From assembly GCA_963847625.1 (NCBI GenBank), contig CAWKAR010000021.1:960-64959 (forward strand): a stretch of 64,000 bases of DNA. The letters run 5' to 3'. Positions 1-64,000 of the stretch are shown here, in pieces; position 1 is the stretch's first letter; every line of letters starts with the position of its first letter. A program made the position numbers and the translations under genes. The notes beneath the pieces were generated by a model. That model did not search any database. It saw only the letters and a list, made by a program, of their open reading frames with translations, and had not been told where the DNA came from. The DNA comes from a candidate division FCPU426 bacterium. GTDB taxonomy: Bacteria; Oederibacteriota; Muellerivitia; Muellerivitales; Muellerivitaceae.

Positions 1-913
1 TAAAATTCCGCGTTGGTTCCCTGTGCGTCGATATATCCAAAGGCCCTACTGCCCCCCCGCCCGCCACCGTAGTGACATTGGCGCTTGGATCGATCTTTCG
101 AATCATGTTATTTAATACATCCGCTACATATAAATTCCCCGAACCATCCAAAACCAACCCCCAGGGTTCATCAAATTCCGCGCTTGTACCCTGGCCGTTG
201 GCATATCCGGCGATTGTGCAGCCGGCGCATCCTCCGCCCGCCACAGTGCTGACATATCCGCTGGGATCAATTTTTCTGATGACATTGTTCCAACCATCAG
301 CCACATAGACGTTACCGGAACTGTCCACCGCGATTTCACCGGGCCAATTAAATTCGGCATTTGCCCCCTGGCCATTAATATATCCGGCGATGGTGCACCC
401 CGCGCACCCGCCGCCCGCCACGGTGGTAACATTTCCGCTAGGGTCAATCTTTCGGATGAGATTGTTGAATGTATCAGACACATATACATTGCCCGCGCCG
501 TCCACCGCGAGCCCTTCGGGCCCAAAAAACTCAGCGCTCGTTCCCTGGGCATTAATATATCCGGCGATGGTGCAACCCGCGCACCCCCCGCCCGCCAAGG
601 TGCTCACGTTGCCGCTAGGATCGATTTTTCGAACCATGCTGTTACCTACATCCCCTACATATACATTGCCCGCGCCGTCCACGGCGAGCCCTCCGGGTCC
701 CCAAAACTCAGCGCTCGTTCCCTGTGCATTAATATATCCGGCGATGGTGCAACCCGCGCACCCGCCGCCGGCCAAAGTGCCGACATTTCCGGCGATGTTG
801 CAGGCGGTCTTCTTGGGAATTGTCACTGGGTTGACGGAATAATGGTTACTGCAAGCGAGTGAAACGGCTAAAAGAAGAGCGAACAAGAAGACAAATAGGT
901 TATGTATTTTCAT
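1..913 (-). CDS. NHL-repeat lipoprotein, partial (3' end runs past window start)
   Basis: Manual minus-strand translation from ATG 913-911 gives MKIHNLFVFLFALLLAVSLAC (signal peptide + lipobox), then blades of the form GNVYV.D..N..VRKID.SGNVSTLAGGGC.GC. It is absent from the ORF track only because no stop lies inside the window. Paralog of 925..2103. Confidence 0.75.
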   Translation of the reverse strand, partial: MKIHNLFVFLFALLLAVSLACSNHYSVNPVTIPKKTACNIAGNVGTLAGGGCAGCTIAGYINAQGTSAEFWGPGGLAVDGAGNVYVGDVGNSMVRKIDPSGNVSTLAGGGCAGCTIAGYINAQGTSAEFFGPEGLAVDGAGNVYVSDTFNNLIRKIDPSGNVTTVAGGGCAGCTIAGYINGQGANAEFNWPGEIAVDSSGNVYVADGWNNVIRKIDPSGYVSTVAGGGCAGCTIAGYANGQGTSAEFDEPWGLVLDGSGNLYVADVLNNMIRKIDPSANVTTVAGGGAVGPLDISTHREPTRNF

Positions 914-924
914 GAGCGATATCC

Positions 925-2103
925 CTATTGGATGATTCGAATGACGTTATTCCAGGTATCCGCAACATATAGATTGCAGTTGTTCCCCACCGCGACGGCG
1001 TAGGAGGCGTTGAATTCAGCATTGACTCCCCAGGCGTTGACATAACCATTTCCGGTGCATCCCGCGCACCCTCCGCCCGCGAAAGTGGTGACGTTGCCAT
1101 TCGTATCAATTTTGCGGATCATGCTGTTATAAGTATCAGCCACATATAGATTGCCCGCACCGTCCACGGCGAGACCGCAGGGCCAACCGAACTCCGCGTT
1201 GGTCCCCTGGCCGTTGGAATAACCCGCATTGGTACATCCCGAACATCCTCCCCCGGCCACGGTGGTGACGTTTCCGCTCGGATCGATTTTTCGAATGAGG
1301 CTGTTATTCGAATCCACCACATACACGTTGCCCGAGCCGTCTATTGCGACACCGGTGGGTAAGTTGAACTCCGCGTTGCTCCCCTGGCCGTCGGCGTAAC
1401 CGGCATTGATGCAACCCGCGCACCCACCGCCCGCCAGGGTGCTGACGTTTCCGGACGGGTCGATCTTGCGGATCAAGTTATTGCCATCCGCGACATAGAC
1501 GTTGCCCGAATTATCCACGGCTAAGCCGTAAGTGTTATAAAACTCGGCGTTTACCCCTTGGGCATTGACGTAACCGCCGTTGGTGCATCCCACACACCCC
1601 CCGCCCGCCAGGGTGCTCACGTTGCCGGATGGGTCGATCTTGCGGACTAGGCTGTTGTAATTATCGCCCACATATACGTTTCCCGAGCCGTCCACGGCCA
1701 CGCCCCAGGGGTTAAAAAATTCCGCGTTGACCCCCTGGGCGTTGACATAGCCGGAATTGTTGCATCCCGTACAACCCCCGCCCGCCAGAGTGGTGACATT
1801 GCCGTTCGAATTGATCTTACGGATGACCTGATTGGCGGAATCAGCCACGTAAACGTTGCCCGATTTGTCGGCCGCGACCCCTTCGGGTATATCGAACTCC
1901 GCGTTGACCCCCTGGGCGTTGATATAACCGATGTTCGTGCATCCCACGCACCCGCCGCCGGCCAAAGTGCCGACATTTCCGGCGATGTTGCAGGCGGTCT
2001 TCTTGGGAATTGTCATTGGGTTGACGGTAAAATGGTCATTGCAAGCGAGGAGAAGGGTGAAAAGTAGGGCGATCAGGAGGGCAAAAAGATAACTAAGTTT
2101 CAT
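925..2103 (-). CDS. NHL-repeat lipoprotein (about 8-9 blades, each with a GGGC.GC motif)
   Basis: ORF 925..2238. Internal ATG at 2103 gives MKLSYLFALLIALLFTLLLAC (signal/lipobox). The repeated G.NAEF..P.GVAVD.SGNVYVAD..N..IRKI motif is typical of NHL repeats. Confidence 0.8.
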   Translation of the reverse strand: MKLSYLFALLIALLFTLLLACNDHFTVNPMTIPKKTACNIAGNVGTLAGGGCVGCTNIGYINAQGVNAEFDIPEGVAADKSGNVYVADSANQVIRKINSNGNVTTLAGGGCTGCNNSGYVNAQGVNAEFFNPWGVAVDGSGNVYVGDNYNSLVRKIDPSGNVSTLAGGGCVGCTNGGYVNAQGVNAEFYNTYGLAVDNSGNVYVADGNNLIRKIDPSGNVSTLAGGGCAGCINAGYADGQGSNAEFNLPTGVAIDGSGNVYVVDSNNSLIRKIDPSGNVTTVAGGGCSGCTNAGYSNGQGTNAEFGWPCGLAVDGAGNLYVADTYNSMIRKIDTNGNVTTFAGGGCAGCTGNGYVNAWGVNAEFNASYAVAVGNNCNLYVADTWNNVIRIIQ

Positions 2104-2382
2104 AGGTGATATCCCGCCGCAAGAAAAGGTTGATTGAATTATATCACGGTATGAATATTCGTTTTCTTTGGGATTTTTACGAAAAACCAGCAACCAAGGG
2201 GAAGGATGAACCCAATTACCCTTTGAGTCCCATTCCAACTTTTGTAACTCCGGGCGGCGATTAAATTACAACACTTCGTCTTCAAGGCCTTGAACCAGGC
2301 TTCTTCCCTATTCATTCCATAAGCGGCTTGGACCCCGCCAGCGGAAACCACCCCATTGTTATCTTCCTCTCAGGCACCGCAA

Positions 2383-2405
2383 GGTTGTCGGATATATGCG
2401 ACAAC
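2383..2405. repeat. Palindrome GGTTGTCGGATATATGCGACAAC (copy 1 of 2)
   Basis: Self-complementary 23-mer. A near-identical copy lies at 3172-3197. Confidence 0.6.
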
Positions 2406-2721
2406 ATGTTCTGAGACTACAGGTCGAAGAACCAGTTTATGTTGTGCCAATTTCAAATGGGAATTGGCCAACATAGGGAGAGGCCAGAGGGATTGAAACC
2501 GTATGGGGAGAGGCTTAAGGGATTAAAGGCTTGCAGGGCCAAACCCTGGCGGAAGAGGCATGGAGGCTTGGCGGAAAAAGATGAAATCGAATTGGCGGAC
2601 AGTGATGTGATAATTGATAAAAGCAGGTGAGAAATGACTCAACAATGGATCAAAATTGTAGACATCCAATTCAAAGATAAGTAGGCTTTTTCATGGCAAA
2701 CAATAACGATTGGAGGAAATA

Positions 2722-2955
2722 ATGAAAAGATTATTAGCTATCTGGTTCATCCTGCTTCTCGCGCTCCCGGCCTGGGGCCAGGCGGATGCCGTGAAAAAGA
2801 AACAAACCCATAAACCGCGGCACGCCAAGAAAGCGGCGGCCGTCCACCCGATGAAGCACGCGGACATCCAACGCAGAAGCAAAGGTTCGGGGGATATGAC
2901 CCAAATGAAAAATCAAGATCTCCAGGATACGATGCAAAAAAACAACAAGAAATAG
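2722..2955 (+). CDS. Small secreted basic protein (hypothetical)
   Basis: ORF 2710..2955. ATG at 2722 is preceded by GGAGG. MKRLLAIWFILLLALPAWGQA is signal-peptide-like. No recognisable family. Confidence 0.4.
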   Translation: MKRLLAIWFILLLALPAWGQADAVKKKQTHKPRHAKKAAAVHPMKHADIQRRSKGSGDMTQMKNQDLQDTMQKNNKK

Positions 2956-3171
2956 AAACCATTAAGAATATCGAGAAACAACAAAACGACGCTTCGAAAA
3001 GCATCATTAAAAACGCGAAAAATTAACGAGGCCGGGTCGCTATTGGTTCTTCAAGGAAGGGGTTTGATCGGCCCCGCCGAACGGGCCTTTTGGCCGGCTT
3101 TGTCGTTCTTGGCCGAGCACAAACAGAAATTCGCGGGATAATGCCAGATACCACCCCAACCCGCTTTTGTT

Positions 3172-3197
3172 AGGTTGTCGGATATATACGACAACCT
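3172..3197. repeat. Palindrome AGGTTGTCGGATATATACGACAACCT (copy 2 of 2)
   Basis: Near-identical to 2383-2405. Lies 9 bp outside the IS21 terminus. Confidence 0.6.
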
Positions 3198-3304
3198 AAT
3201 GAGGATGTCCGCGGCGCTCGAAAAGTGTGACGGTGGGCGGTCCAAAAGTGTGACACCCCCCGCCTTCCATACGCCTTACGGTGTATGGTCGTTGGTTAGC
3301 TTTA

Positions 3305-4078
3305 TCAATCCTTCTTGTCTTTGTTTTTGAGCCGTTTTTTTGCTTCCACCAGCCTGTGGCTTTGGCCGTTGGCCTCCAGAATATGCACCCGATGGGTCAA
3401 ACGGTCAATAAGTGCCCCCGTCATTCTCTCGGAACCCATGATTTCTACCCAGTTTTCAAAGGGAAGATTGGTCGTTACCATCAGGCTTGTGCGCTCATAG
3501 GCCTTGCTGACCACTTCGAACAGCAGCTCGGCCCCCGCCTTGGAGAAAGGAACGTACCCCAGTTCGTCCAGGACAATTAGATCGAGCCTGGCCAACTGAC
3601 GGTGGAACTTAGCCAATTGTTTCTCTTCGCGGCGCTCCAAAAGTTCTGTCACGAGGCCCGTGACGGAGAAGAAACGCACCGCCCGGCCCTGGCAGCAAGC
3701 CTGGAAGGCTAAGGCCGTGGCCAAATGGGTTTTACCCGTTCCTGAATTGCCGATCAGCAGGACGTTTTCTTTTTTGTCCATGTACTCGCCCCGCATGAGT
3801 TCCCGCGCCAGTTCTTGGTTGATCGAAGGTTGGGCCTTGAAATCGAATGTGTCCAAAGTCTTGAGAACGGGAAATCCGGCATCCCGGATGCGCCTCTCCT
3901 TGGCCCTGCGTTCTCGGTCCAGAAGTTCCAGTTCGGCCAGTTTGAGCAGGTATTGCGGATAGTCGCTGCGCTCGGTGCGGCAGAGCTGGGCCATCTTGTC
4001 ATACTCGCGGTTCATCGTAGGAAGTTTGAGTTTTTTGAGGTGATGTTCCAGCAAGAGGGTCTTTTTGGATTCGCTCAT
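3305..4078 (-). CDS. istB: IS21-family helper ATPase IstB
   Basis: 257 aa with Walker A GNSGTGKTH and the LIVLDELGY box. ATGA overlap with istA. Confidence 0.9.
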   Translation of the reverse strand: MSESKKTLLLEHHLKKLKLPTMNREYDKMAQLCRTERSDYPQYLLKLAELELLDRERRAKERRIRDAGFPVLKTLDTFDFKAQPSINQELARELMRGEYMDKKENVLLIGNSGTGKTHLATALAFQACCQGRAVRFFSVTGLVTELLERREEKQLAKFHRQLARLDLIVLDELGYVPFSKAGAELLFEVVSKAYERTSLMVTTNLPFENWVEIMGSERMTGALIDRLTHRVHILEANGQSHRLVEAKKRLKNKDKKD

Positions 4079-5634
4079 ACTTCACCTCCCGTCAACATCA
4101 GCTCACGGTAGGCCGAAAGATCCGTTCGGGCCACCTGAACCCGCCGCAAGTGCTCACGGCCGTCCAGGCTGAAGGTGGTCAGCCTGTAGTCCTCCCTGGG
4201 GTAGAGCAACTGGGCGAGGGCGTCACGGGTGTAAATTTCCATCTGCACGGCTTTTTCCACCGCTCTCGTAAGCCTCTCCATGGGATATTTTTCCAAAAGC
4301 TGCATCGTCTTGATGAATTCCCGCGCTCCTTCGCCGCGAAACTTTTCTTTGCCTTCCATGCGTCGACGCAGGAGAGTGAAACACTCCGGCAAATTCCAGT
4401 CTTCCAGGGGTCGAGCATGGTCGAGTGCGCCGGGTTTCCTCTCCAAAACCGCTAAATAATGCACTGGATTAAATGCCATGCCTTCCTTGCACCAAAGACG
4501 ATCATGGGTCGTAATCCGCTTGTCCTTGTAAAAAATATCCACTCGGTCAATGTATCCCTTCACTACCACCGGATGGTGGGCGTACTCCACGGGCACGGAA
4601 TAGTCGTTGGTGTCGAAGCGTACCAGAGACATGGACGTGGCCGTAGTGGACTGCTTCAGGCATGCGTCAAACGGAGTGTCTGGCAAAGGGCGGAAATGGG
4701 TTTTGTCCCCCTCAAGAAGCTGGGCTTTAGTCGCCCCTTTGCCGCGCAATTTGCGTTCTAAATCTTCACGACAGTTCACCACCAACTTTTTGTTCAGTTC
4801 TTCTAGGCTGCCTACTTGAGGGACCGGCACCATGAAGTTCAGTCGAACATACTTCACTCCGCCTTCCACCACACCTTTTTCGTTGCCCCTGCGTACGGTG
4901 CAGAAGTGGTGGTCGAAGAGATAGTGGCTTACCAATTGCTTGAAATTCCGGGTCAACTCCCGTTGGTGTACCCCGATCAACTTCTTTACGAGGGTTTTGG
5001 CGTTGTCGTAGCTGATCCGCCAAGGTACTCCACCAAAGTATTTAAAAGCCCGGATGTGGCCTTCCCACACGAATTCCGTGCTCTCCCGCTCAAATATCTG
5101 CACGAAGAAAGCGTCCGAATACGGCAGGGCCATCACGAAGTAGGGCCGTTTTACCAACACACCATTGAGCTTCACCAGGGCGTGTCCAAAATCCACCTGT
5201 GCCTCACCAGGTCGATGGGTCAAAGGTATAAAAACCTCACTGGTTCTCTTTTTGATCCCTCGCACCGCTTTTTTTACCTGGGTATAGCCTCCGGTGTAAC
5301 CATCTTCCGCGCACAAGCGCTCAAAGATACGCTTGGCGGTATGACGCTGTTTTTTGTGGGTGTGTTTGTCGTCTTCAAGAATTTGCTTGATGCGGCCCAG
5401 GAAGGGCCCCACCTTTGGCTGAGACCGCTCCTGGCTTATCTGGTAGCCCGGAGGCTGGCTATGGGCAAGAATCTTCTTGAGGGTTTCCCAATGAATACCC
5501 TCTTCTTCCATCACCTGGCGCTTGGAGACCCCTTCTACCAGCACTTTTTTGCGAATTTCGGTCCATCGGTCCATATCTTTGTACACTCCTTTTCCTTCCG
5601 GTATCTGTATTCCCAATTTCTGGAACCACATCAT
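4075..5634 (-). CDS. istA: IS21-family transposase IstA
   Basis: 519 aa with an N-terminal HTH region (true start may be the internal MDRWTEIRKK) and a DDE-type core. Sits directly upstream of istB. Confidence 0.85.
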   Translation of the reverse strand: MMWFQKLGIQIPEGKGVYKDMDRWTEIRKKVLVEGVSKRQVMEEEGIHWETLKKILAHSQPPGYQISQERSQPKVGPFLGRIKQILEDDKHTHKKQRHTAKRIFERLCAEDGYTGGYTQVKKAVRGIKKRTSEVFIPLTHRPGEAQVDFGHALVKLNGVLVKRPYFVMALPYSDAFFVQIFERESTEFVWEGHIRAFKYFGGVPWRISYDNAKTLVKKLIGVHQRELTRNFKQLVSHYLFDHHFCTVRRGNEKGVVEGGVKYVRLNFMVPVPQVGSLEELNKKLVVNCREDLERKLRGKGATKAQLLEGDKTHFRPLPDTPFDACLKQSTTATSMSLVRFDTNDYSVPVEYAHHPVVVKGYIDRVDIFYKDKRITTHDRLWCKEGMAFNPVHYLAVLERKPGALDHARPLEDWNLPECFTLLRRRMEGKEKFRGEGAREFIKTMQLLEKYPMERLTRAVEKAVQMEIYTRDALAQLLYPREDYRLTTFSLDGREHLRRVQVARTDLSAYRELMLTGGEV

Positions 5635-5710
5635 CCCGGATATTCGAGGAGTGTCACACTTTTCGACCGCCTTTTTTGCCCCCTAGACCGTCACACTTTT
5701 GGAACGCCGT

Positions 5711-6523
5711 TTACAGGCTGACCAAAATCTTCAATTTCGGATCAATCGTTATGTATTTTTTATCGAACAAGATATGTAAATCTGCTCTCATTAATAACCC
5801 GTTTTGTACTTTGTTGGGCCCTGCCTCGGCATAGGGTTTGATATGCGCGGCTTCCAACACCGGCAAGGTTTTTTCCCCGCTGATGGCGCACCTTCTTTGG
5901 TAGGCATCCGTAACCACCACCCGGAAACCCCCTTGGCCCAATCTTGCCCTGGTTAGGAATGGATCTCCATAACGTTCGTAAGTTTCCGGATCTTTCTCAT
6001 CAAAACCCGCCACTGCGGCCAACTCTTTGTCTTCTTTGCCCCCCAACCTGACCTTCACTTCATTCCAAAGCTTAAACCCTTCCCCGCTATCCTCGGTGTC
6101 GTATCTTTTTCCCGAAACAATGTTCTGCGCCCAATCTTTAGGCACCGGAATCCATTGGGAATGATCGAAAAAGAATGGCTCAGTCAGGACGATGCAACCG
6201 ATTTTTGGATCATGGTCATCGGCACTTTTGGCATTGCGGTAATGCAGAATTTTCTTCCGGCATTCTTCCTGGGTTGAGGTGCCGTTTTTCTCGCCGAACG
6301 CCAGCCACGCCAAGGATAAAGGCAGGACACTGTATTTGACGAAATACCCGCCGCCTACGATGAAGTTATGGGGGCTGTGGAGCTTGAAAAGGAAGGGCGC
6401 GCCTGGCTGGATAGCGCCGAAGGCCGTATCCGCGCCGGGCTTCCAGAAGTTCACCTCATCGGGCTTCCTCGCCGCCAAGAAATGGAACCAATCGTCATCC
6501 GTCACGCCCACCCAATATTTCAT
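5711..6523 (-). CDS. HNH nuclease (HNH_2-like) with N-terminal putative DNA-binding domain; 3' end cut by IS21
   Basis: C-terminal CAISGEKTLPVLEAAHIKPY...NGLLMRADLHILFD motif. The N-terminal domain starts MKYWVGVTDDDWFHF. The last codon and stop (5711-5713) lie inside the IS21 terminal repeat. Confidence 0.7.
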   Translation of the reverse strand: MKYWVGVTDDDWFHFLAARKPDEVNFWKPGADTAFGAIQPGAPFLFKLHSPHNFIVGGGYFVKYSVLPLSLAWLAFGEKNGTSTQEECRKKILHYRNAKSADDHDPKIGCIVLTEPFFFDHSQWIPVPKDWAQNIVSGKRYDTEDSGEGFKLWNEVKVRLGGKEDKELAAVAGFDEKDPETYERYGDPFLTRARLGQGGFRVVVTDAYQRRCAISGEKTLPVLEAAHIKPYAEAGPNKVQNGLLMRADLHILFDKKYITIDPKLKILVSL

Positions 6524-6537
6524 GGAGCCTCAAGCCA

Positions 6538-7032
6538 TCAACAACATTTCAATATCTGCAAAATAAAGAAACATGTGAGCGCAATCACAACAACGACGAA
6601 ACAGCACCAAACACCTGCCCATGAACTGGTAAACTTCTTCCAACAACTTTCCCCATTTGGTTTCTGAGGAAATTCAATTATTTTGCCATTTAATGCCTCG
6701 GGGAGATATTTAATAATTGCCTCTTGCCATCTTCTGTTCTTACCAGATGCTCTTTCAATATTGAAAACAAATATTACATAAAATAATACACCACATAGAA
6801 AAACAATTTGAACAAGTGTATAAATTCGATTTACATCATAAACGTTTTTCGCAATATTGATCGTACCTTTGAGGGCCAAAAGATAAAAGCCCACAATCCC
6901 AGTAAGCATTTTTAATTCTAAACCTCTTCGACTTTCCATTGAATGTTGGTGATAATTAAGAACCTTAATGCAGTTCTCTAAAGTCCTATCGGGCCAATTT
7001 GTTCCATTGGAGTTTGTCTCTTCAGGCGCCAT
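6538..7032 (-). CDS. Hypothetical membrane protein (about 3 TM), AT-rich gene
   Basis: 164-aa ORF with hydrophobic segments. Its stop lies 14 bp upstream of the HNH start, which has a GAGG RBS. No family recognised. Confidence 0.55.
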   Translation of the reverse strand: MAPEETNSNGTNWPDRTLENCIKVLNYHQHSMESRRGLELKMLTGIVGFYLLALKGTINIAKNVYDVNRIYTLVQIVFLCGVLFYVIFVFNIERASGKNRRWQEAIIKYLPEALNGKIIEFPQKPNGESCWKKFTSSWAGVWCCFVVVVIALTCFFILQILKCC

Positions 7033-7165
7033 AAAGAACCTCTTTCTAAAATTTGACTTATTTACACCAAAATTATTGAAAAAAGAAAATATTTAGTGGT
7101 TTTGGTTTCAGCACGTAATACTTATCGCACATTTAAATCCTATATAAGAAAAAACTTTTAAAGGA

Positions 7166-7297
7166 TTTAACGTAAATCCGTATATTTCTTATTACTCCCC
7201 TTGGCTTTGGAAATCGGATATTTCCTGCTGCTCTTCCTCAATTTCCTCTCGGCCGCCTTCCCCAAATCGATGTCATACCGCTGGGCGAGCCGAACCA
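7166..7297 (-). pseudogene. C-terminal fragment of a MazG-like pyrophosphohydrolase paralog
   Basis: Manual translation gives VVRLAQRYDIDLGKAAERKLRKSSRKYPISKAKGSNKKY. This closely parallels the C-terminus of the ORF at 10396..10650. Confidence 0.7.
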
Positions 7298-7304
7298 CAT
7301 AAAC

Positions 7305-7410
7305 GCAATTTTGAATTCTAAATGTTGAATTTTGAATTATCGAGGATTTCCAAAGTTTGGAAATCGAACCGAAATTTAAAACTTAGAATTAAAAAAAATT
7401 AAAATTCGCC
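7305..7410. repeat. AT-rich palindromic element (AATTCTAAAT ... GGATTTCC/GGAAATC hairpin ... AAATTTAAAA ... AGAATTAAAA)
   Basis: Shares its architecture with 38675-38760. Related AT-rich AAATTCAAAATTTAAAA strings occur at about 28195, 33060 and 33440. Confidence 0.5.
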
Positions 7411-7429
7411 AGTCTTCACCGGCGTTCCC

Positions 7430-7484
7430 TCGCCGCCAGGAAATGGAACCAATCGTCATCCGTTACGCCCACCCAATATTTCAT
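7430..7484 (-). pseudogene. N-terminal 20-codon fragment of an HNH-nuclease paralog
   Basis: Translates to MKYWVGVTDDDWFHFLAARE then a stop. The DNA is almost identical to 6466-6523 (start of the 5711..6523 gene). Confidence 0.75.
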
Positions 7485-7571
7485 TTATGCGCGGATCGTA
7501 TTTGGCGGTTGGTAGTTAGTAGAAAATTTAAATATTTCAATTAAAACTCCAAGCGAATCAATATTAAGCGT

Positions 7572-8210
7572 TTAATTTTTAATGACTGCTGCTCGAATAA
7601 TGTGAGCAAATATAACCGCAATTATTATTGAGACCGCATTCCCAATTAAAAACATATTGAACCGATTACGACCACTGTGCCCTTCTTGCCAAATTTTCCA
7701 ATTACCCCCAACTTTAATGGCTAACCATCCGCCAATAAAATCAGGTTTATTAATTATTAATAAAAATGGATACAACACAGCTTCACAAGCACCTACTAGC
7801 ATTGCAGGCCATAAATTAGCATTGCGGATATCCTTTGAACTATCCAACTTGAATAAAGTTCGCATAACAATGGTCAAAGGATTAATTAGTAATGTTGCAC
7901 CAGCTATAGATAAACAATATATCATTGTTAATTTCCCCCACTTGTCCGCAGGTATGCAGGAATTTTCAAATGTAAACCAATTCGGAACAGTATGAAATAC
8001 AGAAACTAATATTAATCCCAGAACCACCCAAATAACTACAAAAGGGAAACTTTTATAGATAAAGAAGATTATCAATTCCTTTCTTATACCCCAGATTCTT
8101 TTTATCTTTTTTCGTTTTCGTCTGGTTTTCCCGCTTGTCTGCTTTTTCTTTGTCTTCTTCGCGCTTGCCTTCTTCGTCTTTTGCAACTTCCTTTTAATAT
8201 TTTTGGCCAA
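7572..8210 (-). CDS. Hypothetical membrane protein with extremely Lys/Arg-rich N-terminal tail (about 4 TM), AT-rich gene
   Basis: 212-aa ORF with a TTG start 8 nt after AAGGAG. The first ~45 aa are K/R-rich, followed by hydrophobic helices. No family recognised. Confidence 0.55.
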   Translation of the reverse strand: MAKNIKRKLQKTKKASAKKTKKKQTSGKTRRKRKKIKRIWGIRKELIIFFIYKSFPFVVIWVVLGLILVSVFHTVPNWFTFENSCIPADKWGKLTMIYCLSIAGATLLINPLTIVMRTLFKLDSSKDIRNANLWPAMLVGACEAVLYPFLLIINKPDFIGGWLAIKVGGNWKIWQEGHSGRNRFNMFLIGNAVSIIIAVIFAHIIRAAVIKN

Positions 8211-8244
8211 GAAACTATCTCCTTATTAGATTTTTAAAAAAATG

Positions 8245-8340
8245 GGGGTCAGTGGCCTTGCGGTGAGTTCATCGATCCGTTCGATGTACCCACCATCAGC
8301 CCAACGCAAAACACTTTAGGCCCCCAACCGCCGAACCCAT
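8245..8340. repeat. Divergent R1-type element (GGGGTCAG head + CACTTTAGGCCCCC tail)
   Basis: Its head and tail motifs are shared with the R1 copies at 15281, 16445, 18661 and 24020. The core differs. Confidence 0.35.
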
Positions 8341-8403
8341 CCTAAACCCATTAAGCGCTTAGCCCAACTCCGAATACTTTTTTTTGCTTCGAATTTAAAA
8401 TAT

Positions 8404-9030
8404 CTATTTCCACTCCATAGGCCGCTTTAATACATAACCATCCGCTTTTTTCACCTCATCCGGGAATTGACTATGGGCAATATTGGCCCGTCCAAGAGTT
8501 AAATGCGCATGTGCAATCTCGCTGAGATTATATGAATAACGGCCGGGGGGGAAAATCGCGACTATCCTTTTACCAGGAAACATTGCCTTAATTTTGGATA
8601 TGGGCGCCATTAAATCGGCGTCGGCACACACCAGCAACGCAGTATCAAATCTATCCTCATAGGCATCCGCCGTCATTTCTACCGCCAGGTTAACGTCGGT
8701 CATTTTTTCACTGTAGGTTTTGTAGGTGTAACCGCATTGGCGGCAATTCCGGTTCTGTACCTGGTACCGGCCATAAAAAAGATCCAAATTTTTCAGCGTA
8801 CCCAGGGCGCCGAGATAAGCCGATTGCCTCTCAAATTTTTCCTTTGGTTCCGTAACCCGCGACGTAAAATATTTAATATTCACGAGGGTTTGACCAGGCC
8901 TCAAAATCCTGCCGATCATCTTGGATAAATCCAACCAATAAAACCTCTTCCAGCCCATATCTTTCAGGCCGAAATACAGGTTGAATCCATCGATATAAGT
9001 AATCACGCGGTTTTGGCCCATACTTGACAC
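8404..9030 (-). CDS. NYN-domain (LabA/DUF88-like) putative ribonuclease
   Basis: 208 aa with YIDGFNLYF, TDVNLAVEM and LLVCADADL motifs typical of NYN/PIN-like nucleases. Confidence 0.7.
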   Translation of the reverse strand: MSSMGQNRVITYIDGFNLYFGLKDMGWKRFYWLDLSKMIGRILRPGQTLVNIKYFTSRVTEPKEKFERQSAYLGALGTLKNLDLFYGRYQVQNRNCRQCGYTYKTYSEKMTDVNLAVEMTADAYEDRFDTALLVCADADLMAPISKIKAMFPGKRIVAIFPPGRYSYNLSEIAHAHLTLGRANIAHSQFPDEVKKADGYVLKRPMEWK

Positions 9031-9317
9031 CTTGTCAGTCTGGCATTACATTACTTCTAGAGCCGCCGGAGATTGCATCTCCGGCCCGACGTCCGTTCTT
9101 CCTTCGGGAAGGCGGGCGTTTCTTTTTTATGGCACTTTTTATATCCCCCAAAACACCCCTTTAAAAAGAAAAACCCGCCAAAAGTGAGCATGCCCAAAGG
9201 GCAGAGGCTTGGCGGGTGTGCTGATATATTTATACCCAAACCGCAGGGTCATGGCAAGAACTCGTATAGGTATATGAATTTCTCGAGTTAATTCGGCCAT
9301 ATTACCAATACCTCAAA

Positions 9318-10369
9318 GCTGAATTCAACCAGTAAGTGCAACACCTTGACTAAAGACCTGCTCCGGCGTTTTGAAACGAAGGCACTTGCGAGGACGATGG
9401 TTTAGGATCCGTTCCACGCGTCGTACATTCGCTGGGGTTATAGTAGCAAAATCCGTTTTCTTGGGATAGAAGCGACGAACAAGACCTGCAGTATTTTCAA
9501 CACAACCTTTCTCCCAACTGTGGAAGGGCAAACAAAAGAATGAACGAGTGCCTGAAACACGATTCACCTGGAGATGTTCGACGTTTTCGGAGCCATTGTC
9601 GTATGTGATGGTACGGCGGAGGCCTTTTGAAATCCGAACCAACCGACGGTTGATTGCGGCTCTAGTGTGGAAAGCTGATTTTTGAGGTAGCCAAGCCAGT
9701 TTCACCAGACGACTTTTGCGCTCGACCATAACCAGAAGTGAGGGTTTGCTTTTCCGGGAGATGATGGTGTCGGCCTCCCAGTGCCCGAATTGCTGTCTTG
9801 TTTCAACGATAGCTGGTCGTTGGGTAATGGGAGTACGTTGAGGAATATGGCTTTTGCGATGTTTTTGAGTGTGCCAACGTCGCAAACGTTTTCGATGGGC
9901 CCGGGCTAGATGAGGAATGAGGTTTCGAGCTTCGCAGTAGATGAATTGATAGATGGCTTCATGGGAAACGGAAAGTTTTGGTTTCTCCCGGCGAAGAAAA
10001 CCGGCAATTTGCTCGGGCGAGAGTCCACGAGGTATTTCTCGCAGTACTAAACGGCGAATCTCAGGATTTTTAAGCCTTAAATGAGTACGTGAAAGACGGT
10101 TTCGGTGTTCTGCACGCATGTGAGCTCTGGCGGGCAGGTAGCGGCGAGATCGTATAGGAGGGGCGTTGCGCTTCAGTTCTCGGGAAATGCTGGATACATC
10201 ACGGCCCAGACGGCGTGCGATTTCCCGAAGGGAGAGGCCTTCAGCATTCCAAACTGAAATTTCTTCACGTTCGGCTAACGACAGATGCTTGTAGGATGAT
10301 TTCATAGCACTTAGGATAACCCCCGGGTTCTGCCGGGTCTAAGTGTTGCACTTCGTTATTGAACTGGGG
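9318..10369 (-). mobile_element. IS30-family IS, type 1, copy A (1052 bp)
   Basis: Appears identical to 60992-62043. Boundaries come from where the two copies diverge. 3-bp target duplication AAA (9315-9317 / 10370-12). ~25-bp imperfect TIR containing AGTGCAACAC. Confidence 0.9.
9325..10305 (-). CDS. IS30-family transposase
   Basis: 326 aa with an N-terminal HTH (LSLREIARRLGR..S.ISRELKRN) and a DDE core (HWE.DT...YDNGSE). Identical protein at 60999..61979. Confidence 0.92.
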   Translation of the reverse strand: MKSSYKHLSLAEREEISVWNAEGLSLREIARRLGRDVSSISRELKRNAPPIRSRRYLPARAHMRAEHRNRLSRTHLRLKNPEIRRLVLREIPRGLSPEQIAGFLRREKPKLSVSHEAIYQFIYCEARNLIPHLARAHRKRLRRWHTQKHRKSHIPQRTPITQRPAIVETRQQFGHWEADTIISRKSKPSLLVMVERKSRLVKLAWLPQKSAFHTRAAINRRLVRISKGLRRTITYDNGSENVEHLQVNRVSGTRSFFCLPFHSWEKGCVENTAGLVRRFYPKKTDFATITPANVRRVERILNHRPRKCLRFKTPEQVFSQGVALTG

Positions 10370-10395
10370 AAACAACAATTCTGAATCAGCTGTAC

Positions 10396-10914
10396 TCAAT
10401 ACTCGTTATATTTTTTATTGCTTCCCTTGGACTTACTAATGGGATATTTCCTGGCGCTCTTCCTCAATTTTCTCTCGGCCGCTTTCCCCAAATCGATGTC
10501 ATATCTCTGGGCGAAACGCACCACGAAGAACAGCACATCCGCCAGTTCATCGGAAATCTCTTCCCTTTTTACCTTATTCTTGAATAACCCCGCCGTTTCC
10601 TTTTCGTTCTTAATGCCGATTCCCCTATGGAATCGACACAACCAAACCATGACCTCGGTTTGAGACCTCGGTCAAGGTGACCGGAAATGTTCCAGCAACT
10701 CCGACGCCTCGGTGATGATGCCGATGGCTATGTCTTTCGCGGCTGATTCCCTATGGAATCAGCACAGCCAAAACACGGACCTCGGTTTGTGACCTCGGCC
10801 CAGGCGCCATGTTACTGGCCCCACGCACCGCAGCGTGGGGCAGGGCCAATCCCTGTCTTCGCAGAATTTTTGCACTTTTGCCTTGAGCTGTTGGAGGGTG
10901 GTTTTGTTATCCAA
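10396..10914 (-). pseudogene. MazG-like nucleotide pyrophosphohydrolase interrupted by repeat insertions (two in-frame TGA)
   Basis: One reading frame runs from TTG 10914 to the stop at 10396. It reads LDNKTTLQQLKAKVQKFCEDRDW, then a 102-nt insert, AAKDIAIGIITEASELLEHFR, a 66-nt insert, and IKNEKE...EEISDELADVLFFVVRFAQRYDIDL...KYP. Each insert carries an in-frame TGA. Confidence 0.7.
10819..10844. repeat. P hairpin (CCCCACGC-ACCGCA-GCGTGGGG + CAGG), copy inside the MazG-like gene
   Basis: 8-bp perfect stem with a 6-nt loop. A second copy at 18232-18256 has two compensatory stem changes. Confidence 0.65.
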
Positions 10915-11064
10915 TTATATTTTCTCGTTTAGAAAGATTTTTATGAACACGAAGAAGTTATTGCAGGCGCCGTCATTACGGTGTTTCGGGGACCAAAGGT
11001 AATGCCCTTTTACCTCGTGTTGATAGGTTTGATTTTGATTGACCCACCAAAACCGTTGTTCCAT
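10915..11064 (-). pseudogene. 49-codon N-terminal remnant resembling N-termini of type IV restriction / McrB-Mrr-like proteins
   Basis: Manual translation gives MEQRFWWVNQNQTYQHEVKGHYLWSPKHRNDGACNNFF..., with a stop abutting the MazG-like start. Family assignment is from memory of the WWVNQ...YLW.PK motif only. Confidence 0.3.
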
Positions 11065-11163
11065 ATATAGGCATCTCCAAAAACCACAACAATTCTAAAC
11101 CTTCTCACCTCCTTTCCATTAAAAAAGGGTGGTAATACCAACAGATATTATTGGGAGAATTTC

Positions 11164-11340
11164 ATGATTTGGTTGGTTTTAGGCATTTTGGCGGTTCTTT
11201 ACGTTTGCTTACGACTGTTCAAACTATTGAATGTGAGAAATATCGATAAAAACATCATCGGAGATCGTAAAAAGTTCTTTCCCACCCGGTTGATGAAGCC
11301 GCCCAAATCTTCCGGGCTTAAACGGCAACGCCTCTAGGCT
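11164..11340 (+). CDS. Possible 58-aa single-TM protein
   Basis: Manual ORF MIWLVLGILAVLYVCLRLFKLL... followed by a basic tail. Below the ORF-track cutoff. No family. Confidence 0.25.
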
Positions 11341-11588
11341 TCGGTCCATAGTCTTTCTCTTTCTTCACGGTTTGGCATGAACTAAAAACCTTTCCCATAT
11401 CGGATAGCGCTTTTAAAGCATTTTCCCTTGTCCACGGCGGGTCCCCGTCGTGGACAATCATTTTTTACGCCGGTTCACCCATGGATGACTGCCGATTTAC
11501 TTCCGGCCTTACAAAACACTCTTAAGGTATGATCAAAATCTTTCCCCTTCGCAAAACCGTTTGGCCGTTCTGGATGACATAATAATAA

Positions 11589-11778
11589 GCGATTATCCCC
11601 TTTAGATAAGTAATTAAATAAGGTTAAACCGCCGATCAAATCCGATGGACGCCGATAAGTTTGAAAACGCTTTGAACTATAAGCCGATATCGGCGTCAAT
11701 CGGCCGTTATCGGCGGTTAAATGGTTTGACTATCGAATCTAATTTTCTTGTTTACTTATTTCAAAGGGATATTCGCCT
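11589..11778. mobile_element. 190-bp MITE inserted in the 3' end of the 563-aa surface-protein gene
   Basis: Imperfect ~25-bp TIRs (GCGATTATCCCCTTTAGATAAGTAA / reverse complement AGGCGAATATCCCTTTGAAATAAGTAA). 8-bp direct repeat AATAATAA at 11581-88 and 11779-86. Excision restores the ORF. Confidence 0.8.
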
Positions 11779-13468
11779 AATAATAAATACCGGGTGAAAT
11801 GGTGGCTCCATTACGGTTCTTTGCCCCGATCCACTCCGTTGGATCACCTGATCGGCTGATCATATTCACCAACTCCCCCGAAACTGTAAATATTAACACC
11901 TGGGCGCCCGCCGGCAGACAGCTAATCCTTAAAGCTTGGCCATATGAGCTTTGAAGACTGTAAGGATCGGGCCAAATTTGTATGTCGCAAACGGGAGTAT
12001 TTGTAAAGGTATTCATGGGGGTAACGGTAATGGTGGGGGTGAAAGTGTTAATGGGAGTCGGTGTGGGAGTGGGAGTCGGGGTTATCGTGGGTGTGTTTGT
12101 GGGGGTGGTGGTAGGCGTAGTCATGGCCAGCAAAAGACCCCCGGGGTAACCGTAAGCATCCGCTCCATCAAAACCATAAACAATCACTCCAAAAGGGACC
12201 GGCCCGGCCAAGGCATGGGGGGCCACCGAAACGGATACCTGGGCACCCGAATATCCGCTAGTGCCGACGGGGGTGAAAAGGCCCGCCGGAATGGCCGTTC
12301 CGTCCAAAGTAAGGGTTCCCACCGAAGCAGTGGGCACCATGATATTCTCGAAATTCTCGGCAAAACCCGAGGGCGAGAGTCCAGAGAGGGGCATGGGAAC
12401 CAAGTAATTCGTTGCAAACTCGTTGACCGGCGGGATCGAAATCATAGAGGGATCCCCATAGCCGTTAGGAACGTTGTCATAGTATTCGCCGTTGGAATAT
12501 TGCATGACATAAATGGGGTTGTTGGAGGTGATCTGGGAGGGAATGGTCAGTATCTGCTCGAAATACTGTCCTTGACCTAAGGTGGCCACTAGGGCACCGT
12601 TGACCGAAACGTTCGTCCCATTTTGGGAAGCCAAAAACCGGAAAGTGTCCCCATTCAGGCGGGTGGCCAAGGGGACGGTGATAAAATTCATCCCCCACAT
12701 CGACGTGGGCCATAATTGCTCCACAATATAATTGGCGGTTGTATAGCTTACGGGGACGTCAGCTCCCTCAACAGCCCCCCAAATCGCGACTGGATTGCTG
12801 GCATTGATCAGGCTCCCCGAAAGGTCTGTGTCTGTAACACCGTTCTGGAGTTGGTAGACATCGCCCTGGTTTAGGGTAACGATGAAAGGCACCCCTGCGG
12901 CATGTGTGCCGGTGGCGACGGAAGGCGTGATGGTAACAGCGGTGCCGTTTTGGACCCCAACTACCGCCAATTCTGAAAAAAAGGTGACTGGGGGGGATGA
13001 GTCACCAATAAACTGGTCATAGGAAAGGGAGATGTAGCTTTGTCCCAGGGTGGCGGTGGGAAGGGCCAGATAAGCATCCGTTGAGTAGGCTTCGTAACTC
13101 AACCCGATAACCGCCACCAATGCCGAGGCGGTGATATGGATTCCCAAGGGAGCCGTGACATCCGATCCCGTTGGCATGCAAGCTATCGGTAGCGTCACCG
13201 TTGTCATACCCCCTGCCGGGATGGTAAATGGTGTTGTGAAGGACAGCCCGGGAATTTGAACTGTTCCCGATGTGGCGGTCGCAGAAGAAATGAGAAGTTC
13301 TTCCAGCCTAGGCGGTTGGAACAAATCCCCCTGGGGAAAGGTCAACCAAAAATCCGTTCCCAGGTTGCCCGCCACGTTCCCAAAAGAAGATGGGGAACCG
13401 GATAAATAAAGAGCGAGGGTGAATAAAGAAACACGGTAAAATTGTTTGAGTATTTTTTGGAAATTCAT
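11777..13468 (-). CDS. Secreted surface protein: IgGFc-binding-protein-N-like domain + Thr/Pro linker + C-terminal FlgD-Ig/T9SS-like sorting domain (truncated by MITE; ancestral end at 11522)
   Basis: Signal peptide, a GTDFWLTFPQ start motif, a TPT-rich linker, and a C-terminal domain ending ...ISPGIYY then a stop. The remaining 19 codons (YVIQNGQTVLRRGKILIIP) lie at 11522-11580. Confidence 0.75.
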   Translation of the reverse strand: MNFQKILKQFYRVSLFTLALYLSGSPSSFGNVAGNLGTDFWLTFPQGDLFQPPRLEELLISSATATSGTVQIPGLSFTTPFTIPAGGMTTVTLPIACMPTGSDVTAPLGIHITASALVAVIGLSYEAYSTDAYLALPTATLGQSYISLSYDQFIGDSSPPVTFFSELAVVGVQNGTAVTITPSVATGTHAAGVPFIVTLNQGDVYQLQNGVTDTDLSGSLINASNPVAIWGAVEGADVPVSYTTANYIVEQLWPTSMWGMNFITVPLATRLNGDTFRFLASQNGTNVSVNGALVATLGQGQYFEQILTIPSQITSNNPIYVMQYSNGEYYDNVPNGYGDPSMISIPPVNEFATNYLVPMPLSGLSPSGFAENFENIMVPTASVGTLTLDGTAIPAGLFTPVGTSGYSGAQVSVSVAPHALAGPVPFGVIVYGFDGADAYGYPGGLLLAMTTPTTTPTNTPTITPTPTPTPTPINTFTPTITVTPMNTFTNTPVCDIQIWPDPYSLQSSYGQALRISCLPAGAQVLIFTVSGELVNMISRSGDPTEWIGAKNRNGATISPGIYY

Positions 13469-13550
13469 TTACGAGTTGCTTTCTTTAAATAAATTGACTT
13501 AAGTATTTCCTCTATGCATGTCCCCCGTGTCCAAAGCCCATGTTTTTCGC

Positions 13551-13640
13551 TGTGCCGATTCACATAATTGTAAAAATAATAAGGAGATCGGTACGATACC
13601 AGCTTCAATATCATCTTTATGGAAAGCTGGTATATGCCGA
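13551..13640 (+). repeat. S element (two-hairpin structured repeat), copy S1
   Basis: H1 is GTGCCGAT-loop-ATCGGTAC and H2 is ACCAGCTT-loop-AAGCTGGT, followed by an extra TGCCGAT. Confidence 0.7.
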
Positions 13641-13877
13641 TCATCCACTCGTAAAAATGGTTTCATTCTTTCTATACTTTATAGATGGCTGAAAGGCTGA
13701 TTTATTCCAATAAATATAGGTTTTTAAAGAAATAATTTTATCAGTTTTAGGGTAATGAAAACAAAGATAGCATGTATGGGCCAGCAACCTACGTAGTAGC
13801 TTTGATCAATAGTAGCTGATCAAAATAACGCGGGTTGCTCCTGGTAAGGAGCCTATCCGCATACGGAGGGCTGACCC

Positions 13878-14984
13878 ATGGGAAATAATAGCACGGTGGT
13901 AGGGCTGGATGTTCATAAGGAAACGATCACGATTGCAGTTTTAAGGCCCGACAAGGATCGTCCTGATCCCTCGGTTACGGTTGAAAATCAGCCATCAATC
14001 ATTGAAAAGAAAGTACGGGAACTTAATCGCCGCCATGCCCCACTGGAATTCGTTTATGAGGCTGGGCCTGGGGGATTTGCTTTGTATAGGCAGATTACCC
14101 AATTGGGACACCCTTGTGCGGTGATTGCGCCCGCATGGATGCCGATGAAACCTGGGGACCGAGTCAAGACGGACCGAAAGGACGCAGAAAAGCTGTCTTG
14201 GTATTGGCGCATGAGGGATTTGAAAGAAGTCCGGGTACCCACGCCCGAAGAAGAATCCGTGAGGGATTTGCTGCGTGTCCGGGAAGATGTTCTCGCAAAC
14301 CAGTTGAGAGCCCGTCATCGGTTATTGAAATTCCTGCTTAGGCAAGGCCGGATTTATCGGGGTGGCAAACACTGGACCCAAGCCCATAGGGAATGGTTGA
14401 GACACCAGAAGTTTGAGCTGCCAAATCTCGTAAAGACCTATGAAGCGAATTACCGAATTTTGGCTGAGATTGACGTGCACTTGGCTGATTTGAATTGTGA
14501 AGTTGAATTGCTGGCACAAGACGAGAAATATCGAATTGCTGTCAGCTATTTGAAATGCCTGAAAGGCGTTAACACACTCACGGCCATGACTTTATTAGCA
14601 GAAAGCGGAGATTTCAGGCGGTTTAAAAACGCCCGCAGTTATATGCGATATACGGGAATGGTCAGTTGGGAAGACAGCACCGGAAGCCATGTTTACCGGG
14701 GCGGGATTGTCAAATCCGGAAATGCCCATTTGAGGCGAGTGCTAGTCCAAGGGGCATGGACCTATCAGCTACGAAGCCTTGGGAGTCCAACACTCGCTAA
14801 ACGGAGAAAAGGTTGTCCCCCGGAAGTTATACATTTAGCACGAAAAGCTGATGAACGTTTGCATTTGAAGTTTCGGCGGATGGTAAGCCGAAACAAACGT
14901 TCCCAGGTGGCGGTAGTGGCCATCGCACGGGAATTGGCTGGCTTTATCTGGGCGATTGGACAGATGATCCCATCCGATCAGTAA
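13878..14984 (+). CDS. IS110-family DEDD transposase/recombinase
   Basis: 368 aa with N-terminal VGLDVHK and C-terminal LKGVNTLTAMTLLAESGD..RF...Y.G...SG (Transposase_20-like). Confidence 0.9.
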   Translation: MGNNSTVVGLDVHKETITIAVLRPDKDRPDPSVTVENQPSIIEKKVRELNRRHAPLEFVYEAGPGGFALYRQITQLGHPCAVIAPAWMPMKPGDRVKTDRKDAEKLSWYWRMRDLKEVRVPTPEEESVRDLLRVREDVLANQLRARHRLLKFLLRQGRIYRGGKHWTQAHREWLRHQKFELPNLVKTYEANYRILAEIDVHLADLNCEVELLAQDEKYRIAVSYLKCLKGVNTLTAMTLLAESGDFRRFKNARSYMRYTGMVSWEDSTGSHVYRGGIVKSGNAHLRRVLVQGAWTYQLRSLGSPTLAKRRKGCPPEVIHLARKADERLHLKFRRMVSRNKRSQVAVVAIARELAGFIWAIGQMIPSDQ

Positions 14985-14987
14985 TAG

Positions 14988-15279
14988 ATCCGATGAGAAG
15001 AAAAAGAAGGACGAGCTCTGATTTCAGGAGCGTGGCGCGGCACGGAGAACCCTCGACGACCCCTTGTGCAATGAAGTCTTATTTCATGACGCACGGACAA
15101 AGATCGAGGCAGCTCCCGACGACAGGTCATCATGCGTCCCTGCCCTTTGGGGTAATACGCGAATATCAGTTTGATCAACCGTCGGAAATGGCTACGCTCT
15201 TGGAATCAGGGCTCTGTCGTGCTGGTCCGTGAAAAGACCAACACCCTAGAATCTGAAGGTTGACTGGCCCATACATATC
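14988..15279 (+). ncRNA. Candidate bridge-type guide RNA region in the 3' non-coding end of IS110 #1
   Basis: Long non-coding right end with no credible ORF. By analogy, IS1111-group elements are reported to encode bridge RNAs 3' of the recombinase. Structure not folded here. Confidence 0.3.
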
Positions 15280-15280
15280 A

Positions 15281-15580
15281 GGGGTCAGATCGCACGCACC
15301 GCATGCCGAACCCCATTTATACTTTCAATGAAAGTTCGGCGCAGATTTAATATAAATCTGCACTGGCAATCTTCGCACTCGGCTGGTGGCCTCGCGCGGC
15401 CAGTATCGCACCGATTTCATTAACGGTTTTATGGTGAATCGGCGCAGCGTCCGATAGGGTACATTTTTCATTTTAGGTTCGCCCCAAAACCTCCTGAAAA
15501 AAAACAGGCTCTTACTATGCCACCCATTTAGAAAATCGAGAATGGAGAATGGAAAATGAAAAATTATTGGGGATTTACCG
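15281..15580. repeat. R1 multi-hairpin repeat, copy 1
   Basis: Near-identical to 18661- and 24020- over ~245 bp. Starts 1-2 bp after the IS110 #1 right end. Confidence 0.8.
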
Positions 15581-15678
15581 AGGACAGAAACATGAAAAAC
15601 ACTAAAAATGGACAGATTCGACAAGCTCACCGCAGGGCAACGAAGAATGAATAATTAATGTGGATTTACACTGGGCGT

Positions 15679-15752
15679 GCCAGCCTTCTATAAAAATAAA
15701 ACGAGGCTGGTACTGTACCAATTCCATTAACTGTCTTATGGAAAATTGGCAC
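15679..15752 (-). repeat. S element, copy S2
   Basis: On the + strand it reads GCCAGCC-loop-GGCTGGT, TAC, GTACCAAT-loop-ATTGGCAC. H1 carries the compensatory CCAAT/ATTGG variant. Confidence 0.65.
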
Positions 15753-15823
15753 GGAAATCGAATCGGATTCAAACGCGGTTTTATCCAGGGAGAACAATTG
15801 GTCCGGAAACTGACCGCCTTTGC

Positions 15824-16000
15824 TTAAAGCCCGTATTTTTTCTTCACTTCCTTTTCAGCTTGCAACCAGTCTGATAGCGCGTCCCCGGGCTGGTTGAATG
15901 CGGATCTCTTTTTAAAGATTTCCCCGGCAATAGTTCTGATTTCTTCCTGGACCGTCTCAAGAAAGGGTTTTTGCGGGGGTTTCCTTCCAACATTTGCCAT
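15824..16000 (-). CDS. DUF2934-like small protein (58 aa)
   Basis: Manual ORF MANVGRKPPQKPF...GDALSDWLQAEKEVKKKYGL. The DWLQAE motif is characteristic of DUF2934. Below the ORF-track cutoff in this frame. Confidence 0.5.
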   Translation of the reverse strand: MANVGRKPPQKPFLETVQEEIRTIAGEIFKKRSAFNQPGDALSDWLQAEKEVKKKYGL

Positions 16001-16061
16001 GATGCATCTCCTATATTAAAAATTAGTGGCGTGTTCTTCCCGCCACATTCCAACTCTCCTG

Positions 16062-16286
16062 TTAAATACCCTCGAAGAGCTTCTGGATGGGGCAACGCAA
16101 GGCCTTGTGGATCTTGACGACATTCTTCAGCGTGATGCTCCTCTCGCCCCGTTCCAGAAAACCGATGTAGTTGGCCGCCAAACCCGATTTGGCGCCTAAA
16201 TCAGCTTGGGACCAACCGTGAATTTTGCGAACTTTGCGGACATTCCCCCCAAACTTTTCGATGACTTTCTGATTTGATTTATTCAT
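16062..16286 (-). CDS. XRE-family helix-turn-helix transcriptional regulator
   Basis: 74 aa containing ...VRKIHGWSQADLGAKSGLAANYIGFLERGERSITLKNV... Confidence 0.8.
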   Translation of the reverse strand: MNKSNQKVIEKFGGNVRKVRKIHGWSQADLGAKSGLAANYIGFLERGERSITLKNVVKIHKALRCPIQKLFEGI

Positions 16287-16444
16287 ATTTTTAACCCCTC
16301 CATGTTCCTTTAAAAATGCGAGGCAGCGTGACGTCCAAATTTTCCTTTTCCCCGCGGTGTAACACGCCTATTTTTTCCCATCGATGCCGAAAAACCCTTC
16401 TTTTCAGGCTCAAAAGATTCCTCAACCCATTCATCCAGAAAATA

Positions 16445-16573
16445 GGGGTCAGGCAAACATTCAACACTTTAGGCCCACCCCAAAACCCCACGCCAAAAAA
16501 CAGGCTCTTATTATGCCACCAAGAACAAACAATGAATAATGGACAATGGAGAATGAAAAAAACAATTGGGAAT
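16445..16573. repeat. R1 repeat, internally deleted copy (head + tail + heptamers)
   Basis: GGGGTCAGG head is joined directly to CACTTTAGGCCCACCCCAAAACCCCACGCC...GGCTCTTATTATGCCACC and AATGRAN heptamers. It ends at the IS110 #2 left end. Confidence 0.65.
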
Positions 16574-16587
16574 TAGATAACATGCAG

Positions 16588-16648
16588 GCCGTTCCTCCCG
16601 CCGGGATAGAATCCCGGCAGGAGTGTCTAGCTCTTAAGGAGGAACGGC
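16588..16648 (+). promoter_or_regulatory. 5'-UTR stem sequestering the transposase Shine-Dalgarno
   Basis: GCCGTTCCTCC (16588-98) is perfectly complementary to GGAGGAACGGC (16638-48), which ends immediately before ATG 16649. An inner hairpin CCGGGA/TCCCGG is also present. The left arm overlaps the IS left inverted repeat. Confidence 0.55.
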
Positions 16649-17716
16649 ATGAGAAATAGTAGCACAGTGGAAAGAAGGGTTGGTATCACCAAGAAAGACT
16701 GCGTTTACGTTGGTTTAGATGTGCACAAACGCAGTATTTACGCGGCAGTCAGAGTGAATGGGGTTGAGGCTGGGATAAAATCCCTGCCGGCTGATCGTGA
16801 GGTCGTAAAAAGATTTTTGGAGAAGTACCAGCTAGGTTTGCGGAAAGTGGTGTACGAAGCCGGCCCCACGGGATATGGATTAGCGAGGCGGCTGAAAGAT
16901 GTTGGAATACCGGTAGAGGTAGTTGCCCCTGGAAAGATTCCCAGATCGGTTGTGGAAGGGGCCAAGTCAGACCGCCTGGACTGCCGGATGCTTGCCGAAT
17001 ACGCGGAGAAGGGGCTATTGCGGGCGGTAGTGATACCGACCGTAGAAGAGGAAGCATACCGCCAGGTATTGAGGCTGAGGAGTTCATTGGTAGAGAAGAG
17101 AAGGCGTGTGAAACAGCAAATTAAGGGTTTTCTCTTGCAATACGGCCTTGAGGAACCGGAAGGTCTGAGCCATTGGTCACGGAAAGCCGTGAAGGCTCTT
17201 GGAAAGATCGAATTGAATAAGGCGCTGCGTTTCACGCTGGATAGGTTTTTGGAGGAGTTTTATTACCTGGAAGATCAACTGGGAAAGGTGAAAGACCAAA
17301 TCAAGGAGCAATACAGCTCGAAGGTCTATGAGAAAAAAACCAGGATATTGAGGAGTCATCCAGGGGTCGGAGAAGTGACGGCGGCGCAGATGCTGGCCGA
17401 GGTGTATCAGCCGGAGAGATTCCAGAACGCGAAACAAGTGGTGGCATATGTTGGATTGGCACCCCGAGTGAGGCAAAGTGGGGAAAGCCGGAAGGAAGGG
17501 CCATTACTAAAAGCAGGGAAAAATCATTTGAGATCGGCTTTGTTGGAAAGCGCCTGGGCTTGGATTCGGGTGGATCGGCAGGCGGCGAAGATTTACGGAA
17601 GGTTGGCGAGAAACACAGGAAGCCCCAATAAGGCCATCGTGGCGATGGCTAGGAAGATATTGGTTCACCTGTGGACAATGTTGGTTCGGCAAGAGGCTTA
17701 TCGGCCATTGGCTTAA
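16649..17716 (+). CDS. IS110-family DEDD transposase/recombinase
   Basis: 355 aa with VGLDVHK and ...HPGVGEVTAAQMLAEV..PERF.....V.AYVGLAPR..QSG... Confidence 0.9.
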   Translation: MRNSSTVERRVGITKKDCVYVGLDVHKRSIYAAVRVNGVEAGIKSLPADREVVKRFLEKYQLGLRKVVYEAGPTGYGLARRLKDVGIPVEVVAPGKIPRSVVEGAKSDRLDCRMLAEYAEKGLLRAVVIPTVEEEAYRQVLRLRSSLVEKRRRVKQQIKGFLLQYGLEEPEGLSHWSRKAVKALGKIELNKALRFTLDRFLEEFYYLEDQLGKVKDQIKEQYSSKVYEKKTRILRSHPGVGEVTAAQMLAEVYQPERFQNAKQVVAYVGLAPRVRQSGESRKEGPLLKAGKNHLRSALLESAWAWIRVDRQAAKIYGRLARNTGSPNKAIVAMARKILVHLWTMLVRQEAYRPLA

Positions 17717-17719
17717 GCA

Positions 17720-17927
17720 GGTTAAAAGGAGTGGTTTAAGTTTCGTGATTCGATTTTTGGGGATGACCACGGCTAATTCCGGTGTCTAGAACACGCCCAT
17801 TAGGTGGTGGCTCCCTTTATTACGTATCGGATCTTATCATGTGCCTTGAGCACGAATAGCAGGATGAATTCACGAAAACTTTGGACCATTCAATAAAATC
17901 ACGGGGCTTGACGAACGGCCTCATAGC
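17720..17927 (+). ncRNA. Candidate bridge-type guide RNA region in the 3' end of IS110 #2
   Basis: ~208-nt non-coding right end. Same reasoning as for element #1. Confidence 0.25.
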
Positions 17928-17964
17928 AGGAATTAGAAGTTGGGAATTGGTCGTCAAACACTGA

Positions 17965-18577
17965 TTAACGGATCCGGTAAACTGCCTTTTTTTCCTCGAG
18001 ATATCCGATCCGCCGCTTGGGTTTCTCTGGTGGCGGAGCCAAAAGCAGAGGTTTGATCTTCCGATAAATATCCCGTAGGGAAACATCATGGGCGATCAGC
18101 GTCTTCTCTATTTCCGCCAGCCTTTTTTCAAATGTGGCAGTCGCGGATAGCTTCTCCCTGAGCTTGATAAAGGCCCTAACGATAAAAACGCTCATTTCAA
18201 CTGCCTGATTGCTGTTCAAAACATTGGCAGCCCTTCGCACCGCAGCGAAGGGCAGGGATTAACGCACCATGTTCGGTGAAGGCCAAAGGAAGATATTTTC
18301 GGTGTTTTCCACGCCCACTTTTTAAGGTCGCAAATTGCGACCTTAAAGAACTATATTCGGTCGGACTCAACTGAAAGGCAAAATCAGGGGGAAACCTTTT
18401 CAAATTGCGTTTAATTTGCTCATTCAGCCGCTTTGTGGAAACACCATATAAACGGGCGATGTCGGCATCTAAAATAACCCTCTGTTCGCGAATTGTCCGG
18501 ATCAGTTCCTCAACAACAACCTCCCCATAGGCCTGCATTTCTTCTGTCATATAAACCTCCGAATCTTGAAGTCGCAA
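17965..18577 (-). pseudogene. ORF6N-domain (KilA-N-like) protein gene split by a 25-nt hairpin insertion
   Basis: ORFs 18197..18577 (...RLYGVSTKRLNEQIKRNLKRFPPDFAFQLS...LPLAFTEHGA) and 17965..18240 (ANVLNSNQAVEMSVFIVRAFIKLRE...) are consecutive parts of one family. Removing 18232-18256 fuses them into one 195-codon frame. Confidence 0.75.
18232..18256. repeat. P hairpin (CCTTCGC-ACCGCA-GCGAAGG + GCAGG), copy inside the ORF6N gene
   Basis: Same loop and flanks as 10819-10844, with the stem changed CA/TG to TT/AA in a compensatory way. Confidence 0.65.
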
Positions 18578-18660
18578 AATGCGACATCAAGTGCTCGTTT
18601 CCATTTTCGGTGCAATATGCGGTCACAATTTGTGACCGCATCTATCATCCGGGGAACATA

Positions 18661-18950
18661 GGGGTCAGACTCCACGCTCCGCATGCCGAACCCCATTTAT
18701 ACTTTCAATGAAAGTTCGGCGCAGATTTAATATAAATCTGCACTGGCAATCTTCGCACTCGGCTGGTGGCCTCGCGCGGCCAGTATCGCACCGATTTCAT
18801 TAACGGTTTTATGGTGAATCGGCGCAGCGTGTAGTAGGGTACAAATTACACTTTACGTCCGCCCCAAATCCCCATGCAAAAGAACAGGCTCTTATTATGA
18901 CACCACATCAACAATTAGAAATGAGGAATTAGAAATTGGGAATTGACGGC
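18661..18950. repeat. R1 multi-hairpin repeat, copy 2
   Basis: Near-identical to copy 3 up to GGCTCTTATTATG. The tail has AATTAGAAATGAGGAATTAGAAATTGGGAATT repeats. Confidence 0.8.
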
Positions 18951-19021
18951 AAAAAGAATTAAACCTAAGAGACACACAATTCGCAGAGGTATAAGAACCC
19001 CGGGATTTAGGCAATTTTGGA

Positions 19022-19444
19022 CTATTTCAAATACTCATCCAGGCCAACCGTTAACTGAGGTACTGATTTTCTCAAGCCCTTATCGCAGGTCACGCACACG
19101 ATCCCCAGGGTTTTAGCCAACGCCACGAACAAGGCGTCATAACCGCTGATTTTGTGCCTCAAAGCCAGATCCAAGGCCTGGTCCCCCTCCACGGGTTCCT
19201 CCCGCAAATGGGATAATTGGAACGAGGCTTTCCAAACAGCCCTTACCTCTTCCACCGGCATTTTTTGGTGCCGGGAGTAATTCACGAGGATGTTCAGGAA
19301 CTCGATCCGCCAAAAGGAAGGAACCACCCATTCCCGTTCGCGGTCCAGGAGCGCCAGGGCCTTCGGGGTATACTCGCCCTTGATGAGCAGGTAAGCGATG
19401 ATGTTCGTGTCTACGACGATCAAGCCATGCCCTTGCGCTTCCAT
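19022..19444 (-). CDS. vapC: PIN-domain toxin VapC
   Basis: LIVVDTNIIAYLL... motif. An alternative TTG start at 19423 would overlap the antitoxin stop as TTGA. Confidence 0.8.
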   Translation of the reverse strand: MEAQGHGLIVVDTNIIAYLLIKGEYTPKALALLDREREWVVPSFWRIEFLNILVNYSRHQKMPVEEVRAVWKASFQLSHLREEPVEGDQALDLALRHKISGYDALFVALAKTLGIVCVTCDKGLRKSVPQLTVGLDEYLK

Positions 19445-19650
19445 TGGTGGATTAACTTTTCGGTGAGGGGTTTCCCTCCCTCATAAGGGGCCGGAAGCTC
19501 GCCCGCGTAAAAACGGCCCTGGTTCCCGCTCAAGCCCGCCTCCAGGAGATAGATCGCCTCCCCGTTCATGGACCGATGGGCTTTTTGGGCCTCTTCCTTC
19601 AATCGCCGGTGAAGCTCATCCGGCAGGTCCTTAATCACCAAAGTCGCCAT
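19420..19650 (-). CDS. vapB: RHH/Arc-type antitoxin (VapB/FitA-like)
   Basis: The internal start gives MATLVIKDLPDELHRRLKEEAQKAHRSMNGEAIYLLE, typical of this antitoxin class. Confidence 0.75.
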   Translation of the reverse strand: MATLVIKDLPDELHRRLKEEAQKAHRSMNGEAIYLLEAGLSGNQGRFYAGELPAPYEGGKPLTEKLIHQWKRKGMA

Positions 19651-19954
19651 GGAAACCCCCGAGGCTGAGTTAACTACCATTATGGAAGCATTATGGAAGT
19701 ATTTTGTCAAGGTTAAAAACAGCCTTCGGTGAATAGCGGGCCCATTTAGAAGATGGACAATGGAGAACGATCAAAAAGAAACTAGGAGTTAGCCCCCCTA
19801 CGCTATCTACCTTCGCTAAAGCTTGTCCCTACGCTCAAGCTTCGGGACACACGTCGGTAGACGGGCAGCGACGGGTGGCAGGTGGCCGGGAATCCCAGCC
19901 TCCGTATACACATTATTTTTCTTTTATCCGCTTTTTTATGGCACAAAATCCCGG

Positions 19955-21009
19955 CCCGAGTTCCATAAGTAAGTGCAACACTTAGTGTCTGAAGAAGGCC
20001 GCATGAATAGGATATGCGGCTATGAAAAAGAAATACAAGCATTTAAGCGTTGAAGAAAGAGATCATTTATCCGTCTTGAAAGGAAAGGGTCTTAGCCTTC
20101 GAGCAATTTCACGCGCCTTGAAGAGGTCTCCTTCCACCCTCTCCAGGGAACTCAAGCGCAATGCTCCCCCTATCCGTTCTGGTTATTATCTTTCTCATCG
20201 AGCCCATCAACGGTATGTTGACCGCAACCAACAACGAGCACGCCGTTTACGCCTGAAAACAAAACGAATTCGTGCCTACGTCCGTCGTCAATTGAAACGA
20301 GGCTGGTCTCCAGAACTCATTTCAGGTCGATTAGGTCACCTACGGCCTAAGCAAACCATTGGTCCTGAAGCTATCTATCAGTGGGTTTATGCTGAAGCCA
20401 CTGAGCTGATTCCTTGCCTAGTTCGACACCACCGGCGACGATTCTCATTTGGCCATAGCCGTAAGCACGCCAAAAACCATATCCCAGGCCGTGTTTCCAT
20501 CGATAAGCGCTCCGAGATCGCCAATCAACGCAAGCAATTCGGCCATTGGGAAACCGACACCATGGTCTCTCGTCAGAGTAAAGTTGCTATGCGGGCTCTC
20601 GTCGAGCGTCAAAGCCGTTTTTCCAAGTTGGGAAAGCTCAAACGAAAGACCGCTCGCCAAATGAGTCATAGCCTCAACCGCGCTTTATGCCGCTTCCCTC
20701 AAGACGCCCGCCTGAGTCTGACCTATGACAACGGAACCGAAAACACCAACCACTTGGAAACCAACCACGTGCTTGGTACAAAATCCTTTTTCTGCGCCCC
20801 TTTCCACAGTTGGGAAAAAGGTACGGTGGAAAATACTATCGGTCTTGTCCGCCGCCATTTGCCTAAAAAGACTGATCTTGCTAAAGTGTCCTTCAAAGAA
20901 TTCAGGACCATAGAAAGATGGCTCAATAACAGGCCCAGGAAATGTTTGGGCTTTAAAACTCCGGCGGAAGTCTTCCGGCGAAGTGTTGCACTTACTCCGT
21001 GAATTCGGC
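19955..21009 (+). mobile_element. IS30-family IS, type 2, copy C (1055 bp)
   Basis: Matches 37618-38672 with 1 nt difference seen. 3-bp target duplication CGG (19952-54 / 21010-12). TIR contains GTAAGTGCAACAC. Confidence 0.9.
20022..21002 (+). CDS. IS30-family transposase
   Basis: 326 aa. Identical protein at 37685..38665. Confidence 0.92.
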   Translation: MKKKYKHLSVEERDHLSVLKGKGLSLRAISRALKRSPSTLSRELKRNAPPIRSGYYLSHRAHQRYVDRNQQRARRLRLKTKRIRAYVRRQLKRGWSPELISGRLGHLRPKQTIGPEAIYQWVYAEATELIPCLVRHHRRRFSFGHSRKHAKNHIPGRVSIDKRSEIANQRKQFGHWETDTMVSRQSKVAMRALVERQSRFSKLGKLKRKTARQMSHSLNRALCRFPQDARLSLTYDNGTENTNHLETNHVLGTKSFFCAPFHSWEKGTVENTIGLVRRHLPKKTDLAKVSFKEFRTIERWLNNRPRKCLGFKTPAEVFRRSVALTP

Positions 21010-21407
21010 CGGATAAATTCCGCGGGACTTAATATTTGTATCCCCTTGAAGTTCTTGAGCGGTTGAAGATGCTTTTTGTCGCCTGAAACAAGGAAATGAG
21101 CTTTGCCGGAAAGGGCGCATTCCAGGATACGGTTGTCGCTTTCATCCTCCCGGATCACCTCCAAAACATGCCGGGTCTTGACCACTTCCGCCACGGCCAA
21201 AAGGCTTTGCCTGACCGATTCGAGCCTTTCTGAATCGAAGTGGAATTTCGCCCGGAGAACCCCCGATAACTCACCCAATATAAAATCGGATAAAAGTAAT
21301 GTGATCTTATCGGCGGCGGCCAAGTCCAGGATTTTTGAGGGGTGATGCCCGGGAAGAATGAAATGGGAAACCAGGATGTTGGTATCCACAGCCACCCGGA
21401 ATTTCAA
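21010..21407 (-). CDS. PIN-family toxin (PIN_3-like); last ~4 codons replaced by IS30 insertion
   Basis: MKFRVAVDTNILVS... The tracked 240-aa ORF 20685..21407 is a read-through into the IS. The ancestral end reconstructs as ...SPAEFIRDFVP then a stop. Confidence 0.75.
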
Positions 21408-21649
21408 CGTTTTTTCCGGCGGTAGTCGTGGACCACCCGGTCCACGTCGCTTTCATTCCGGATACCCAGGCTTTGGGCTTGCTTGGCGCCGAATTCCCGC
21501 AAACTCTCCCACTGCTTCATGGCGTAATACTTCCCCACCGCCTCATTGACCACCTCGCTGCGGCTTTTATTCTCCGCCTTGGCCAGTTCGCCTGCCTGCT
21601 TGAGAGTCTCCGAAGAAAGGGAAAAACTCGCGACAACGGATCTTTTCAT
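21404..21649 (-). CDS. Ribbon-helix-helix (CopG-like) antitoxin
   Basis: 81 aa with ATGA overlap onto the PIN gene. Contains the SEVVNEAV motif. Confidence 0.7.
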   Translation of the reverse strand: MKRSVVASFSLSSETLKQAGELAKAENKSRSEVVNEAVGKYYAMKQWESLREFGAKQAQSLGIRNESDVDRVVHDYRRKKR

Positions 21650-21782
21650 ATCGCCCCCCTGTATTTATTAGAATATTAATAACTTATTAATAACATTTCA
21701 AATACATTTTTCTTTTTCTTCCGGGCCAGAAGACGGAAACAAGCAAAAGCAATTAAAAAAGAACAACAGGTTTCCCCTGGGA

Positions 21783-24300
<2,518 letters not shown>

Positions 24301-24389
24301 AAATTTTAGGAGAAAGTTTAATGGGCGTTGCTATTTATGAAATTCGGGCCTATTGGTGCCAGGAGGGTTGACCCCTTGTTCACATGCAT

Positions 24390-24464
24390 GCCAGCCATCA
24401 ATAATTCTTTTAATGAGGCTGGTATCGTACCGATTTCTTTAACTGTCTTAATGTGAATCGGCAC
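24390..24464 (-). repeat. S element, copy S3
   Basis: Reads GCCAGCC-loop-GGCTGGT, ATC, GTACCGAT-loop-ATCGGCAC. Confidence 0.7.
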
Positions 24465-24543
24465 ATCCGTGGTCGGCGGTGAGCCCCGTCGAATCCGCTA
24501 GGTATTATTTTGGTCAGGTGTGATCTAAACCAAGTCCTCATTT

Positions 24544-24813
24544 TTACTCGTCGCAGGTGATCTCAATCCCGAACTTATCGGCCACGGTCGTCATTCGCAG
24601 GTGCACATGATAGGGATGGCCGTTCGCCCATTTCATCCTCAAGTCCGCCGATTCCCTGGCGATTCCATTGATGAAAAAATCCAGTTGGTTTTGGGCGAAG
24701 AGTTTGACCTTGTCCGGGGTTTTCTCCGCGGTTTTCAAGGGGCCGAAATGATGGTTCACATTCTCTTGGATGACCTTCTGGAGCTGGAAGACGACGTTGG
24801 CGGGAAGGCTCAC
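24544..24813 (-). CDS. Hypothetical 89-aa protein
   Basis: ORF with a GTG start directly upstream of... (in transcription order, downstream of) hisF. No recognisable family. Confidence 0.4.
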   Translation of the reverse strand: MSLPANVVFQLQKVIQENVNHHFGPLKTAEKTPDKVKLFAQNQLDFFINGIARESADLRMKWANGHPYHVHLRMTTVADKFGIEITCDE

Positions 24814-24842
24814 TTTATTTCACCCCCGTAATGAAATTACAA

Positions 24843-25613
24843 TTAAAGCCTGACTGGGATATTTTTGGATCGCAGGTATTCCTTGGCCTCGCGAATGCTG
24901 TACTCGCGGTAATGGAAAATGGAGGCGGCCAGGACAGCGTCAGCCTTGCCCTGGAGAATGCCCTCCGCCAAATGTTCCAGGGTCCCCACCCCGCCCGACG
25001 CGATCACGGGCACGGGAACCGATTCCGAGATGATCCTCGTGAGTTCCAGGTCGTAACCATCCTTGGTTCCGTCCTTGTCCATGCTGGTCAGGAGAATTTC
25101 CCCCGCCCCCAGCTCCACCCCCTGCTTGGCCCATTCCACCGCGTCCGTGCCGGTGGCCACCCGGCCCCCGTGGGTATAAACCTCCCAGCCTTTGGAGGGA
25201 TCGTTGGGGTTCCTGCGCTTGGCGTCGATCGCCAGCACGATGCACTGGGCGCCGAATTTCTCCGCACCCTCCTTCAGTATCCGGGGATTTTCCACAGCCC
25301 TCGTGTTCAAGGAAACCTTGTCCGCCCCGGATTTCAGGAGCGTGCGGATGTCGTCGGTGGTGCGTACCCCCCCGCCCACGGTCAGGGGCATGAAAACCGC
25401 CTCGGCGGTGCGGGTGACCACGTCCAGGAGGATGTTGCGTTTCTCGTGGGAGGCGGTGATGTCCAGGAAGACCAGCTCGTCGGCCTGCTCCGCGTCGTAC
25501 TGCTTGGCGATCTCGACGGGGTCCCCCGCGTCCCGGAGGTTCAGGAACTTGACCCCCTTGACCACGCGGCCTTCCTTCACGTCCAGGCATGGGATGACGC
25601 GCTTGGCCAGCAT
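24843..25613 (-). CDS. hisF: Imidazole glycerol phosphate synthase cyclase subunit HisF
   Basis: [12 protein letters not shown]... The whole length is conserved. Confidence 0.95.
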
Positions 25614-25712
25614 TAAAAACCCCCGGGCCGTAAAGCGGCGGTGCCGGGACAAGACCGGTTCCTGGAATTTTCCAGTGGGGTGTTGTATAAAGCCGGTTTC
25701 ATCATTTTCGGT

Positions 25713-26474
25713 TTATTTCGCTTTTCTTTTTTTGATGCGCGGGGGCAGGGGTTCCTTGGCGGTTTTAATGGCCAGCTTGAGGTCCACTTTTCCGTCATAG
25801 AGCGCCTTCCCGATGATCACCGACGTGATGCCGTATTTTTCCAGGCGCTTCGCGTTCTCGATGTCTTTGCAACTGGAAATGCCGCCCGAAATGATGATGG
25901 GGACCTTCACGGCGATCGCCAGTTCCTTGGTGCTCTTGAAATTCGGCCCCTCCATCATTCCGTCCTTTTGGATGTCGGTGAAGATGAGGGACGTGGCCCC
26001 CATTTCGACCATTTCCTTGGCCAGTTCCACCGCGTCGATCTTGGTGACCTGCTTCCACCCCTTGATGGCGACCATCCCCTTCTTGGCGTCGATTCCCACG
26101 ATGATGGATTTTCCGTACTCTTTGAAGGCTTCCTTCATGAAATCCTTGTTTTGCACGGCGGAAGTCCCCAGGATCACCCAGTTCACGCCCAGGGAAAGCA
26201 CCTTTTCAATGGTCTTGAGGTCCCGGATGCCTCCCCCCACCTGGACCTTCAGGTCGGTGGCCTTGATGATGTCCTTGACGTAATCCAGGTTGGAAAGCTT
26301 GCCGGAAAAAGCCCCGTCGATGTCGATCACGTGGAGGCGCTTGGCGCCCTTGAGTTGCCACAGTTTGGCCATGGAAACGGGCTCTTGGGAATAGACCGTT
26401 TCGTCCCGGAGGTCCCCCTGGACCAACCGCACGCAACGGCCCTTTCGAATGTCTATCGCCGGTATGACGAACAA
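25713..26474 (-). CDS. hisA: ProFAR isomerase HisA
   Basis: MFVIPAIDIRKGRCVRL... with a short basic C-terminal extension. Confidence 0.93.
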   Translation of the reverse strand: MFVIPAIDIRKGRCVRLVQGDLRDETVYSQEPVSMAKLWQLKGAKRLHVIDIDGAFSGKLSNLDYVKDIIKATDLKVQVGGGIRDLKTIEKVLSLGVNWVILGTSAVQNKDFMKEAFKEYGKSIIVGIDAKKGMVAIKGWKQVTKIDAVELAKEMVEMGATSLIFTDIQKDGMMEGPNFKSTKELAIAVKVPIIISGGISSCKDIENAKRLEKYGITSVIIGKALYDGKVDLKLAIKTAKEPLPPRIKKRKAK

Positions 26475-26535
26475 TTTCCGCTCCGCAAGTTACATCAATT
26501 TAAAATGAAGAATCACACCTTTAAATAAATCTTTT

Positions 26536-26758
26536 GCCACGGATGCATGGGATTCATGGGATTTACTTAAAATTAAAAATTCATAATTCAAAATTTAAAA
26601 TTCATTCATGTTTTTCATGAATGTTTTGGCTATCCGAGTGCATCCCCTGCATCTGTGGCTGAGAAGGGTTTGCCTTAGCAGATCATTCATAATTCAAAAT
26701 TTAGAATTCATAATTCATTCCTGGATTTTTGGAATGTCATGCATCCCCTGAATCTGTG
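26536..26758. repeat. M2 composite MITE-like repeat, copy a (between hisA and hisH)
   Basis: Inverted ends GCCACGGATGCATGGGAT / CATCCCCTGCATCTGTGGC / CATCCCCTGAATCTGTG. ~120 bp identical to 33195-33319. Confidence 0.7.
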
Positions 26759-26832
26759 CCGATCATCTATAAAAATTATTGGAGATCGGTACGATACCAC
26801 CTTCCTTATAATCTTTATTGAAAGGTGGCATG
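26756..26832 (+). repeat. S element, copy S4 (abuts the M2 end)
   Basis: Reads GTGCCGAT-loop-ATCGGTAC, GAT, ACCACCTT-loop-AAGGTGG. Confidence 0.65.
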
Positions 26833-26882
26833 TGGTTAAAATTTGGTTTTGCTTACGCCTTTCAGTTTTAAGAATCCCTAAA

Positions 26883-27497
26883 TTAATTGTTGCCAACCAG
26901 GTTCTTGAAATTCTCGTAAATTTTCAGGCCCGCGGTCTGGCTTTTTTCCGGGTGAAACTGCGTCCCGAAAACGTTCTTTTCCCAGACCATGCAGGTGAAA
27001 TCAACACCGTAGGAGCATTGCGCGGCGATGATGGATTTATCCTCGGGCGCCACGTAGAAGGAGTGCACGAAATACAGGTACTCCCCTTCCCGGATGCCCT
27101 TCAAAAGGGGGTTCCCGTTTTTCTTGATTTGGATCTGGTTCCAGCCCATGTGGGGCACCTTTTGGCCCGGGGCGAACTTCACCACCTTGCCCTTAAACAC
27201 GCCGAGGCCCTTGGTGACCTCGAATTCCTCGCTCTCGGAGAAGAGCATCTGGAGCCCCAAACAGACGCCCAGGAAGGGTTTTCCGGCGGCGATGTAGGCG
27301 GTGATGGCCTTGGCCAAATCCGACCGGTGCATGGCGTCCATGGAGTCCTTGAAGGCCCCGACGCCCGGCAAGACCACGCCGTCGGACTTCTCCACGTCCC
27401 TCCAGTCCGAGGTCACGCGGGTCTGGGCCCCCACCTTCTCGAGGGCCTTGGCCACGCTGTGCAAATTGCCGACTCCATAATCCACGACGGTAATCAT
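26883..27497 (-). CDS. hisH: Imidazole glycerol phosphate synthase glutaminase subunit HisH
   Basis: MITVVDYGVGNLHSV... Confidence 0.95.
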   Translation of the reverse strand: MITVVDYGVGNLHSVAKALEKVGAQTRVTSDWRDVEKSDGVVLPGVGAFKDSMDAMHRSDLAKAITAYIAAGKPFLGVCLGLQMLFSESEEFEVTKGLGVFKGKVVKFAPGQKVPHMGWNQIQIKKNGNPLLKGIREGEYLYFVHSFYVAPEDKSIIAAQCSYGVDFTCMVWEKNVFGTQFHPEKSQTAGLKIYENFKNLVGNN

Positions 27498-27589
27498 CTG
27501 AACTCCGGTCCCCGGTTGATTTTTAAAAAACAGTTTATCGCCGATGAATATTTTATCGGCGGCTGCCGGCTGTCAGCTTTCGGCTGTTT

Positions 27590-28183
27590 TTAAAGGTTTC
27601 CTTTGGTGGAGGGGACACCCTTCACCTTGGCGTCGAAGGCGGCGGCCATCTTCAAAGCCCTCGCGAAGCTTTTGAAGGCGGCCTCCACGATGTGGTGGGT
27701 GTTGCGGCCGTGGATCTTCTCCAGGTGCAGGTTGAATTTGCCGTTGTCGGTGACGGCCTTGAAGAAGTCCTCCACGAGTTCCGTGTCGAAGTTTCCAATC
27801 CTTTTCTTGACGTTCAGGTCCAGCGCGAAGTTCAGGTAACTGCGCCCCCCCAGGTCGACGACGGAGCGCACGAGCGCCTCGTCCAGGGGCACCTCGAAAT
27901 GCCCGTAGCGGGTGATGCCGGCCTTGGCGCCGAGCGCCTTGTCCAGCGCCTGGCCCAGGCAGATGCCGATGTCCTCCACCGTATGGTGGTCGTCCACGTG
28001 CGTGTCGCCCTTGGCCGATACCTTGAGGTCGAAACCGCTGTGCTTGCTGAAGGCTTCCAGCATGTGGGAAAGGAAGGGAACGGGGGTCTTGACCTTCTGG
28101 GCGCCCGTGCCGTCGAGGTTCAACGACAGTTCAATATCGGTTTCCCTGGTCTTACGCTTGACGACGGCGGTGCGGCTTTTCAT
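27590..28183 (-). CDS. hisB: Imidazoleglycerol-phosphate dehydratase HisB
   Basis: RKTRETDI...HH..EA.FKA.ARAL motifs. Confidence 0.95.
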   Translation of the reverse strand: MKSRTAVVKRKTRETDIELSLNLDGTGAQKVKTPVPFLSHMLEAFSKHSGFDLKVSAKGDTHVDDHHTVEDIGICLGQALDKALGAKAGITRYGHFEVPLDEALVRSVVDLGGRSYLNFALDLNVKKRIGNFDTELVEDFFKAVTDNGKFNLHLEKIHGRNTHHIVEAAFKSFARALKMAAAFDAKVKGVPSTKGNL

Positions 28184-28203
28184 CGCGGGCCTCGAACATC
28201 AAT

Positions 28204-29286
28204 TTAAAATTCAAATTTTAAAATGGCTTTTAGATTTTTTAAGAGCTTGTCGTTTTGTTCCGGCGTTCCCACCGTGATTCTCAAGGCGCCCTTGAGCCTC
28301 GGGTGGAGGAAGTATCTTACCAAAATACTTCTTTTTTTGAGATTTTTATAAAGGGCCTCGGCGCTTTTTCCCCCGGGCCGGAATGCCAGCAGGAAATTCG
28401 ACTGGCTTCTGGGAACGATGAAACCGGTCCTTATCAGGGCCAGCGCCAACCGGCTTCTCTCCCGCTTTATTTTTTTTATTTTTTCCTTCATGTCCCCCAG
28501 ACCCGCGGGGCTGAGGGCCGCGGCGGCGGCGGCCTGGCTCATCCGGTTGACGTTATAGGAATCCTTGACCTTCATGATTTGGCGTACTACTTCCGGATGG
28601 CCCAGCGCATAGCCCAGCCTCACACCCGCCAGGGAGAAGGATTTGGACATGGTTCTCAGGATGATCACGTTGGGGCGGGTCCTAGCGATGGTGAGGCAGT
28701 TCCGGTCCGAGAAATCCACGTAGGCTTCATCGATGAGTACCAAGCCCCCGGCCTGATCGCAGAAAGACGCGGTTTCCTTTAAATCGAAGCAATTTCCCAC
28801 GGGCGGGTTGGGATAACCCCATAGGGTCAATTTCGCCTTTTTCGAGAAATGCTCGAAGGGGAGGTTGAGGGAGTCATCCAACCGGACTTCCCGGATCTTG
28901 GCCTCGCTGAACTTGGCCAGCACGGGATAAAGGCTGTAGGTCAGGTCCGGGAACTGGACCAAATCCCCCTTCCCCAAGACCGCGCGGAACAAGAGGGCCA
29001 GGATCTCGTCCGAGCCGTTCCCCACCAGGATGCCTTCCAGGGGCCAGCGGTGGATCTTGGACAGGGCCTTGCGAAGGGTGTCCGCGGTGGGTTCGGGATA
29101 CAACCTCAGCCTGAAATCCGCCTGGGCCTTGACCGCTTTTAAAACCGCCGCCGAGGGAGGATAGGGATTTTCGTTGGTGTTGAGTTTGACCGTGGAAAGG
29201 TCCGTGGGCTGTTCCCCGGGGGTGTAACCCTTCATTTTCAAAACAGCCGGCCGGAACCAATGTTTCAATCGAATCGAGGAACCCAT
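28204..29286 (-). CDS. hisC: Histidinol-phosphate aminotransferase HisC
   Basis: 360-aa class II aminotransferase (SKSF.LAG.R.GY) in his-operon context. Confidence 0.9.
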   Translation of the reverse strand: MGSSIRLKHWFRPAVLKMKGYTPGEQPTDLSTVKLNTNENPYPPSAAVLKAVKAQADFRLRLYPEPTADTLRKALSKIHRWPLEGILVGNGSDEILALLFRAVLGKGDLVQFPDLTYSLYPVLAKFSEAKIREVRLDDSLNLPFEHFSKKAKLTLWGYPNPPVGNCFDLKETASFCDQAGGLVLIDEAYVDFSDRNCLTIARTRPNVIILRTMSKSFSLAGVRLGYALGHPEVVRQIMKVKDSYNVNRMSQAAAAAALSPAGLGDMKEKIKKIKRERSRLALALIRTGFIVPRSQSNFLLAFRPGGKSAEALYKNLKKRSILVRYFLHPRLKGALRITVGTPEQNDKLLKNLKAILKFEF

Positions 29287-29304
29287 GGCGACCCCAGTTA
29301 GTTG

Positions 29305-30666
29305 TTAATGTTTTGGATTATCGAATTTTTCCAACCGGTAACACACGCTCCGGGCGTGGGCGCCCAGGCCCTCTTCCTGCGCGAAATCCACCGTCGCTTG
29401 GCCCATGGCCTTCACGCCTGCTGTTTTCACTTCCAGCAGGTTGGTGCGCTTGAGGAAGTCGAACACCGAAAGGCCCGAGGAAAAGCGGGCGGTCCCGCCC
29501 GTGGGCAGGACGTGGTTGGGCCCGGCGGTATAGTCGCCGAACGCCTCGGAAGTGAGGGGGCCGATGAAGATGGCTCCCGCGTGCCTCAAGCCTGATAGCC
29601 ACTTCCGGGCGCCCTTGGCCAGGATTTCCAGGTGCTCGGGCGCGAAACGGTTGGCGAACTCCTGCGCCTGCCTGCGGTTTTTTACGAGAATGACGGCGCC
29701 CCGGCTGACCAGGGAAGCCGCCGCGATGCTTTCGCGCCTCAGGAATTGCAACTGCCATTCCACTTGCCGGACTGTCTCCAGGGCGTACTTCCGGTTGAAG
29801 GTGGCCATAAGCGGCATGGCCATTTCATCGTGCTCGGCCTGGGCCAACAGGTCCGCGGCCGCCCAGGCGGCCTCTACGGTCCCGTCCGCGAGGACCAGCA
29901 CCTCGCTGGGCCCGGGAAAACCGTCGATGCCCACCTGGCCGAAAACCCTGCGCTTGGCGAGCGCCACGAAAAGGTTGCTGGGCCCGGTGATCTTGTCCAC
30001 CGCCGGGACCGACTGGGTGCCGTAGGCCAGGGCCGCGATAGCCTGTGCCCCGCCGATCTTGAGAATGGTGTCCGCTCCCGACAAATGGGCCGCGGCCAGG
30101 ACGGCCGGGTTGACCTTGCCGTCTTTTTTGACCGGCGTGACCAGCACGATTTCCTTGACGCCCGCCACCTTGGCGGGAATGACGTTCATGATGACCGACG
30201 AGGGGTAGGAGGCCAGCCCTCCCGGCACGTAGAGGCCCACCCGGTCCAGCGGCGTCCAGCGCTGTCCCAAGCCGGTTCTTTGGCCGTTCTGGAACCAATT
30301 CGAGGGTTTTTCCTTCGTATGGAAGGCCCGGACGTTGCGAATGGCAGCCTGGATGGCGGCCTTCACCGCGGGGGCCAGGAATTTCAAGGCCTGTTTGATT
30401 TCACCGGCCGTGACGCGGATATTGCGGGCGCTGGCGGCGAAGCTGTCGAACTTGCGGCAATAGGCGAATAGGGCGGGGTCCCCCTTGCGGCGCACGTCTT
30501 CCACGATGCGCTCCACCGCCTGTTCCGGGGTCAAATCCCTGCCGAAAACCTTGCGCGTCAAGGCCGACCGGGAACCGGCGCCCTTTAAGGCAAAAAGGGG
30601 CGAGCGCTTCAGCAACCTCTCGATGAGGGACCGGTCTTTTGATTTGTTATAGTCGAGTATCCGCAT
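29305..30666 (-). CDS. hisD: Histidinol dehydrogenase HisD
   Basis: 453 aa with QAEHDE and GDY.AGPNHVLPT motifs. Confidence 0.95.
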   Translation of the reverse strand: MRILDYNKSKDRSLIERLLKRSPLFALKGAGSRSALTRKVFGRDLTPEQAVERIVEDVRRKGDPALFAYCRKFDSFAASARNIRVTAGEIKQALKFLAPAVKAAIQAAIRNVRAFHTKEKPSNWFQNGQRTGLGQRWTPLDRVGLYVPGGLASYPSSVIMNVIPAKVAGVKEIVLVTPVKKDGKVNPAVLAAAHLSGADTILKIGGAQAIAALAYGTQSVPAVDKITGPSNLFVALAKRRVFGQVGIDGFPGPSEVLVLADGTVEAAWAAADLLAQAEHDEMAMPLMATFNRKYALETVRQVEWQLQFLRRESIAAASLVSRGAVILVKNRRQAQEFANRFAPEHLEILAKGARKWLSGLRHAGAIFIGPLTSEAFGDYTAGPNHVLPTGGTARFSSGLSVFDFLKRTNLLEVKTAGVKAMGQATVDFAQEEGLGAHARSVCYRLEKFDNPKH

Positions 30667-30690
30667 TTGGTTCCTCTAATGCTCAATTCA

Positions 30691-30775
30691 GAATGAACAA
30701 TGTAAAATGAAAAATGAACGATATTTTCGATGTTTCTTCATCGAATATTTTTCTTCATTGTACATTCTTCATTTT
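30691..30775. repeat. Imperfect palindrome built from AATGRAN heptamers (between murA and hisD)
   Basis: GAATGAACAATGTAAAATGAAAAATGAAC ... is mirrored by CTTCATTGTACATTCTTCATT. Confidence 0.6.
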
Positions 30776-30781
30776 AAATTA

Positions 30782-32041
<1,260 letters not shown>

Positions 32042-32190
32042 TTTTTACCCCTAATTCTACCTGGGAGGCGCGGAGGGCGCTCAAAAGGGCCCAAATAAAA
32101 AAACCGTCCTTTCGACGGCCTTCCGCTATCCGGGTGATTCAATTTTTTTCCTGCGCGGGCCTTTGCGGCCACGGATGAAAATAAAAAAAA

Positions 32191-32569
32191 GGAAGCAGGT
32201 CATAAGCCGAATTCTGTGAATGTGACCATTTCTCTTGCGGATACCGTTGCCGGCCCCGTCTTTGCGATCATACCCGAAGGCCTCCCTTTCCTGTTTGGAA
32301 AAGGATGGGACGGACAGCCCCACAGCCTCCCTATTTGATCTTGCTCCGGATGGGGTTTGCAATGCCGCCTCCATCGCTGGAGACGCGGTGGGCTCTTACC
32401 CCACCTTTTCACCCTTACCCCCCTTTCGGAAGGCGGTTTGTTTTCTGTTGCACTTTCCTTCGCCATTGTCGTGGCGACTGGGCGTTACCCAGCATCTTGT
32501 CCTGCGGAGTTCGGACTTTCCTCACCCCCGGGCCCGAAGGTCCGGGAAGCGCGGTCACGGCCTGCTTCC
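32191..32569 (-). ncRNA. rnpB: RNase P RNA (bacterial type A)
   Basis: The minus strand contains GAGGAAAGUCCG (P4 5' strand, ~32505-32525) and ACAGAAUUCGGCUUAU (P4 3' strand, ~32203-32218). P1 pairs GGAAGCAGG... with ...CCUGCUUCC, followed by a U-run. The ORFs drawn here are spurious. Confidence 0.9.
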
Positions 32570-32632
32570 AAGGGAATGATAAAGCCAAAAAGGGCCAAAA
32601 TCCAGCGCGGGAAAGCCGGGAATGGAAAGTTT

Positions 32633-33049
32633 CTATTCCAATCGTTCGGCAAAATGCCGGTCGATGCCCTCGTTGGCCAGTTTATCCGCCGCCTTGTTGA
32701 GTTCCCGGGGGACATGCTTGAACCCCACCACCGTCAAGTGGGCGAGGTACTTCCTGGCTTTCTGGTGCAGGGGAATGATGTTCGGGTGCTTGACCTTGTA
32801 CTCGCCGGCCATTTGCCTGATGAGCAACTGGCTGTCGGCGAGGATTTCAACAGGGGATATTTTTTTCTTCACGCAATATTCCAGCGCCGCCAGCAGGGCC
32901 TCGTACTCAGCCACGTTGTTGGTGGTTTCCCCGATGTATTTGGCGATTTCGTGGAGGGTTTTTCCCTTTTCATCCAGGATCACCGCCCCGATGCCCGCCG
33001 GGCCAGGATTTCCCCGGGAAGCGCCGTCGCTATAGATTTGGTAAGGCAC
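32633..33049 (-). CDS. rnhA: Ribonuclease HI
   Basis: 138 aa. YSDGASRGNPGPAGIGAVI...NN.AEY.ALL.AL... Confidence 0.85.
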   Translation of the reverse strand: MPYQIYSDGASRGNPGPAGIGAVILDEKGKTLHEIAKYIGETTNNVAEYEALLAALEYCVKKKISPVEILADSQLLIRQMAGEYKVKHPNIIPLHQKARKYLAHLTVVGFKHVPRELNKAADKLANEGIDRHFAERLE

Positions 33050-33125
33050 ACACCCTCCGGGAATTATGAATTTTGAGTTCTTAATTTTAAATTAAGGAAA
33101 ATTACACCTGTCCAAAATAAATCTA

Positions 33126-33319
33126 GCCACGGATGCATGGGATTCATGGGATAAATAAAACACAAATTTAAAGCCCTTTTTCTTTGGCCTATCTAAATGC
33201 ATCCCCTGCATCTGTGGCTGAGAAGGGTTTGCCTTAGCAGATCATTCATAATTCAAAATTTAGAATTCATAATTCATTCCTGGATTTTTGGAATGTCATG
33301 CATCCCCTGAATCCGTGGC
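33126..33319. repeat. M2 composite MITE-like repeat, copy b
   Basis: Runs from GCCACGGATGCATGGGAT to CATCCCCTGAATCCGTGGC. The right ~120 bp is identical to copy a. Confidence 0.7.
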
Positions 33320-33482
33320 AAAGGACTAGGTTTTGCTTAACACTTTTTAGACTTAAGAATTCCTTATTTTATTTATCTTTGTTCACTCAGTTTTGTTTTA
33401 CTTGGTCAACAATGAAGCTAAATATTAAATCTTCGATTTAATATTTGACCACAATTTAAAATTCAAAATTTAAAACTTAAAA

Positions 33483-34289
33483 TTAAATACGAAGCGTTTT
33501 ACGGATGGAAAGAGCGTCTTTCAGGATCTGCCGGAAAGTTTCAAAGGTAATCTGGGTGGCGGCGTCGGACTTGGCCTTGGGCGGGTTGGGATGTACTTCC
33601 AGGAAAAGGCCGTCCACGCCCGCGGCCACGGCCGCGCGGGCCAGCATCGGCACGTGCTCCCGAGTGCCGCCCGAGGATGTGCCCTTGGCGGCGGGCTGCT
33701 GGACGCTGTGGGTGCCGTCGAAAACCACCGGACAGCCGGTTTTTTTCATTTCCGGGATTCCCCGGAAATCCACCACCAGGTTGTTGTATCCGAAGGAGGT
33801 GCCGCGCTCGGTCAGCCAGACGTTCTTTTGGCCCACACTGCGCAATTTCTTCACGACGTTTTCCATTTCACGGGGGGCCATGAACTGGCCCTTCTTGACG
33901 TTCACGGCTTTTCCGTGCCGCCCCGCTTCCAGCAGGAGGCTGGTCTGGCGGGAAAGAAACGCGGGGATCTGGAGCACGTCCGCCACCCATGCGGCCCGCT
34001 TGACCTCGGAAATCTCATGGACATCGGCAAGGATGGGGATTCCCAGCGTCACTTTCACTCTCGCCAGGATCTCCAGCCCCTCTTCCAAACCGGGGCCCCT
34101 GAAACTATCCCCCGAGCTCCGGTTGGCCTTGTCATAGGAGGCCTTGAAGACCAGGGGTATTCCCAATTTATCCGTGATGCCCTTGATGGTCCTGGCGGTC
34201 TTGAGCAGGAATTTCTCGCCCTCGATCACGCAGGGCCCCGCGATCACGAAGAACCTGCCCTTTTTCCCCAACCGGGTGACATCGATCAT
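33483..34289 (-). CDS. kdsA: 3-deoxy-8-phosphooctulonate (KDO-8-P) synthase KdsA
   Basis: 268 aa. FVIAGPC.IE...FKASYDKANRSS... Confidence 0.93.
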   Translation of the reverse strand: MIDVTRLGKKGRFFVIAGPCVIEGEKFLLKTARTIKGITDKLGIPLVFKASYDKANRSSGDSFRGPGLEEGLEILARVKVTLGIPILADVHEISEVKRAAWVADVLQIPAFLSRQTSLLLEAGRHGKAVNVKKGQFMAPREMENVVKKLRSVGQKNVWLTERGTSFGYNNLVVDFRGIPEMKKTGCPVVFDGTHSVQQPAAKGTSSGGTREHVPMLARAAVAAGVDGLFLEVHPNPPKAKSDAATQITFETFRQILKDALSIRKTLRI

Positions 34290-34310
34290 TCAAAATCCTT
34301 TCAACGGTAG

Positions 34311-34462
34311 TTGTCATTGCGACGAGTGGCCGCCGAATAGGCGGACGATAACGAGGAAGCAACCCCAGTATAAATAAACCTTATCGCAGTCCAAAGCGAA
34401 CAACTTACTGAGGTCGCCACGTCGGCAACCGCTCCGATTGGAGCGCCTCCTCGCGATGACAA
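34311..34462. repeat. M3 MITE-like repeat (TTGTCATTGCGA ... TCGCGATGACAA), copy a
   Basis: Terminal inverted repeats. The internal sequence is related to 53323-53446. Confidence 0.6.
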
Positions 34463-34490
34463 ATTGATTAAAATGCTAACGTCTATCAGC

Positions 34491-36125
<1,635 letters not shown>

Positions 36126-36175
36126 CTATTCTTAAATTGCCATGCCGCTACCGCCCCTATCGGGGCCGCTTCTTG

Positions 36176-36910
36176 CTAATTCTTTTTCCTGAGGTACTGT
36201 TCCACTTTCTTTACGTCCGCGGGAACATCCACCGCGATGGATTCCACCTTTCTCACGGCCGCCCGGATAACAACCCCGTTTTCCATGGCCCGCAATTGTT
36301 CCAGTTTTTCCGTCAATTCCAGGGGCGTGGGTTTCAAACCGGCCATTTTTAACAGCCAGGGAACCCGGTACCCGTAAAGCCCCATATGCTTGTAGGCCTT
36401 CGGCATGCCCCCCTCCCGGGGATGGGGAATGGGGGCCCGGGAGAAATAAAGCACGTCGCCCTTCGGCCCCAAAACCGCCTTCACCACGTTGGGGTCCAGC
36501 CACTGTTTCCTGTCCGAAAGGGGGATCACCACGGTGGACATGAGCACGCATGGGTCCTTTTCCAATACCTCGACTGCCGCATCAATGGCCTGCGGGGCCA
36601 TTACCGGTTCATCCCCTTGGATGTTCACCACGATATCCAGCTTCAAACCCCGGACCGCCCAGGCGATCCGGTCGGTTCCGGATTTCAACGAGGAAGGCGT
36701 CATGACCGCCCTGGCCCCGGTCTTTTCCACGGCTTGGGCGATGCGGCGGTCGTCGGTAGCCACCCAAACCCCGCCCAGCCGCCTGGCCTTTTGCGCCTGG
36801 CGGACCACCCTTACGATCATGGGGATACCCGCGATCAGGGCCAAAGGCTTGCCCGGGAAACGCTTGGCGGCGTATCTCGACGGTATGATCCCGATAACCT
36901 TATTCCTCAT
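36176..36910 (-). CDS. kdsB: 3-deoxy-manno-octulosonate cytidylyltransferase KdsB
   Basis: 244 aa. IIPSRYAAKRFPGKPL...NIQGDEP... Confidence 0.93.
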   Translation of the reverse strand: MRNKVIGIIPSRYAAKRFPGKPLALIAGIPMIVRVVRQAQKARRLGGVWVATDDRRIAQAVEKTGARAVMTPSSLKSGTDRIAWAVRGLKLDIVVNIQGDEPVMAPQAIDAAVEVLEKDPCVLMSTVVIPLSDRKQWLDPNVVKAVLGPKGDVLYFSRAPIPHPREGGMPKAYKHMGLYGYRVPWLLKMAGLKPTPLELTEKLEQLRAMENGVVIRAAVRKVESIAVDVPADVKKVEQYLRKKN

Positions 36911-36950
36911 TTCCCGGCCTTTCTTGTTTCATCTCCCCGCGTTTCCCCAT

Positions 36951-37024
36951 GCCAGCCTTCCATAAAGCTGTTATTGAGGCTGGTATAGTACCGATCTCAT
37001 TATATTTTTATGGATGATCGGCAC
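36951..37024 (-). repeat. S element, copy S5
   Basis: Reads GCCAGCC-loop-GGCTGGT, ATA, GTACCGAT-loop-ATCGGCAC. Confidence 0.7.
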
Positions 37025-37035
37025 ATTCCTCATTC

Positions 37036-37527
37036 CTAATTTTTATTTTTTTGGCCGTATCTTTGAACCACCAACTCGATGAGGTTCGTCGTCGAGCGGC
37101 CTTTTACGACGGGTATGTTCATGACTTTCCCGCCCCTGGCCCGCACCAAGTCCGCCCCGATAATCTTGTCGAGTGCCCAATCCCCTCCCTTGACCAGCAC
37201 GTCGGGTTGGAGGATTTGGATGACCTTATAGGGATTGTCTTCATCGAAAGAGGTGGCGTAATCCACGCAGGTGAGGGCCAATAACATTTCGGCGCGTTCT
37301 GCCAGCGGAAGGAGGGGTTTCAGGGGGCCCTTGATGCGTTTGACCGAGGCGTCGGAATTGAGCCCCACCACGAGCAAATCGCCCTGTTTGCGGGCTTCCT
37401 GGAGATAGGTGACATGGCCCAAATGGAGAAGGTCGAAGACTCCGTTGGTGAAGACTACTTTTTGACCTTGATTTTGAAGGTTTTTAAGGACAGGCGCTAA
37501 TTTGGAAGGCTCTAAAAAATGATCCAA
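37036..37527 (-). CDS. hldC: D-beta-D-heptose 1-phosphate adenylyltransferase (RfaE domain II type), copy 1
   Basis: 163 aa. VVFTNGVFDLLHLGHVTYLQEAR... Confidence 0.85.
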   Translation of the reverse strand: MDHFLEPSKLAPVLKNLQNQGQKVVFTNGVFDLLHLGHVTYLQEARKQGDLLVVGLNSDASVKRIKGPLKPLLPLAERAEMLLALTCVDYATSFDEDNPYKVIQILQPDVLVKGGDWALDKIIGADLVRARGGKVMNIPVVKGRSTTNLIELVVQRYGQKNKN

Positions 37528-37617
37528 TTCATCTCAACTTCACTTGGGATATTTGATTATAGGGAAAGACTCGGGAAGTAGCAACCTGAACTTTCCACCG
37601 ACAACATAATTTTAAAT

Positions 37618-38672
37618 CCCGAGTTCCATAAGTAAGTGCAACACTTAGTGTCTGAAGAAGGCCGCATGAATAGGATATGCGGCTATGAAAAAGAAATACA
37701 AGCATTTAAGCGTTGAAGAAAGAGATCATTTATCCGTCTTGAAAGGAAAGGGTCTTAGCCTTCGAGCAATTTCACGCGCCTTGAAGAGGTCTCCTTCCAC
37801 CCTCTCCAGGGAACTCAAGCGCAATGCTCCCCCTATCCGTTCTGGTTATTATCTTTCTCATCGAGCCCATCAACGGTATGTTGACCGCAACCAACAACGA
37901 GCACGCCGTTTACGCCTGAAAACAAAACGAATTCGTGCCTACGTCCGTCGTCAATTGAAACGAGGCTGGTCTCCAGAACTCATTTCAGGTCGATTAGGTC
38001 ACCTACGGCCTAAGCAAACCATTGGTCCTGAAGCTATCTATCAGTGGGTTTATGCTGAAGCCACTGAGCTGATTCCTTGCCTAGTTCGACACCACCGGCG
38101 ACGATTCTCATTTGGCCATAGCCGTAAGCACGCCAAAAACCATATCCCAGGCCGTGTTTCCATCGATAAGCGCTCCGAGATCGCCAATCAACGCAAGCAA
38201 TTCGGCCATTGGGAAACCGACACCATGGTCTCTCGTCAGAGTAAAGTGGCTATGCGGGCTCTCGTCGAGCGTCAAAGCCGTTTTTCCAAGTTGGGAAAGC
38301 TCAAACGAAAGACCGCTCGCCAAATGAGTCATAGCCTCAACCGCGCTTTATGCCGCTTCCCTCAAGACGCCCGCCTGAGTCTGACCTATGACAACGGAAC
38401 CGAAAACACCAACCACTTGGAAACCAACCACGTGCTTGGTACAAAATCCTTTTTCTGCGCCCCTTTCCACAGTTGGGAAAAAGGTACGGTGGAAAATACT
38501 ATCGGTCTTGTCCGCCGCCATTTGCCTAAAAAGACTGATCTTGCTAAAGTGTCCTTCAAAGAATTCAGGACCATAGAAAGATGGCTCAATAACAGGCCCA
38601 GGAAATGTTTGGGCTTTAAAACTCCGGCGGAAGTCTTCCGGCGAAGTGTTGCACTTACTCCGTGAATTCGGC
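37618..38672 (+). mobile_element. IS30-family IS, type 2, copy D (1055 bp)
   Basis: Matches 19955-21009. 3-bp target duplication AAT (37615-17 / 38673-75). Inserted between the metallophosphoesterase gene and hldC. Confidence 0.9.
37685..38665 (+). CDS. IS30-family transposase
   Basis: Identical protein to 20022..21002. Confidence 0.92.
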   Translation: MKKKYKHLSVEERDHLSVLKGKGLSLRAISRALKRSPSTLSRELKRNAPPIRSGYYLSHRAHQRYVDRNQQRARRLRLKTKRIRAYVRRQLKRGWSPELISGRLGHLRPKQTIGPEAIYQWVYAEATELIPCLVRHHRRRFSFGHSRKHAKNHIPGRVSIDKRSEIANQRKQFGHWETDTMVSRQSKVAMRALVERQSRFSKLGKLKRKTARQMSHSLNRALCRFPQDARLSLTYDNGTENTNHLETNHVLGTKSFFCAPFHSWEKGTVENTIGLVRRHLPKKTDLAKVSFKEFRTIERWLNNRPRKCLGFKTPAEVFRRSVALTP

Positions 38673-38674
38673 AA

Positions 38675-38760
38675 TGTTAAATTCTAAATTTTGGATCGAT
38701 TTCCGCCTTTCGGAAATCCTCAATAATATAAAATTTAAAATCGAGAATTAAAATTTTTTC
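38675..38760. repeat. AT-rich palindromic element (same family as 7305-7410)
   Basis: Reads AAATTCTAAATTTTGGATCGATTTCCGCCTTTCGGAAATC...AAATTTAAAATCGAGAATTAAAA. Confidence 0.5.
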
Positions 38761-38772
38761 CAAGGAAGGTTT

Positions 38773-39909
38773 TTAGGCGGGTTTCAGGACGAGTTTGACG
38801 ACTTCCGGCGGGCAAAGGGTGCGGATGGGTGGATAACCGCCGATGCCGCGGTTGACGTAGAGGGTGGTCTTTCCCTCGCGGACGAAACCCCCGGCGTACT
38901 TCCGGCCCTCGACCGAAGGAATGATCAAGGGTCCCAGGATCGGGAAGCAGATCTGGCCCCCATGGCAATGGCCGGACAACTGCAAGTGGGCCCCGATGCG
39001 CTTGGCCAAAGGAAAATGGGCGGGCTGGTGGGCCAGGAGAATCTTGGCATCCCCGCTTGCCGCCAAAAGGGGCCGGTCGTCATGACTGCCCACCCAATAA
39101 TCGTCCGTTGCCATGAGGGCCAAGGTTTTCCCTTTTTTCTTGAAATAAACGACTTCATTGCGCAAGACCCTGAATCCGTCATCCTCAATTATCTTTTGAA
39201 CCGCCGGCCCATCGGCCCAGTGGTCGTGGTTCCCCAGGAGGAAGTAAACCCCCAGGGGGGCCTTGAAGCCATTGAACAAGCCCTTCAGGCCCGGGATGTC
39301 CTTCTTGAAGGAAATGTAATCCCCGGTGAAGGCGAATAGATCCGGCTTTAATTTTTTCGCGGCCTCGAAAATTACTTTCAAGTATTCCCGCGGAACTTGT
39401 TTCGCGAAATGCACATCGGAAAACTGGACGATGGACAAGCCCGAAAACTCACGCGGCCAGCCTGGCAGGCCCACCTCATACTCGCAAATCTCCGGTTGGT
39501 AGTACTGGTTCTCCATTCCGAAAGACTTGAGGAAACCCAAGGGAGCCTTGAATTCCGCCGGGACCTCAATCCTTTTACGGGACAAGAGCCTGAACTCGGC
39601 CTTTTTCCGGCGAAAGAGCATCCAAAAGGGATGGTTCAACCAAAGATAGGTCCCCCAAATACCCATGACCGCGCCGAAAAGTTTCCAAAGTCCGGGAAGG
39701 GCCGGCCATCCCGAGGGGGTGAAATCCCAAGCCCGCATAAAATAAAAGCTCAGGAGAATTTGAGCGGACAGGAAAAAGCCGGTCCAGGAAAGAATCCACG
39801 TGGATTCGTCAATGCCCCAGCGGGGATGGTAACTGACCGAATTGACTAAGTGCAGGAAGATGCGGACTTGGATGAGCAGGTAAAGCCAGAAGAGGGGGTG
39901 GGAGAGCAT
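38773..39909 (-). CDS. Membrane-anchored calcineurin-like metallophosphoesterase (YaeI/YkuE-like; possible LpxG-type enzyme)
   Basis: N-terminal TM helices, then SDVHF, GDY, GNHD and GH.H.GQ metallophosphoesterase motifs. Confidence 0.7.
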   Translation of the reverse strand: MLSHPLFWLYLLIQVRIFLHLVNSVSYHPRWGIDESTWILSWTGFFLSAQILLSFYFMRAWDFTPSGWPALPGLWKLFGAVMGIWGTYLWLNHPFWMLFRRKKAEFRLLSRKRIEVPAEFKAPLGFLKSFGMENQYYQPEICEYEVGLPGWPREFSGLSIVQFSDVHFAKQVPREYLKVIFEAAKKLKPDLFAFTGDYISFKKDIPGLKGLFNGFKAPLGVYFLLGNHDHWADGPAVQKIIEDDGFRVLRNEVVYFKKKGKTLALMATDDYWVGSHDDRPLLAASGDAKILLAHQPAHFPLAKRIGAHLQLSGHCHGGQICFPILGPLIIPSVEGRKYAGGFVREGKTTLYVNRGIGGYPPIRTLCPPEVVKLVLKPA

Positions 39910-39973
39910 TCGAACCTATGACCGGAAATGGCGGATTTTGAATTTCAAACGAAGGGCCTTATGCGGATCTTCA

Positions 39974-40993
39974 TCAACGGTCCATTTCCTCGCGGATACG
40001 CTGGTTGAGTTCCCCGGCGGATACCGTGGCCACACCCAGCTTGCCCACCTCGATCCCGGCCGCGTAATTGGCAAGCGTTGCCGCTTGCATCAGGTTGGCT
40101 CCGGCTGTCAGGGCCAGGGTGAGGGTGGCGATAACCGTGTCTCCCGCGCCCGAAACGTCGTAAACCTCGCGGGCCACCGTGGGGATGGAACGGGTGGGAT
40201 GGCCCTTCTCGAACAAGGTCATGCCGTGCTCGCTTCGGGTCAGGACCACCGACTGGCAGTTCAGGCGCTTCATCACCTTGTAGCCGATGGTCTCGAAGTT
40301 TTCGCCCACGGCTTCGGACCCCAAAGCCTCCATGACTTCCTTCATATTGGGTTTCATGACCGTCACGCCCTGGAATTCGAAAAAATTATGGAACTTGGGG
40401 TCCACGGCGATGATTTTTCCTTGGGCTTTGGCGTAAGAAACTATTTTTCGGATGACATGGGCCGATAGGAGCCCCTTGTTGTAATCCTCGAAAATGACGC
40501 CATCCGCGGTCCGCACGGCCTGGAGGGCCTTTTGAATGACTTGGTCCTGTTGTTTCCGGCTCAGGACCGATTTCACTTCCCGGTCAATCCGCACGACCTG
40601 CTGGGTGTTGGCGATGACGCGGGTTTTCTCGGTGGTGGGCCGGTCCGCCAGGGCCAAGAGCCCTTGTGTTCCCACCTTGCGGTTGCGCATTTCGCGCAGG
40701 AGCTCCCGCCCGGCATTGTCCTTCCCAACCGCCCCGATGATGCTTGACTGGCCTCCCAAGGCGGTGATGTTGGCGGCCACGTTGGCCGCCCCGCCCGGCA
40801 TTTTTTGGTCCTCCGAGTCGATTTCCACCACCGGGATAGGCGCCTCGGGGGAGATACGGGCCACCAACCCCTTGATGTAAACGTCCAGCATCACGTCCCC
40901 GATAACGACGACTTTTTTCTTGGGGAAATTCCGGATCAAGGATAAAAGGGTGTCCATATCCACCTGGGACATAGCGGCCTTTTTTTCAATCAT
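39974..40993 (-). CDS. hldA: D-beta-D-heptose 7-phosphate kinase (RfaE domain I, PfkB family), copy 1
   Basis: VVVIGDVMLDVY...RISPEAP.PV...GGAANVA.N. ATG 40993 with a GGAG RBS is preferred over the tracked TTG at 41011. Confidence 0.85.
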   Translation of the reverse strand: MIEKKAAMSQVDMDTLLSLIRNFPKKKVVVIGDVMLDVYIKGLVARISPEAPIPVVEIDSEDQKMPGGAANVAANITALGGQSSIIGAVGKDNAGRELLREMRNRKVGTQGLLALADRPTTEKTRVIANTQQVVRIDREVKSVLSRKQQDQVIQKALQAVRTADGVIFEDYNKGLLSAHVIRKIVSYAKAQGKIIAVDPKFHNFFEFQGVTVMKPNMKEVMEALGSEAVGENFETIGYKVMKRLNCQSVVLTRSEHGMTLFEKGHPTRSIPTVAREVYDVSGAGDTVIATLTLALTAGANLMQAATLANYAAGIEVGKLGVATVSAGELNQRIREEMDR

Positions 40994-41041
40994 GGGGGCT
41001 CCGTGTTTCAACGAATAAAGATGAGGGCTGGTGAAGGCCCA

Positions 41042-41611
41042 TCAGGGAAACATCGCTGATTCGATCAACTCGCAAAAGATATGCCCTATCAGCATGTGGC
41101 ATTCCTGGATGCGGTCGGTTCCGGAGGCGGGGACGACGATGGCCACTTCCACTTCCTTGGCGATCTTCCCGCCGTCGCGGCCCAAGAGGCCAATGGTGTG
41201 GGCTTTCACTTTTTTCGCGGCCAGCAGCCCCTCCAGGACGTTCTTCGAGTTGCCGGAGGTGGACAGCCCGACGGCCACGTCCCCTTCCTTGCACAGCCCC
41301 TCGATCTGATGGGAATAAACCTGGTCGTATCCGTAATCGTTGCCGATCGCGGTTAGGGTGGAAGTGTTGGTGTGAAGGGCCAGGGCCATCAGGGCCCGGC
41401 GGCGTTTCAGGTAGTCCCCCACCAATTCGGCCGCGATATGCTGGGCGTCGGCCGCGCTTCCCCCGTTGCCGAAGAAAACAGCCTTGTTCCCCCGCAGATA
41501 GGCCTTCACCAAAAGGTCGGCCGCCTTCTCGATTTGGGGCAGGCACCTGGCGAGCAGGTTCTTTTTGACCTGGATGCTTTCCTCGATCCGGCCCCGGATC
41601 TTTTCAATCAT
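41042..41611 (-). CDS. gmhA: Phosphoheptose isomerase GmhA (SIS domain)
   Basis: ...FGNGGSAADAQH.AAEL... ATG 41611 is preceded by GAGAGG. Confidence 0.88.
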   Translation of the reverse strand: MIEKIRGRIEESIQVKKNLLARCLPQIEKAADLLVKAYLRGNKAVFFGNGGSAADAQHIAAELVGDYLKRRRALMALALHTNTSTLTAIGNDYGYDQVYSHQIEGLCKEGDVAVGLSTSGNSKNVLEGLLAAKKVKAHTIGLLGRDGGKIAKEVEVAIVVPASGTDRIQECHMLIGHIFCELIESAMFP

Positions 41612-41812
41612 GGAAACCTCTCTTTGAAAAAATAACGGCACATTTTAACGCCGGCCCTTCATTTAATCCAGCAGCCTTCTTTTAGCGCCGGTCTAATATA
41701 CTTGAACGGGGCTGGGCGCCAAACCATAATAACCCGTGGCTTTTTTAGGATTTTCCCCCGGTTTCATTCCCAATCGCCGTTCGCAGCCGGCTGAGGGTGG
41801 ATAGGAGATCGC

Positions 41813-43120
41813 ATGTCGGGCCGAATGAAATTCTTCCTGCTTTTTCTCTTTCTATTGGCCCTGCGAACCCTTTTCGGTTTTACCCAGCCCTTTTTCGACG
41901 TCGATGAGACCCAAACCTTCCTGACCGGCTTGAAGTGCTACACCACCCACACCTGGCCTTATTTCGGTCCGGACCTCATCGTGACCGAGACGGGTTTTTA
42001 CACCCAGATCCCCGGCCCCCTGGAAGGCTTACTGATCAGCCTGCCACTGTTCATGTGGCCGGCCCCGGAAGCCCCATTCCTTTTGCTGAACCTTCTCTCG
42101 TTATCGGCCCTGGCCATTTTCGCCAAGTGCATCTCCCGCCGGGTCAAGAACATCCCGTACCTTTTCATCTTCGCCTGGATATCTCTCTTGCCGTGGAACC
42201 TCCACGAGTCTACCAGCCTCATCAATCCCGCCTGGCTTCTTTTGGGGAGCATCCTGTTCTTCACGGGATTCCTGGAGGCGGTTCCCGCCTTTTCCACCCA
42301 ATGGTTTTCCATCCCCTGGGCCTTTGTCTTGATGGGCTTCGGCCTCTTTTGGAACATGCAATTCCATTTTTCCTGGATCCTGATGCTCCCCTTTGTGGCG
42401 GTGGCTTTCTTTTATCAAGCGAGGGAAGGCCGATTGAAATTCCTGACCTCTGCCGGGGGATTCCTGCTGGGACTTTTGCCTATCGCGGCGCTCTTGATCC
42501 CGACTTTTCTCAAATACGGCTTTTCCCAGGGCGCGGGAGGAACTGGAACCGCCCGGTTATTCTGTTGGAATAATATCCTTGCCATCTTTACGGTCCTGGC
42601 CCGCTATTTCTCACTTGCCAGCTTTGAAATCCCCCGTTTCATCGGCCAGCACACGCCCCAGCGATTGGGCTTTTTTCAAAACGCCCCATGGTTGATCCCG
42701 CCCGGATTTTTTTTGCTCCTAACAGGTTGGCTTCAGCCTTTAGTGTTGTTGATCTTCGGCGGCATATTCTGGGGGGCTCAAAAACGGGCCATAACAACGC
42801 TGGGATTCGGCACGTTTTTAATGGTCTATGCCAGTTTTTGGTTCACCTACAAGGAACCCCTTGCCCATATCTATTACGTCCTGATCCCCGTGGTGATCCT
42901 TTATTCTTTCTATGTTTGGGGGGAGCTGGCCTCGATCCGCTTTTTCGCGGTTTTCGGGATGCTCTGCCTGGCCGCCAGCCTCTGGCTTTGGGGGGGATAT
43001 ATCGTGGAAAAAATCAATTCGCCGCTTTCCCTTTATAGCAACCGCGCGGTGGTTTCAAAAGCCATTCAGGAAAAAAACTACCACATCTTGGGCGAGCGTC
43101 GCCCCGGCGCGCTTTATTAA
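41813..43120 (+). CDS. Polytopic membrane protein, putative GT-C-type glycosyltransferase (ArnT/PMT-like)
   Basis: 435 aa with >10 hydrophobic segments. DVDETQ occurs in the first loop, resembling the GT-C acidic motif. LPS-cluster context. Function is weakly supported. Confidence 0.45.
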   Translation: MSGRMKFFLLFLFLLALRTLFGFTQPFFDVDETQTFLTGLKCYTTHTWPYFGPDLIVTETGFYTQIPGPLEGLLISLPLFMWPAPEAPFLLLNLLSLSALAIFAKCISRRVKNIPYLFIFAWISLLPWNLHESTSLINPAWLLLGSILFFTGFLEAVPAFSTQWFSIPWAFVLMGFGLFWNMQFHFSWILMLPFVAVAFFYQAREGRLKFLTSAGGFLLGLLPIAALLIPTFLKYGFSQGAGGTGTARLFCWNNILAIFTVLARYFSLASFEIPRFIGQHTPQRLGFFQNAPWLIPPGFFLLLTGWLQPLVLLIFGGIFWGAQKRAITTLGFGTFLMVYASFWFTYKEPLAHIYYVLIPVVILYSFYVWGELASIRFFAVFGMLCLAASLWLWGGYIVEKINSPLSLYSNRAVVSKAIQEKNYHILGERRPGALY

Positions 43121-43169
43121 AAAGGATTTGTGGGGTGTGCCAACCTGCTTCTCTCAACCTACGGCTGGA

Positions 43170-44345
43170 TCAATGGCCCAAGGGGGGCAAATTGGCTTCC
43201 AACAGGTCGACATCGACATGCCCGATCACGATTCCGCTCTGGGCCTTGACCGGGATATGGCGCGAGTCGGCGGTGACCCAAAGGTCAATATCCCCCTTGT
43301 TCCGGAAAATGGTCTCTTCCTGGATGATGGGCTTCATCACGAAACAGTCGAAAGTTCCCGCCGGTACGGTGACGGTTTCCCTTCTCATGGCCTTCACGAT
43401 CAACTGGTAATTCTTTCCGGTCGACTGGGTTGGCACCGAATAAGTTTTCCCCAGATCAATCGGCAGTAGCCGGAAATAATAAAAACAGGAAATAATGTCC
43501 TGCGTGTAAGGCGCCACGTCCATCTCCAGGAGCGCGTCCTGGTTGTGTTTTCGCGTCATGCGGTGCCTCAACTGGTCGTAAATCTCCATGTTTTGGGACC
43601 GGTAATTTCCCTCATGGATGTTGTTCTGGAATTTCCAGGTGAGGAAATCCACGGCGTCCATGTAGCTGGTCTGGACGTCGCCGACCGGATAGAAAGTGGT
43701 CAGGGGCATGGTGGAATTGGTCCGGGCGCTTAGGGGAAGGCAGGGCCTCCCCGCCACGCGGGTGTAGTTCCCCACTTCCAAGGTGGCGTAGCCTCCCAGC
43801 ATGGAGAGAACCCTCACCTCGAACCTGAGTCTTTCCCCCGGCGCGAAAGCCCGGTTGACTTTAGGCCTCGGCAGTTTCGTGATCTTCCCCACCAAGGGAT
43901 TGGCAGTGGGACTGGGTACGGGGGAACCCGCCGCCGTCTTTTTGGGGGCGCTGGGAGGCGGGTTTCTTTTGATATCGGAGGGGTTCGGAAAATAAAGGGG
44001 GTTGGGTATCCTTAAAACCATCTTGGGCCTGAGCTTTAGGTTCACATCCAAATGGTTATAAAGGGCTATTTTTTCAGCATGCGCCTTGTCCCCGTAGTAG
44101 GCCTGGGAGAGCAAGGGAAGGCTGTCCCCCTTTTGGGTATGGTATTCCACCACGTCCCGGGCCATTTCCCGGGATAGGGATTTCGCCGCGGGGATTTCCT
44201 CGCTCGATCCTCCCTTGTAATGAGTGCCGCCCTTGGCCACAAAAAGGATGGAGCATCCGGACAACGGAAGCAACAGCAGGAGGAATAAACAAACAGCGGG
44301 CGGGGTAAAAACCCGCGGAGGAGGCGAACGGTAGGAATCCCTCAC
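43170..44345 (-). CDS. Lipoprotein with LysM and DUF3108-like domains
   Basis: LSGC lipobox, a LysM-like ...GDSLPLLSQAYYGD..HAEKIALYN... segment, and a C-terminal region reminiscent of DUF3108. Confidence 0.6.
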   Translation of the reverse strand: MRDSYRSPPPRVFTPPAVCLFLLLLLPLSGCSILFVAKGGTHYKGGSSEEIPAAKSLSREMARDVVEYHTQKGDSLPLLSQAYYGDKAHAEKIALYNHLDVNLKLRPKMVLRIPNPLYFPNPSDIKRNPPPSAPKKTAAGSPVPSPTANPLVGKITKLPRPKVNRAFAPGERLRFEVRVLSMLGGYATLEVGNYTRVAGRPCLPLSARTNSTMPLTTFYPVGDVQTSYMDAVDFLTWKFQNNIHEGNYRSQNMEIYDQLRHRMTRKHNQDALLEMDVAPYTQDIISCFYYFRLLPIDLGKTYSVPTQSTGKNYQLIVKAMRRETVTVPAGTFDCFVMKPIIQEETIFRNKGDIDLWVTADSRHIPVKAQSGIVIGHVDVDLLEANLPPLGH

Positions 44346-45394
44346 TTGATCCCGGCTTTCGCGAGGTATTTTTTAACCGCCTGGAACACTTCCTCCACCG
44401 TGATCCCGTCCATCGGGTCGTGTTTCTTGCACCTCCCCGAATTGCAATTTTCGCATTCCGAAGGCTTCGGCATCAAAACCGTGGCCTCGTTGCCCACCGG
44501 ACCCCACCGCACGGGCGTGGTTTCGGGGATGGGGCAAAAGAGGGCCACAGTAGGAGTGCCGACAGCCGCAGCCAAGTGCATGGTGCCGGTCGAACCCGAG
44601 ATGAAGCAGCCTGCCCGCTCATAGAGGGCCCCCAATTGCTTGAACCCAAGCTCGCCGATGACAAGCACGGGTTTGTTCCCCGGCTCGAGGGAGTGGAGAA
44701 AGGCGCTGACTTGGGAGATGAGGGGTGTCTCGTCCGGCCCGCCGGTGACCACCACCTTTAAATTGGGTATTTGGCTCATCGCCTGGATCAGTTCCGCGTA
44801 ACGCTGGGGCTTCCAATTCAAGGCCGAGCCTTTATGGCCGGGATGGACCACCACGTAATGGGAGCCGGGCAGGATCCCCCTTTCCCGCAAAAAATCCGAG
44901 ACGAATATCCTTTCCAAGTCCGACAGGGGGAATTCGATTTTCTGGGCGAATCGGGTGACGCCCAGGGGCTTGAGCAAGTCCAGGTTGTATTCCATCTCGT
45001 GGCGGTCGCAAACCGAGCGGTGGACCTTGACCTTTTGGTTGAAGAACATCCCGTACCAGCGGTAGGCCGTCCCGATGCGCTGGGGGATTCCCGCCAGCCA
45101 GGCCGCCAGGACCGTTTTTGGGCGGGGATAAAGCGCGATAAAAGTGTCGGCGTGAAGCCTTTTCAACCGATGGGCGAGCTGGAAGACATTCTCCTCGTCC
45201 TTCAACAGTTCCAAGGCGTCCACGTGGGGGTGCCCCTGGACCAACTCCTTGGCATAGGAACTGACGAGCGCCGTGATCTTCGCCTGGGGATAGTTTACCC
45301 GCAGGGTGGTAAAAACAGGCAGGGACAGGAGAAGGTCCCCCATTTTATCCGTGCGGGAAACCAGGATGTGCTGGGGTTTGAAGAGCGGTTTCAA
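44342..45394 (-). CDS. Glycosyltransferase family 9 (LPS heptosyltransferase)
   Basis: 350 aa. ILVSRTDKMGDLLLSLPV... GT9 N-terminus and a ...GSTGTMHLAAAVGTP... C-terminal motif. Confidence 0.85.
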   Translation of the reverse strand: MKPLFKPQHILVSRTDKMGDLLLSLPVFTTLRVNYPQAKITALVSSYAKELVQGHPHVDALELLKDEENVFQLAHRLKRLHADTFIALYPRPKTVLAAWLAGIPQRIGTAYRWYGMFFNQKVKVHRSVCDRHEMEYNLDLLKPLGVTRFAQKIEFPLSDLERIFVSDFLRERGILPGSHYVVVHPGHKGSALNWKPQRYAELIQAMSQIPNLKVVVTGGPDETPLISQVSAFLHSLEPGNKPVLVIGELGFKQLGALYERAGCFISGSTGTMHLAAAVGTPTVALFCPIPETTPVRWGPVGNEATVLMPKPSECENCNSGRCKKHDPMDGITVEEVFQAVKKYLAKAGIK

Positions 45395-45891
45395 GGTTTA
45401 CGGGCCTGCGCCGAGCCGAATTTTTTCAGGATATCCTGGATCAAGTCCCTCGAGGCGTGGTCCTTGGGGTCGCCCACCACCGCGACTTTCCCGCCGTAGG
45501 ATGCCACCGTTTCCTTTTCCGGCACGGTATCCGGGGTGTAATCCGTGCCCTTGGCGTGAATGTCCGGCTTCAATTTCAGCAGCAGGGGCGTGACCGTGTC
45601 GTCGTTGAAAACCGTGATGTAATCCACCATCTCGAAGGCCGAAAGGATTCCCAGCCGGTCTTCCAGGGGGAGCAGCGGCCTTTCAGGCCCCTTGAGCCTG
45701 CGGACCGAGTCGTCCGAGTTCAAGGCCAGGACCAGCGCGTCCCCTAGGGCCTTGGCCCCCCTCAAGTAGCGGACATGCCCCACGTGCAGAAGGTCGAAAC
45801 AGCCGTTGGTGAACACGATTCTCTTGCCCTGGGTTTTCAGGAGCCGGATTTTTTCGGCAAGAACGTCATGATTTAAAACGGCTTCAACCAT
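45391..45891 (-). CDS. hldC: D-beta-D-heptose 1-phosphate adenylyltransferase (RfaE domain II type), copy 2
   Basis: 166 aa. IVFTNGCFDLLHVGHVRYL... Confidence 0.85.
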   Translation of the reverse strand: MVEAVLNHDVLAEKIRLLKTQGKRIVFTNGCFDLLHVGHVRYLRGAKALGDALVLALNSDDSVRRLKGPERPLLPLEDRLGILSAFEMVDYITVFNDDTVTPLLLKLKPDIHAKGTDYTPDTVPEKETVASYGGKVAVVGDPKDHASRDLIQDILKKFGSAQARKP

Positions 45892-45995
45892 AAAACCTCA
45901 TTCGTCCGCTGATATGAAAAAGGCTGGAAAAATCCTGGCCACTAGCCTTCCGCAGAATGAATCTTTTGTTTCCGTGCTCCGGAAATAATAATGGC

Positions 45996-47006
45996 TTATT
46001 TTATTTTCAGGGCTTTCAGGATTTCCTCGGCATTGGTCGTGGCTGTTCCCCTTTTGGTCACCACTTGCCCCGCCGCGACTGTGGCCAAAGCGCCGGCTGT
46101 CGCCAGGTCCGCCCCCGCCGCCAAAGCCAGGGTGGCAGTCACCGCCACCGTATCCCCGGCCCCCGTGGGATCCACCGGTTGGTCGATGCCGAAAACCGGC
46201 AGGCGGGTTATGTCCCCTTTCAAGTCGAAAAGGGCCATGCCATGGGGCCCCTGGGTGATAAGGACATTGCAACCCAACTTCTTTTGGAGGGTCTTCCCGG
46301 CCTTGAGCAGGCTGGCGTCGTTGCCGATCTCAATGCCCACCGCGGGCCCGGCTTCGGCGACATTGGGCGTGATCAGGGATACGCCCTTGTAATCCCCCAG
46401 CCGGTACCTGGAGTCCACCGTGATGATTTTACCCTCGAAGGCCGAAAGCAGGGTCCGCCGCAGGGCCTGCGTCATCACGCCCAGGCCGTAATCGGCGATG
46501 AGAAGGGCGTCCATGCGGGCGGCCAGGGCCGTGATGCGGCCCACGAGTTTGGCTTCCACTCCCCGGGAAACGTCCCTCTCGTCGACCTTATCGATGCGGA
46601 TGACCTGCTGTTTCGCCGTATGGTGGGCGCCGGCCATGATCCGGGATTTCACGGTAGTGTGCCGGTTATTCACGGTTACCACCCCGGAAATATCCATTTT
46701 TTTCATTTTGAAATAACGCAGGAGCTTGTGGCCCTGCTCATCCTCCCCGATGACTCCCACCGGGAAAACCTCCGCTCCCAGGTCGCGGGCGTTGTTGGCC
46801 GCGTTGGCCGCCCCACCCGGGATGAGATCCGTATGGGTGTAGCGCAGGATCAGGACAGGCGCCTCCCGGGAAATACGCTCGGAATCCCCGTAAACAGCCT
46901 CATCCACCATCAGGTCCCCCGCCACCATCAGGCGAAGCTTTTTAAATTGCTTTAAAAGGGCCGAGGCCTTCGACTCGAAATTAGCCGGGAAAAAGAATTT
47001 TTTCAC
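45996..47006 (-). CDS. hldA: D-beta-D-heptose 7-phosphate kinase (RfaE domain I, PfkB family), copy 2
   Basis: 336 aa. LMVAGDLMVDE...RISREAPV...GGAANAANN... Confidence 0.8.
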   Translation of the reverse strand: MKKFFFPANFESKASALLKQFKKLRLMVAGDLMVDEAVYGDSERISREAPVLILRYTHTDLIPGGAANAANNARDLGAEVFPVGVIGEDEQGHKLLRYFKMKKMDISGVVTVNNRHTTVKSRIMAGAHHTAKQQVIRIDKVDERDVSRGVEAKLVGRITALAARMDALLIADYGLGVMTQALRRTLLSAFEGKIITVDSRYRLGDYKGVSLITPNVAEAGPAVGIEIGNDASLLKAGKTLQKKLGCNVLITQGPHGMALFDLKGDITRLPVFGIDQPVDPTGAGDTVAVTATLALAAGADLATAGALATVAAGQVVTKRGTATTNAEEILKALKIK

Positions 47007-47024
47007 TTTCGTTCCTTTTGTTTC

Positions 47025-48836
47025 TTATATCGAACCAGCCGGTTCATTATCTTCATGCGCCATATCACGGAACTGCATCCTGTACAATTTTGCGTATAGC
47101 CCGTTCTTGTTCAAGAGCGTCGTGTGTTTTCCCTCCTCCACGATGCGTCCCTTGTCGATGACCATGATCCGGTCGGCCTTCCGCACCGTGGAAAGGCGGT
47201 GGGCTATGACCAGCGTGGTGCGGTGGCCCATGAGCTCGTCGAGCGCTTTCTGGACCAATTGCTCGCTTTCGGTATCCAGCGCCGAGGTGGCCTCGTCCAG
47301 GATCAGGAAGGGCGGGTTTTTCAGGATGGCGCGCGCGATGGCCAGGCGCTGGCGCTGGCCGCCCGATAGTTTCACGCCGCGCTCGCCGATGACCGTGTTG
47401 TATCCCTGCGGCGAGTTGACGATGAAATCGTTGGCATAGGCCGCCTGGGCCGCCTTTTGCACGTCCCAGAAATCGGCGGTGGGCCTACCATAGGCAATGT
47501 TCCGGGTGATGGAATCGTGGAAAAGAATGGTTTCCTGCGTCACGATCCCGATGTGGGACCGGAGGGAATCCACCTTGATTTTGGCGATGTTCTGCCCATC
47601 CCAAAGGATTTCCCCCGACGTGGGGTGGTAAAAGCGGGGGATCAAATCCACCAGAGTGGTCTTGCCGCCCCCGGAGGGCCCCACCAGCGCCACAACTTCA
47701 CCCCTTTCCACGGAAAAAGAGATGTTTTTCAGGACAGGATGGCCGGGCACATATTCAAAGTTGACGTTCTTGAATTCCAGGGATTTCCTCAAGGCGACCA
47801 CTTCCACCGCGTCCTTCTCATCCCTCATGGGATCGGGGGTGTCGAGGATTTCAAAACACCTCTCCGCCGAGGCCACCGCGTTTTGAAGGCCGGACCAGAG
47901 GCCGTTGAAGTTCTTCAGTTGGGGATAAAGGCTGGCCGTCGCCCCGAAAAAAGCGCCGAATTGGCCCACGGTCAAATCGTGAGGCGGGAACAGCGCGCGG
48001 TTCGCCAGCCAAACCATGAGGACCATCAAGGCGACCGTCGCGATCGCTTCCACGATCGGGGAGGATGCCGCGAAGGCCCGGATGGACCTCATGGTTGTCT
48101 GACGGAATTTCTCGTTGGTTTTCTGGAACTTGTTCCTTTCATAGGGTTCCATTCCAAAGGCCTTCACGACCCGGATTCCCGAAAGGGTTTCATGGACCTG
48201 CGAATTCAAGTCGGCCAAGTGCTGTTGTTGCTCCCCGGACGCGCGCCGGATTTTCTTGCCGTAGCGGTAAATGGGAAAAAGGGCAAGCGGAAACACCACC
48301 AAGGCGATCAAGGCCATCTTCCAATCGAGATAAATAATCACCAACACCAGCGATAACCCCGTCAGGGTGGAGGTGACCCCCCCTCCCACCACATTGGTGA
48401 TGGAGTCCTGCAGTTTTTGAACGTCGCTGGTGATGCGGGTGGCAAGACCGCCGGTGCGCTGGGAATTGAAGTAGGCCATCGGAAGGGTCAAGAAATGGGC
48501 GTAAAGGTTGTTGCGGAGCTTTTGGATGATCTGCTGGGAAAGATAGCCGATGTAATATTGCTGCCCATAACCCGAGAGCGCCCTGATCGCCGCGGCGCCG
48601 AAGGTGAGGGGGAGGACGAAATAAATCAAATGGTTGAATTTCTCGGTGGGGTTGTCGGTGATGACAAAAGTGCCGTCCAGAATGGGTTTTAGCTGGTACA
48701 TGACGAAGGAGGTCGACAGCGCGGAGAGGAGCATGGACAGGCCCAAAAGCCGGATCCGCCACGGGTACTCCTTGGCGTAGGCCAAAAGCCTTAGGTAAAT
48801 TTTGACGGAAAATTTGGGTTTTGAGGTTTCGGGCAT
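47025..48836 (-). CDS. msbA: Lipid A export ABC transporter MsbA-like (TMD-NBD fusion)
   Basis: 6-TM domain plus GPSGGGKTT, LSGGQRQR and ILDEATSALD motifs. The start MPETSKPKF at 48836 is preferred over 48917. Confidence 0.8.
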   Translation of the reverse strand: MPETSKPKFSVKIYLRLLAYAKEYPWRIRLLGLSMLLSALSTSFVMYQLKPILDGTFVITDNPTEKFNHLIYFVLPLTFGAAAIRALSGYGQQYYIGYLSQQIIQKLRNNLYAHFLTLPMAYFNSQRTGGLATRITSDVQKLQDSITNVVGGGVTSTLTGLSLVLVIIYLDWKMALIALVVFPLALFPIYRYGKKIRRASGEQQQHLADLNSQVHETLSGIRVVKAFGMEPYERNKFQKTNEKFRQTTMRSIRAFAASSPIVEAIATVALMVLMVWLANRALFPPHDLTVGQFGAFFGATASLYPQLKNFNGLWSGLQNAVASAERCFEILDTPDPMRDEKDAVEVVALRKSLEFKNVNFEYVPGHPVLKNISFSVERGEVVALVGPSGGGKTTLVDLIPRFYHPTSGEILWDGQNIAKIKVDSLRSHIGIVTQETILFHDSITRNIAYGRPTADFWDVQKAAQAAYANDFIVNSPQGYNTVIGERGVKLSGGQRQRLAIARAILKNPPFLILDEATSALDTESEQLVQKALDELMGHRTTLVIAHRLSTVRKADRIMVIDKGRIVEEGKHTTLLNKNGLYAKLYRMQFRDMAHEDNEPAGSI

Positions 48837-49132
48837 TGCCTTATTTCGCATGTTCGTCGTTACAAGTCCGAGCAAACCCGGAGCTTTGAGGAAGCCTATG
48901 GCTTGCCCGTGGTTCACTTCGAATCCGGATGGATTATTCTAACCGAAGAAGAGGAAGCCTCCCCACCAAAAACGGAAATGGGAGGAAGGACTCTTCTTTT
49001 CCGGGGTTTGTCGCGGGAAATGAAGCGCAGGCCTTCAAAAAAGCGGGTTACGCGAAACCCTCAAACCAGGTGAAAGGATTTCAAGCCTTACGCGCCACGA
49101 GCCGGCCGGTTGATCAGTGCACAGCCGGTGGC

Positions 49133-50179
49133 TCAATGGTTGATATTGACATCCACCGTGAGCTTGGGCTGTTCGGGATCATTGGTGTAAATAAACACCT
49201 GGTCCTTCCCGTCGCTGTTCTTGGGTAAATTTTTCACGGCTAAAACGGTAAGGACATATTGATCGGTTCCGTCCGCCGAGACAGTTCGCTTGATGGAAGG
49301 TTTGGCCAAGTGCTTGGCTGATTCCACCTTCCAGATGGCGAAACCCTTGGGATGATCCACTGTAAAATTAACCGTGCTGGGAGTCTCCTGGTGGGGCCCG
49401 AAAAAAAGGTTATTGTTGCTTATTTGGATCCGGCCCACGATTTCCCCCATGACCTGCACGTCGATCTGGGGTTTTTTCGGATCGTCGGTCTTGACTTGGA
49501 TGTCGTCGGTGAATTTTCCTATCGGCAAGTTGCCGGGCAAGTTGACGTTTAAAACGGCCCCTTGCCTTTCCTGCCCCGGGGTCGGTTGGGCGTAGGGGGT
49601 CAAGGCGACCGTCACGATTTTATTGGTGCTCTCGGCCGAAGTCACCTGCAATGGGTTGCCGGGCCGCCCCAGGATGGTGACTTGGGAGTTACGCGCCTCA
49701 CCCTTCTTGAGGTTGAATAGATAAAGCCGGTCCGGCATGGTGTCTATCTCGCGGACCACTGTCATGTTGATTTTCAACTGCAAGTTAGCGTTGACCGGAT
49801 CATTGGAGGAAACCGTGATGGTTTTTTCGGCATGCCCCGGACGCCCGCTGGTATGGTAGGTCACTTTGATCTTCCCCTTGCCGCCCGGGGGAATTTCCTT
49901 ATTGTCCACCACCGCGGCCGTACACCCGCAGGAAGTCCCGACATTATTGATGACCAGGGTGCTTTTACCCTTGTTCCGAATGGTGAAAAAATGGGTGATA
50001 TCCGGGCCCTCTTCCATGTCATGAAAATCAAAGCTCGGGTGAAAGCATACAATTTTGGGGGCATTGGCCGGAGAGGCGGGGCTTGTGCCGGCTGTTTTCG
50101 AGGTCGTTTGGGATCGAACGGCCTGGGCTGCCAGCAGGGCCGAAGCGGCCAATAACACGATCTTTAAGTTTGCCTTCAT
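49133..50179 (-). CDS. Secreted DUF1573-domain protein
   Basis: Internal ATG 50179 with a GGAGG RBS gives the signal peptide MKANLKIVLLAASALLAAQA. Contains the ...GTSCGCT... DUF1573 motif. The upstream part of the tracked ORF is not credible. Confidence 0.75.
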   Translation of the reverse strand: MKANLKIVLLAASALLAAQAVRSQTTSKTAGTSPASPANAPKIVCFHPSFDFHDMEEGPDITHFFTIRNKGKSTLVINNVGTSCGCTAAVVDNKEIPPGGKGKIKVTYHTSGRPGHAEKTITVSSNDPVNANLQLKINMTVVREIDTMPDRLYLFNLKKGEARNSQVTILGRPGNPLQVTSAESTNKIVTVALTPYAQPTPGQERQGAVLNVNLPGNLPIGKFTDDIQVKTDDPKKPQIDVQVMGEIVGRIQISNNNLFFGPHQETPSTVNFTVDHPKGFAIWKVESAKHLAKPSIKRTVSADGTDQYVLTVLAVKNLPKNSDGKDQVFIYTNDPEQPKLTVDVNINH

Positions 50180-50479
50180 GGGAAGCACCTCCTGTAAACC
50201 TCTGTAAAATGAACGGAGTTTACCACAAATCCATATTTTTAAAAGCGGGTTAAGTCCTTTGCCTCTCGTTTTTTCCGGGATTTCAGAACTTAGCCCAATG
50301 AAAAGTACCAAGGGGTTTAATGTCCGGAACGATAACCAGTATAGACCGCTTAGGTCGGGGATTACGCTAGGAGTTGGCAAAGTAGAATGGAGGGAAAAGC
50401 ATTCCTGGAGGGATGCCGGTTTGGCAAAATCACGAATATCTCTTTTGATTTGGCCCTTTTCAATGGTTAAACTACACTT

Positions 50480-51634
50480 ATGAAACAACGTTGCTTACCG
50501 GCACTTATTGTCTTATTCCTATTCCCCATGGCCGCCACAGCCCAGGACGCCCACAGTATGGCGATCGGGGGAGCCGCCACCGCCGCCCCTATGGGTGCTT
50601 TTGGGCTTTACTGGAACCCCGCGCTCCTGGCCATTCCCGAAGTTGGAACAAACCTCGGCACTTGGACCGTCGCATCGGGTTTTTCAGCTTTCGATACCAG
50701 TAATACCAATACGCCCATCCTAAAACTGACCGACGACATCGCCCTCCAATCCGGGGCCAATCCCTTCAAACGCCTCCAGCAGTACGAGGGCCTTTTCGTG
50801 GCGAAATACATGAATATGGCCGGGGGCGTTTATTGGGACCAGGAACTGAACGAGAACGCCTCCCATGGTTCCCTGGCTTTCTTCCACGACCGGGCTGGGA
50901 ACATTCTTTCATCAGGTACCACCTATTCCTTGAATTATCAGAAAACAAAACAGCAAATCGCAACTTTGATCGTTGGGTATTCCAACCCCATTCCCCTTGG
51001 AAGCTTTCCCTTTTTATCCATCGGCGGAAGTCTCAAGTACCACGACGGGATCCAATACAACGCTACAAGTTTGGTGGGAACTTACAACAAGAATGTCACT
51101 GGAGGCTACACATACACCCAAACCAATTCCTCATCCGGATTGGGATTAAGCATTGATGCCGGGCTCTTCGCCAACTTGAACCAGACCATCCAAATGGGTT
51201 TCATGATGCAGAACATCCAGTCCAATTTCAACTGGACCGCCCAGCAACAAACCATCCAGTTGGATGCCGCCGGCCGTGAGTCGGTGACAGATAGCCAAAA
51301 CATCACCGTCAATGCGAACTTTCCCTACGCCACGGACCTTGGGCTGATTATCGCCCCGCAAAATAAAAATATCGTATTAGAGGGGGAAGTCACTTGGGTT
51401 TCCCACGAAACCCGCTGGAAATTCGGCTTGGAGCGCTTTTACCCCGAGAACAATCTAGCGATCCGCCTGGGAACCTTCAGCGATGATTATTCCAATTCCC
51501 AATTGTGGTGTTTTGGGATCGGCTACCAATCCGCCAAAACCTCCATCGACTTTTCCTTCCTGACCCGGAGCCTGCCCGCCATCCAGGACGCCGTCGCGGT
51601 GGGCGGAGCCGCCGACATAGCCCTCAGGTTTTAA
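50480..51634 (+). CDS. Putative outer-membrane beta-barrel protein (PorV/FadL-like N-terminal motif)
   Basis: Signal peptide, SMAIGGAATA...GLYWNPALLA, alternating beta-strand-like pattern, and a C-terminal aromatic residue (…ALRF). Confidence 0.55.
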   Translation: MKQRCLPALIVLFLFPMAATAQDAHSMAIGGAATAAPMGAFGLYWNPALLAIPEVGTNLGTWTVASGFSAFDTSNTNTPILKLTDDIALQSGANPFKRLQQYEGLFVAKYMNMAGGVYWDQELNENASHGSLAFFHDRAGNILSSGTTYSLNYQKTKQQIATLIVGYSNPIPLGSFPFLSIGGSLKYHDGIQYNATSLVGTYNKNVTGGYTYTQTNSSSGLGLSIDAGLFANLNQTIQMGFMMQNIQSNFNWTAQQQTIQLDAAGRESVTDSQNITVNANFPYATDLGLIIAPQNKNIVLEGEVTWVSHETRWKFGLERFYPENNLAIRLGTFSDDYSNSQLWCFGIGYQSAKTSIDFSFLTRSLPAIQDAVAVGGAADIALRF

Positions 51635-51661
51635 TCAACATGGCAGAACGAATTGTTTTTG

Positions 51662-53191
51662 CTACGCGAGTTTCCGCCCAATAGAGGTGAAAACCGGCTT
51701 CAAAGCCGGGTAAAGTTTCCTGAATTCGCCGAACCAATCGTTGTATTGCCGGACTGATCTTTTCCGGGGGTGGGTATGGCTCGCCACCCGGATGAGCTTG
51801 GAGCAGGCTTCCGGGACCGACTTGTAAAGACCCGCGCCTACCATCGCCAGAATCACGGCCCCGAATGCCGGGCCCTCCTGGCTGTTGACCGTCACCACTT
51901 CCTCGCCGTAGATATCCGCTTGCAATTGACGCCAAAAGGGATTCACGGCTCCTCCCCCGGTGGCAACCACCCTCCGGATGGGCACCCGAAGCTCCTTGAA
52001 GATCTCCAAGGAGTCCCTCATGCCGAAGGTGATCCCCTCGAATACCGCGCGGGCGAAATGGGCCCGCCCGTGACGCGCGCTCACTCCCACGAAGGCTCCC
52101 CGGGCGTCGGGGTCCTTGTGCGGCGTCCTTTCCCCCATCAGGTAGGGGAGAAACAGCAATCCTTCGCACCCTTCTCCGACCTTTGAGGCCTGTTCGCTGA
52201 GGATGTTATAGGGGTCTTTCCCCGCCCGGAGGCCCATTTCCTTTTCCCTCAATCCCAGGGTGTCCCGGTACCACCTCAGGGAAAAACCAGCCGAAAGCAT
52301 GACGCCCATGAGGTACCACTTCTTGGGCACGCTATGGCAGAAAGTATGGGCTCTCAGGCCCGGATCCACCTTGATCTGGTCCGAGTGGGCGAAGAAAACA
52401 CCGGAAGTTCCCAGGCTGGCCATGACATCTCCCGCCCGGATGATGCCGTTCCCCACCGCGCCACAGGTATTATCCGCGCCGCCTCCCACGACCGGAGTCC
52501 CAGCCGCGAGGCCCAGGACTTTCGCGGCCGGCGCCGTCAGACGTCCGCTAATATCCTGGGATTCCAGGACTTTCGGAAACCAGGTAAGAGGAATATTCAG
52601 TTTCCCAAGGAGCTCCTTCGACCAGCGTCGATTCCTCACGTCAAAATAAAGGGTTCCTGCGGCGTCCGAGACTTCCGTGGCGTACTCCCCGGTGAGACGG
52701 TAGCGGATGTAATCCTTAGGCATCATGACCTGCGCGATCCGGGAATAAACCTTTGGTTCGTGCTTCCGGACCCATAGGATTTTCGGGAGGGTGAACCCTT
52801 CCAAAGCGGGATTGGAAACCCAGGCTTTCAGGTTTTTTTCCCCCGCTTTCCGCGTGATTTCCAGGCATTCCTGGTGCGTGCGGGTATCGCACCAAAGGAG
52901 CGCGGGCCTCAGGACCTTTCCTGACTTATCGAGAAAAACAGAGGAATGCATTTGGCCGGAAAATCCCAGGGCCCGGACGTCCCCGGGCCGGACCCGGGAG
53001 ATTTTCAAGGCCGAGGCGATGGCTTCCGTAGCTGCCTTGAACCAGGTGTCAGGATGCTGTTCCGCCCATCCCGGATGGGGTGTGGAAAGAGGGTATTCCA
53101 CGGTGACTTTAGACAGGACCTTGCCGGTTTCAGAAACCACGATGGCCTTGGTCCCCGAAGTGCCGATATCACAACCGATCACGAAAGCCAT
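51662..53191 (-). CDS. xylB: Xylulokinase
   Basis: 509-aa FGGY kinase. IGCDIGTSGTKA... In a xylose cluster. Confidence 0.9.
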   Translation of the reverse strand: MAFVIGCDIGTSGTKAIVVSETGKVLSKVTVEYPLSTPHPGWAEQHPDTWFKAATEAIASALKISRVRPGDVRALGFSGQMHSSVFLDKSGKVLRPALLWCDTRTHQECLEITRKAGEKNLKAWVSNPALEGFTLPKILWVRKHEPKVYSRIAQVMMPKDYIRYRLTGEYATEVSDAAGTLYFDVRNRRWSKELLGKLNIPLTWFPKVLESQDISGRLTAPAAKVLGLAAGTPVVGGGADNTCGAVGNGIIRAGDVMASLGTSGVFFAHSDQIKVDPGLRAHTFCHSVPKKWYLMGVMLSAGFSLRWYRDTLGLREKEMGLRAGKDPYNILSEQASKVGEGCEGLLFLPYLMGERTPHKDPDARGAFVGVSARHGRAHFARAVFEGITFGMRDSLEIFKELRVPIRRVVATGGGAVNPFWRQLQADIYGEEVVTVNSQEGPAFGAVILAMVGAGLYKSVPEACSKLIRVASHTHPRKRSVRQYNDWFGEFRKLYPALKPVFTSIGRKLA

Positions 53192-53245
53192 AATTCCTCC
53201 TGGTAATTTCAGCTTAATGCTGAAATTATTTTATTAAATGTCATT

Positions 53246-53322
53246 GTGCCGATTATCCAAAAATATTTCATTCGGAAATCGGTACTATACCGACCTCCAT
53301 AAATACTTCATAGAAGGTCGGC
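53246..53322 (+). repeat. S element, copy S6 (abuts the M3 copy)
   Basis: Reads GTGCCGAT-loop-ATCGGTAC, TAT, ACCGACCT-loop-AGGTCGG. Confidence 0.7.
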
Positions 53323-53446
53323 ATGCGAGGAATGCCCCGCGAATAGCGGGGCGGTAATAACGAAGCAACCTCAGTTAAGATAACTGCTTTAAACCACCCA
53401 TAAACTTGGGTTGCTTCTCCACAAAGATCGTGGATCGCAATGACAA
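53323..53446. repeat. M3 MITE-like repeat, copy b (left end replaced by or abutting S6)
   Basis: ...GCGAGGAATGCCCCGCGAATAGCGGGG...GATCGCAATGACAA, related to 34311-34462. Confidence 0.5.
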
Positions 53447-53512
53447 ATTAAAAAGTAGCAGAAAATACAATCATTAAAGCTATTCAACCGAATCATAATA
53501 TCTTTGTCTTTT

Positions 53513-55513
53513 TTAATTTCTATTTTTGTTCCCGGTTAGATAATCCGCAAGGGAGATCAGGAAACCCGCCTTGGGCAAGGCCACCGTGATCTTCCAAAGG
53601 TTCCCCTTGGAATAACGGCCGCAGTTCCCGAACCAGTTAAATTCCGTGGCATACCATTGTTCGGACTGTCCCCCATAGGGAATGGCCTTCGGCAGTTGCC
53701 CCCTCTGGACCAGTTGGGTGGAGGCCGCCAAATGCTGCAAGGCACAGTCGGCGTAAAAGGGATCTTTCAGCCAGCGGCTCAGGCGCAGGAGATAAGTGTC
53801 CGCCAAGGTGTCCCAGTTCTGGATGTGCTTGTTGGAAACCGAGGCGGGGGACATGTGGAAAGTCTTCACCTTTTGCTTACGGCAAATCGTTCCGTCCGGA
53901 AACCGGACATCATAAAGGTAGCGCCAGGAAAGCAAGTGGTCGGCGATCCTCCGAGCAGTCAGAAGCCATTTTCTTTCACCGGTGGTTTCGTAAAGCTCCG
54001 AGTAGGCCAAGAGGAGGTTGTAAGGGTCCTCCATGTTGGGTGCCATGTAGGTATCGTAGGGCCCCCCGATATACCTTTCTTTTTCAACGTAATGGGAAAG
54101 GTAATAGGCTGCGGCCCTTTGGGCCGCGCCGAGGTACCGCTTGCCCCGGGCTTTATCCTCGTCGATGCGGGAATAAACCGCCAAGGCACCGGCCCAGGCC
54201 CCGGCGGTCGCCCCTGCCCAGGATAGCGGCTTGCCGGTTTTGCCGTTGATTTCATGGGGAATGGCGCCGTCCTTCCTTTGCAGGCGCAGAACCGCGTCCA
54301 GGTTGGAGCGCAAAGCCTGGTCCCAGTCCGCGCGGTATCGGCCCCTGGAACGCTCGTATTCCAAAATAAGCGCCAGGTAACAGGAACCCTCCGAGGGGTT
54401 GCGCATGTGGATGCCTTGGGCTTCGCCCCAGAATACCTTCTGGAGCCAAACACCCTTGACGTTCTCGGAATAAAAAATCCCGGAAGGCGAGACGCCTTCC
54501 CGGCTGATGTAATCGCACATGGTTTCGCCCATGCGCCTGAACTCGGGGTCACCCGCGAGATCGCCCCACTTAAGGGCGGCAAAGGCCGCCGCGAAACCCC
54601 CGCACCAGCCGGTGAAGATCTCCGGAATGTCGTGTCGGTGGGCAAAACCCTTGCCCTTGAGGAAGTGGGCTTTCTTGAGGCAATCAGTGAAAAGATCAGC
54701 TGTTTTCTTCAATAATCGCCGGTCCACATCATAACGGCAGGTTTGAGCGGTCCTTCGACCCAGGGCTCTCCAAACCTTGGCATGGAAAGCCCGGTCACTC
54801 GGGGAAGCCAAATGATGGATGGTCAGGGAGAGGGTTTGGCCTTTCTTCCAATCCTGCCGGGGTTTCTTTGGGTTCCCGAGTTTTCTGGCCCGGGGATAGC
54901 TTTGCGGGATTTCCTGGGCGGGAAAAGTAAAAACCGCCTGGGGACGGTCGCCCATCCGCGCGAAGCCGATGCCTAGTACGTCATCCAAGCCTGGCCGCTT
55001 GATGGGAAATTTTACCGAATGACCGGTGGCAACGGCATAGGAAGATGCTGGTGTCGTCCAAACCACAGCCGGGCAGGAAGACCCATCCGCCCTGAAACTC
55101 CAATCCTTTTCCAAACCCTTGGGATAAATAACCTTCCTGTTCCAGGCCTCGTTGTCCCCGTACCAAAGCGCCGGCAGGACCAAGAATCCATCCTCTAACT
55201 TTCGGACGGGCTGCAGGAAATAACGCAGGGTTAAGAGAACCTTGGGGAGATCCCTCAGCGCGCGGTAGGTTCTTTTTTCCTCCAGGATTTCCAAACCATT
55301 AAGAACGCGCCGTTGGAAAACCGCCTCGGCTTTTAGGAAGGGCCCTTTTTCATCGGGAAGAAACCCTTGGAGTTTGTTTCCCCTTTTTTCAAGCCACCCA
55401 TTGCGATAAACCCGCCCATTCAACTCCATCTCCAAAGCGTCGGGGGCTCGGGCAAGGACCTTGCCGCGGGAGGAAAGAATCCACTCCCCTTGAGGTTTTA
55501 ATTCCCATTTCAC
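53513..55513 (-). CDS. Uncharacterised 666-aa cytoplasmic protein (possibly an alpha/alpha-toroid glycoside hydrolase/lyase-like fold)
   Basis: Long intact ORF with no signal peptide, embedded between xylB and a sugar-binding protein. No family recognised with confidence. Confidence 0.6.
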   Translation of the reverse strand: MKWELKPQGEWILSSRGKVLARAPDALEMELNGRVYRNGWLEKRGNKLQGFLPDEKGPFLKAEAVFQRRVLNGLEILEEKRTYRALRDLPKVLLTLRYFLQPVRKLEDGFLVLPALWYGDNEAWNRKVIYPKGLEKDWSFRADGSSCPAVVWTTPASSYAVATGHSVKFPIKRPGLDDVLGIGFARMGDRPQAVFTFPAQEIPQSYPRARKLGNPKKPRQDWKKGQTLSLTIHHLASPSDRAFHAKVWRALGRRTAQTCRYDVDRRLLKKTADLFTDCLKKAHFLKGKGFAHRHDIPEIFTGWCGGFAAAFAALKWGDLAGDPEFRRMGETMCDYISREGVSPSGIFYSENVKGVWLQKVFWGEAQGIHMRNPSEGSCYLALILEYERSRGRYRADWDQALRSNLDAVLRLQRKDGAIPHEINGKTGKPLSWAGATAGAWAGALAVYSRIDEDKARGKRYLGAAQRAAAYYLSHYVEKERYIGGPYDTYMAPNMEDPYNLLLAYSELYETTGERKWLLTARRIADHLLSWRYLYDVRFPDGTICRKQKVKTFHMSPASVSNKHIQNWDTLADTYLLRLSRWLKDPFYADCALQHLAASTQLVQRGQLPKAIPYGGQSEQWYATEFNWFGNCGRYSKGNLWKITVALPKAGFLISLADYLTGNKNRN

Positions 55514-55515
55514 CT

Positions 55516-56811
55516 CTACTTCGCCTTGAAGAATTTTTGGTTGATGAGCTTCGTGACCGCCGGCAGGACTTGTTCGGGAGTCTTATCGCCGATCCAGACG
55601 GGGTCCAGGGCGGGCCCCAGGTTGCCGTAATAGATTTCCCCCCAACTGGCGATGAAGGGCTCGTAATGGGAATATTCCGGCATTTTCAAGAGAATGGCCC
55701 TGTTGGCGGGGCCGGGAGCCTTCAAGAAAGCGTCCGACTCGGCCAATTTGATGAGGGCAGGCTGGATCATGCCGGTGGAGGACATCCGGGTCAGGAAGGC
55801 CTCGTTGGTCAATTCCTTGATGATTTTCCAGGCCATTTCCTTGTTCTTGGAGCTGCGGCAAAGGGCGTAACCCGACCCTCCCGTCCCCCAAGCCCTCAGG
55901 CCCGTGGGCCCTTTCGGGAACTCCACGACGTCGAATTTCAGGTCCTTGGCCTTGAGAAGCTGGGGCGTGTGCCAAATGCCGGAATCCATCATGGCCACCT
56001 GCCCGTTGATAAACATCTGCTCCACCCCGCTTCCGAAGTTGAAGGCCTGGATCTCGCTGGGACTGGGGGAGGCGTGGTACTTGTGGATGAGGTCGTAGCG
56101 GAACCGGGCCGCCTGGAGGGCTTCCGGGCTGTCGGCGGTGAAACGCGCGGGATGGGCGGGATCATCCACCCAGTTTCCCCCGGCGCTGAAAAGAAAGTTC
56201 TCGAAATTGACCGGGTAGGCGTCGCAGTAGGCCCAGCGGTTCACCTTCCCCCTGGCGTCTTTGCGGGTGAGTTTCTTGCAGATGGAAAGGAAGGGCTCCG
56301 GCCAGCTCCAGTCGCTCGTCGGGTAAGGAACCCCCACCTCGTCAAACACCTTTTTGTTGTAATACATCAGCCCCTGGGGGGCCGTGTCCTGGGGCAGGGC
56401 GAAAAGATGGCCGTTAGGGCTGAAGCGGCCGATGACCCCCGGATAATAAGTCTTCAGGTCGATGCCATCCTTTTGGAGGTAGGGGTCCAGGTCATCCAGC
56501 ACCCCCCTGAGGTACAGGTCCACGAAGTTGTTCACCTCGACATAGAGGATGTCGGGGGCGGAATTCGCCGAAATTTGGGTGACGATTTTCTGCTGGTAGT
56601 CGTTATAGGGAGTGGTTTCCAGCTTGATCTTGACGCCCGGATTCTGCTTTTCCAGGTTTTGGATGTTCTCGTTGAGGATCTGGATGAGAATCGGGTCGGT
56701 CAGGAAGTCCGCCACCCGGATGACGGTTCCCTCTTCTCTCTGGGGCGCACAACCCGCCGTTAGCCCCGAAATGAGCAGCAAAATCGAAATATAAAAACTG
56801 ATTTTTTTCAT
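55516..56811 (-). CDS. ABC-transporter extracellular sugar-binding lipoprotein (family 1 SBP)
   Basis: MKKISFYISILLLISGLTAGC lipobox. Sugar-SBP-like length and composition. No permease or ATPase gene is adjacent. Confidence 0.8.
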   Translation of the reverse strand: MKKISFYISILLLISGLTAGCAPQREEGTVIRVADFLTDPILIQILNENIQNLEKQNPGVKIKLETTPYNDYQQKIVTQISANSAPDILYVEVNNFVDLYLRGVLDDLDPYLQKDGIDLKTYYPGVIGRFSPNGHLFALPQDTAPQGLMYYNKKVFDEVGVPYPTSDWSWPEPFLSICKKLTRKDARGKVNRWAYCDAYPVNFENFLFSAGGNWVDDPAHPARFTADSPEALQAARFRYDLIHKYHASPSPSEIQAFNFGSGVEQMFINGQVAMMDSGIWHTPQLLKAKDLKFDVVEFPKGPTGLRAWGTGGSGYALCRSSKNKEMAWKIIKELTNEAFLTRMSSTGMIQPALIKLAESDAFLKAPGPANRAILLKMPEYSHYEPFIASWGEIYYGNLGPALDPVWIGDKTPEQVLPAVTKLINQKFFKAK

Positions 56812-56894
56812 GGAACGCACCTCTTGATATGTTCTTTTCGGATTTATCCTATCGGCCTTCTTACCTGGTCCCTCACGGTTATTTCAGTAAAACT

Positions 56895-57884
56895 TCAGGC
56901 TGATTCCCTCACCACCAGATGAGTTTTCATCATCAAGGTGGATCGGTTTTTTTCCTCCCCCTTGACCAACCGCATCAACTTGTGGACGGCCTGCCTGCCT
57001 AACTCGTTCAGGTCCGATCCGACGGTAGTCAGGGCTGGGGAGCAGAGCGAGGCTATGGGGATGTCGTCGAAACCCACCACCGCCAAGGAGCCCTCCATCT
57101 TCCGGGCCTGGAGGGTCTTCAGGATTCCAATGGCCATCCGGTCGTTGGAGGCAAAAACCGCGGTCGGAGGTTCGCCCATTTCGAGGAACTTTTCCGCCGC
57201 CGCTTGCCCGGCTGGAAGCTCGTAATTACCTGGCGCCACGAGGGATTCGGAGAAAGGGATACCAGCATCTTTTAAGGCCCGCTTATAACCCTCCAAGCGG
57301 TCGAAAGAATCGGTCAATTCGGGCCGCCCTGTCACGAATCCAATCCGCTTGTGTCCCTTGCCGATAAGGTATTCTGTGGCTTGGCGGGCGCCGTTGAAAT
57401 TATCGATGACCACCGCGGAAGCCACATCCTCGAATCGGCGTTCGCTGGCGATCACGATGGGGAAACCCTTTCTGGCCAGGTCCTTGAGTTGGGCTTCCAA
57501 GGGCTGGGTGGGAAGCAGGAACAACAGGCCGTCCACCAGGGGCGGATTGGTCAAGGTTTGGACCGTTTCCTTGTCATCCGCATCGGGGCCGCGATATACG
57601 CTCAAGGTGATGAGTTTCCCATGCCGCTCAGCCTCTTCCTCCATGCCGGAAAGGACCGAGGCCACATAGGGATCGTCAAGCGGGGGTGTGATAATTCCTA
57701 AAAAACCGGTTTGCCGCGCCGCAAGGCCCCGGGCGAACCGGTGGGGGCGGTACTGCATTTTCGTGATAACCGCCTTCACTTTTTGGGCCGTTTCGAATTT
57801 GACAGACAGGCCGTTCAAGACCCGGGAAACCGTGGCCTTTGAAACCCCGGCTTTCTCAGCGATTTGTTGGATGGTTGTGGACAT
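56895..57884 (-). CDS. LacI-family transcriptional regulator
   Basis: MSTTIQQIAEKAGVSKATVSRVLNG... HTH plus a periplasmic-binding-like fold. Confidence 0.9.
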   Translation of the reverse strand: MSTTIQQIAEKAGVSKATVSRVLNGLSVKFETAQKVKAVITKMQYRPHRFARGLAARQTGFLGIITPPLDDPYVASVLSGMEEEAERHGKLITLSVYRGPDADDKETVQTLTNPPLVDGLLFLLPTQPLEAQLKDLARKGFPIVIASERRFEDVASAVVIDNFNGARQATEYLIGKGHKRIGFVTGRPELTDSFDRLEGYKRALKDAGIPFSESLVAPGNYELPAGQAAAEKFLEMGEPPTAVFASNDRMAIGILKTLQARKMEGSLAVVGFDDIPIASLCSPALTTVGSDLNELGRQAVHKLMRLVKGEEKNRSTLMMKTHLVVRESA

Positions 57885-57967
57885 TTTTGCCTTTCTGAAA
57901 AACTCCAATCGCAATGTCTATTAAAGAGAGTGGGACAGGCCTTAACCCGCGGCACGCATAAAATATC

Positions 57968-59134
57968 TCAGGCAACTCCCATCAGGATTTCCTGGACATG
58001 CTGGTCCAATTCCTCATAGGGAAGCCTTTTCTTCGAGATCGCCACCGGGTTAAAAGCTTGCTTCTTTAATTTCTCGGCGCCTTCCATCGTGAAATGCCTC
58101 ATCAAACCCTCTAGGTAGGGATCTGATGAATGGATTTCCCTCAGGATTTGCTGAACCTTCCGGTCCGCGTTGAACCTTTTGACTTTTTCCCAAAGGATCA
58201 GGTACATCCGCATGCTTCCCTCCACGAAGTTCCAAACGCCCTTCTCGTCTTCGCTGCGGTAAGGGTGCTCGTCGAAATTGCGGGTGCCGGGCCAGTCGTG
58301 ATCCTCGAGCAGTTTCACCACGAAGAACGTCTCCTTGATGTCTTCCGAGCCGAACCGCAGGTCCTGGTCGAAACGGCTGAGTTTCTGGGCTCCCAGGTCC
58401 ACGTGGTAAAGTTTGCCCGCTTCCATGGCTTGGGCAAAGTCGTGGTAGGTATTCAAGCCGGCCATCCGGGAATGCTCGATCTCGGGGTTCACGCCCACCA
58501 TCTCGGGGTAATCCAGCGTCTCGATGAACGCCAGCACGTGTCCCGTCGTGGCCAGGAAAATATCCCCCCGCGGCTCGTTGGGCTTGGGTTCGATGGCAAA
58601 CTTGAAACCGTAGCCGTTGTGCCGCGCGTAGGCGCAAAGGAAGTTCATGCACTCGCGGTAGCGTTTGAGGGCCTCCTCGGGCGTTTTGGCGGCGTCTACT
58701 TCGGTGCCTTCCCTCCCGCCCCAGAAGACATAGGTCTTGGCGCCGAACTCCGCGCCCAGGTCCATGTTCTTCATGACTTTTTGGAGGGCGAAGGCCCGGA
58801 CCTTGGGGTCGTGGCTGGTGAAGGCCCCGTCCTTGAAAATCCGGTGGTAGAAAAGGTTGGTCGTGGCCATGCTGCAAAGGATGTTGTAATCCTTCATGAC
58901 CTTCTTGGTTTCCTTGATGATCTTGTTGCGCTGTTGCAGGGAGGCGCCGAAGGGGATCAAGTCGTCGTCATGGTAGTTGAAGCCGTAAACGTTGCGCTTG
59001 CCCAGTTCCTTGATGTTGGTGATGGGGTCCAACCGGTCCCGGGTTTCCTCGCCGAAGGGGTCCCTTCCGCGGTTGGCGGTGCACCAAAGCCCGAATGAGA
59101 AGCGGTGTTCTTTTTTGGGTTTGAAGTCAGGCAT
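57968..59134 (-). CDS. xylA: Xylose isomerase (short, class I type)
   Basis: 388 aa. ...FSFGLWC....GRDPFG... Confidence 0.92.
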   Translation of the reverse strand: MPDFKPKKEHRFSFGLWCTANRGRDPFGEETRDRLDPITNIKELGKRNVYGFNYHDDDLIPFGASLQQRNKIIKETKKVMKDYNILCSMATTNLFYHRIFKDGAFTSHDPKVRAFALQKVMKNMDLGAEFGAKTYVFWGGREGTEVDAAKTPEEALKRYRECMNFLCAYARHNGYGFKFAIEPKPNEPRGDIFLATTGHVLAFIETLDYPEMVGVNPEIEHSRMAGLNTYHDFAQAMEAGKLYHVDLGAQKLSRFDQDLRFGSEDIKETFFVVKLLEDHDWPGTRNFDEHPYRSEDEKGVWNFVEGSMRMYLILWEKVKRFNADRKVQQILREIHSSDPYLEGLMRHFTMEGAEKLKKQAFNPVAISKKRLPYEELDQHVQEILMGVA

Positions 59135-59295
59135 GAGTCCTCCCTATGTAACTTTTTGAAACATTTTGTAACCGGTTTCACATTATACAAAAGCTAAATG
59201 ATTTTTAAATACAAAAAGGCCGTGAAAACATTAGGAAAATTTGAAGTTTCAGGAAAAGTTTATAAGTGTTACATCACACAAACTAAAAATCTTTT

Positions 59296-59385
59296 GCCAC
59301 GGATTCAGGGGATTTATGGGATTTGCTTAAAATTTAAAATTAAGAATTTAAAATTCATTCATGTGCCTTTCATGAATGTTTTAAC
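59296..59385. repeat. M2 repeat, partial copy c
   Basis: GCCACGGATTCAGGGGATTTATGGGATTTGCTTAAAATTTAAAATTAAGAATTTAAAATTCATTCATG... matches the left half of copy a. Confidence 0.55.
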
Positions 59386-59671
59386 CTCCAAAAATATTTT
59401 TCCATTTATCTTCCATATCGCTTTTTGTATCCGAAAATCCGGACTGCCCTTTCCCGGCAAACTCATATTCGTCGCAAAAATTTTTCCCTTCCTTGTTTTG
59501 GACGAACTCGGTCGTGGAACTCATGCACTCGTGGTGGACGGTGGCCGAGTAGTGCCGGCAATTGAGACAGCAGTGCAGATACGCCCCGCATTTGACACAA
59601 GTCTCCTCTCGCCCGGGCTGGGTCCCGGGAAAACCCTCCCAGGGCTCCCCGCAGGCATGGCATTTTTTCAC
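59381..59671 (-). CDS. Cys-rich zinc-ribbon protein (hypothetical)
   Basis: 96 aa with CHAC...CVKC...CCLNC.H motifs. The GTG start overlaps the mltG stop as GTGA. Confidence 0.55.
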   Translation of the reverse strand: MKKCHACGEPWEGFPGTQPGREETCVKCGAYLHCCLNCRHYSATVHHECMSSTTEFVQNKEGKNFCDEYEFAGKGQSGFSDTKSDMEDKWKNIFGG

Positions 59672-60705
59672 TTGGAATCCCCCTGCTCCGTTGAACGCCT
59701 TAATAAACTGTTGGCCCTTTGGGTTCTTCGGATTCTCTTGGCGATAATGACGTTCTTTTTGTGCTCCTCCAGGGTGGTGGCGAACAAGTTGGAGCCGTCC
59801 CCTTTGCCTACATAGTAAAGGTAGGGCACCTGGGCCGGTTCCAGGACCGCCTGAATCGAGGCTAAACCCGGATTGCAGATGGGGGTCGGCGGAAGACCCC
59901 GGTGCTGGTAGGTGTTGTAAGGGGATTGGGTGTTGATCTGCTCGTTGGTGATCCAGGGGTTCTTGTTGTTCAAGACGTAATTCAAGGTCGCGTTGACTTC
60001 CAGGCGGATTTTCTGGTGGAGGCGGTTATAGAGGACCCCAGCGACCAGGCTCCGCTCGTCGTCCCTTTTCGCTTCCTTCTCAACGATGGAGGCCAGGGTC
60101 ACCAGCTTGTAGGGGGTCAGCCCCCTTTCCCGGCACTTCTTCTCGAAATCATCCCCCACCGAGTCCTGGAACTGGCGCACCATGAGCTCCAGAAGGGCCT
60201 CCGACCCGGCCGCCATGGGAATGCGGTAGGTTTCCGGAAAAAGGAAACCTTCCAGGCTGGGTCCCTCGATTCCCAGTTTCTTCAGGACTTGCGGGTCTTT
60301 CGCCGTCCTCAAAAACTCATCCGGCGTGGTAGCCTTCAACTTCTCCAATTCCTGGCCGATCTGCTCCGCCGTGTAGCCTTCCGGCACTTTTAGGGATAAA
60401 AGTTCGCTTTTCCCCTCGGAAAGGGTGTTCAGGACTCCCCAAAGGCTCATTCGCGGGTTCAACCGGTACAAACCGGCCTGGAGCCTTCGATCGGCATGAA
60501 TGGCCTTGGACAAGAATCGGAAAGGGAGTGCGAAATGGATGATCCCTTTTTCCTTGAGGTTCCTGGCGATGCTCCTAGCGGTGCTCTTGGAATAAACCGG
60601 GATATCAATGTTGCCGCCTGGCAGGAAAAAGGTGGGAATGAAAATGAAAGCGAACAGGCCAAAGCAAATCAGAAACGCGATTCCGTAGATTTTAAGAATT
60701 TTCAT
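59668..60705 (-). CDS. mltG: Endolytic murein transglycosylase MltG (YceG-like)
   Basis: 345 aa with an N-terminal TM and ...ASIVEKEA...YNRL......LQ.D.T..Y... Confidence 0.9.
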   Translation of the reverse strand: MKILKIYGIAFLICFGLFAFIFIPTFFLPGGNIDIPVYSKSTARSIARNLKEKGIIHFALPFRFLSKAIHADRRLQAGLYRLNPRMSLWGVLNTLSEGKSELLSLKVPEGYTAEQIGQELEKLKATTPDEFLRTAKDPQVLKKLGIEGPSLEGFLFPETYRIPMAAGSEALLELMVRQFQDSVGDDFEKKCRERGLTPYKLVTLASIVEKEAKRDDERSLVAGVLYNRLHQKIRLEVNATLNYVLNNKNPWITNEQINTQSPYNTYQHRGLPPTPICNPGLASIQAVLEPAQVPYLYYVGKGDGSNLFATTLEEHKKNVIIAKRIRRTQRANSLLRRSTEQGDSK

Positions 60706-60991
60706 GTTTATCCAGCGTTTTACCCATGATTATTGAAAAACAGCTTCCGTTCATTATATCCGCAAAAAAAGGTCGTCTAACCAAGGTCCTCGTCGTGGAC
60801 AGCTAGAACCCTGGCCTTCATGGATACATTTCGGACTTTTATAATAAAGGGCTTTCCCACTTAGTTCCCCGAAAGTTCCCCCCGAATTCCCCTTTTCCCA
60901 CTTTTAAAATGGCTCCCAAAAGTGGACAAGCTAGACTTTGAAACGGAAACCGCACCTGTTATTAACAACAACTTTTATGATTTAACCATAA

Positions 60992-62043
60992 GCTGAATTC
61001 AACCAGTAAGTGCAACACCTTGACTAAAGACCTGCTCCGGCGTTTTGAAACGAAGGCACTTGCGAGGACGATGGTTTAGGATCCGTTCCACGCGTCGTAC
61101 ATTCGCTGGGGTTATAGTAGCAAAATCCGTTTTCTTGGGATAGAAGCGACGAACAAGACCTGCAGTATTTTCAACACAACCTTTCTCCCAACTGTGGAAG
61201 GGCAAACAAAAGAATGAACGAGTGCCTGAAACACGATTCACCTGGAGATGTTCGACGTTTTCGGAGCCATTGTCGTATGTGATGGTACGGCGGAGGCCTT
61301 TTGAAATCCGAACCAACCGACGGTTGATTGCGGCTCTAGTGTGGAAAGCTGATTTTTGAGGTAGCCAAGCCAGTTTCACCAGACGACTTTTGCGCTCGAC
61401 CATAACCAGAAGTGAGGGTTTGCTTTTCCGGGAGATGATGGTGTCGGCCTCCCAGTGCCCGAATTGCTGTCTTGTTTCAACGATAGCTGGTCGTTGGGTA
61501 ATGGGAGTACGTTGAGGAATATGGCTTTTGCGATGTTTTTGAGTGTGCCAACGTCGCAAACGTTTTCGATGGGCCCGGGCTAGATGAGGAATGAGGTTTC
61601 GAGCTTCGCAGTAGATGAATTGATAGATGGCTTCATGGGAAACGGAAAGTTTTGGTTTCTCCCGGCGAAGAAAACCGGCAATTTGCTCGGGCGAGAGTCC
61701 ACGAGGTATTTCTCGCAGTACTAAACGGCGAATCTCAGGATTTTTAAGCCTTAAATGAGTACGTGAAAGACGGTTTCGGTGTTCTGCACGCATGTGAGCT
61801 CTGGCGGGCAGGTAGCGGCGAGATCGTATAGGAGGGGCGTTGCGCTTCAGTTCTCGGGAAATGCTGGATACATCACGGCCCAGACGGCGTGCGATTTCCC
61901 GAAGGGAGAGGCCTTCAGCATTCCAAACTGAAATTTCTTCACGTTCGGCTAACGACAGATGCTTGTAGGATGATTTCATAGCACTTAGGATAACCCCCGG
62001 GTTCTGCCGGGTCTAAGTGTTGCACTTCGTTATTGAACTGGGG
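60992..62043 (-). mobile_element. IS30-family IS, type 1, copy B (1052 bp)
   Basis: Appears identical to 9318-10369. 3-bp target duplication TAA (60989-91 / 62044-46). Inserted in the last codons of the cupin gene. Confidence 0.9.
60999..61979 (-). CDS. IS30-family transposase
   Basis: Identical protein to 9325..10305. Confidence 0.92.
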   Translation of the reverse strand: MKSSYKHLSLAEREEISVWNAEGLSLREIARRLGRDVSSISRELKRNAPPIRSRRYLPARAHMRAEHRNRLSRTHLRLKNPEIRRLVLREIPRGLSPEQIAGFLRREKPKLSVSHEAIYQFIYCEARNLIPHLARAHRKRLRRWHTQKHRKSHIPQRTPITQRPAIVETRQQFGHWEADTIISRKSKPSLLVMVERKSRLVKLAWLPQKSAFHTRAAINRRLVRISKGLRRTITYDNGSENVEHLQVNRVSGTRSFFCLPFHSWEKGCVENTAGLVRRFYPKKTDFATITPANVRRVERILNHRPRKCLRFKTPEQVFSQGVALTG

Positions 62044-62350
62044 TAATCAACATCATCTTAAATCGCTCGGTTGCCTTTAGGGCATGCGGCTTATTAGCTG
62101 GCATTATTATCATCTCACCCGCTTTAACATGAGAGGGTTTTCCCTCAATTGCAACTTCCGCCTTCCCGTCAAAAATATAAACCAGTGCGTCAAAAGGGGC
62201 CGTATGCTCGCTTAATCCCTGGCCCTGGTCAAAAGCGAAGACGGTCACGGTACCTTTGTCTTTGCGTATAATTTCTTTGCTGACTACAGAACCATCCTGA
62301 TAGTTCACCAATTGAACTAATTCTTGCACCTGCCCAATGATGTTTTCCAT
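62030..62350 (-). CDS. Cupin-domain protein; last codons and stop supplied by IS30
   Basis: 106 aa. ...GLSEHTAPFDALVYIFDGKAEV.I.G....V.AGEMIIMPANKPHAL.A... The ancestral end reconstructs as ...FKMMLIMVKS then a stop. Confidence 0.75.
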   Translation of the reverse strand: MENIIGQVQELVQLVNYQDGSVVSKEIIRKDKGTVTVFAFDQGQGLSEHTAPFDALVYIFDGKAEVAIEGKPSHVKAGEMIIMPANKPHALKATERFKMMLITPVQ

Positions 62351-62354
62351 TATT

Positions 62355-62900
62355 TCACCTTAATAAGTCTTTATTTCGCTCTGTAGTCTTCATTCCTTGC
62401 CCGATGCCTGGAACTGTTTGGCGATTTTGGGGGACTTGGTTTTCTATACCCTCCGCCGATGAGGAAACGGAAGGGTGTTGAAGAATTTCTCCCACAGTTC
62501 TTATATCCGACTCATTGAAAATCTTCTCAATCCGTTCGAAAAATATATCTTCCTCGAAGCGAATGTGAAGGACGAGAGTTTCGGAAAACTGGAGCAAACT
62601 TACTTTTGTGTTTTGGGAAAGGAAGGATCCCAGAAAGCGGTGTTCCTTTCGTATCCTTTCTGCGTCAGGGTCGCCGTTTCCCATACGCCCCTCAAAGAGG
62701 CTCAATATCCTTTCTTCGTCCCAAAAATGCTGGCAAAGTTCCTCCTTATAAAATTTTTTCAATTCGGAGGACATCTTCCCCAATTGGTTCCCCTCACCGT
62801 CAGCAGGCCCGGAAGAAAGTTGTTCCTTCACCCGCCGGGCCGCCAGAAGGGCTCGATGGTGGGATTGGCTCAAGGGCCATAGGAATTTCTCCCGTTTCAT
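62355..62900 (-). CDS. Hemerythrin-like (HHE) domain protein, NorA/YtfE-like context
   Basis: 181 aa with H-rich helical motifs. 4-nt overlap with the norB stop. Confidence 0.5.
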   Translation of the reverse strand: MKREKFLWPLSQSHHRALLAARRVKEQLSSGPADGEGNQLGKMSSELKKFYKEELCQHFWDEERILSLFEGRMGNGDPDAERIRKEHRFLGSFLSQNTKVSLLQFSETLVLHIRFEEDIFFERIEKIFNESDIRTVGEILQHPSVSSSAEGIENQVPQNRQTVPGIGQGMKTTERNKDLLR

Positions 62901-64000
62901 CTTGTTCCTTGGATTTCATCCGCTTTTTTCAAATAAAACATGGACCTGGCAGTGAAATAAAGCAACGGCAACACCCCGCCCAACGCGAAAATCAGGTCTC
63001 CAATCATCCTCAACCAGGTAAGCTTTTGTACGATGGGTTGGTTCCAAAAATCCACACTGCGAGCGGACCAATAACCATGGGTATAACTCTGTACCATCTC
63101 CATGACTCCCACCGGAAAAATATCCAGTAGGAGCATCAACATCAATCCTATTTGCAATGACCAGAAAGATACTTTAAGTATCCGGTTGGACCAATGCTCC
63201 GGCTTGACCAGGAACCGCAGAACAAAAACCAAAGCTGCGATGGCCAAATTCCCATAAACCCCCATCAAGGCCGCATGTCCATGATTGGGAGTTAGGTAGG
63301 TGGCATGCTCGTAGTAGCTGACGATTGGCAGGTTAATAAGGAAACCGAAAACTCCCGCCCCCAGGAAGTTCCAGAACCCAACCGCCATGAGAAACATGAT
63401 CGCCCAGTAGTGGGCAAAGAACCCGTCCGACTCCATCGTCCCGGCTTCACCCCTCCTGAGCTTGGCGAAATCATAGGCTTCCAAAGTTAAAAGCAAGAGA
63501 GGGACCACTTCCATGGCCGAGAAGAACGCGCCCAGGGCCAGGTTGATGGCGGGCTGGGCCGTCCAATAATAATGGTGGCCGGTTCCGATCATGCCCGAGC
63601 CTAAATAAAGGATGATATCCAGATAGACGACTCGAATGGCTGTCTTGGTAGTCACTAGCCCCAGGATCACGAAGAAATAGGCCACCACGATAGTGGTAAA
63701 CAGTTCGAAGAAACCCTCGACCCAGAGGTGAACCACCCACCAGCGCCAAAAGTCGGCCACCGCGAAATTGGTCCGTGGAGTGTACAGCATGCCGAAAGAA
63801 AACATGAGGGGAATCGCGAGGATGGCATAGACCAAAAGATAAGGCATGCTGCCCCAGTCCTGGCCTTTCAGCCTGCCCCAAACCGCCCTCAACACCAGGA
63901 CCGCCCAAATGCCCATCCCGGCCGTTAGGAGGGCCTGCCAGAACCGGCCCAGTTCCAGGTATTCCCAACCCTGGTGGCCGAACCAGAACCAATATTTCCC
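62897..64000 (-). CDS. norB: Nitric oxide reductase large subunit NorB/qNor, partial (5' end beyond window)
   Basis: Multi-TM heme-copper-oxidase fold with GTGHHYYW and NHGHAALMGVYG motifs. The frame stays open to the window edge. Confidence 0.85.
   Translation of the reverse strand, partial: GKYWFWFGHQGWEYLELGRFWQALLTAGMGIWAVLVLRAVWGRLKGQDWGSMPYLLVYAILAIPLMFSFGMLYTPRTNFAVADFWRWWVVHLWVEGFFELFTTIVVAYFFVILGLVTTKTAIRVVYLDIILYLGSGMIGTGHHYYWTAQPAINLALGAFFSAMEVVPLLLLTLEAYDFAKLRRGEAGTMESDGFFAHYWAIMFLMAVGFWNFLGAGVFGFLINLPIVSYYEHATYLTPNHGHAALMGVYGNLAIAALVFVLRFLVKPEHWSNRILKVSFWSLQIGLMLMLLLDIFPVGVMEMVQSYTHGYWSARSVDFWNQPIVQKLTWLRMIGDLIFALGGVLPLLYFTARSMFYLKKADEIQGTR

Follow-up and report, generated by a model that had tools for sequence, protein, structure and literature searches.

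The DNA around position 13,551 raises the question of what kind of element a short intergenic repeat can be when it folds into two hairpins (H1 and H2) whose stems change in a compensated manner from copy to copy. In the window, by which we mean the whole 64-kb stretch of DNA that was analysed, an earlier note had described free copies of such a repeat, here called S, and had read a G.T pair in the H1 stem as the signature of selection on an RNA or on one strand of single-stranded DNA. Our verdict is that S represents a new family of a known kind, the non-autonomous palindromic mobile elements, and we regard it as probable that S, which is non-coding, belongs to the MITE/REPIN kind of non-autonomous bacterial mobile DNA.

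A covariance model of S was based on six copies of the window and five of the related contig L121, 11 in all (alignment A2). Run without filters on the 64-kb window, it returned six free copies at 80-97 bits (E 1e-17 to 1e-21) and three modules inside the composite repeat R1 at 41 bits each, and no further copies in the whole window. Together with an alignment of nine stretches, these values confirmed the six free copies where they had been placed. The H1 pattern GTGCCGATN{15,35}ATCGGTAC had five matches in the window, as compared with 0 expected from 100 shuffles. The six copies are ~70-85% alike and are distributed as follows:

13553-13632, plus strand: S copy 1, 80 nt, 82.6 bits; unit A at 13553-13593, unit B at 13597-13632; flanks TG (13551-13552) and TA (13633-13634).
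13635-13647, plus strand: a third, truncated S unit, TGCCGATCATCCA, directly 3' of copy 1.
15678-15751, minus strand: S copy 2, 74 nt, 80.5 bits; CCAAT/ATTGG stem variant; flanks CG...CG.
24389-24463, minus strand: S copy 3, 75 nt, 89.8 bits; flanks TG...TG.
26757-26830, plus strand: S copy 4, 74 nt, 92.3 bits; flanks TG...TG.
36950-37023, minus strand: S copy 5, 74 nt, 96.6 bits; flanks TG...TG.
53247-53323, plus strand: S copy 6, 77 nt, 82.9 bits; flanks TG...TG.

S has no coding capacity and is AT-rich, with a GC content of 0.35-0.41 as compared with ~0.53 for the window. As the earlier note had stated, its copies are intergenic and lie in both orientations: 99 of 110 overlap no long ORF, and between co-directional flanking ORFs 15 point in the same direction as the genes and 19 in the opposite one, a random distribution. 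Copies 1 and 3 are found in divergent regions, the latter with katG/R1 on one side and the gene at 24831 on the other; copy 4 lies in a convergent region and copy 2 beside R1. Copy 6 is antisense between co-directional genes, xylB and the gene upstream, and thus opposite to both, and copy 5 sits in sense inside an operon, where it lies in the spacer that separates kdsB from the heptose-1-phosphate adenylyltransferase gene. In related genomes these two genes overlap by 11 nt (L244/L250:~10001-10011), whereas in the window they are 125 nt apart (36911-37035), a gap made up of copy 5 and extra flanking sequence. The comparison implies that the start region of kdsB has been rebuilt, and S elements mark this one derived intergenic spacer. 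Short AT-rich heptamer-like repeat tracts (GAGAATG/GGAATTA/GGAATGA; 15530-15560, 16520-16560, 17925-17950, 18905-18945, and 37027-37050) adjoin several repeat elements of the window, one of them lying directly beside copy 5.

The two hairpins and the compensatory changes listed for them in the earlier note all proved correct. In alignment A2, 94% of the cells are paired in the two-hairpin structure, compared with 26-44% for slid controls. Compensatory changes of the stems are significant, six pairs changing on both sides versus 2.0 +/- 0.9 in shuffles, a number reached by 1 of 500 shuffles, and this covariation is concentrated in few subfamily-defining changes. Stem position 5 of unit B reads GC 80/AT 12, position 6 AT 76/GC 11, and position 8 CG 81/TA 5. 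Overall, stems are conserved and loops are free to drift; most metagenome copies were gathered with a pattern that fixed H1 and part of H2, so that the conservation of H1 and H2 among them is partly ascertainment.

Such covariation, an invariant G.U pair in H1 and the position of some copies within operons, where they would be co-transcribed (e.g. 36950-37023), are features that speak for a structured non-coding RNA, either a small RNA or a cis-regulatory one, whose hairpins would be kept because selection acts on the RNA copied from one strand. Compensatory stem change is, however, a known property of REP elements (Nunvar 2010, PMC2817692), and DNA elements recognised as hairpins are expected to show it equally. 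A comparison of the two halves shows how S is built: a ~38-nt hairpin unit, TGCC-xyz-AT-rich loop-z'y'x'-GGTA, occurs twice as an inverted doublet, the two units meeting tail to tail at one central base. H1 is homologous to the reverse complement of H2, as can be seen in the 36.9-kb copy (H1, GTGCCGATCATCCATAAAAATATAATGAGATCGGTAC; reverse complement of H2, ATGCCAGCCTTCCATAAAGCTGTTATTGAGGCTGGTAT). The ends read 5'-TGCC...GGCA-3' and the length is 74-85 nt, or 141 nt for a long form; the terminal inverted repeats are TGCCGAY... and ...RTCGGCA and the halves are inverted copies of each other, as in MITEs. Among close unit pairs in 834 kb, 93 of 98 were in the (+,-) arrangement with a 1-nt gap, and such pairs always combine one 'GTGCC-GAT' unit with one 'ATGCC-GAC/AGC' unit.

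This architecture changes the reading of the G.T pair. The pair itself is as constant as had been claimed, since the third H1 pair is G.T in all 10 distinct copies and, in a larger set (~100 unique copies, all sources), in every one of 99 A units. The H2 stem had been given as 6-7 bp and is actually 10 bp long, with an outer part ATA.../...CAT whose third pair is A.C on the plus strand in 7 of 10 distinct copies, which is G.T on the minus strand. Of the B units in the larger set, 91 of 96 have G.T when each is read in its own orientation. Each strand carries one complete and one mismatched hairpin, which contradicts the earlier view of a fold that only one strand can complete. In agreement with this, the opposite strand of every copy also matches the covariance model (53-69 bits), and both strands reach similar minimum free energies in the six copies (-27.8/-27.7, -25.4/-26.1, -27.6/-26.0, -26.4/-28.6, -24.6/-34.5, and -27.9/-20.9 kcal/mol). 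Because the G.T/A.C asymmetry is mirrored between the halves, neither strand is privileged, and the 'wobble' would be a fixed difference between the outer (TGCC) and the inner (GGTA) arm of each unit.

Selection on an RNA is thus very improbable in our judgement: H2 mirrors the H1 wobble on the opposite strand, fold energies are equal between strands, orientation relative to genes is random (the 15 versus 19 given above), and copies show insertion polymorphism with TG flanks, as described below. Moreover, no promoter-like or terminator-like signal was present inside the two S copies scanned, and Rfam yielded no match, in line with the earlier note, which had not recognised S as a described RNA family. 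An Rfam E-value search with one S copy (E <= 10) gave chance matches only and no family, and the gathering search of the window returned RNase P only. The latter is a bacterial RNase P RNA of class A (32187-32569, minus strand, 262 bits) between kdsA-like and aroA-like genes, in a block that is syntenic with related MAGs. For genome scanning, these results mean that stem covariation together with a conserved G.U pair is insufficient for calling an RNA, as a palindromic DNA element made of inverted copies of an asymmetric hairpin mimics the RNA picture until both halves are compared.

The flanks of each copy were joined and then searched for uninterrupted matches, which gave five independent comparisons of filled and empty sites:

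Filled in L127; empty in L228 and L191, with a single TG.
Filled in L139; empty in L229, with a single TG.
Filled in L166 and L206; empty in L132, with a single TG.
Filled in L195, L136, and L151; empty in L175 and L218, with a single TG.
Filled at window 26757-26830; empty at window 33183-33364, a paralogue of another repeat, with a single TG.

Filled sites read TG-[TGCC...GGCA]-TG, and one TG is present in all five empty sites; S inserts at a TG dinucleotide. TG was found on both sides of 99 of 103 unique copies, in constant orientation relative to the element, and CA/CA in 0 of 103; for this count, orientation was set solely by the internal centre GGTAC-N-ATACC, and the G of the left flank belonged to the search pattern whereas its T and the right TG did not. 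The signature fits five of the six window copies. The exception is copy 2 (CG...CG), in which the central A has changed to G, restoring pairing with the flanking C. Indeed, the outermost pair of each hairpin uses a flank base (flank G with centre C; centre A with flank T), and for this reason the centre is asymmetric, reading C-N-A in 97 of 99 copies. The search for target-site duplications and empty sites that the earlier note had proposed therefore gave a positive answer, and what it had named as evidence against its own proposal, namely that the copies are a MITE with target-site duplications, is essentially what the TGCC...GGCA termini, the direct TG flanks and the empty sites amount to, with three parses of the TG being possible: the dinucleotide may have been duplicated (2 bp), the element may have entered bluntly between its two bases (T^G), or an element ending in its own TG may have been placed 3' of an existing one. 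A symmetric DDE cut is not expected to give a fixed orientation to a non-palindromic dinucleotide. The fixed orientation of S relative to TG consequently points to a strand- or orientation-specific mechanism, and direct TG flanks that are coupled to the orientation of the element and pair with its centre make an unusual signature, one that hints at a non-classical mobilising enzyme.

Copy 4 provides the insertion within the window, since it interrupts another repeat (26624-26758 and 26834-26880) whose paralogue at 33183-33364 is uninterrupted. This other intergenic repeat family, with GCATCCCCTGCATCTGTGGCTGA-type modules, is represented at window 26624-26758 and 33183-33330 and in L175, L195, L136, L151, and L218, and S has inserted into it on at least two independent occasions, each time at another TG. 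In L146, two S elements form a tandem array with one common TG, at a site where L232 has a single S. By comparison with this array, the truncated unit at 13635-13647 is taken as a BIME-like array remnant, and both resemble arrays of the BIME type.

Arrays of this type, together with conserved stems and free loops, the divergence of copies within the window and the presence of S on both sides of housekeeping genes, would also suit a REP-like site that the host has domesticated, which is no longer or never was self-mobile and has spread mainly by recombination or duplication. As part of that reading, S would serve as a binding site for a host protein (a nucleoid protein, gyrase, or an IHF-like factor) or as an mRNA-stabilising hairpin. 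We consider domestication unlikely, as precise insertions at TG into unrelated sequences and into other repeats, with invariant termini, are hard to obtain by recombination alone; such a site would, in addition, be compatible with past mobility.

The mobile-element reading extends to the three modules of R1, which the earlier note had listed as members of the family. They are real relatives of S, each scoring 41 bits on the minus strand, but the 'module' proved to be merely part of the 141-nt long form, S-long:

15304-15444, minus strand: S-long copy 1, 141 nt, inside R1; 41 bits.
18684-18824, minus strand: S-long copy 2, 141 nt, inside R1; 99% identical to copy 1.
24043-24183, minus strand: S-long copy 3, 141 nt, inside R1; 99% identical to copy 1.

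Read on the minus strand, S-long consists of a TG flank, an A-type unit (CGCCGAT..ATCGGTG), a C, a ~75-nt core, a B-type unit (GCCGAAC..GTTCGGCA), and a second TG flank, so that its ends and flanks are of the same kind as those of S. The core contains a GC-rich hairpin and a GCAGATTTA/TAAATCTGC hairpin. In the A unit, T-A has become C-G with the G.T pair kept, exactly as had been noted for H1 of the R1 copies. One further copy (81%) is carried by L121, and no longer relative of S-long was found by BLAST. R1 itself is a composite of an outer segment, S-long, and a 97-nt module that ends each copy (15468-15564, 18848-18944, and 24207-24303); the three R1 copies (15275-15525, 18655-18905, and 24014-24264) are 90-98% identical over 251 nt. 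The 99% identity of the S-long copies suggests recent duplication or mobility of the composite. Taken together, S and the other repeat families that host it explain much of the intergenic repeat content of the window. Two repeats of other kinds were also observed. A third palindromic family of ~95 nt (window 11627-11721; L210:586-690 and 2785-2888; L144 and L132) has the layout AACCGCCGAT...ACGCCGAT...ATCGGCGT...ATCGGCGGTT and has a CCGAT/ATCGG stem motif in common with S and S-long. At 53-2014, eight or so tandem 177-nt units (65-76% identical) lie within long minus-strand ORFs (e.g. 925-2238) and probably encode a repetitive surface protein.

R1 brings S close to insertion sequences of the IS110 family, and S might be tied to these as a preferred target or as a donor moved by an IS110-type recombinase with a 2-nt core. 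The window contains two IS110-family transposase genes (13878-14984 and 16649-17716), the IS1111-like element at 13759-15286 abuts R1, which hosts S-long, and the direct, orientation-coupled TG flanks resemble a recombination core. Nevertheless, we regard this link as the least probable of the alternatives. The ends of the IS1111-like element (AAACAAAG...CAGGGGTC) are unlike those of S, and S lies 126 nt outside it. In L121, the same insertion sequence has no abutting S, the nearest being ~1.9 kb away among the matches listed. Guide-RNA-directed insertion by IS110 elements is expected at long, specific targets, which the diverse flanks of S do not resemble. The idea that S copy 1 supplies the bridge RNA for the neighbouring IS1111-like element was likewise rejected, as the copy ends at 13632 and the element starts at 13759; near the remaining S copies there is no IS110 gene.

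The insertion sequences themselves can be described as follows. The IS1111-like (IS110-family) element spans 1528 nt and is 99.9% identical to the copy in L121, which defines its limits; subterminal inverted repeats (ATGTATGGGCCAG/CTGGCCCATACAT) are present, whereas a duplication is not seen. On the right it terminates in ...CAGGGGTC, immediately next to the beginning of R1 (GGGGTCAGAC where R1 is uninterrupted); in L121, what adjoins this end is a D6-like module. Another copy of the 97-nt module (16464-16560) lies ahead of the second IS110-family transposase gene (16649-17716), for whose exact protein no record was found elsewhere. Four IS30-family copies, each with a 326-aa transposase, belong to two types that are ~70% identical (a, 9318-10368 and 60992-62042; b, 19955-21009 and 37617-38683), with 99.7-100% identity within a type. 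An IS21-like element at ~3200-5710 encodes IstA (4075-5634) and IstB (3305-4078) and has repeated terminal motifs (GTGTCACACTTTTCGACCGCC). An IS3-like element is present in L121 and L123; in L121, tandem ~26-nt repeats (TAATGCCGCTGGATTATCTCCC-like; 7740-7842 and 9125-9150) flank an IS3-family element with the inverted repeats TGGACTGCGCCCT.ACC.

None of the IS30-, IS21-, IS1111-, or IS3-like elements in the ~1 Mb of sequence covered was an autonomous insertion sequence with TGCCGAY-like ends. A search for outward-facing S unit pairs 100-4000 nt apart returned chance pairs and a different palindromic family only, and no transposase was found among the ORFs flanked by S on both sides, which are ordinary genes (hemD/hemE, ubiD, hflX-like, and FAA hydrolase). 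The suggestion that S behaves as single-stranded DNA hairpins like those of REP/RAYT systems is supported in outline by the inverted-doublet architecture and stays a viable one. No homologue of E. coli RayT was detected by phmmer at maximum sensitivity in 6652 ORFs from 924 kb, outside which a single-copy gene could easily lie, and a crude motif scan of the same 924 kb found no HxH...YxxNP (Y1) motif. Integron attC sites were considered and rejected; on inspection, no GTTRRRY-type core was seen in the unit consensus, and there was no integrase among the window proteins scanned (Pfam, NCBIfam).

Outside the window, S is abundant in particular samples. The ENA metagenome contig L121 encodes a transposase identical to that of 13878-14984, and comes from the same or a near-identical organism; it has at least 8 S matches in 21 kb, and the window has 6 S and 3 S-long in 64 kb. 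A specific S pattern was found in metagenomes at at least 120 loci, mostly in peat, bog, and soil samples and in the assembly prefix OLLS01, and the covariance model identified well over 100 S copies in these loci. None of the S-bearing metagenome loci had nucleotide similarity of >=300 nt to the window, and there were no S copies in viral contigs. The exact PyrG protein of the window had no record match, and the nearest KdsB proteins, from MAGs, have about 79-86% amino-acid identity. No S was found in ~90 kb of loci fetched via these related KdsB proteins, which comprised ~20 kb from each of three relatives syntenic with the window and further contigs with the same gene. Its frequency in the peat, bog, and soil loci and its absence from these KdsB-relative loci indicate that S is an abundant but lineage-restricted family, abundant in uncultivated bacteria of peat and wetland.

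From these observations we infer that S is, or was, mobilised in trans, its hairpin units serving as putative recognition sites of an enzyme encoded outside the window. Recognition of the units would explain the compensatory stems, the invariant TGCC/GGTA with its G.T wobble, and the drifting loops. In our own weighting, about half of the expectation would fall on a REP/RAYT-like HUH enzyme that acts on single-stranded DNA in an orientation-specific, hairpin-recognising manner, a smaller share on a classical DDE transposase with a 2-bp duplication, and the smallest on a recombinase that exchanges at a 2-nt TG core. Any effect of S on neighbouring genes would be secondary. A bolder proposal, to which we give limited credence, is that S and S-long are the non-autonomous partners of an undescribed mobilisation system that is orientation-specific and reads hairpins; candidates would be a RAYT-like HUH enzyme beyond the usual proteobacterial range or a small recombinase acting at a non-palindromic TG core. 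If either were true, stems that close by pairing with the flanking target dinucleotide would define a new mechanistic class of bacterial miniature element.

Several known systems can be compared with S. IS200/IS605-derived miniatures of the PATE type have two subterminal hairpins and always insert in the same orientation beside an invariant short oligonucleotide, which is not truly duplicated; this mode is one valid parse of the TG flanks. The two hairpins of IS200/IS605 are repeated directly and are read on a single strand, whereas the units of S are inverted copies and its hairpins extend to the very ends of the element; in addition, no Y1 or TnpB gene was seen here. The Caulobacter/Brucella CIR elements, which are CerM-associated, resemble S as ~100-nt intergenic sequences that are predicted to fold into two long hairpin arms with a short linker (PMC2229807), but S lacks their GANTC motif and has no sequence similarity to them. 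Classical MITEs (Correia, RUP, ERIC, and others; PMC2229807) are likewise <200 bp, non-coding, and AT-rich, with terminal inverted repeats, and S, which is non-coding, multicopy and below ~300 bp, falls within the size expected of a MITE. In both, the flanking dinucleotide is fixed and occurs once where a site is empty, sites are polymorphic (filled or empty), and insertions are found in other repeats and IS-rich regions. The differences are that the flank of S is a non-palindromic, orientation-coupled TG and that of MITEs TA, that each terminal repeat of S is itself a hairpin, so that two arms are formed rather than one long stem, and that no insertion sequence with ends matching S was found.

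REP, BIME, and REPIN elements have in common with S that short imperfect palindromic units occur as inverted doublets and in tandem alternating arrays (PMC2817692, PMC3116915). The likeness extends to an intergenic location that includes operons, to compensatory stems, to a likely copy number of hundreds per genome, and to a conserved asymmetry at the hairpin foot, with a TGTG-like head in S unit A. To our knowledge, REPINs have not been described with direct TG...TG flanks; S further differs in its units of 38-45 nt with AT-rich loops, REPs being GC-rich palindromes of 20-35 nt, and in that no RAYT was found in the 0.92 Mb searched here. As for the GT(A/G)G head of REPs (REP table in PMC2817692), S has TGTGCC in unit A and, when unit B is taken in its own orientation, CATGCC there. 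Because this head is only half matched and the RAYT search covered partial sequence, we place S outside the RAYT-REP family. Among the systems compared, the REPIN/REP-BIME system is, by its architecture, the nearest known kind to S.
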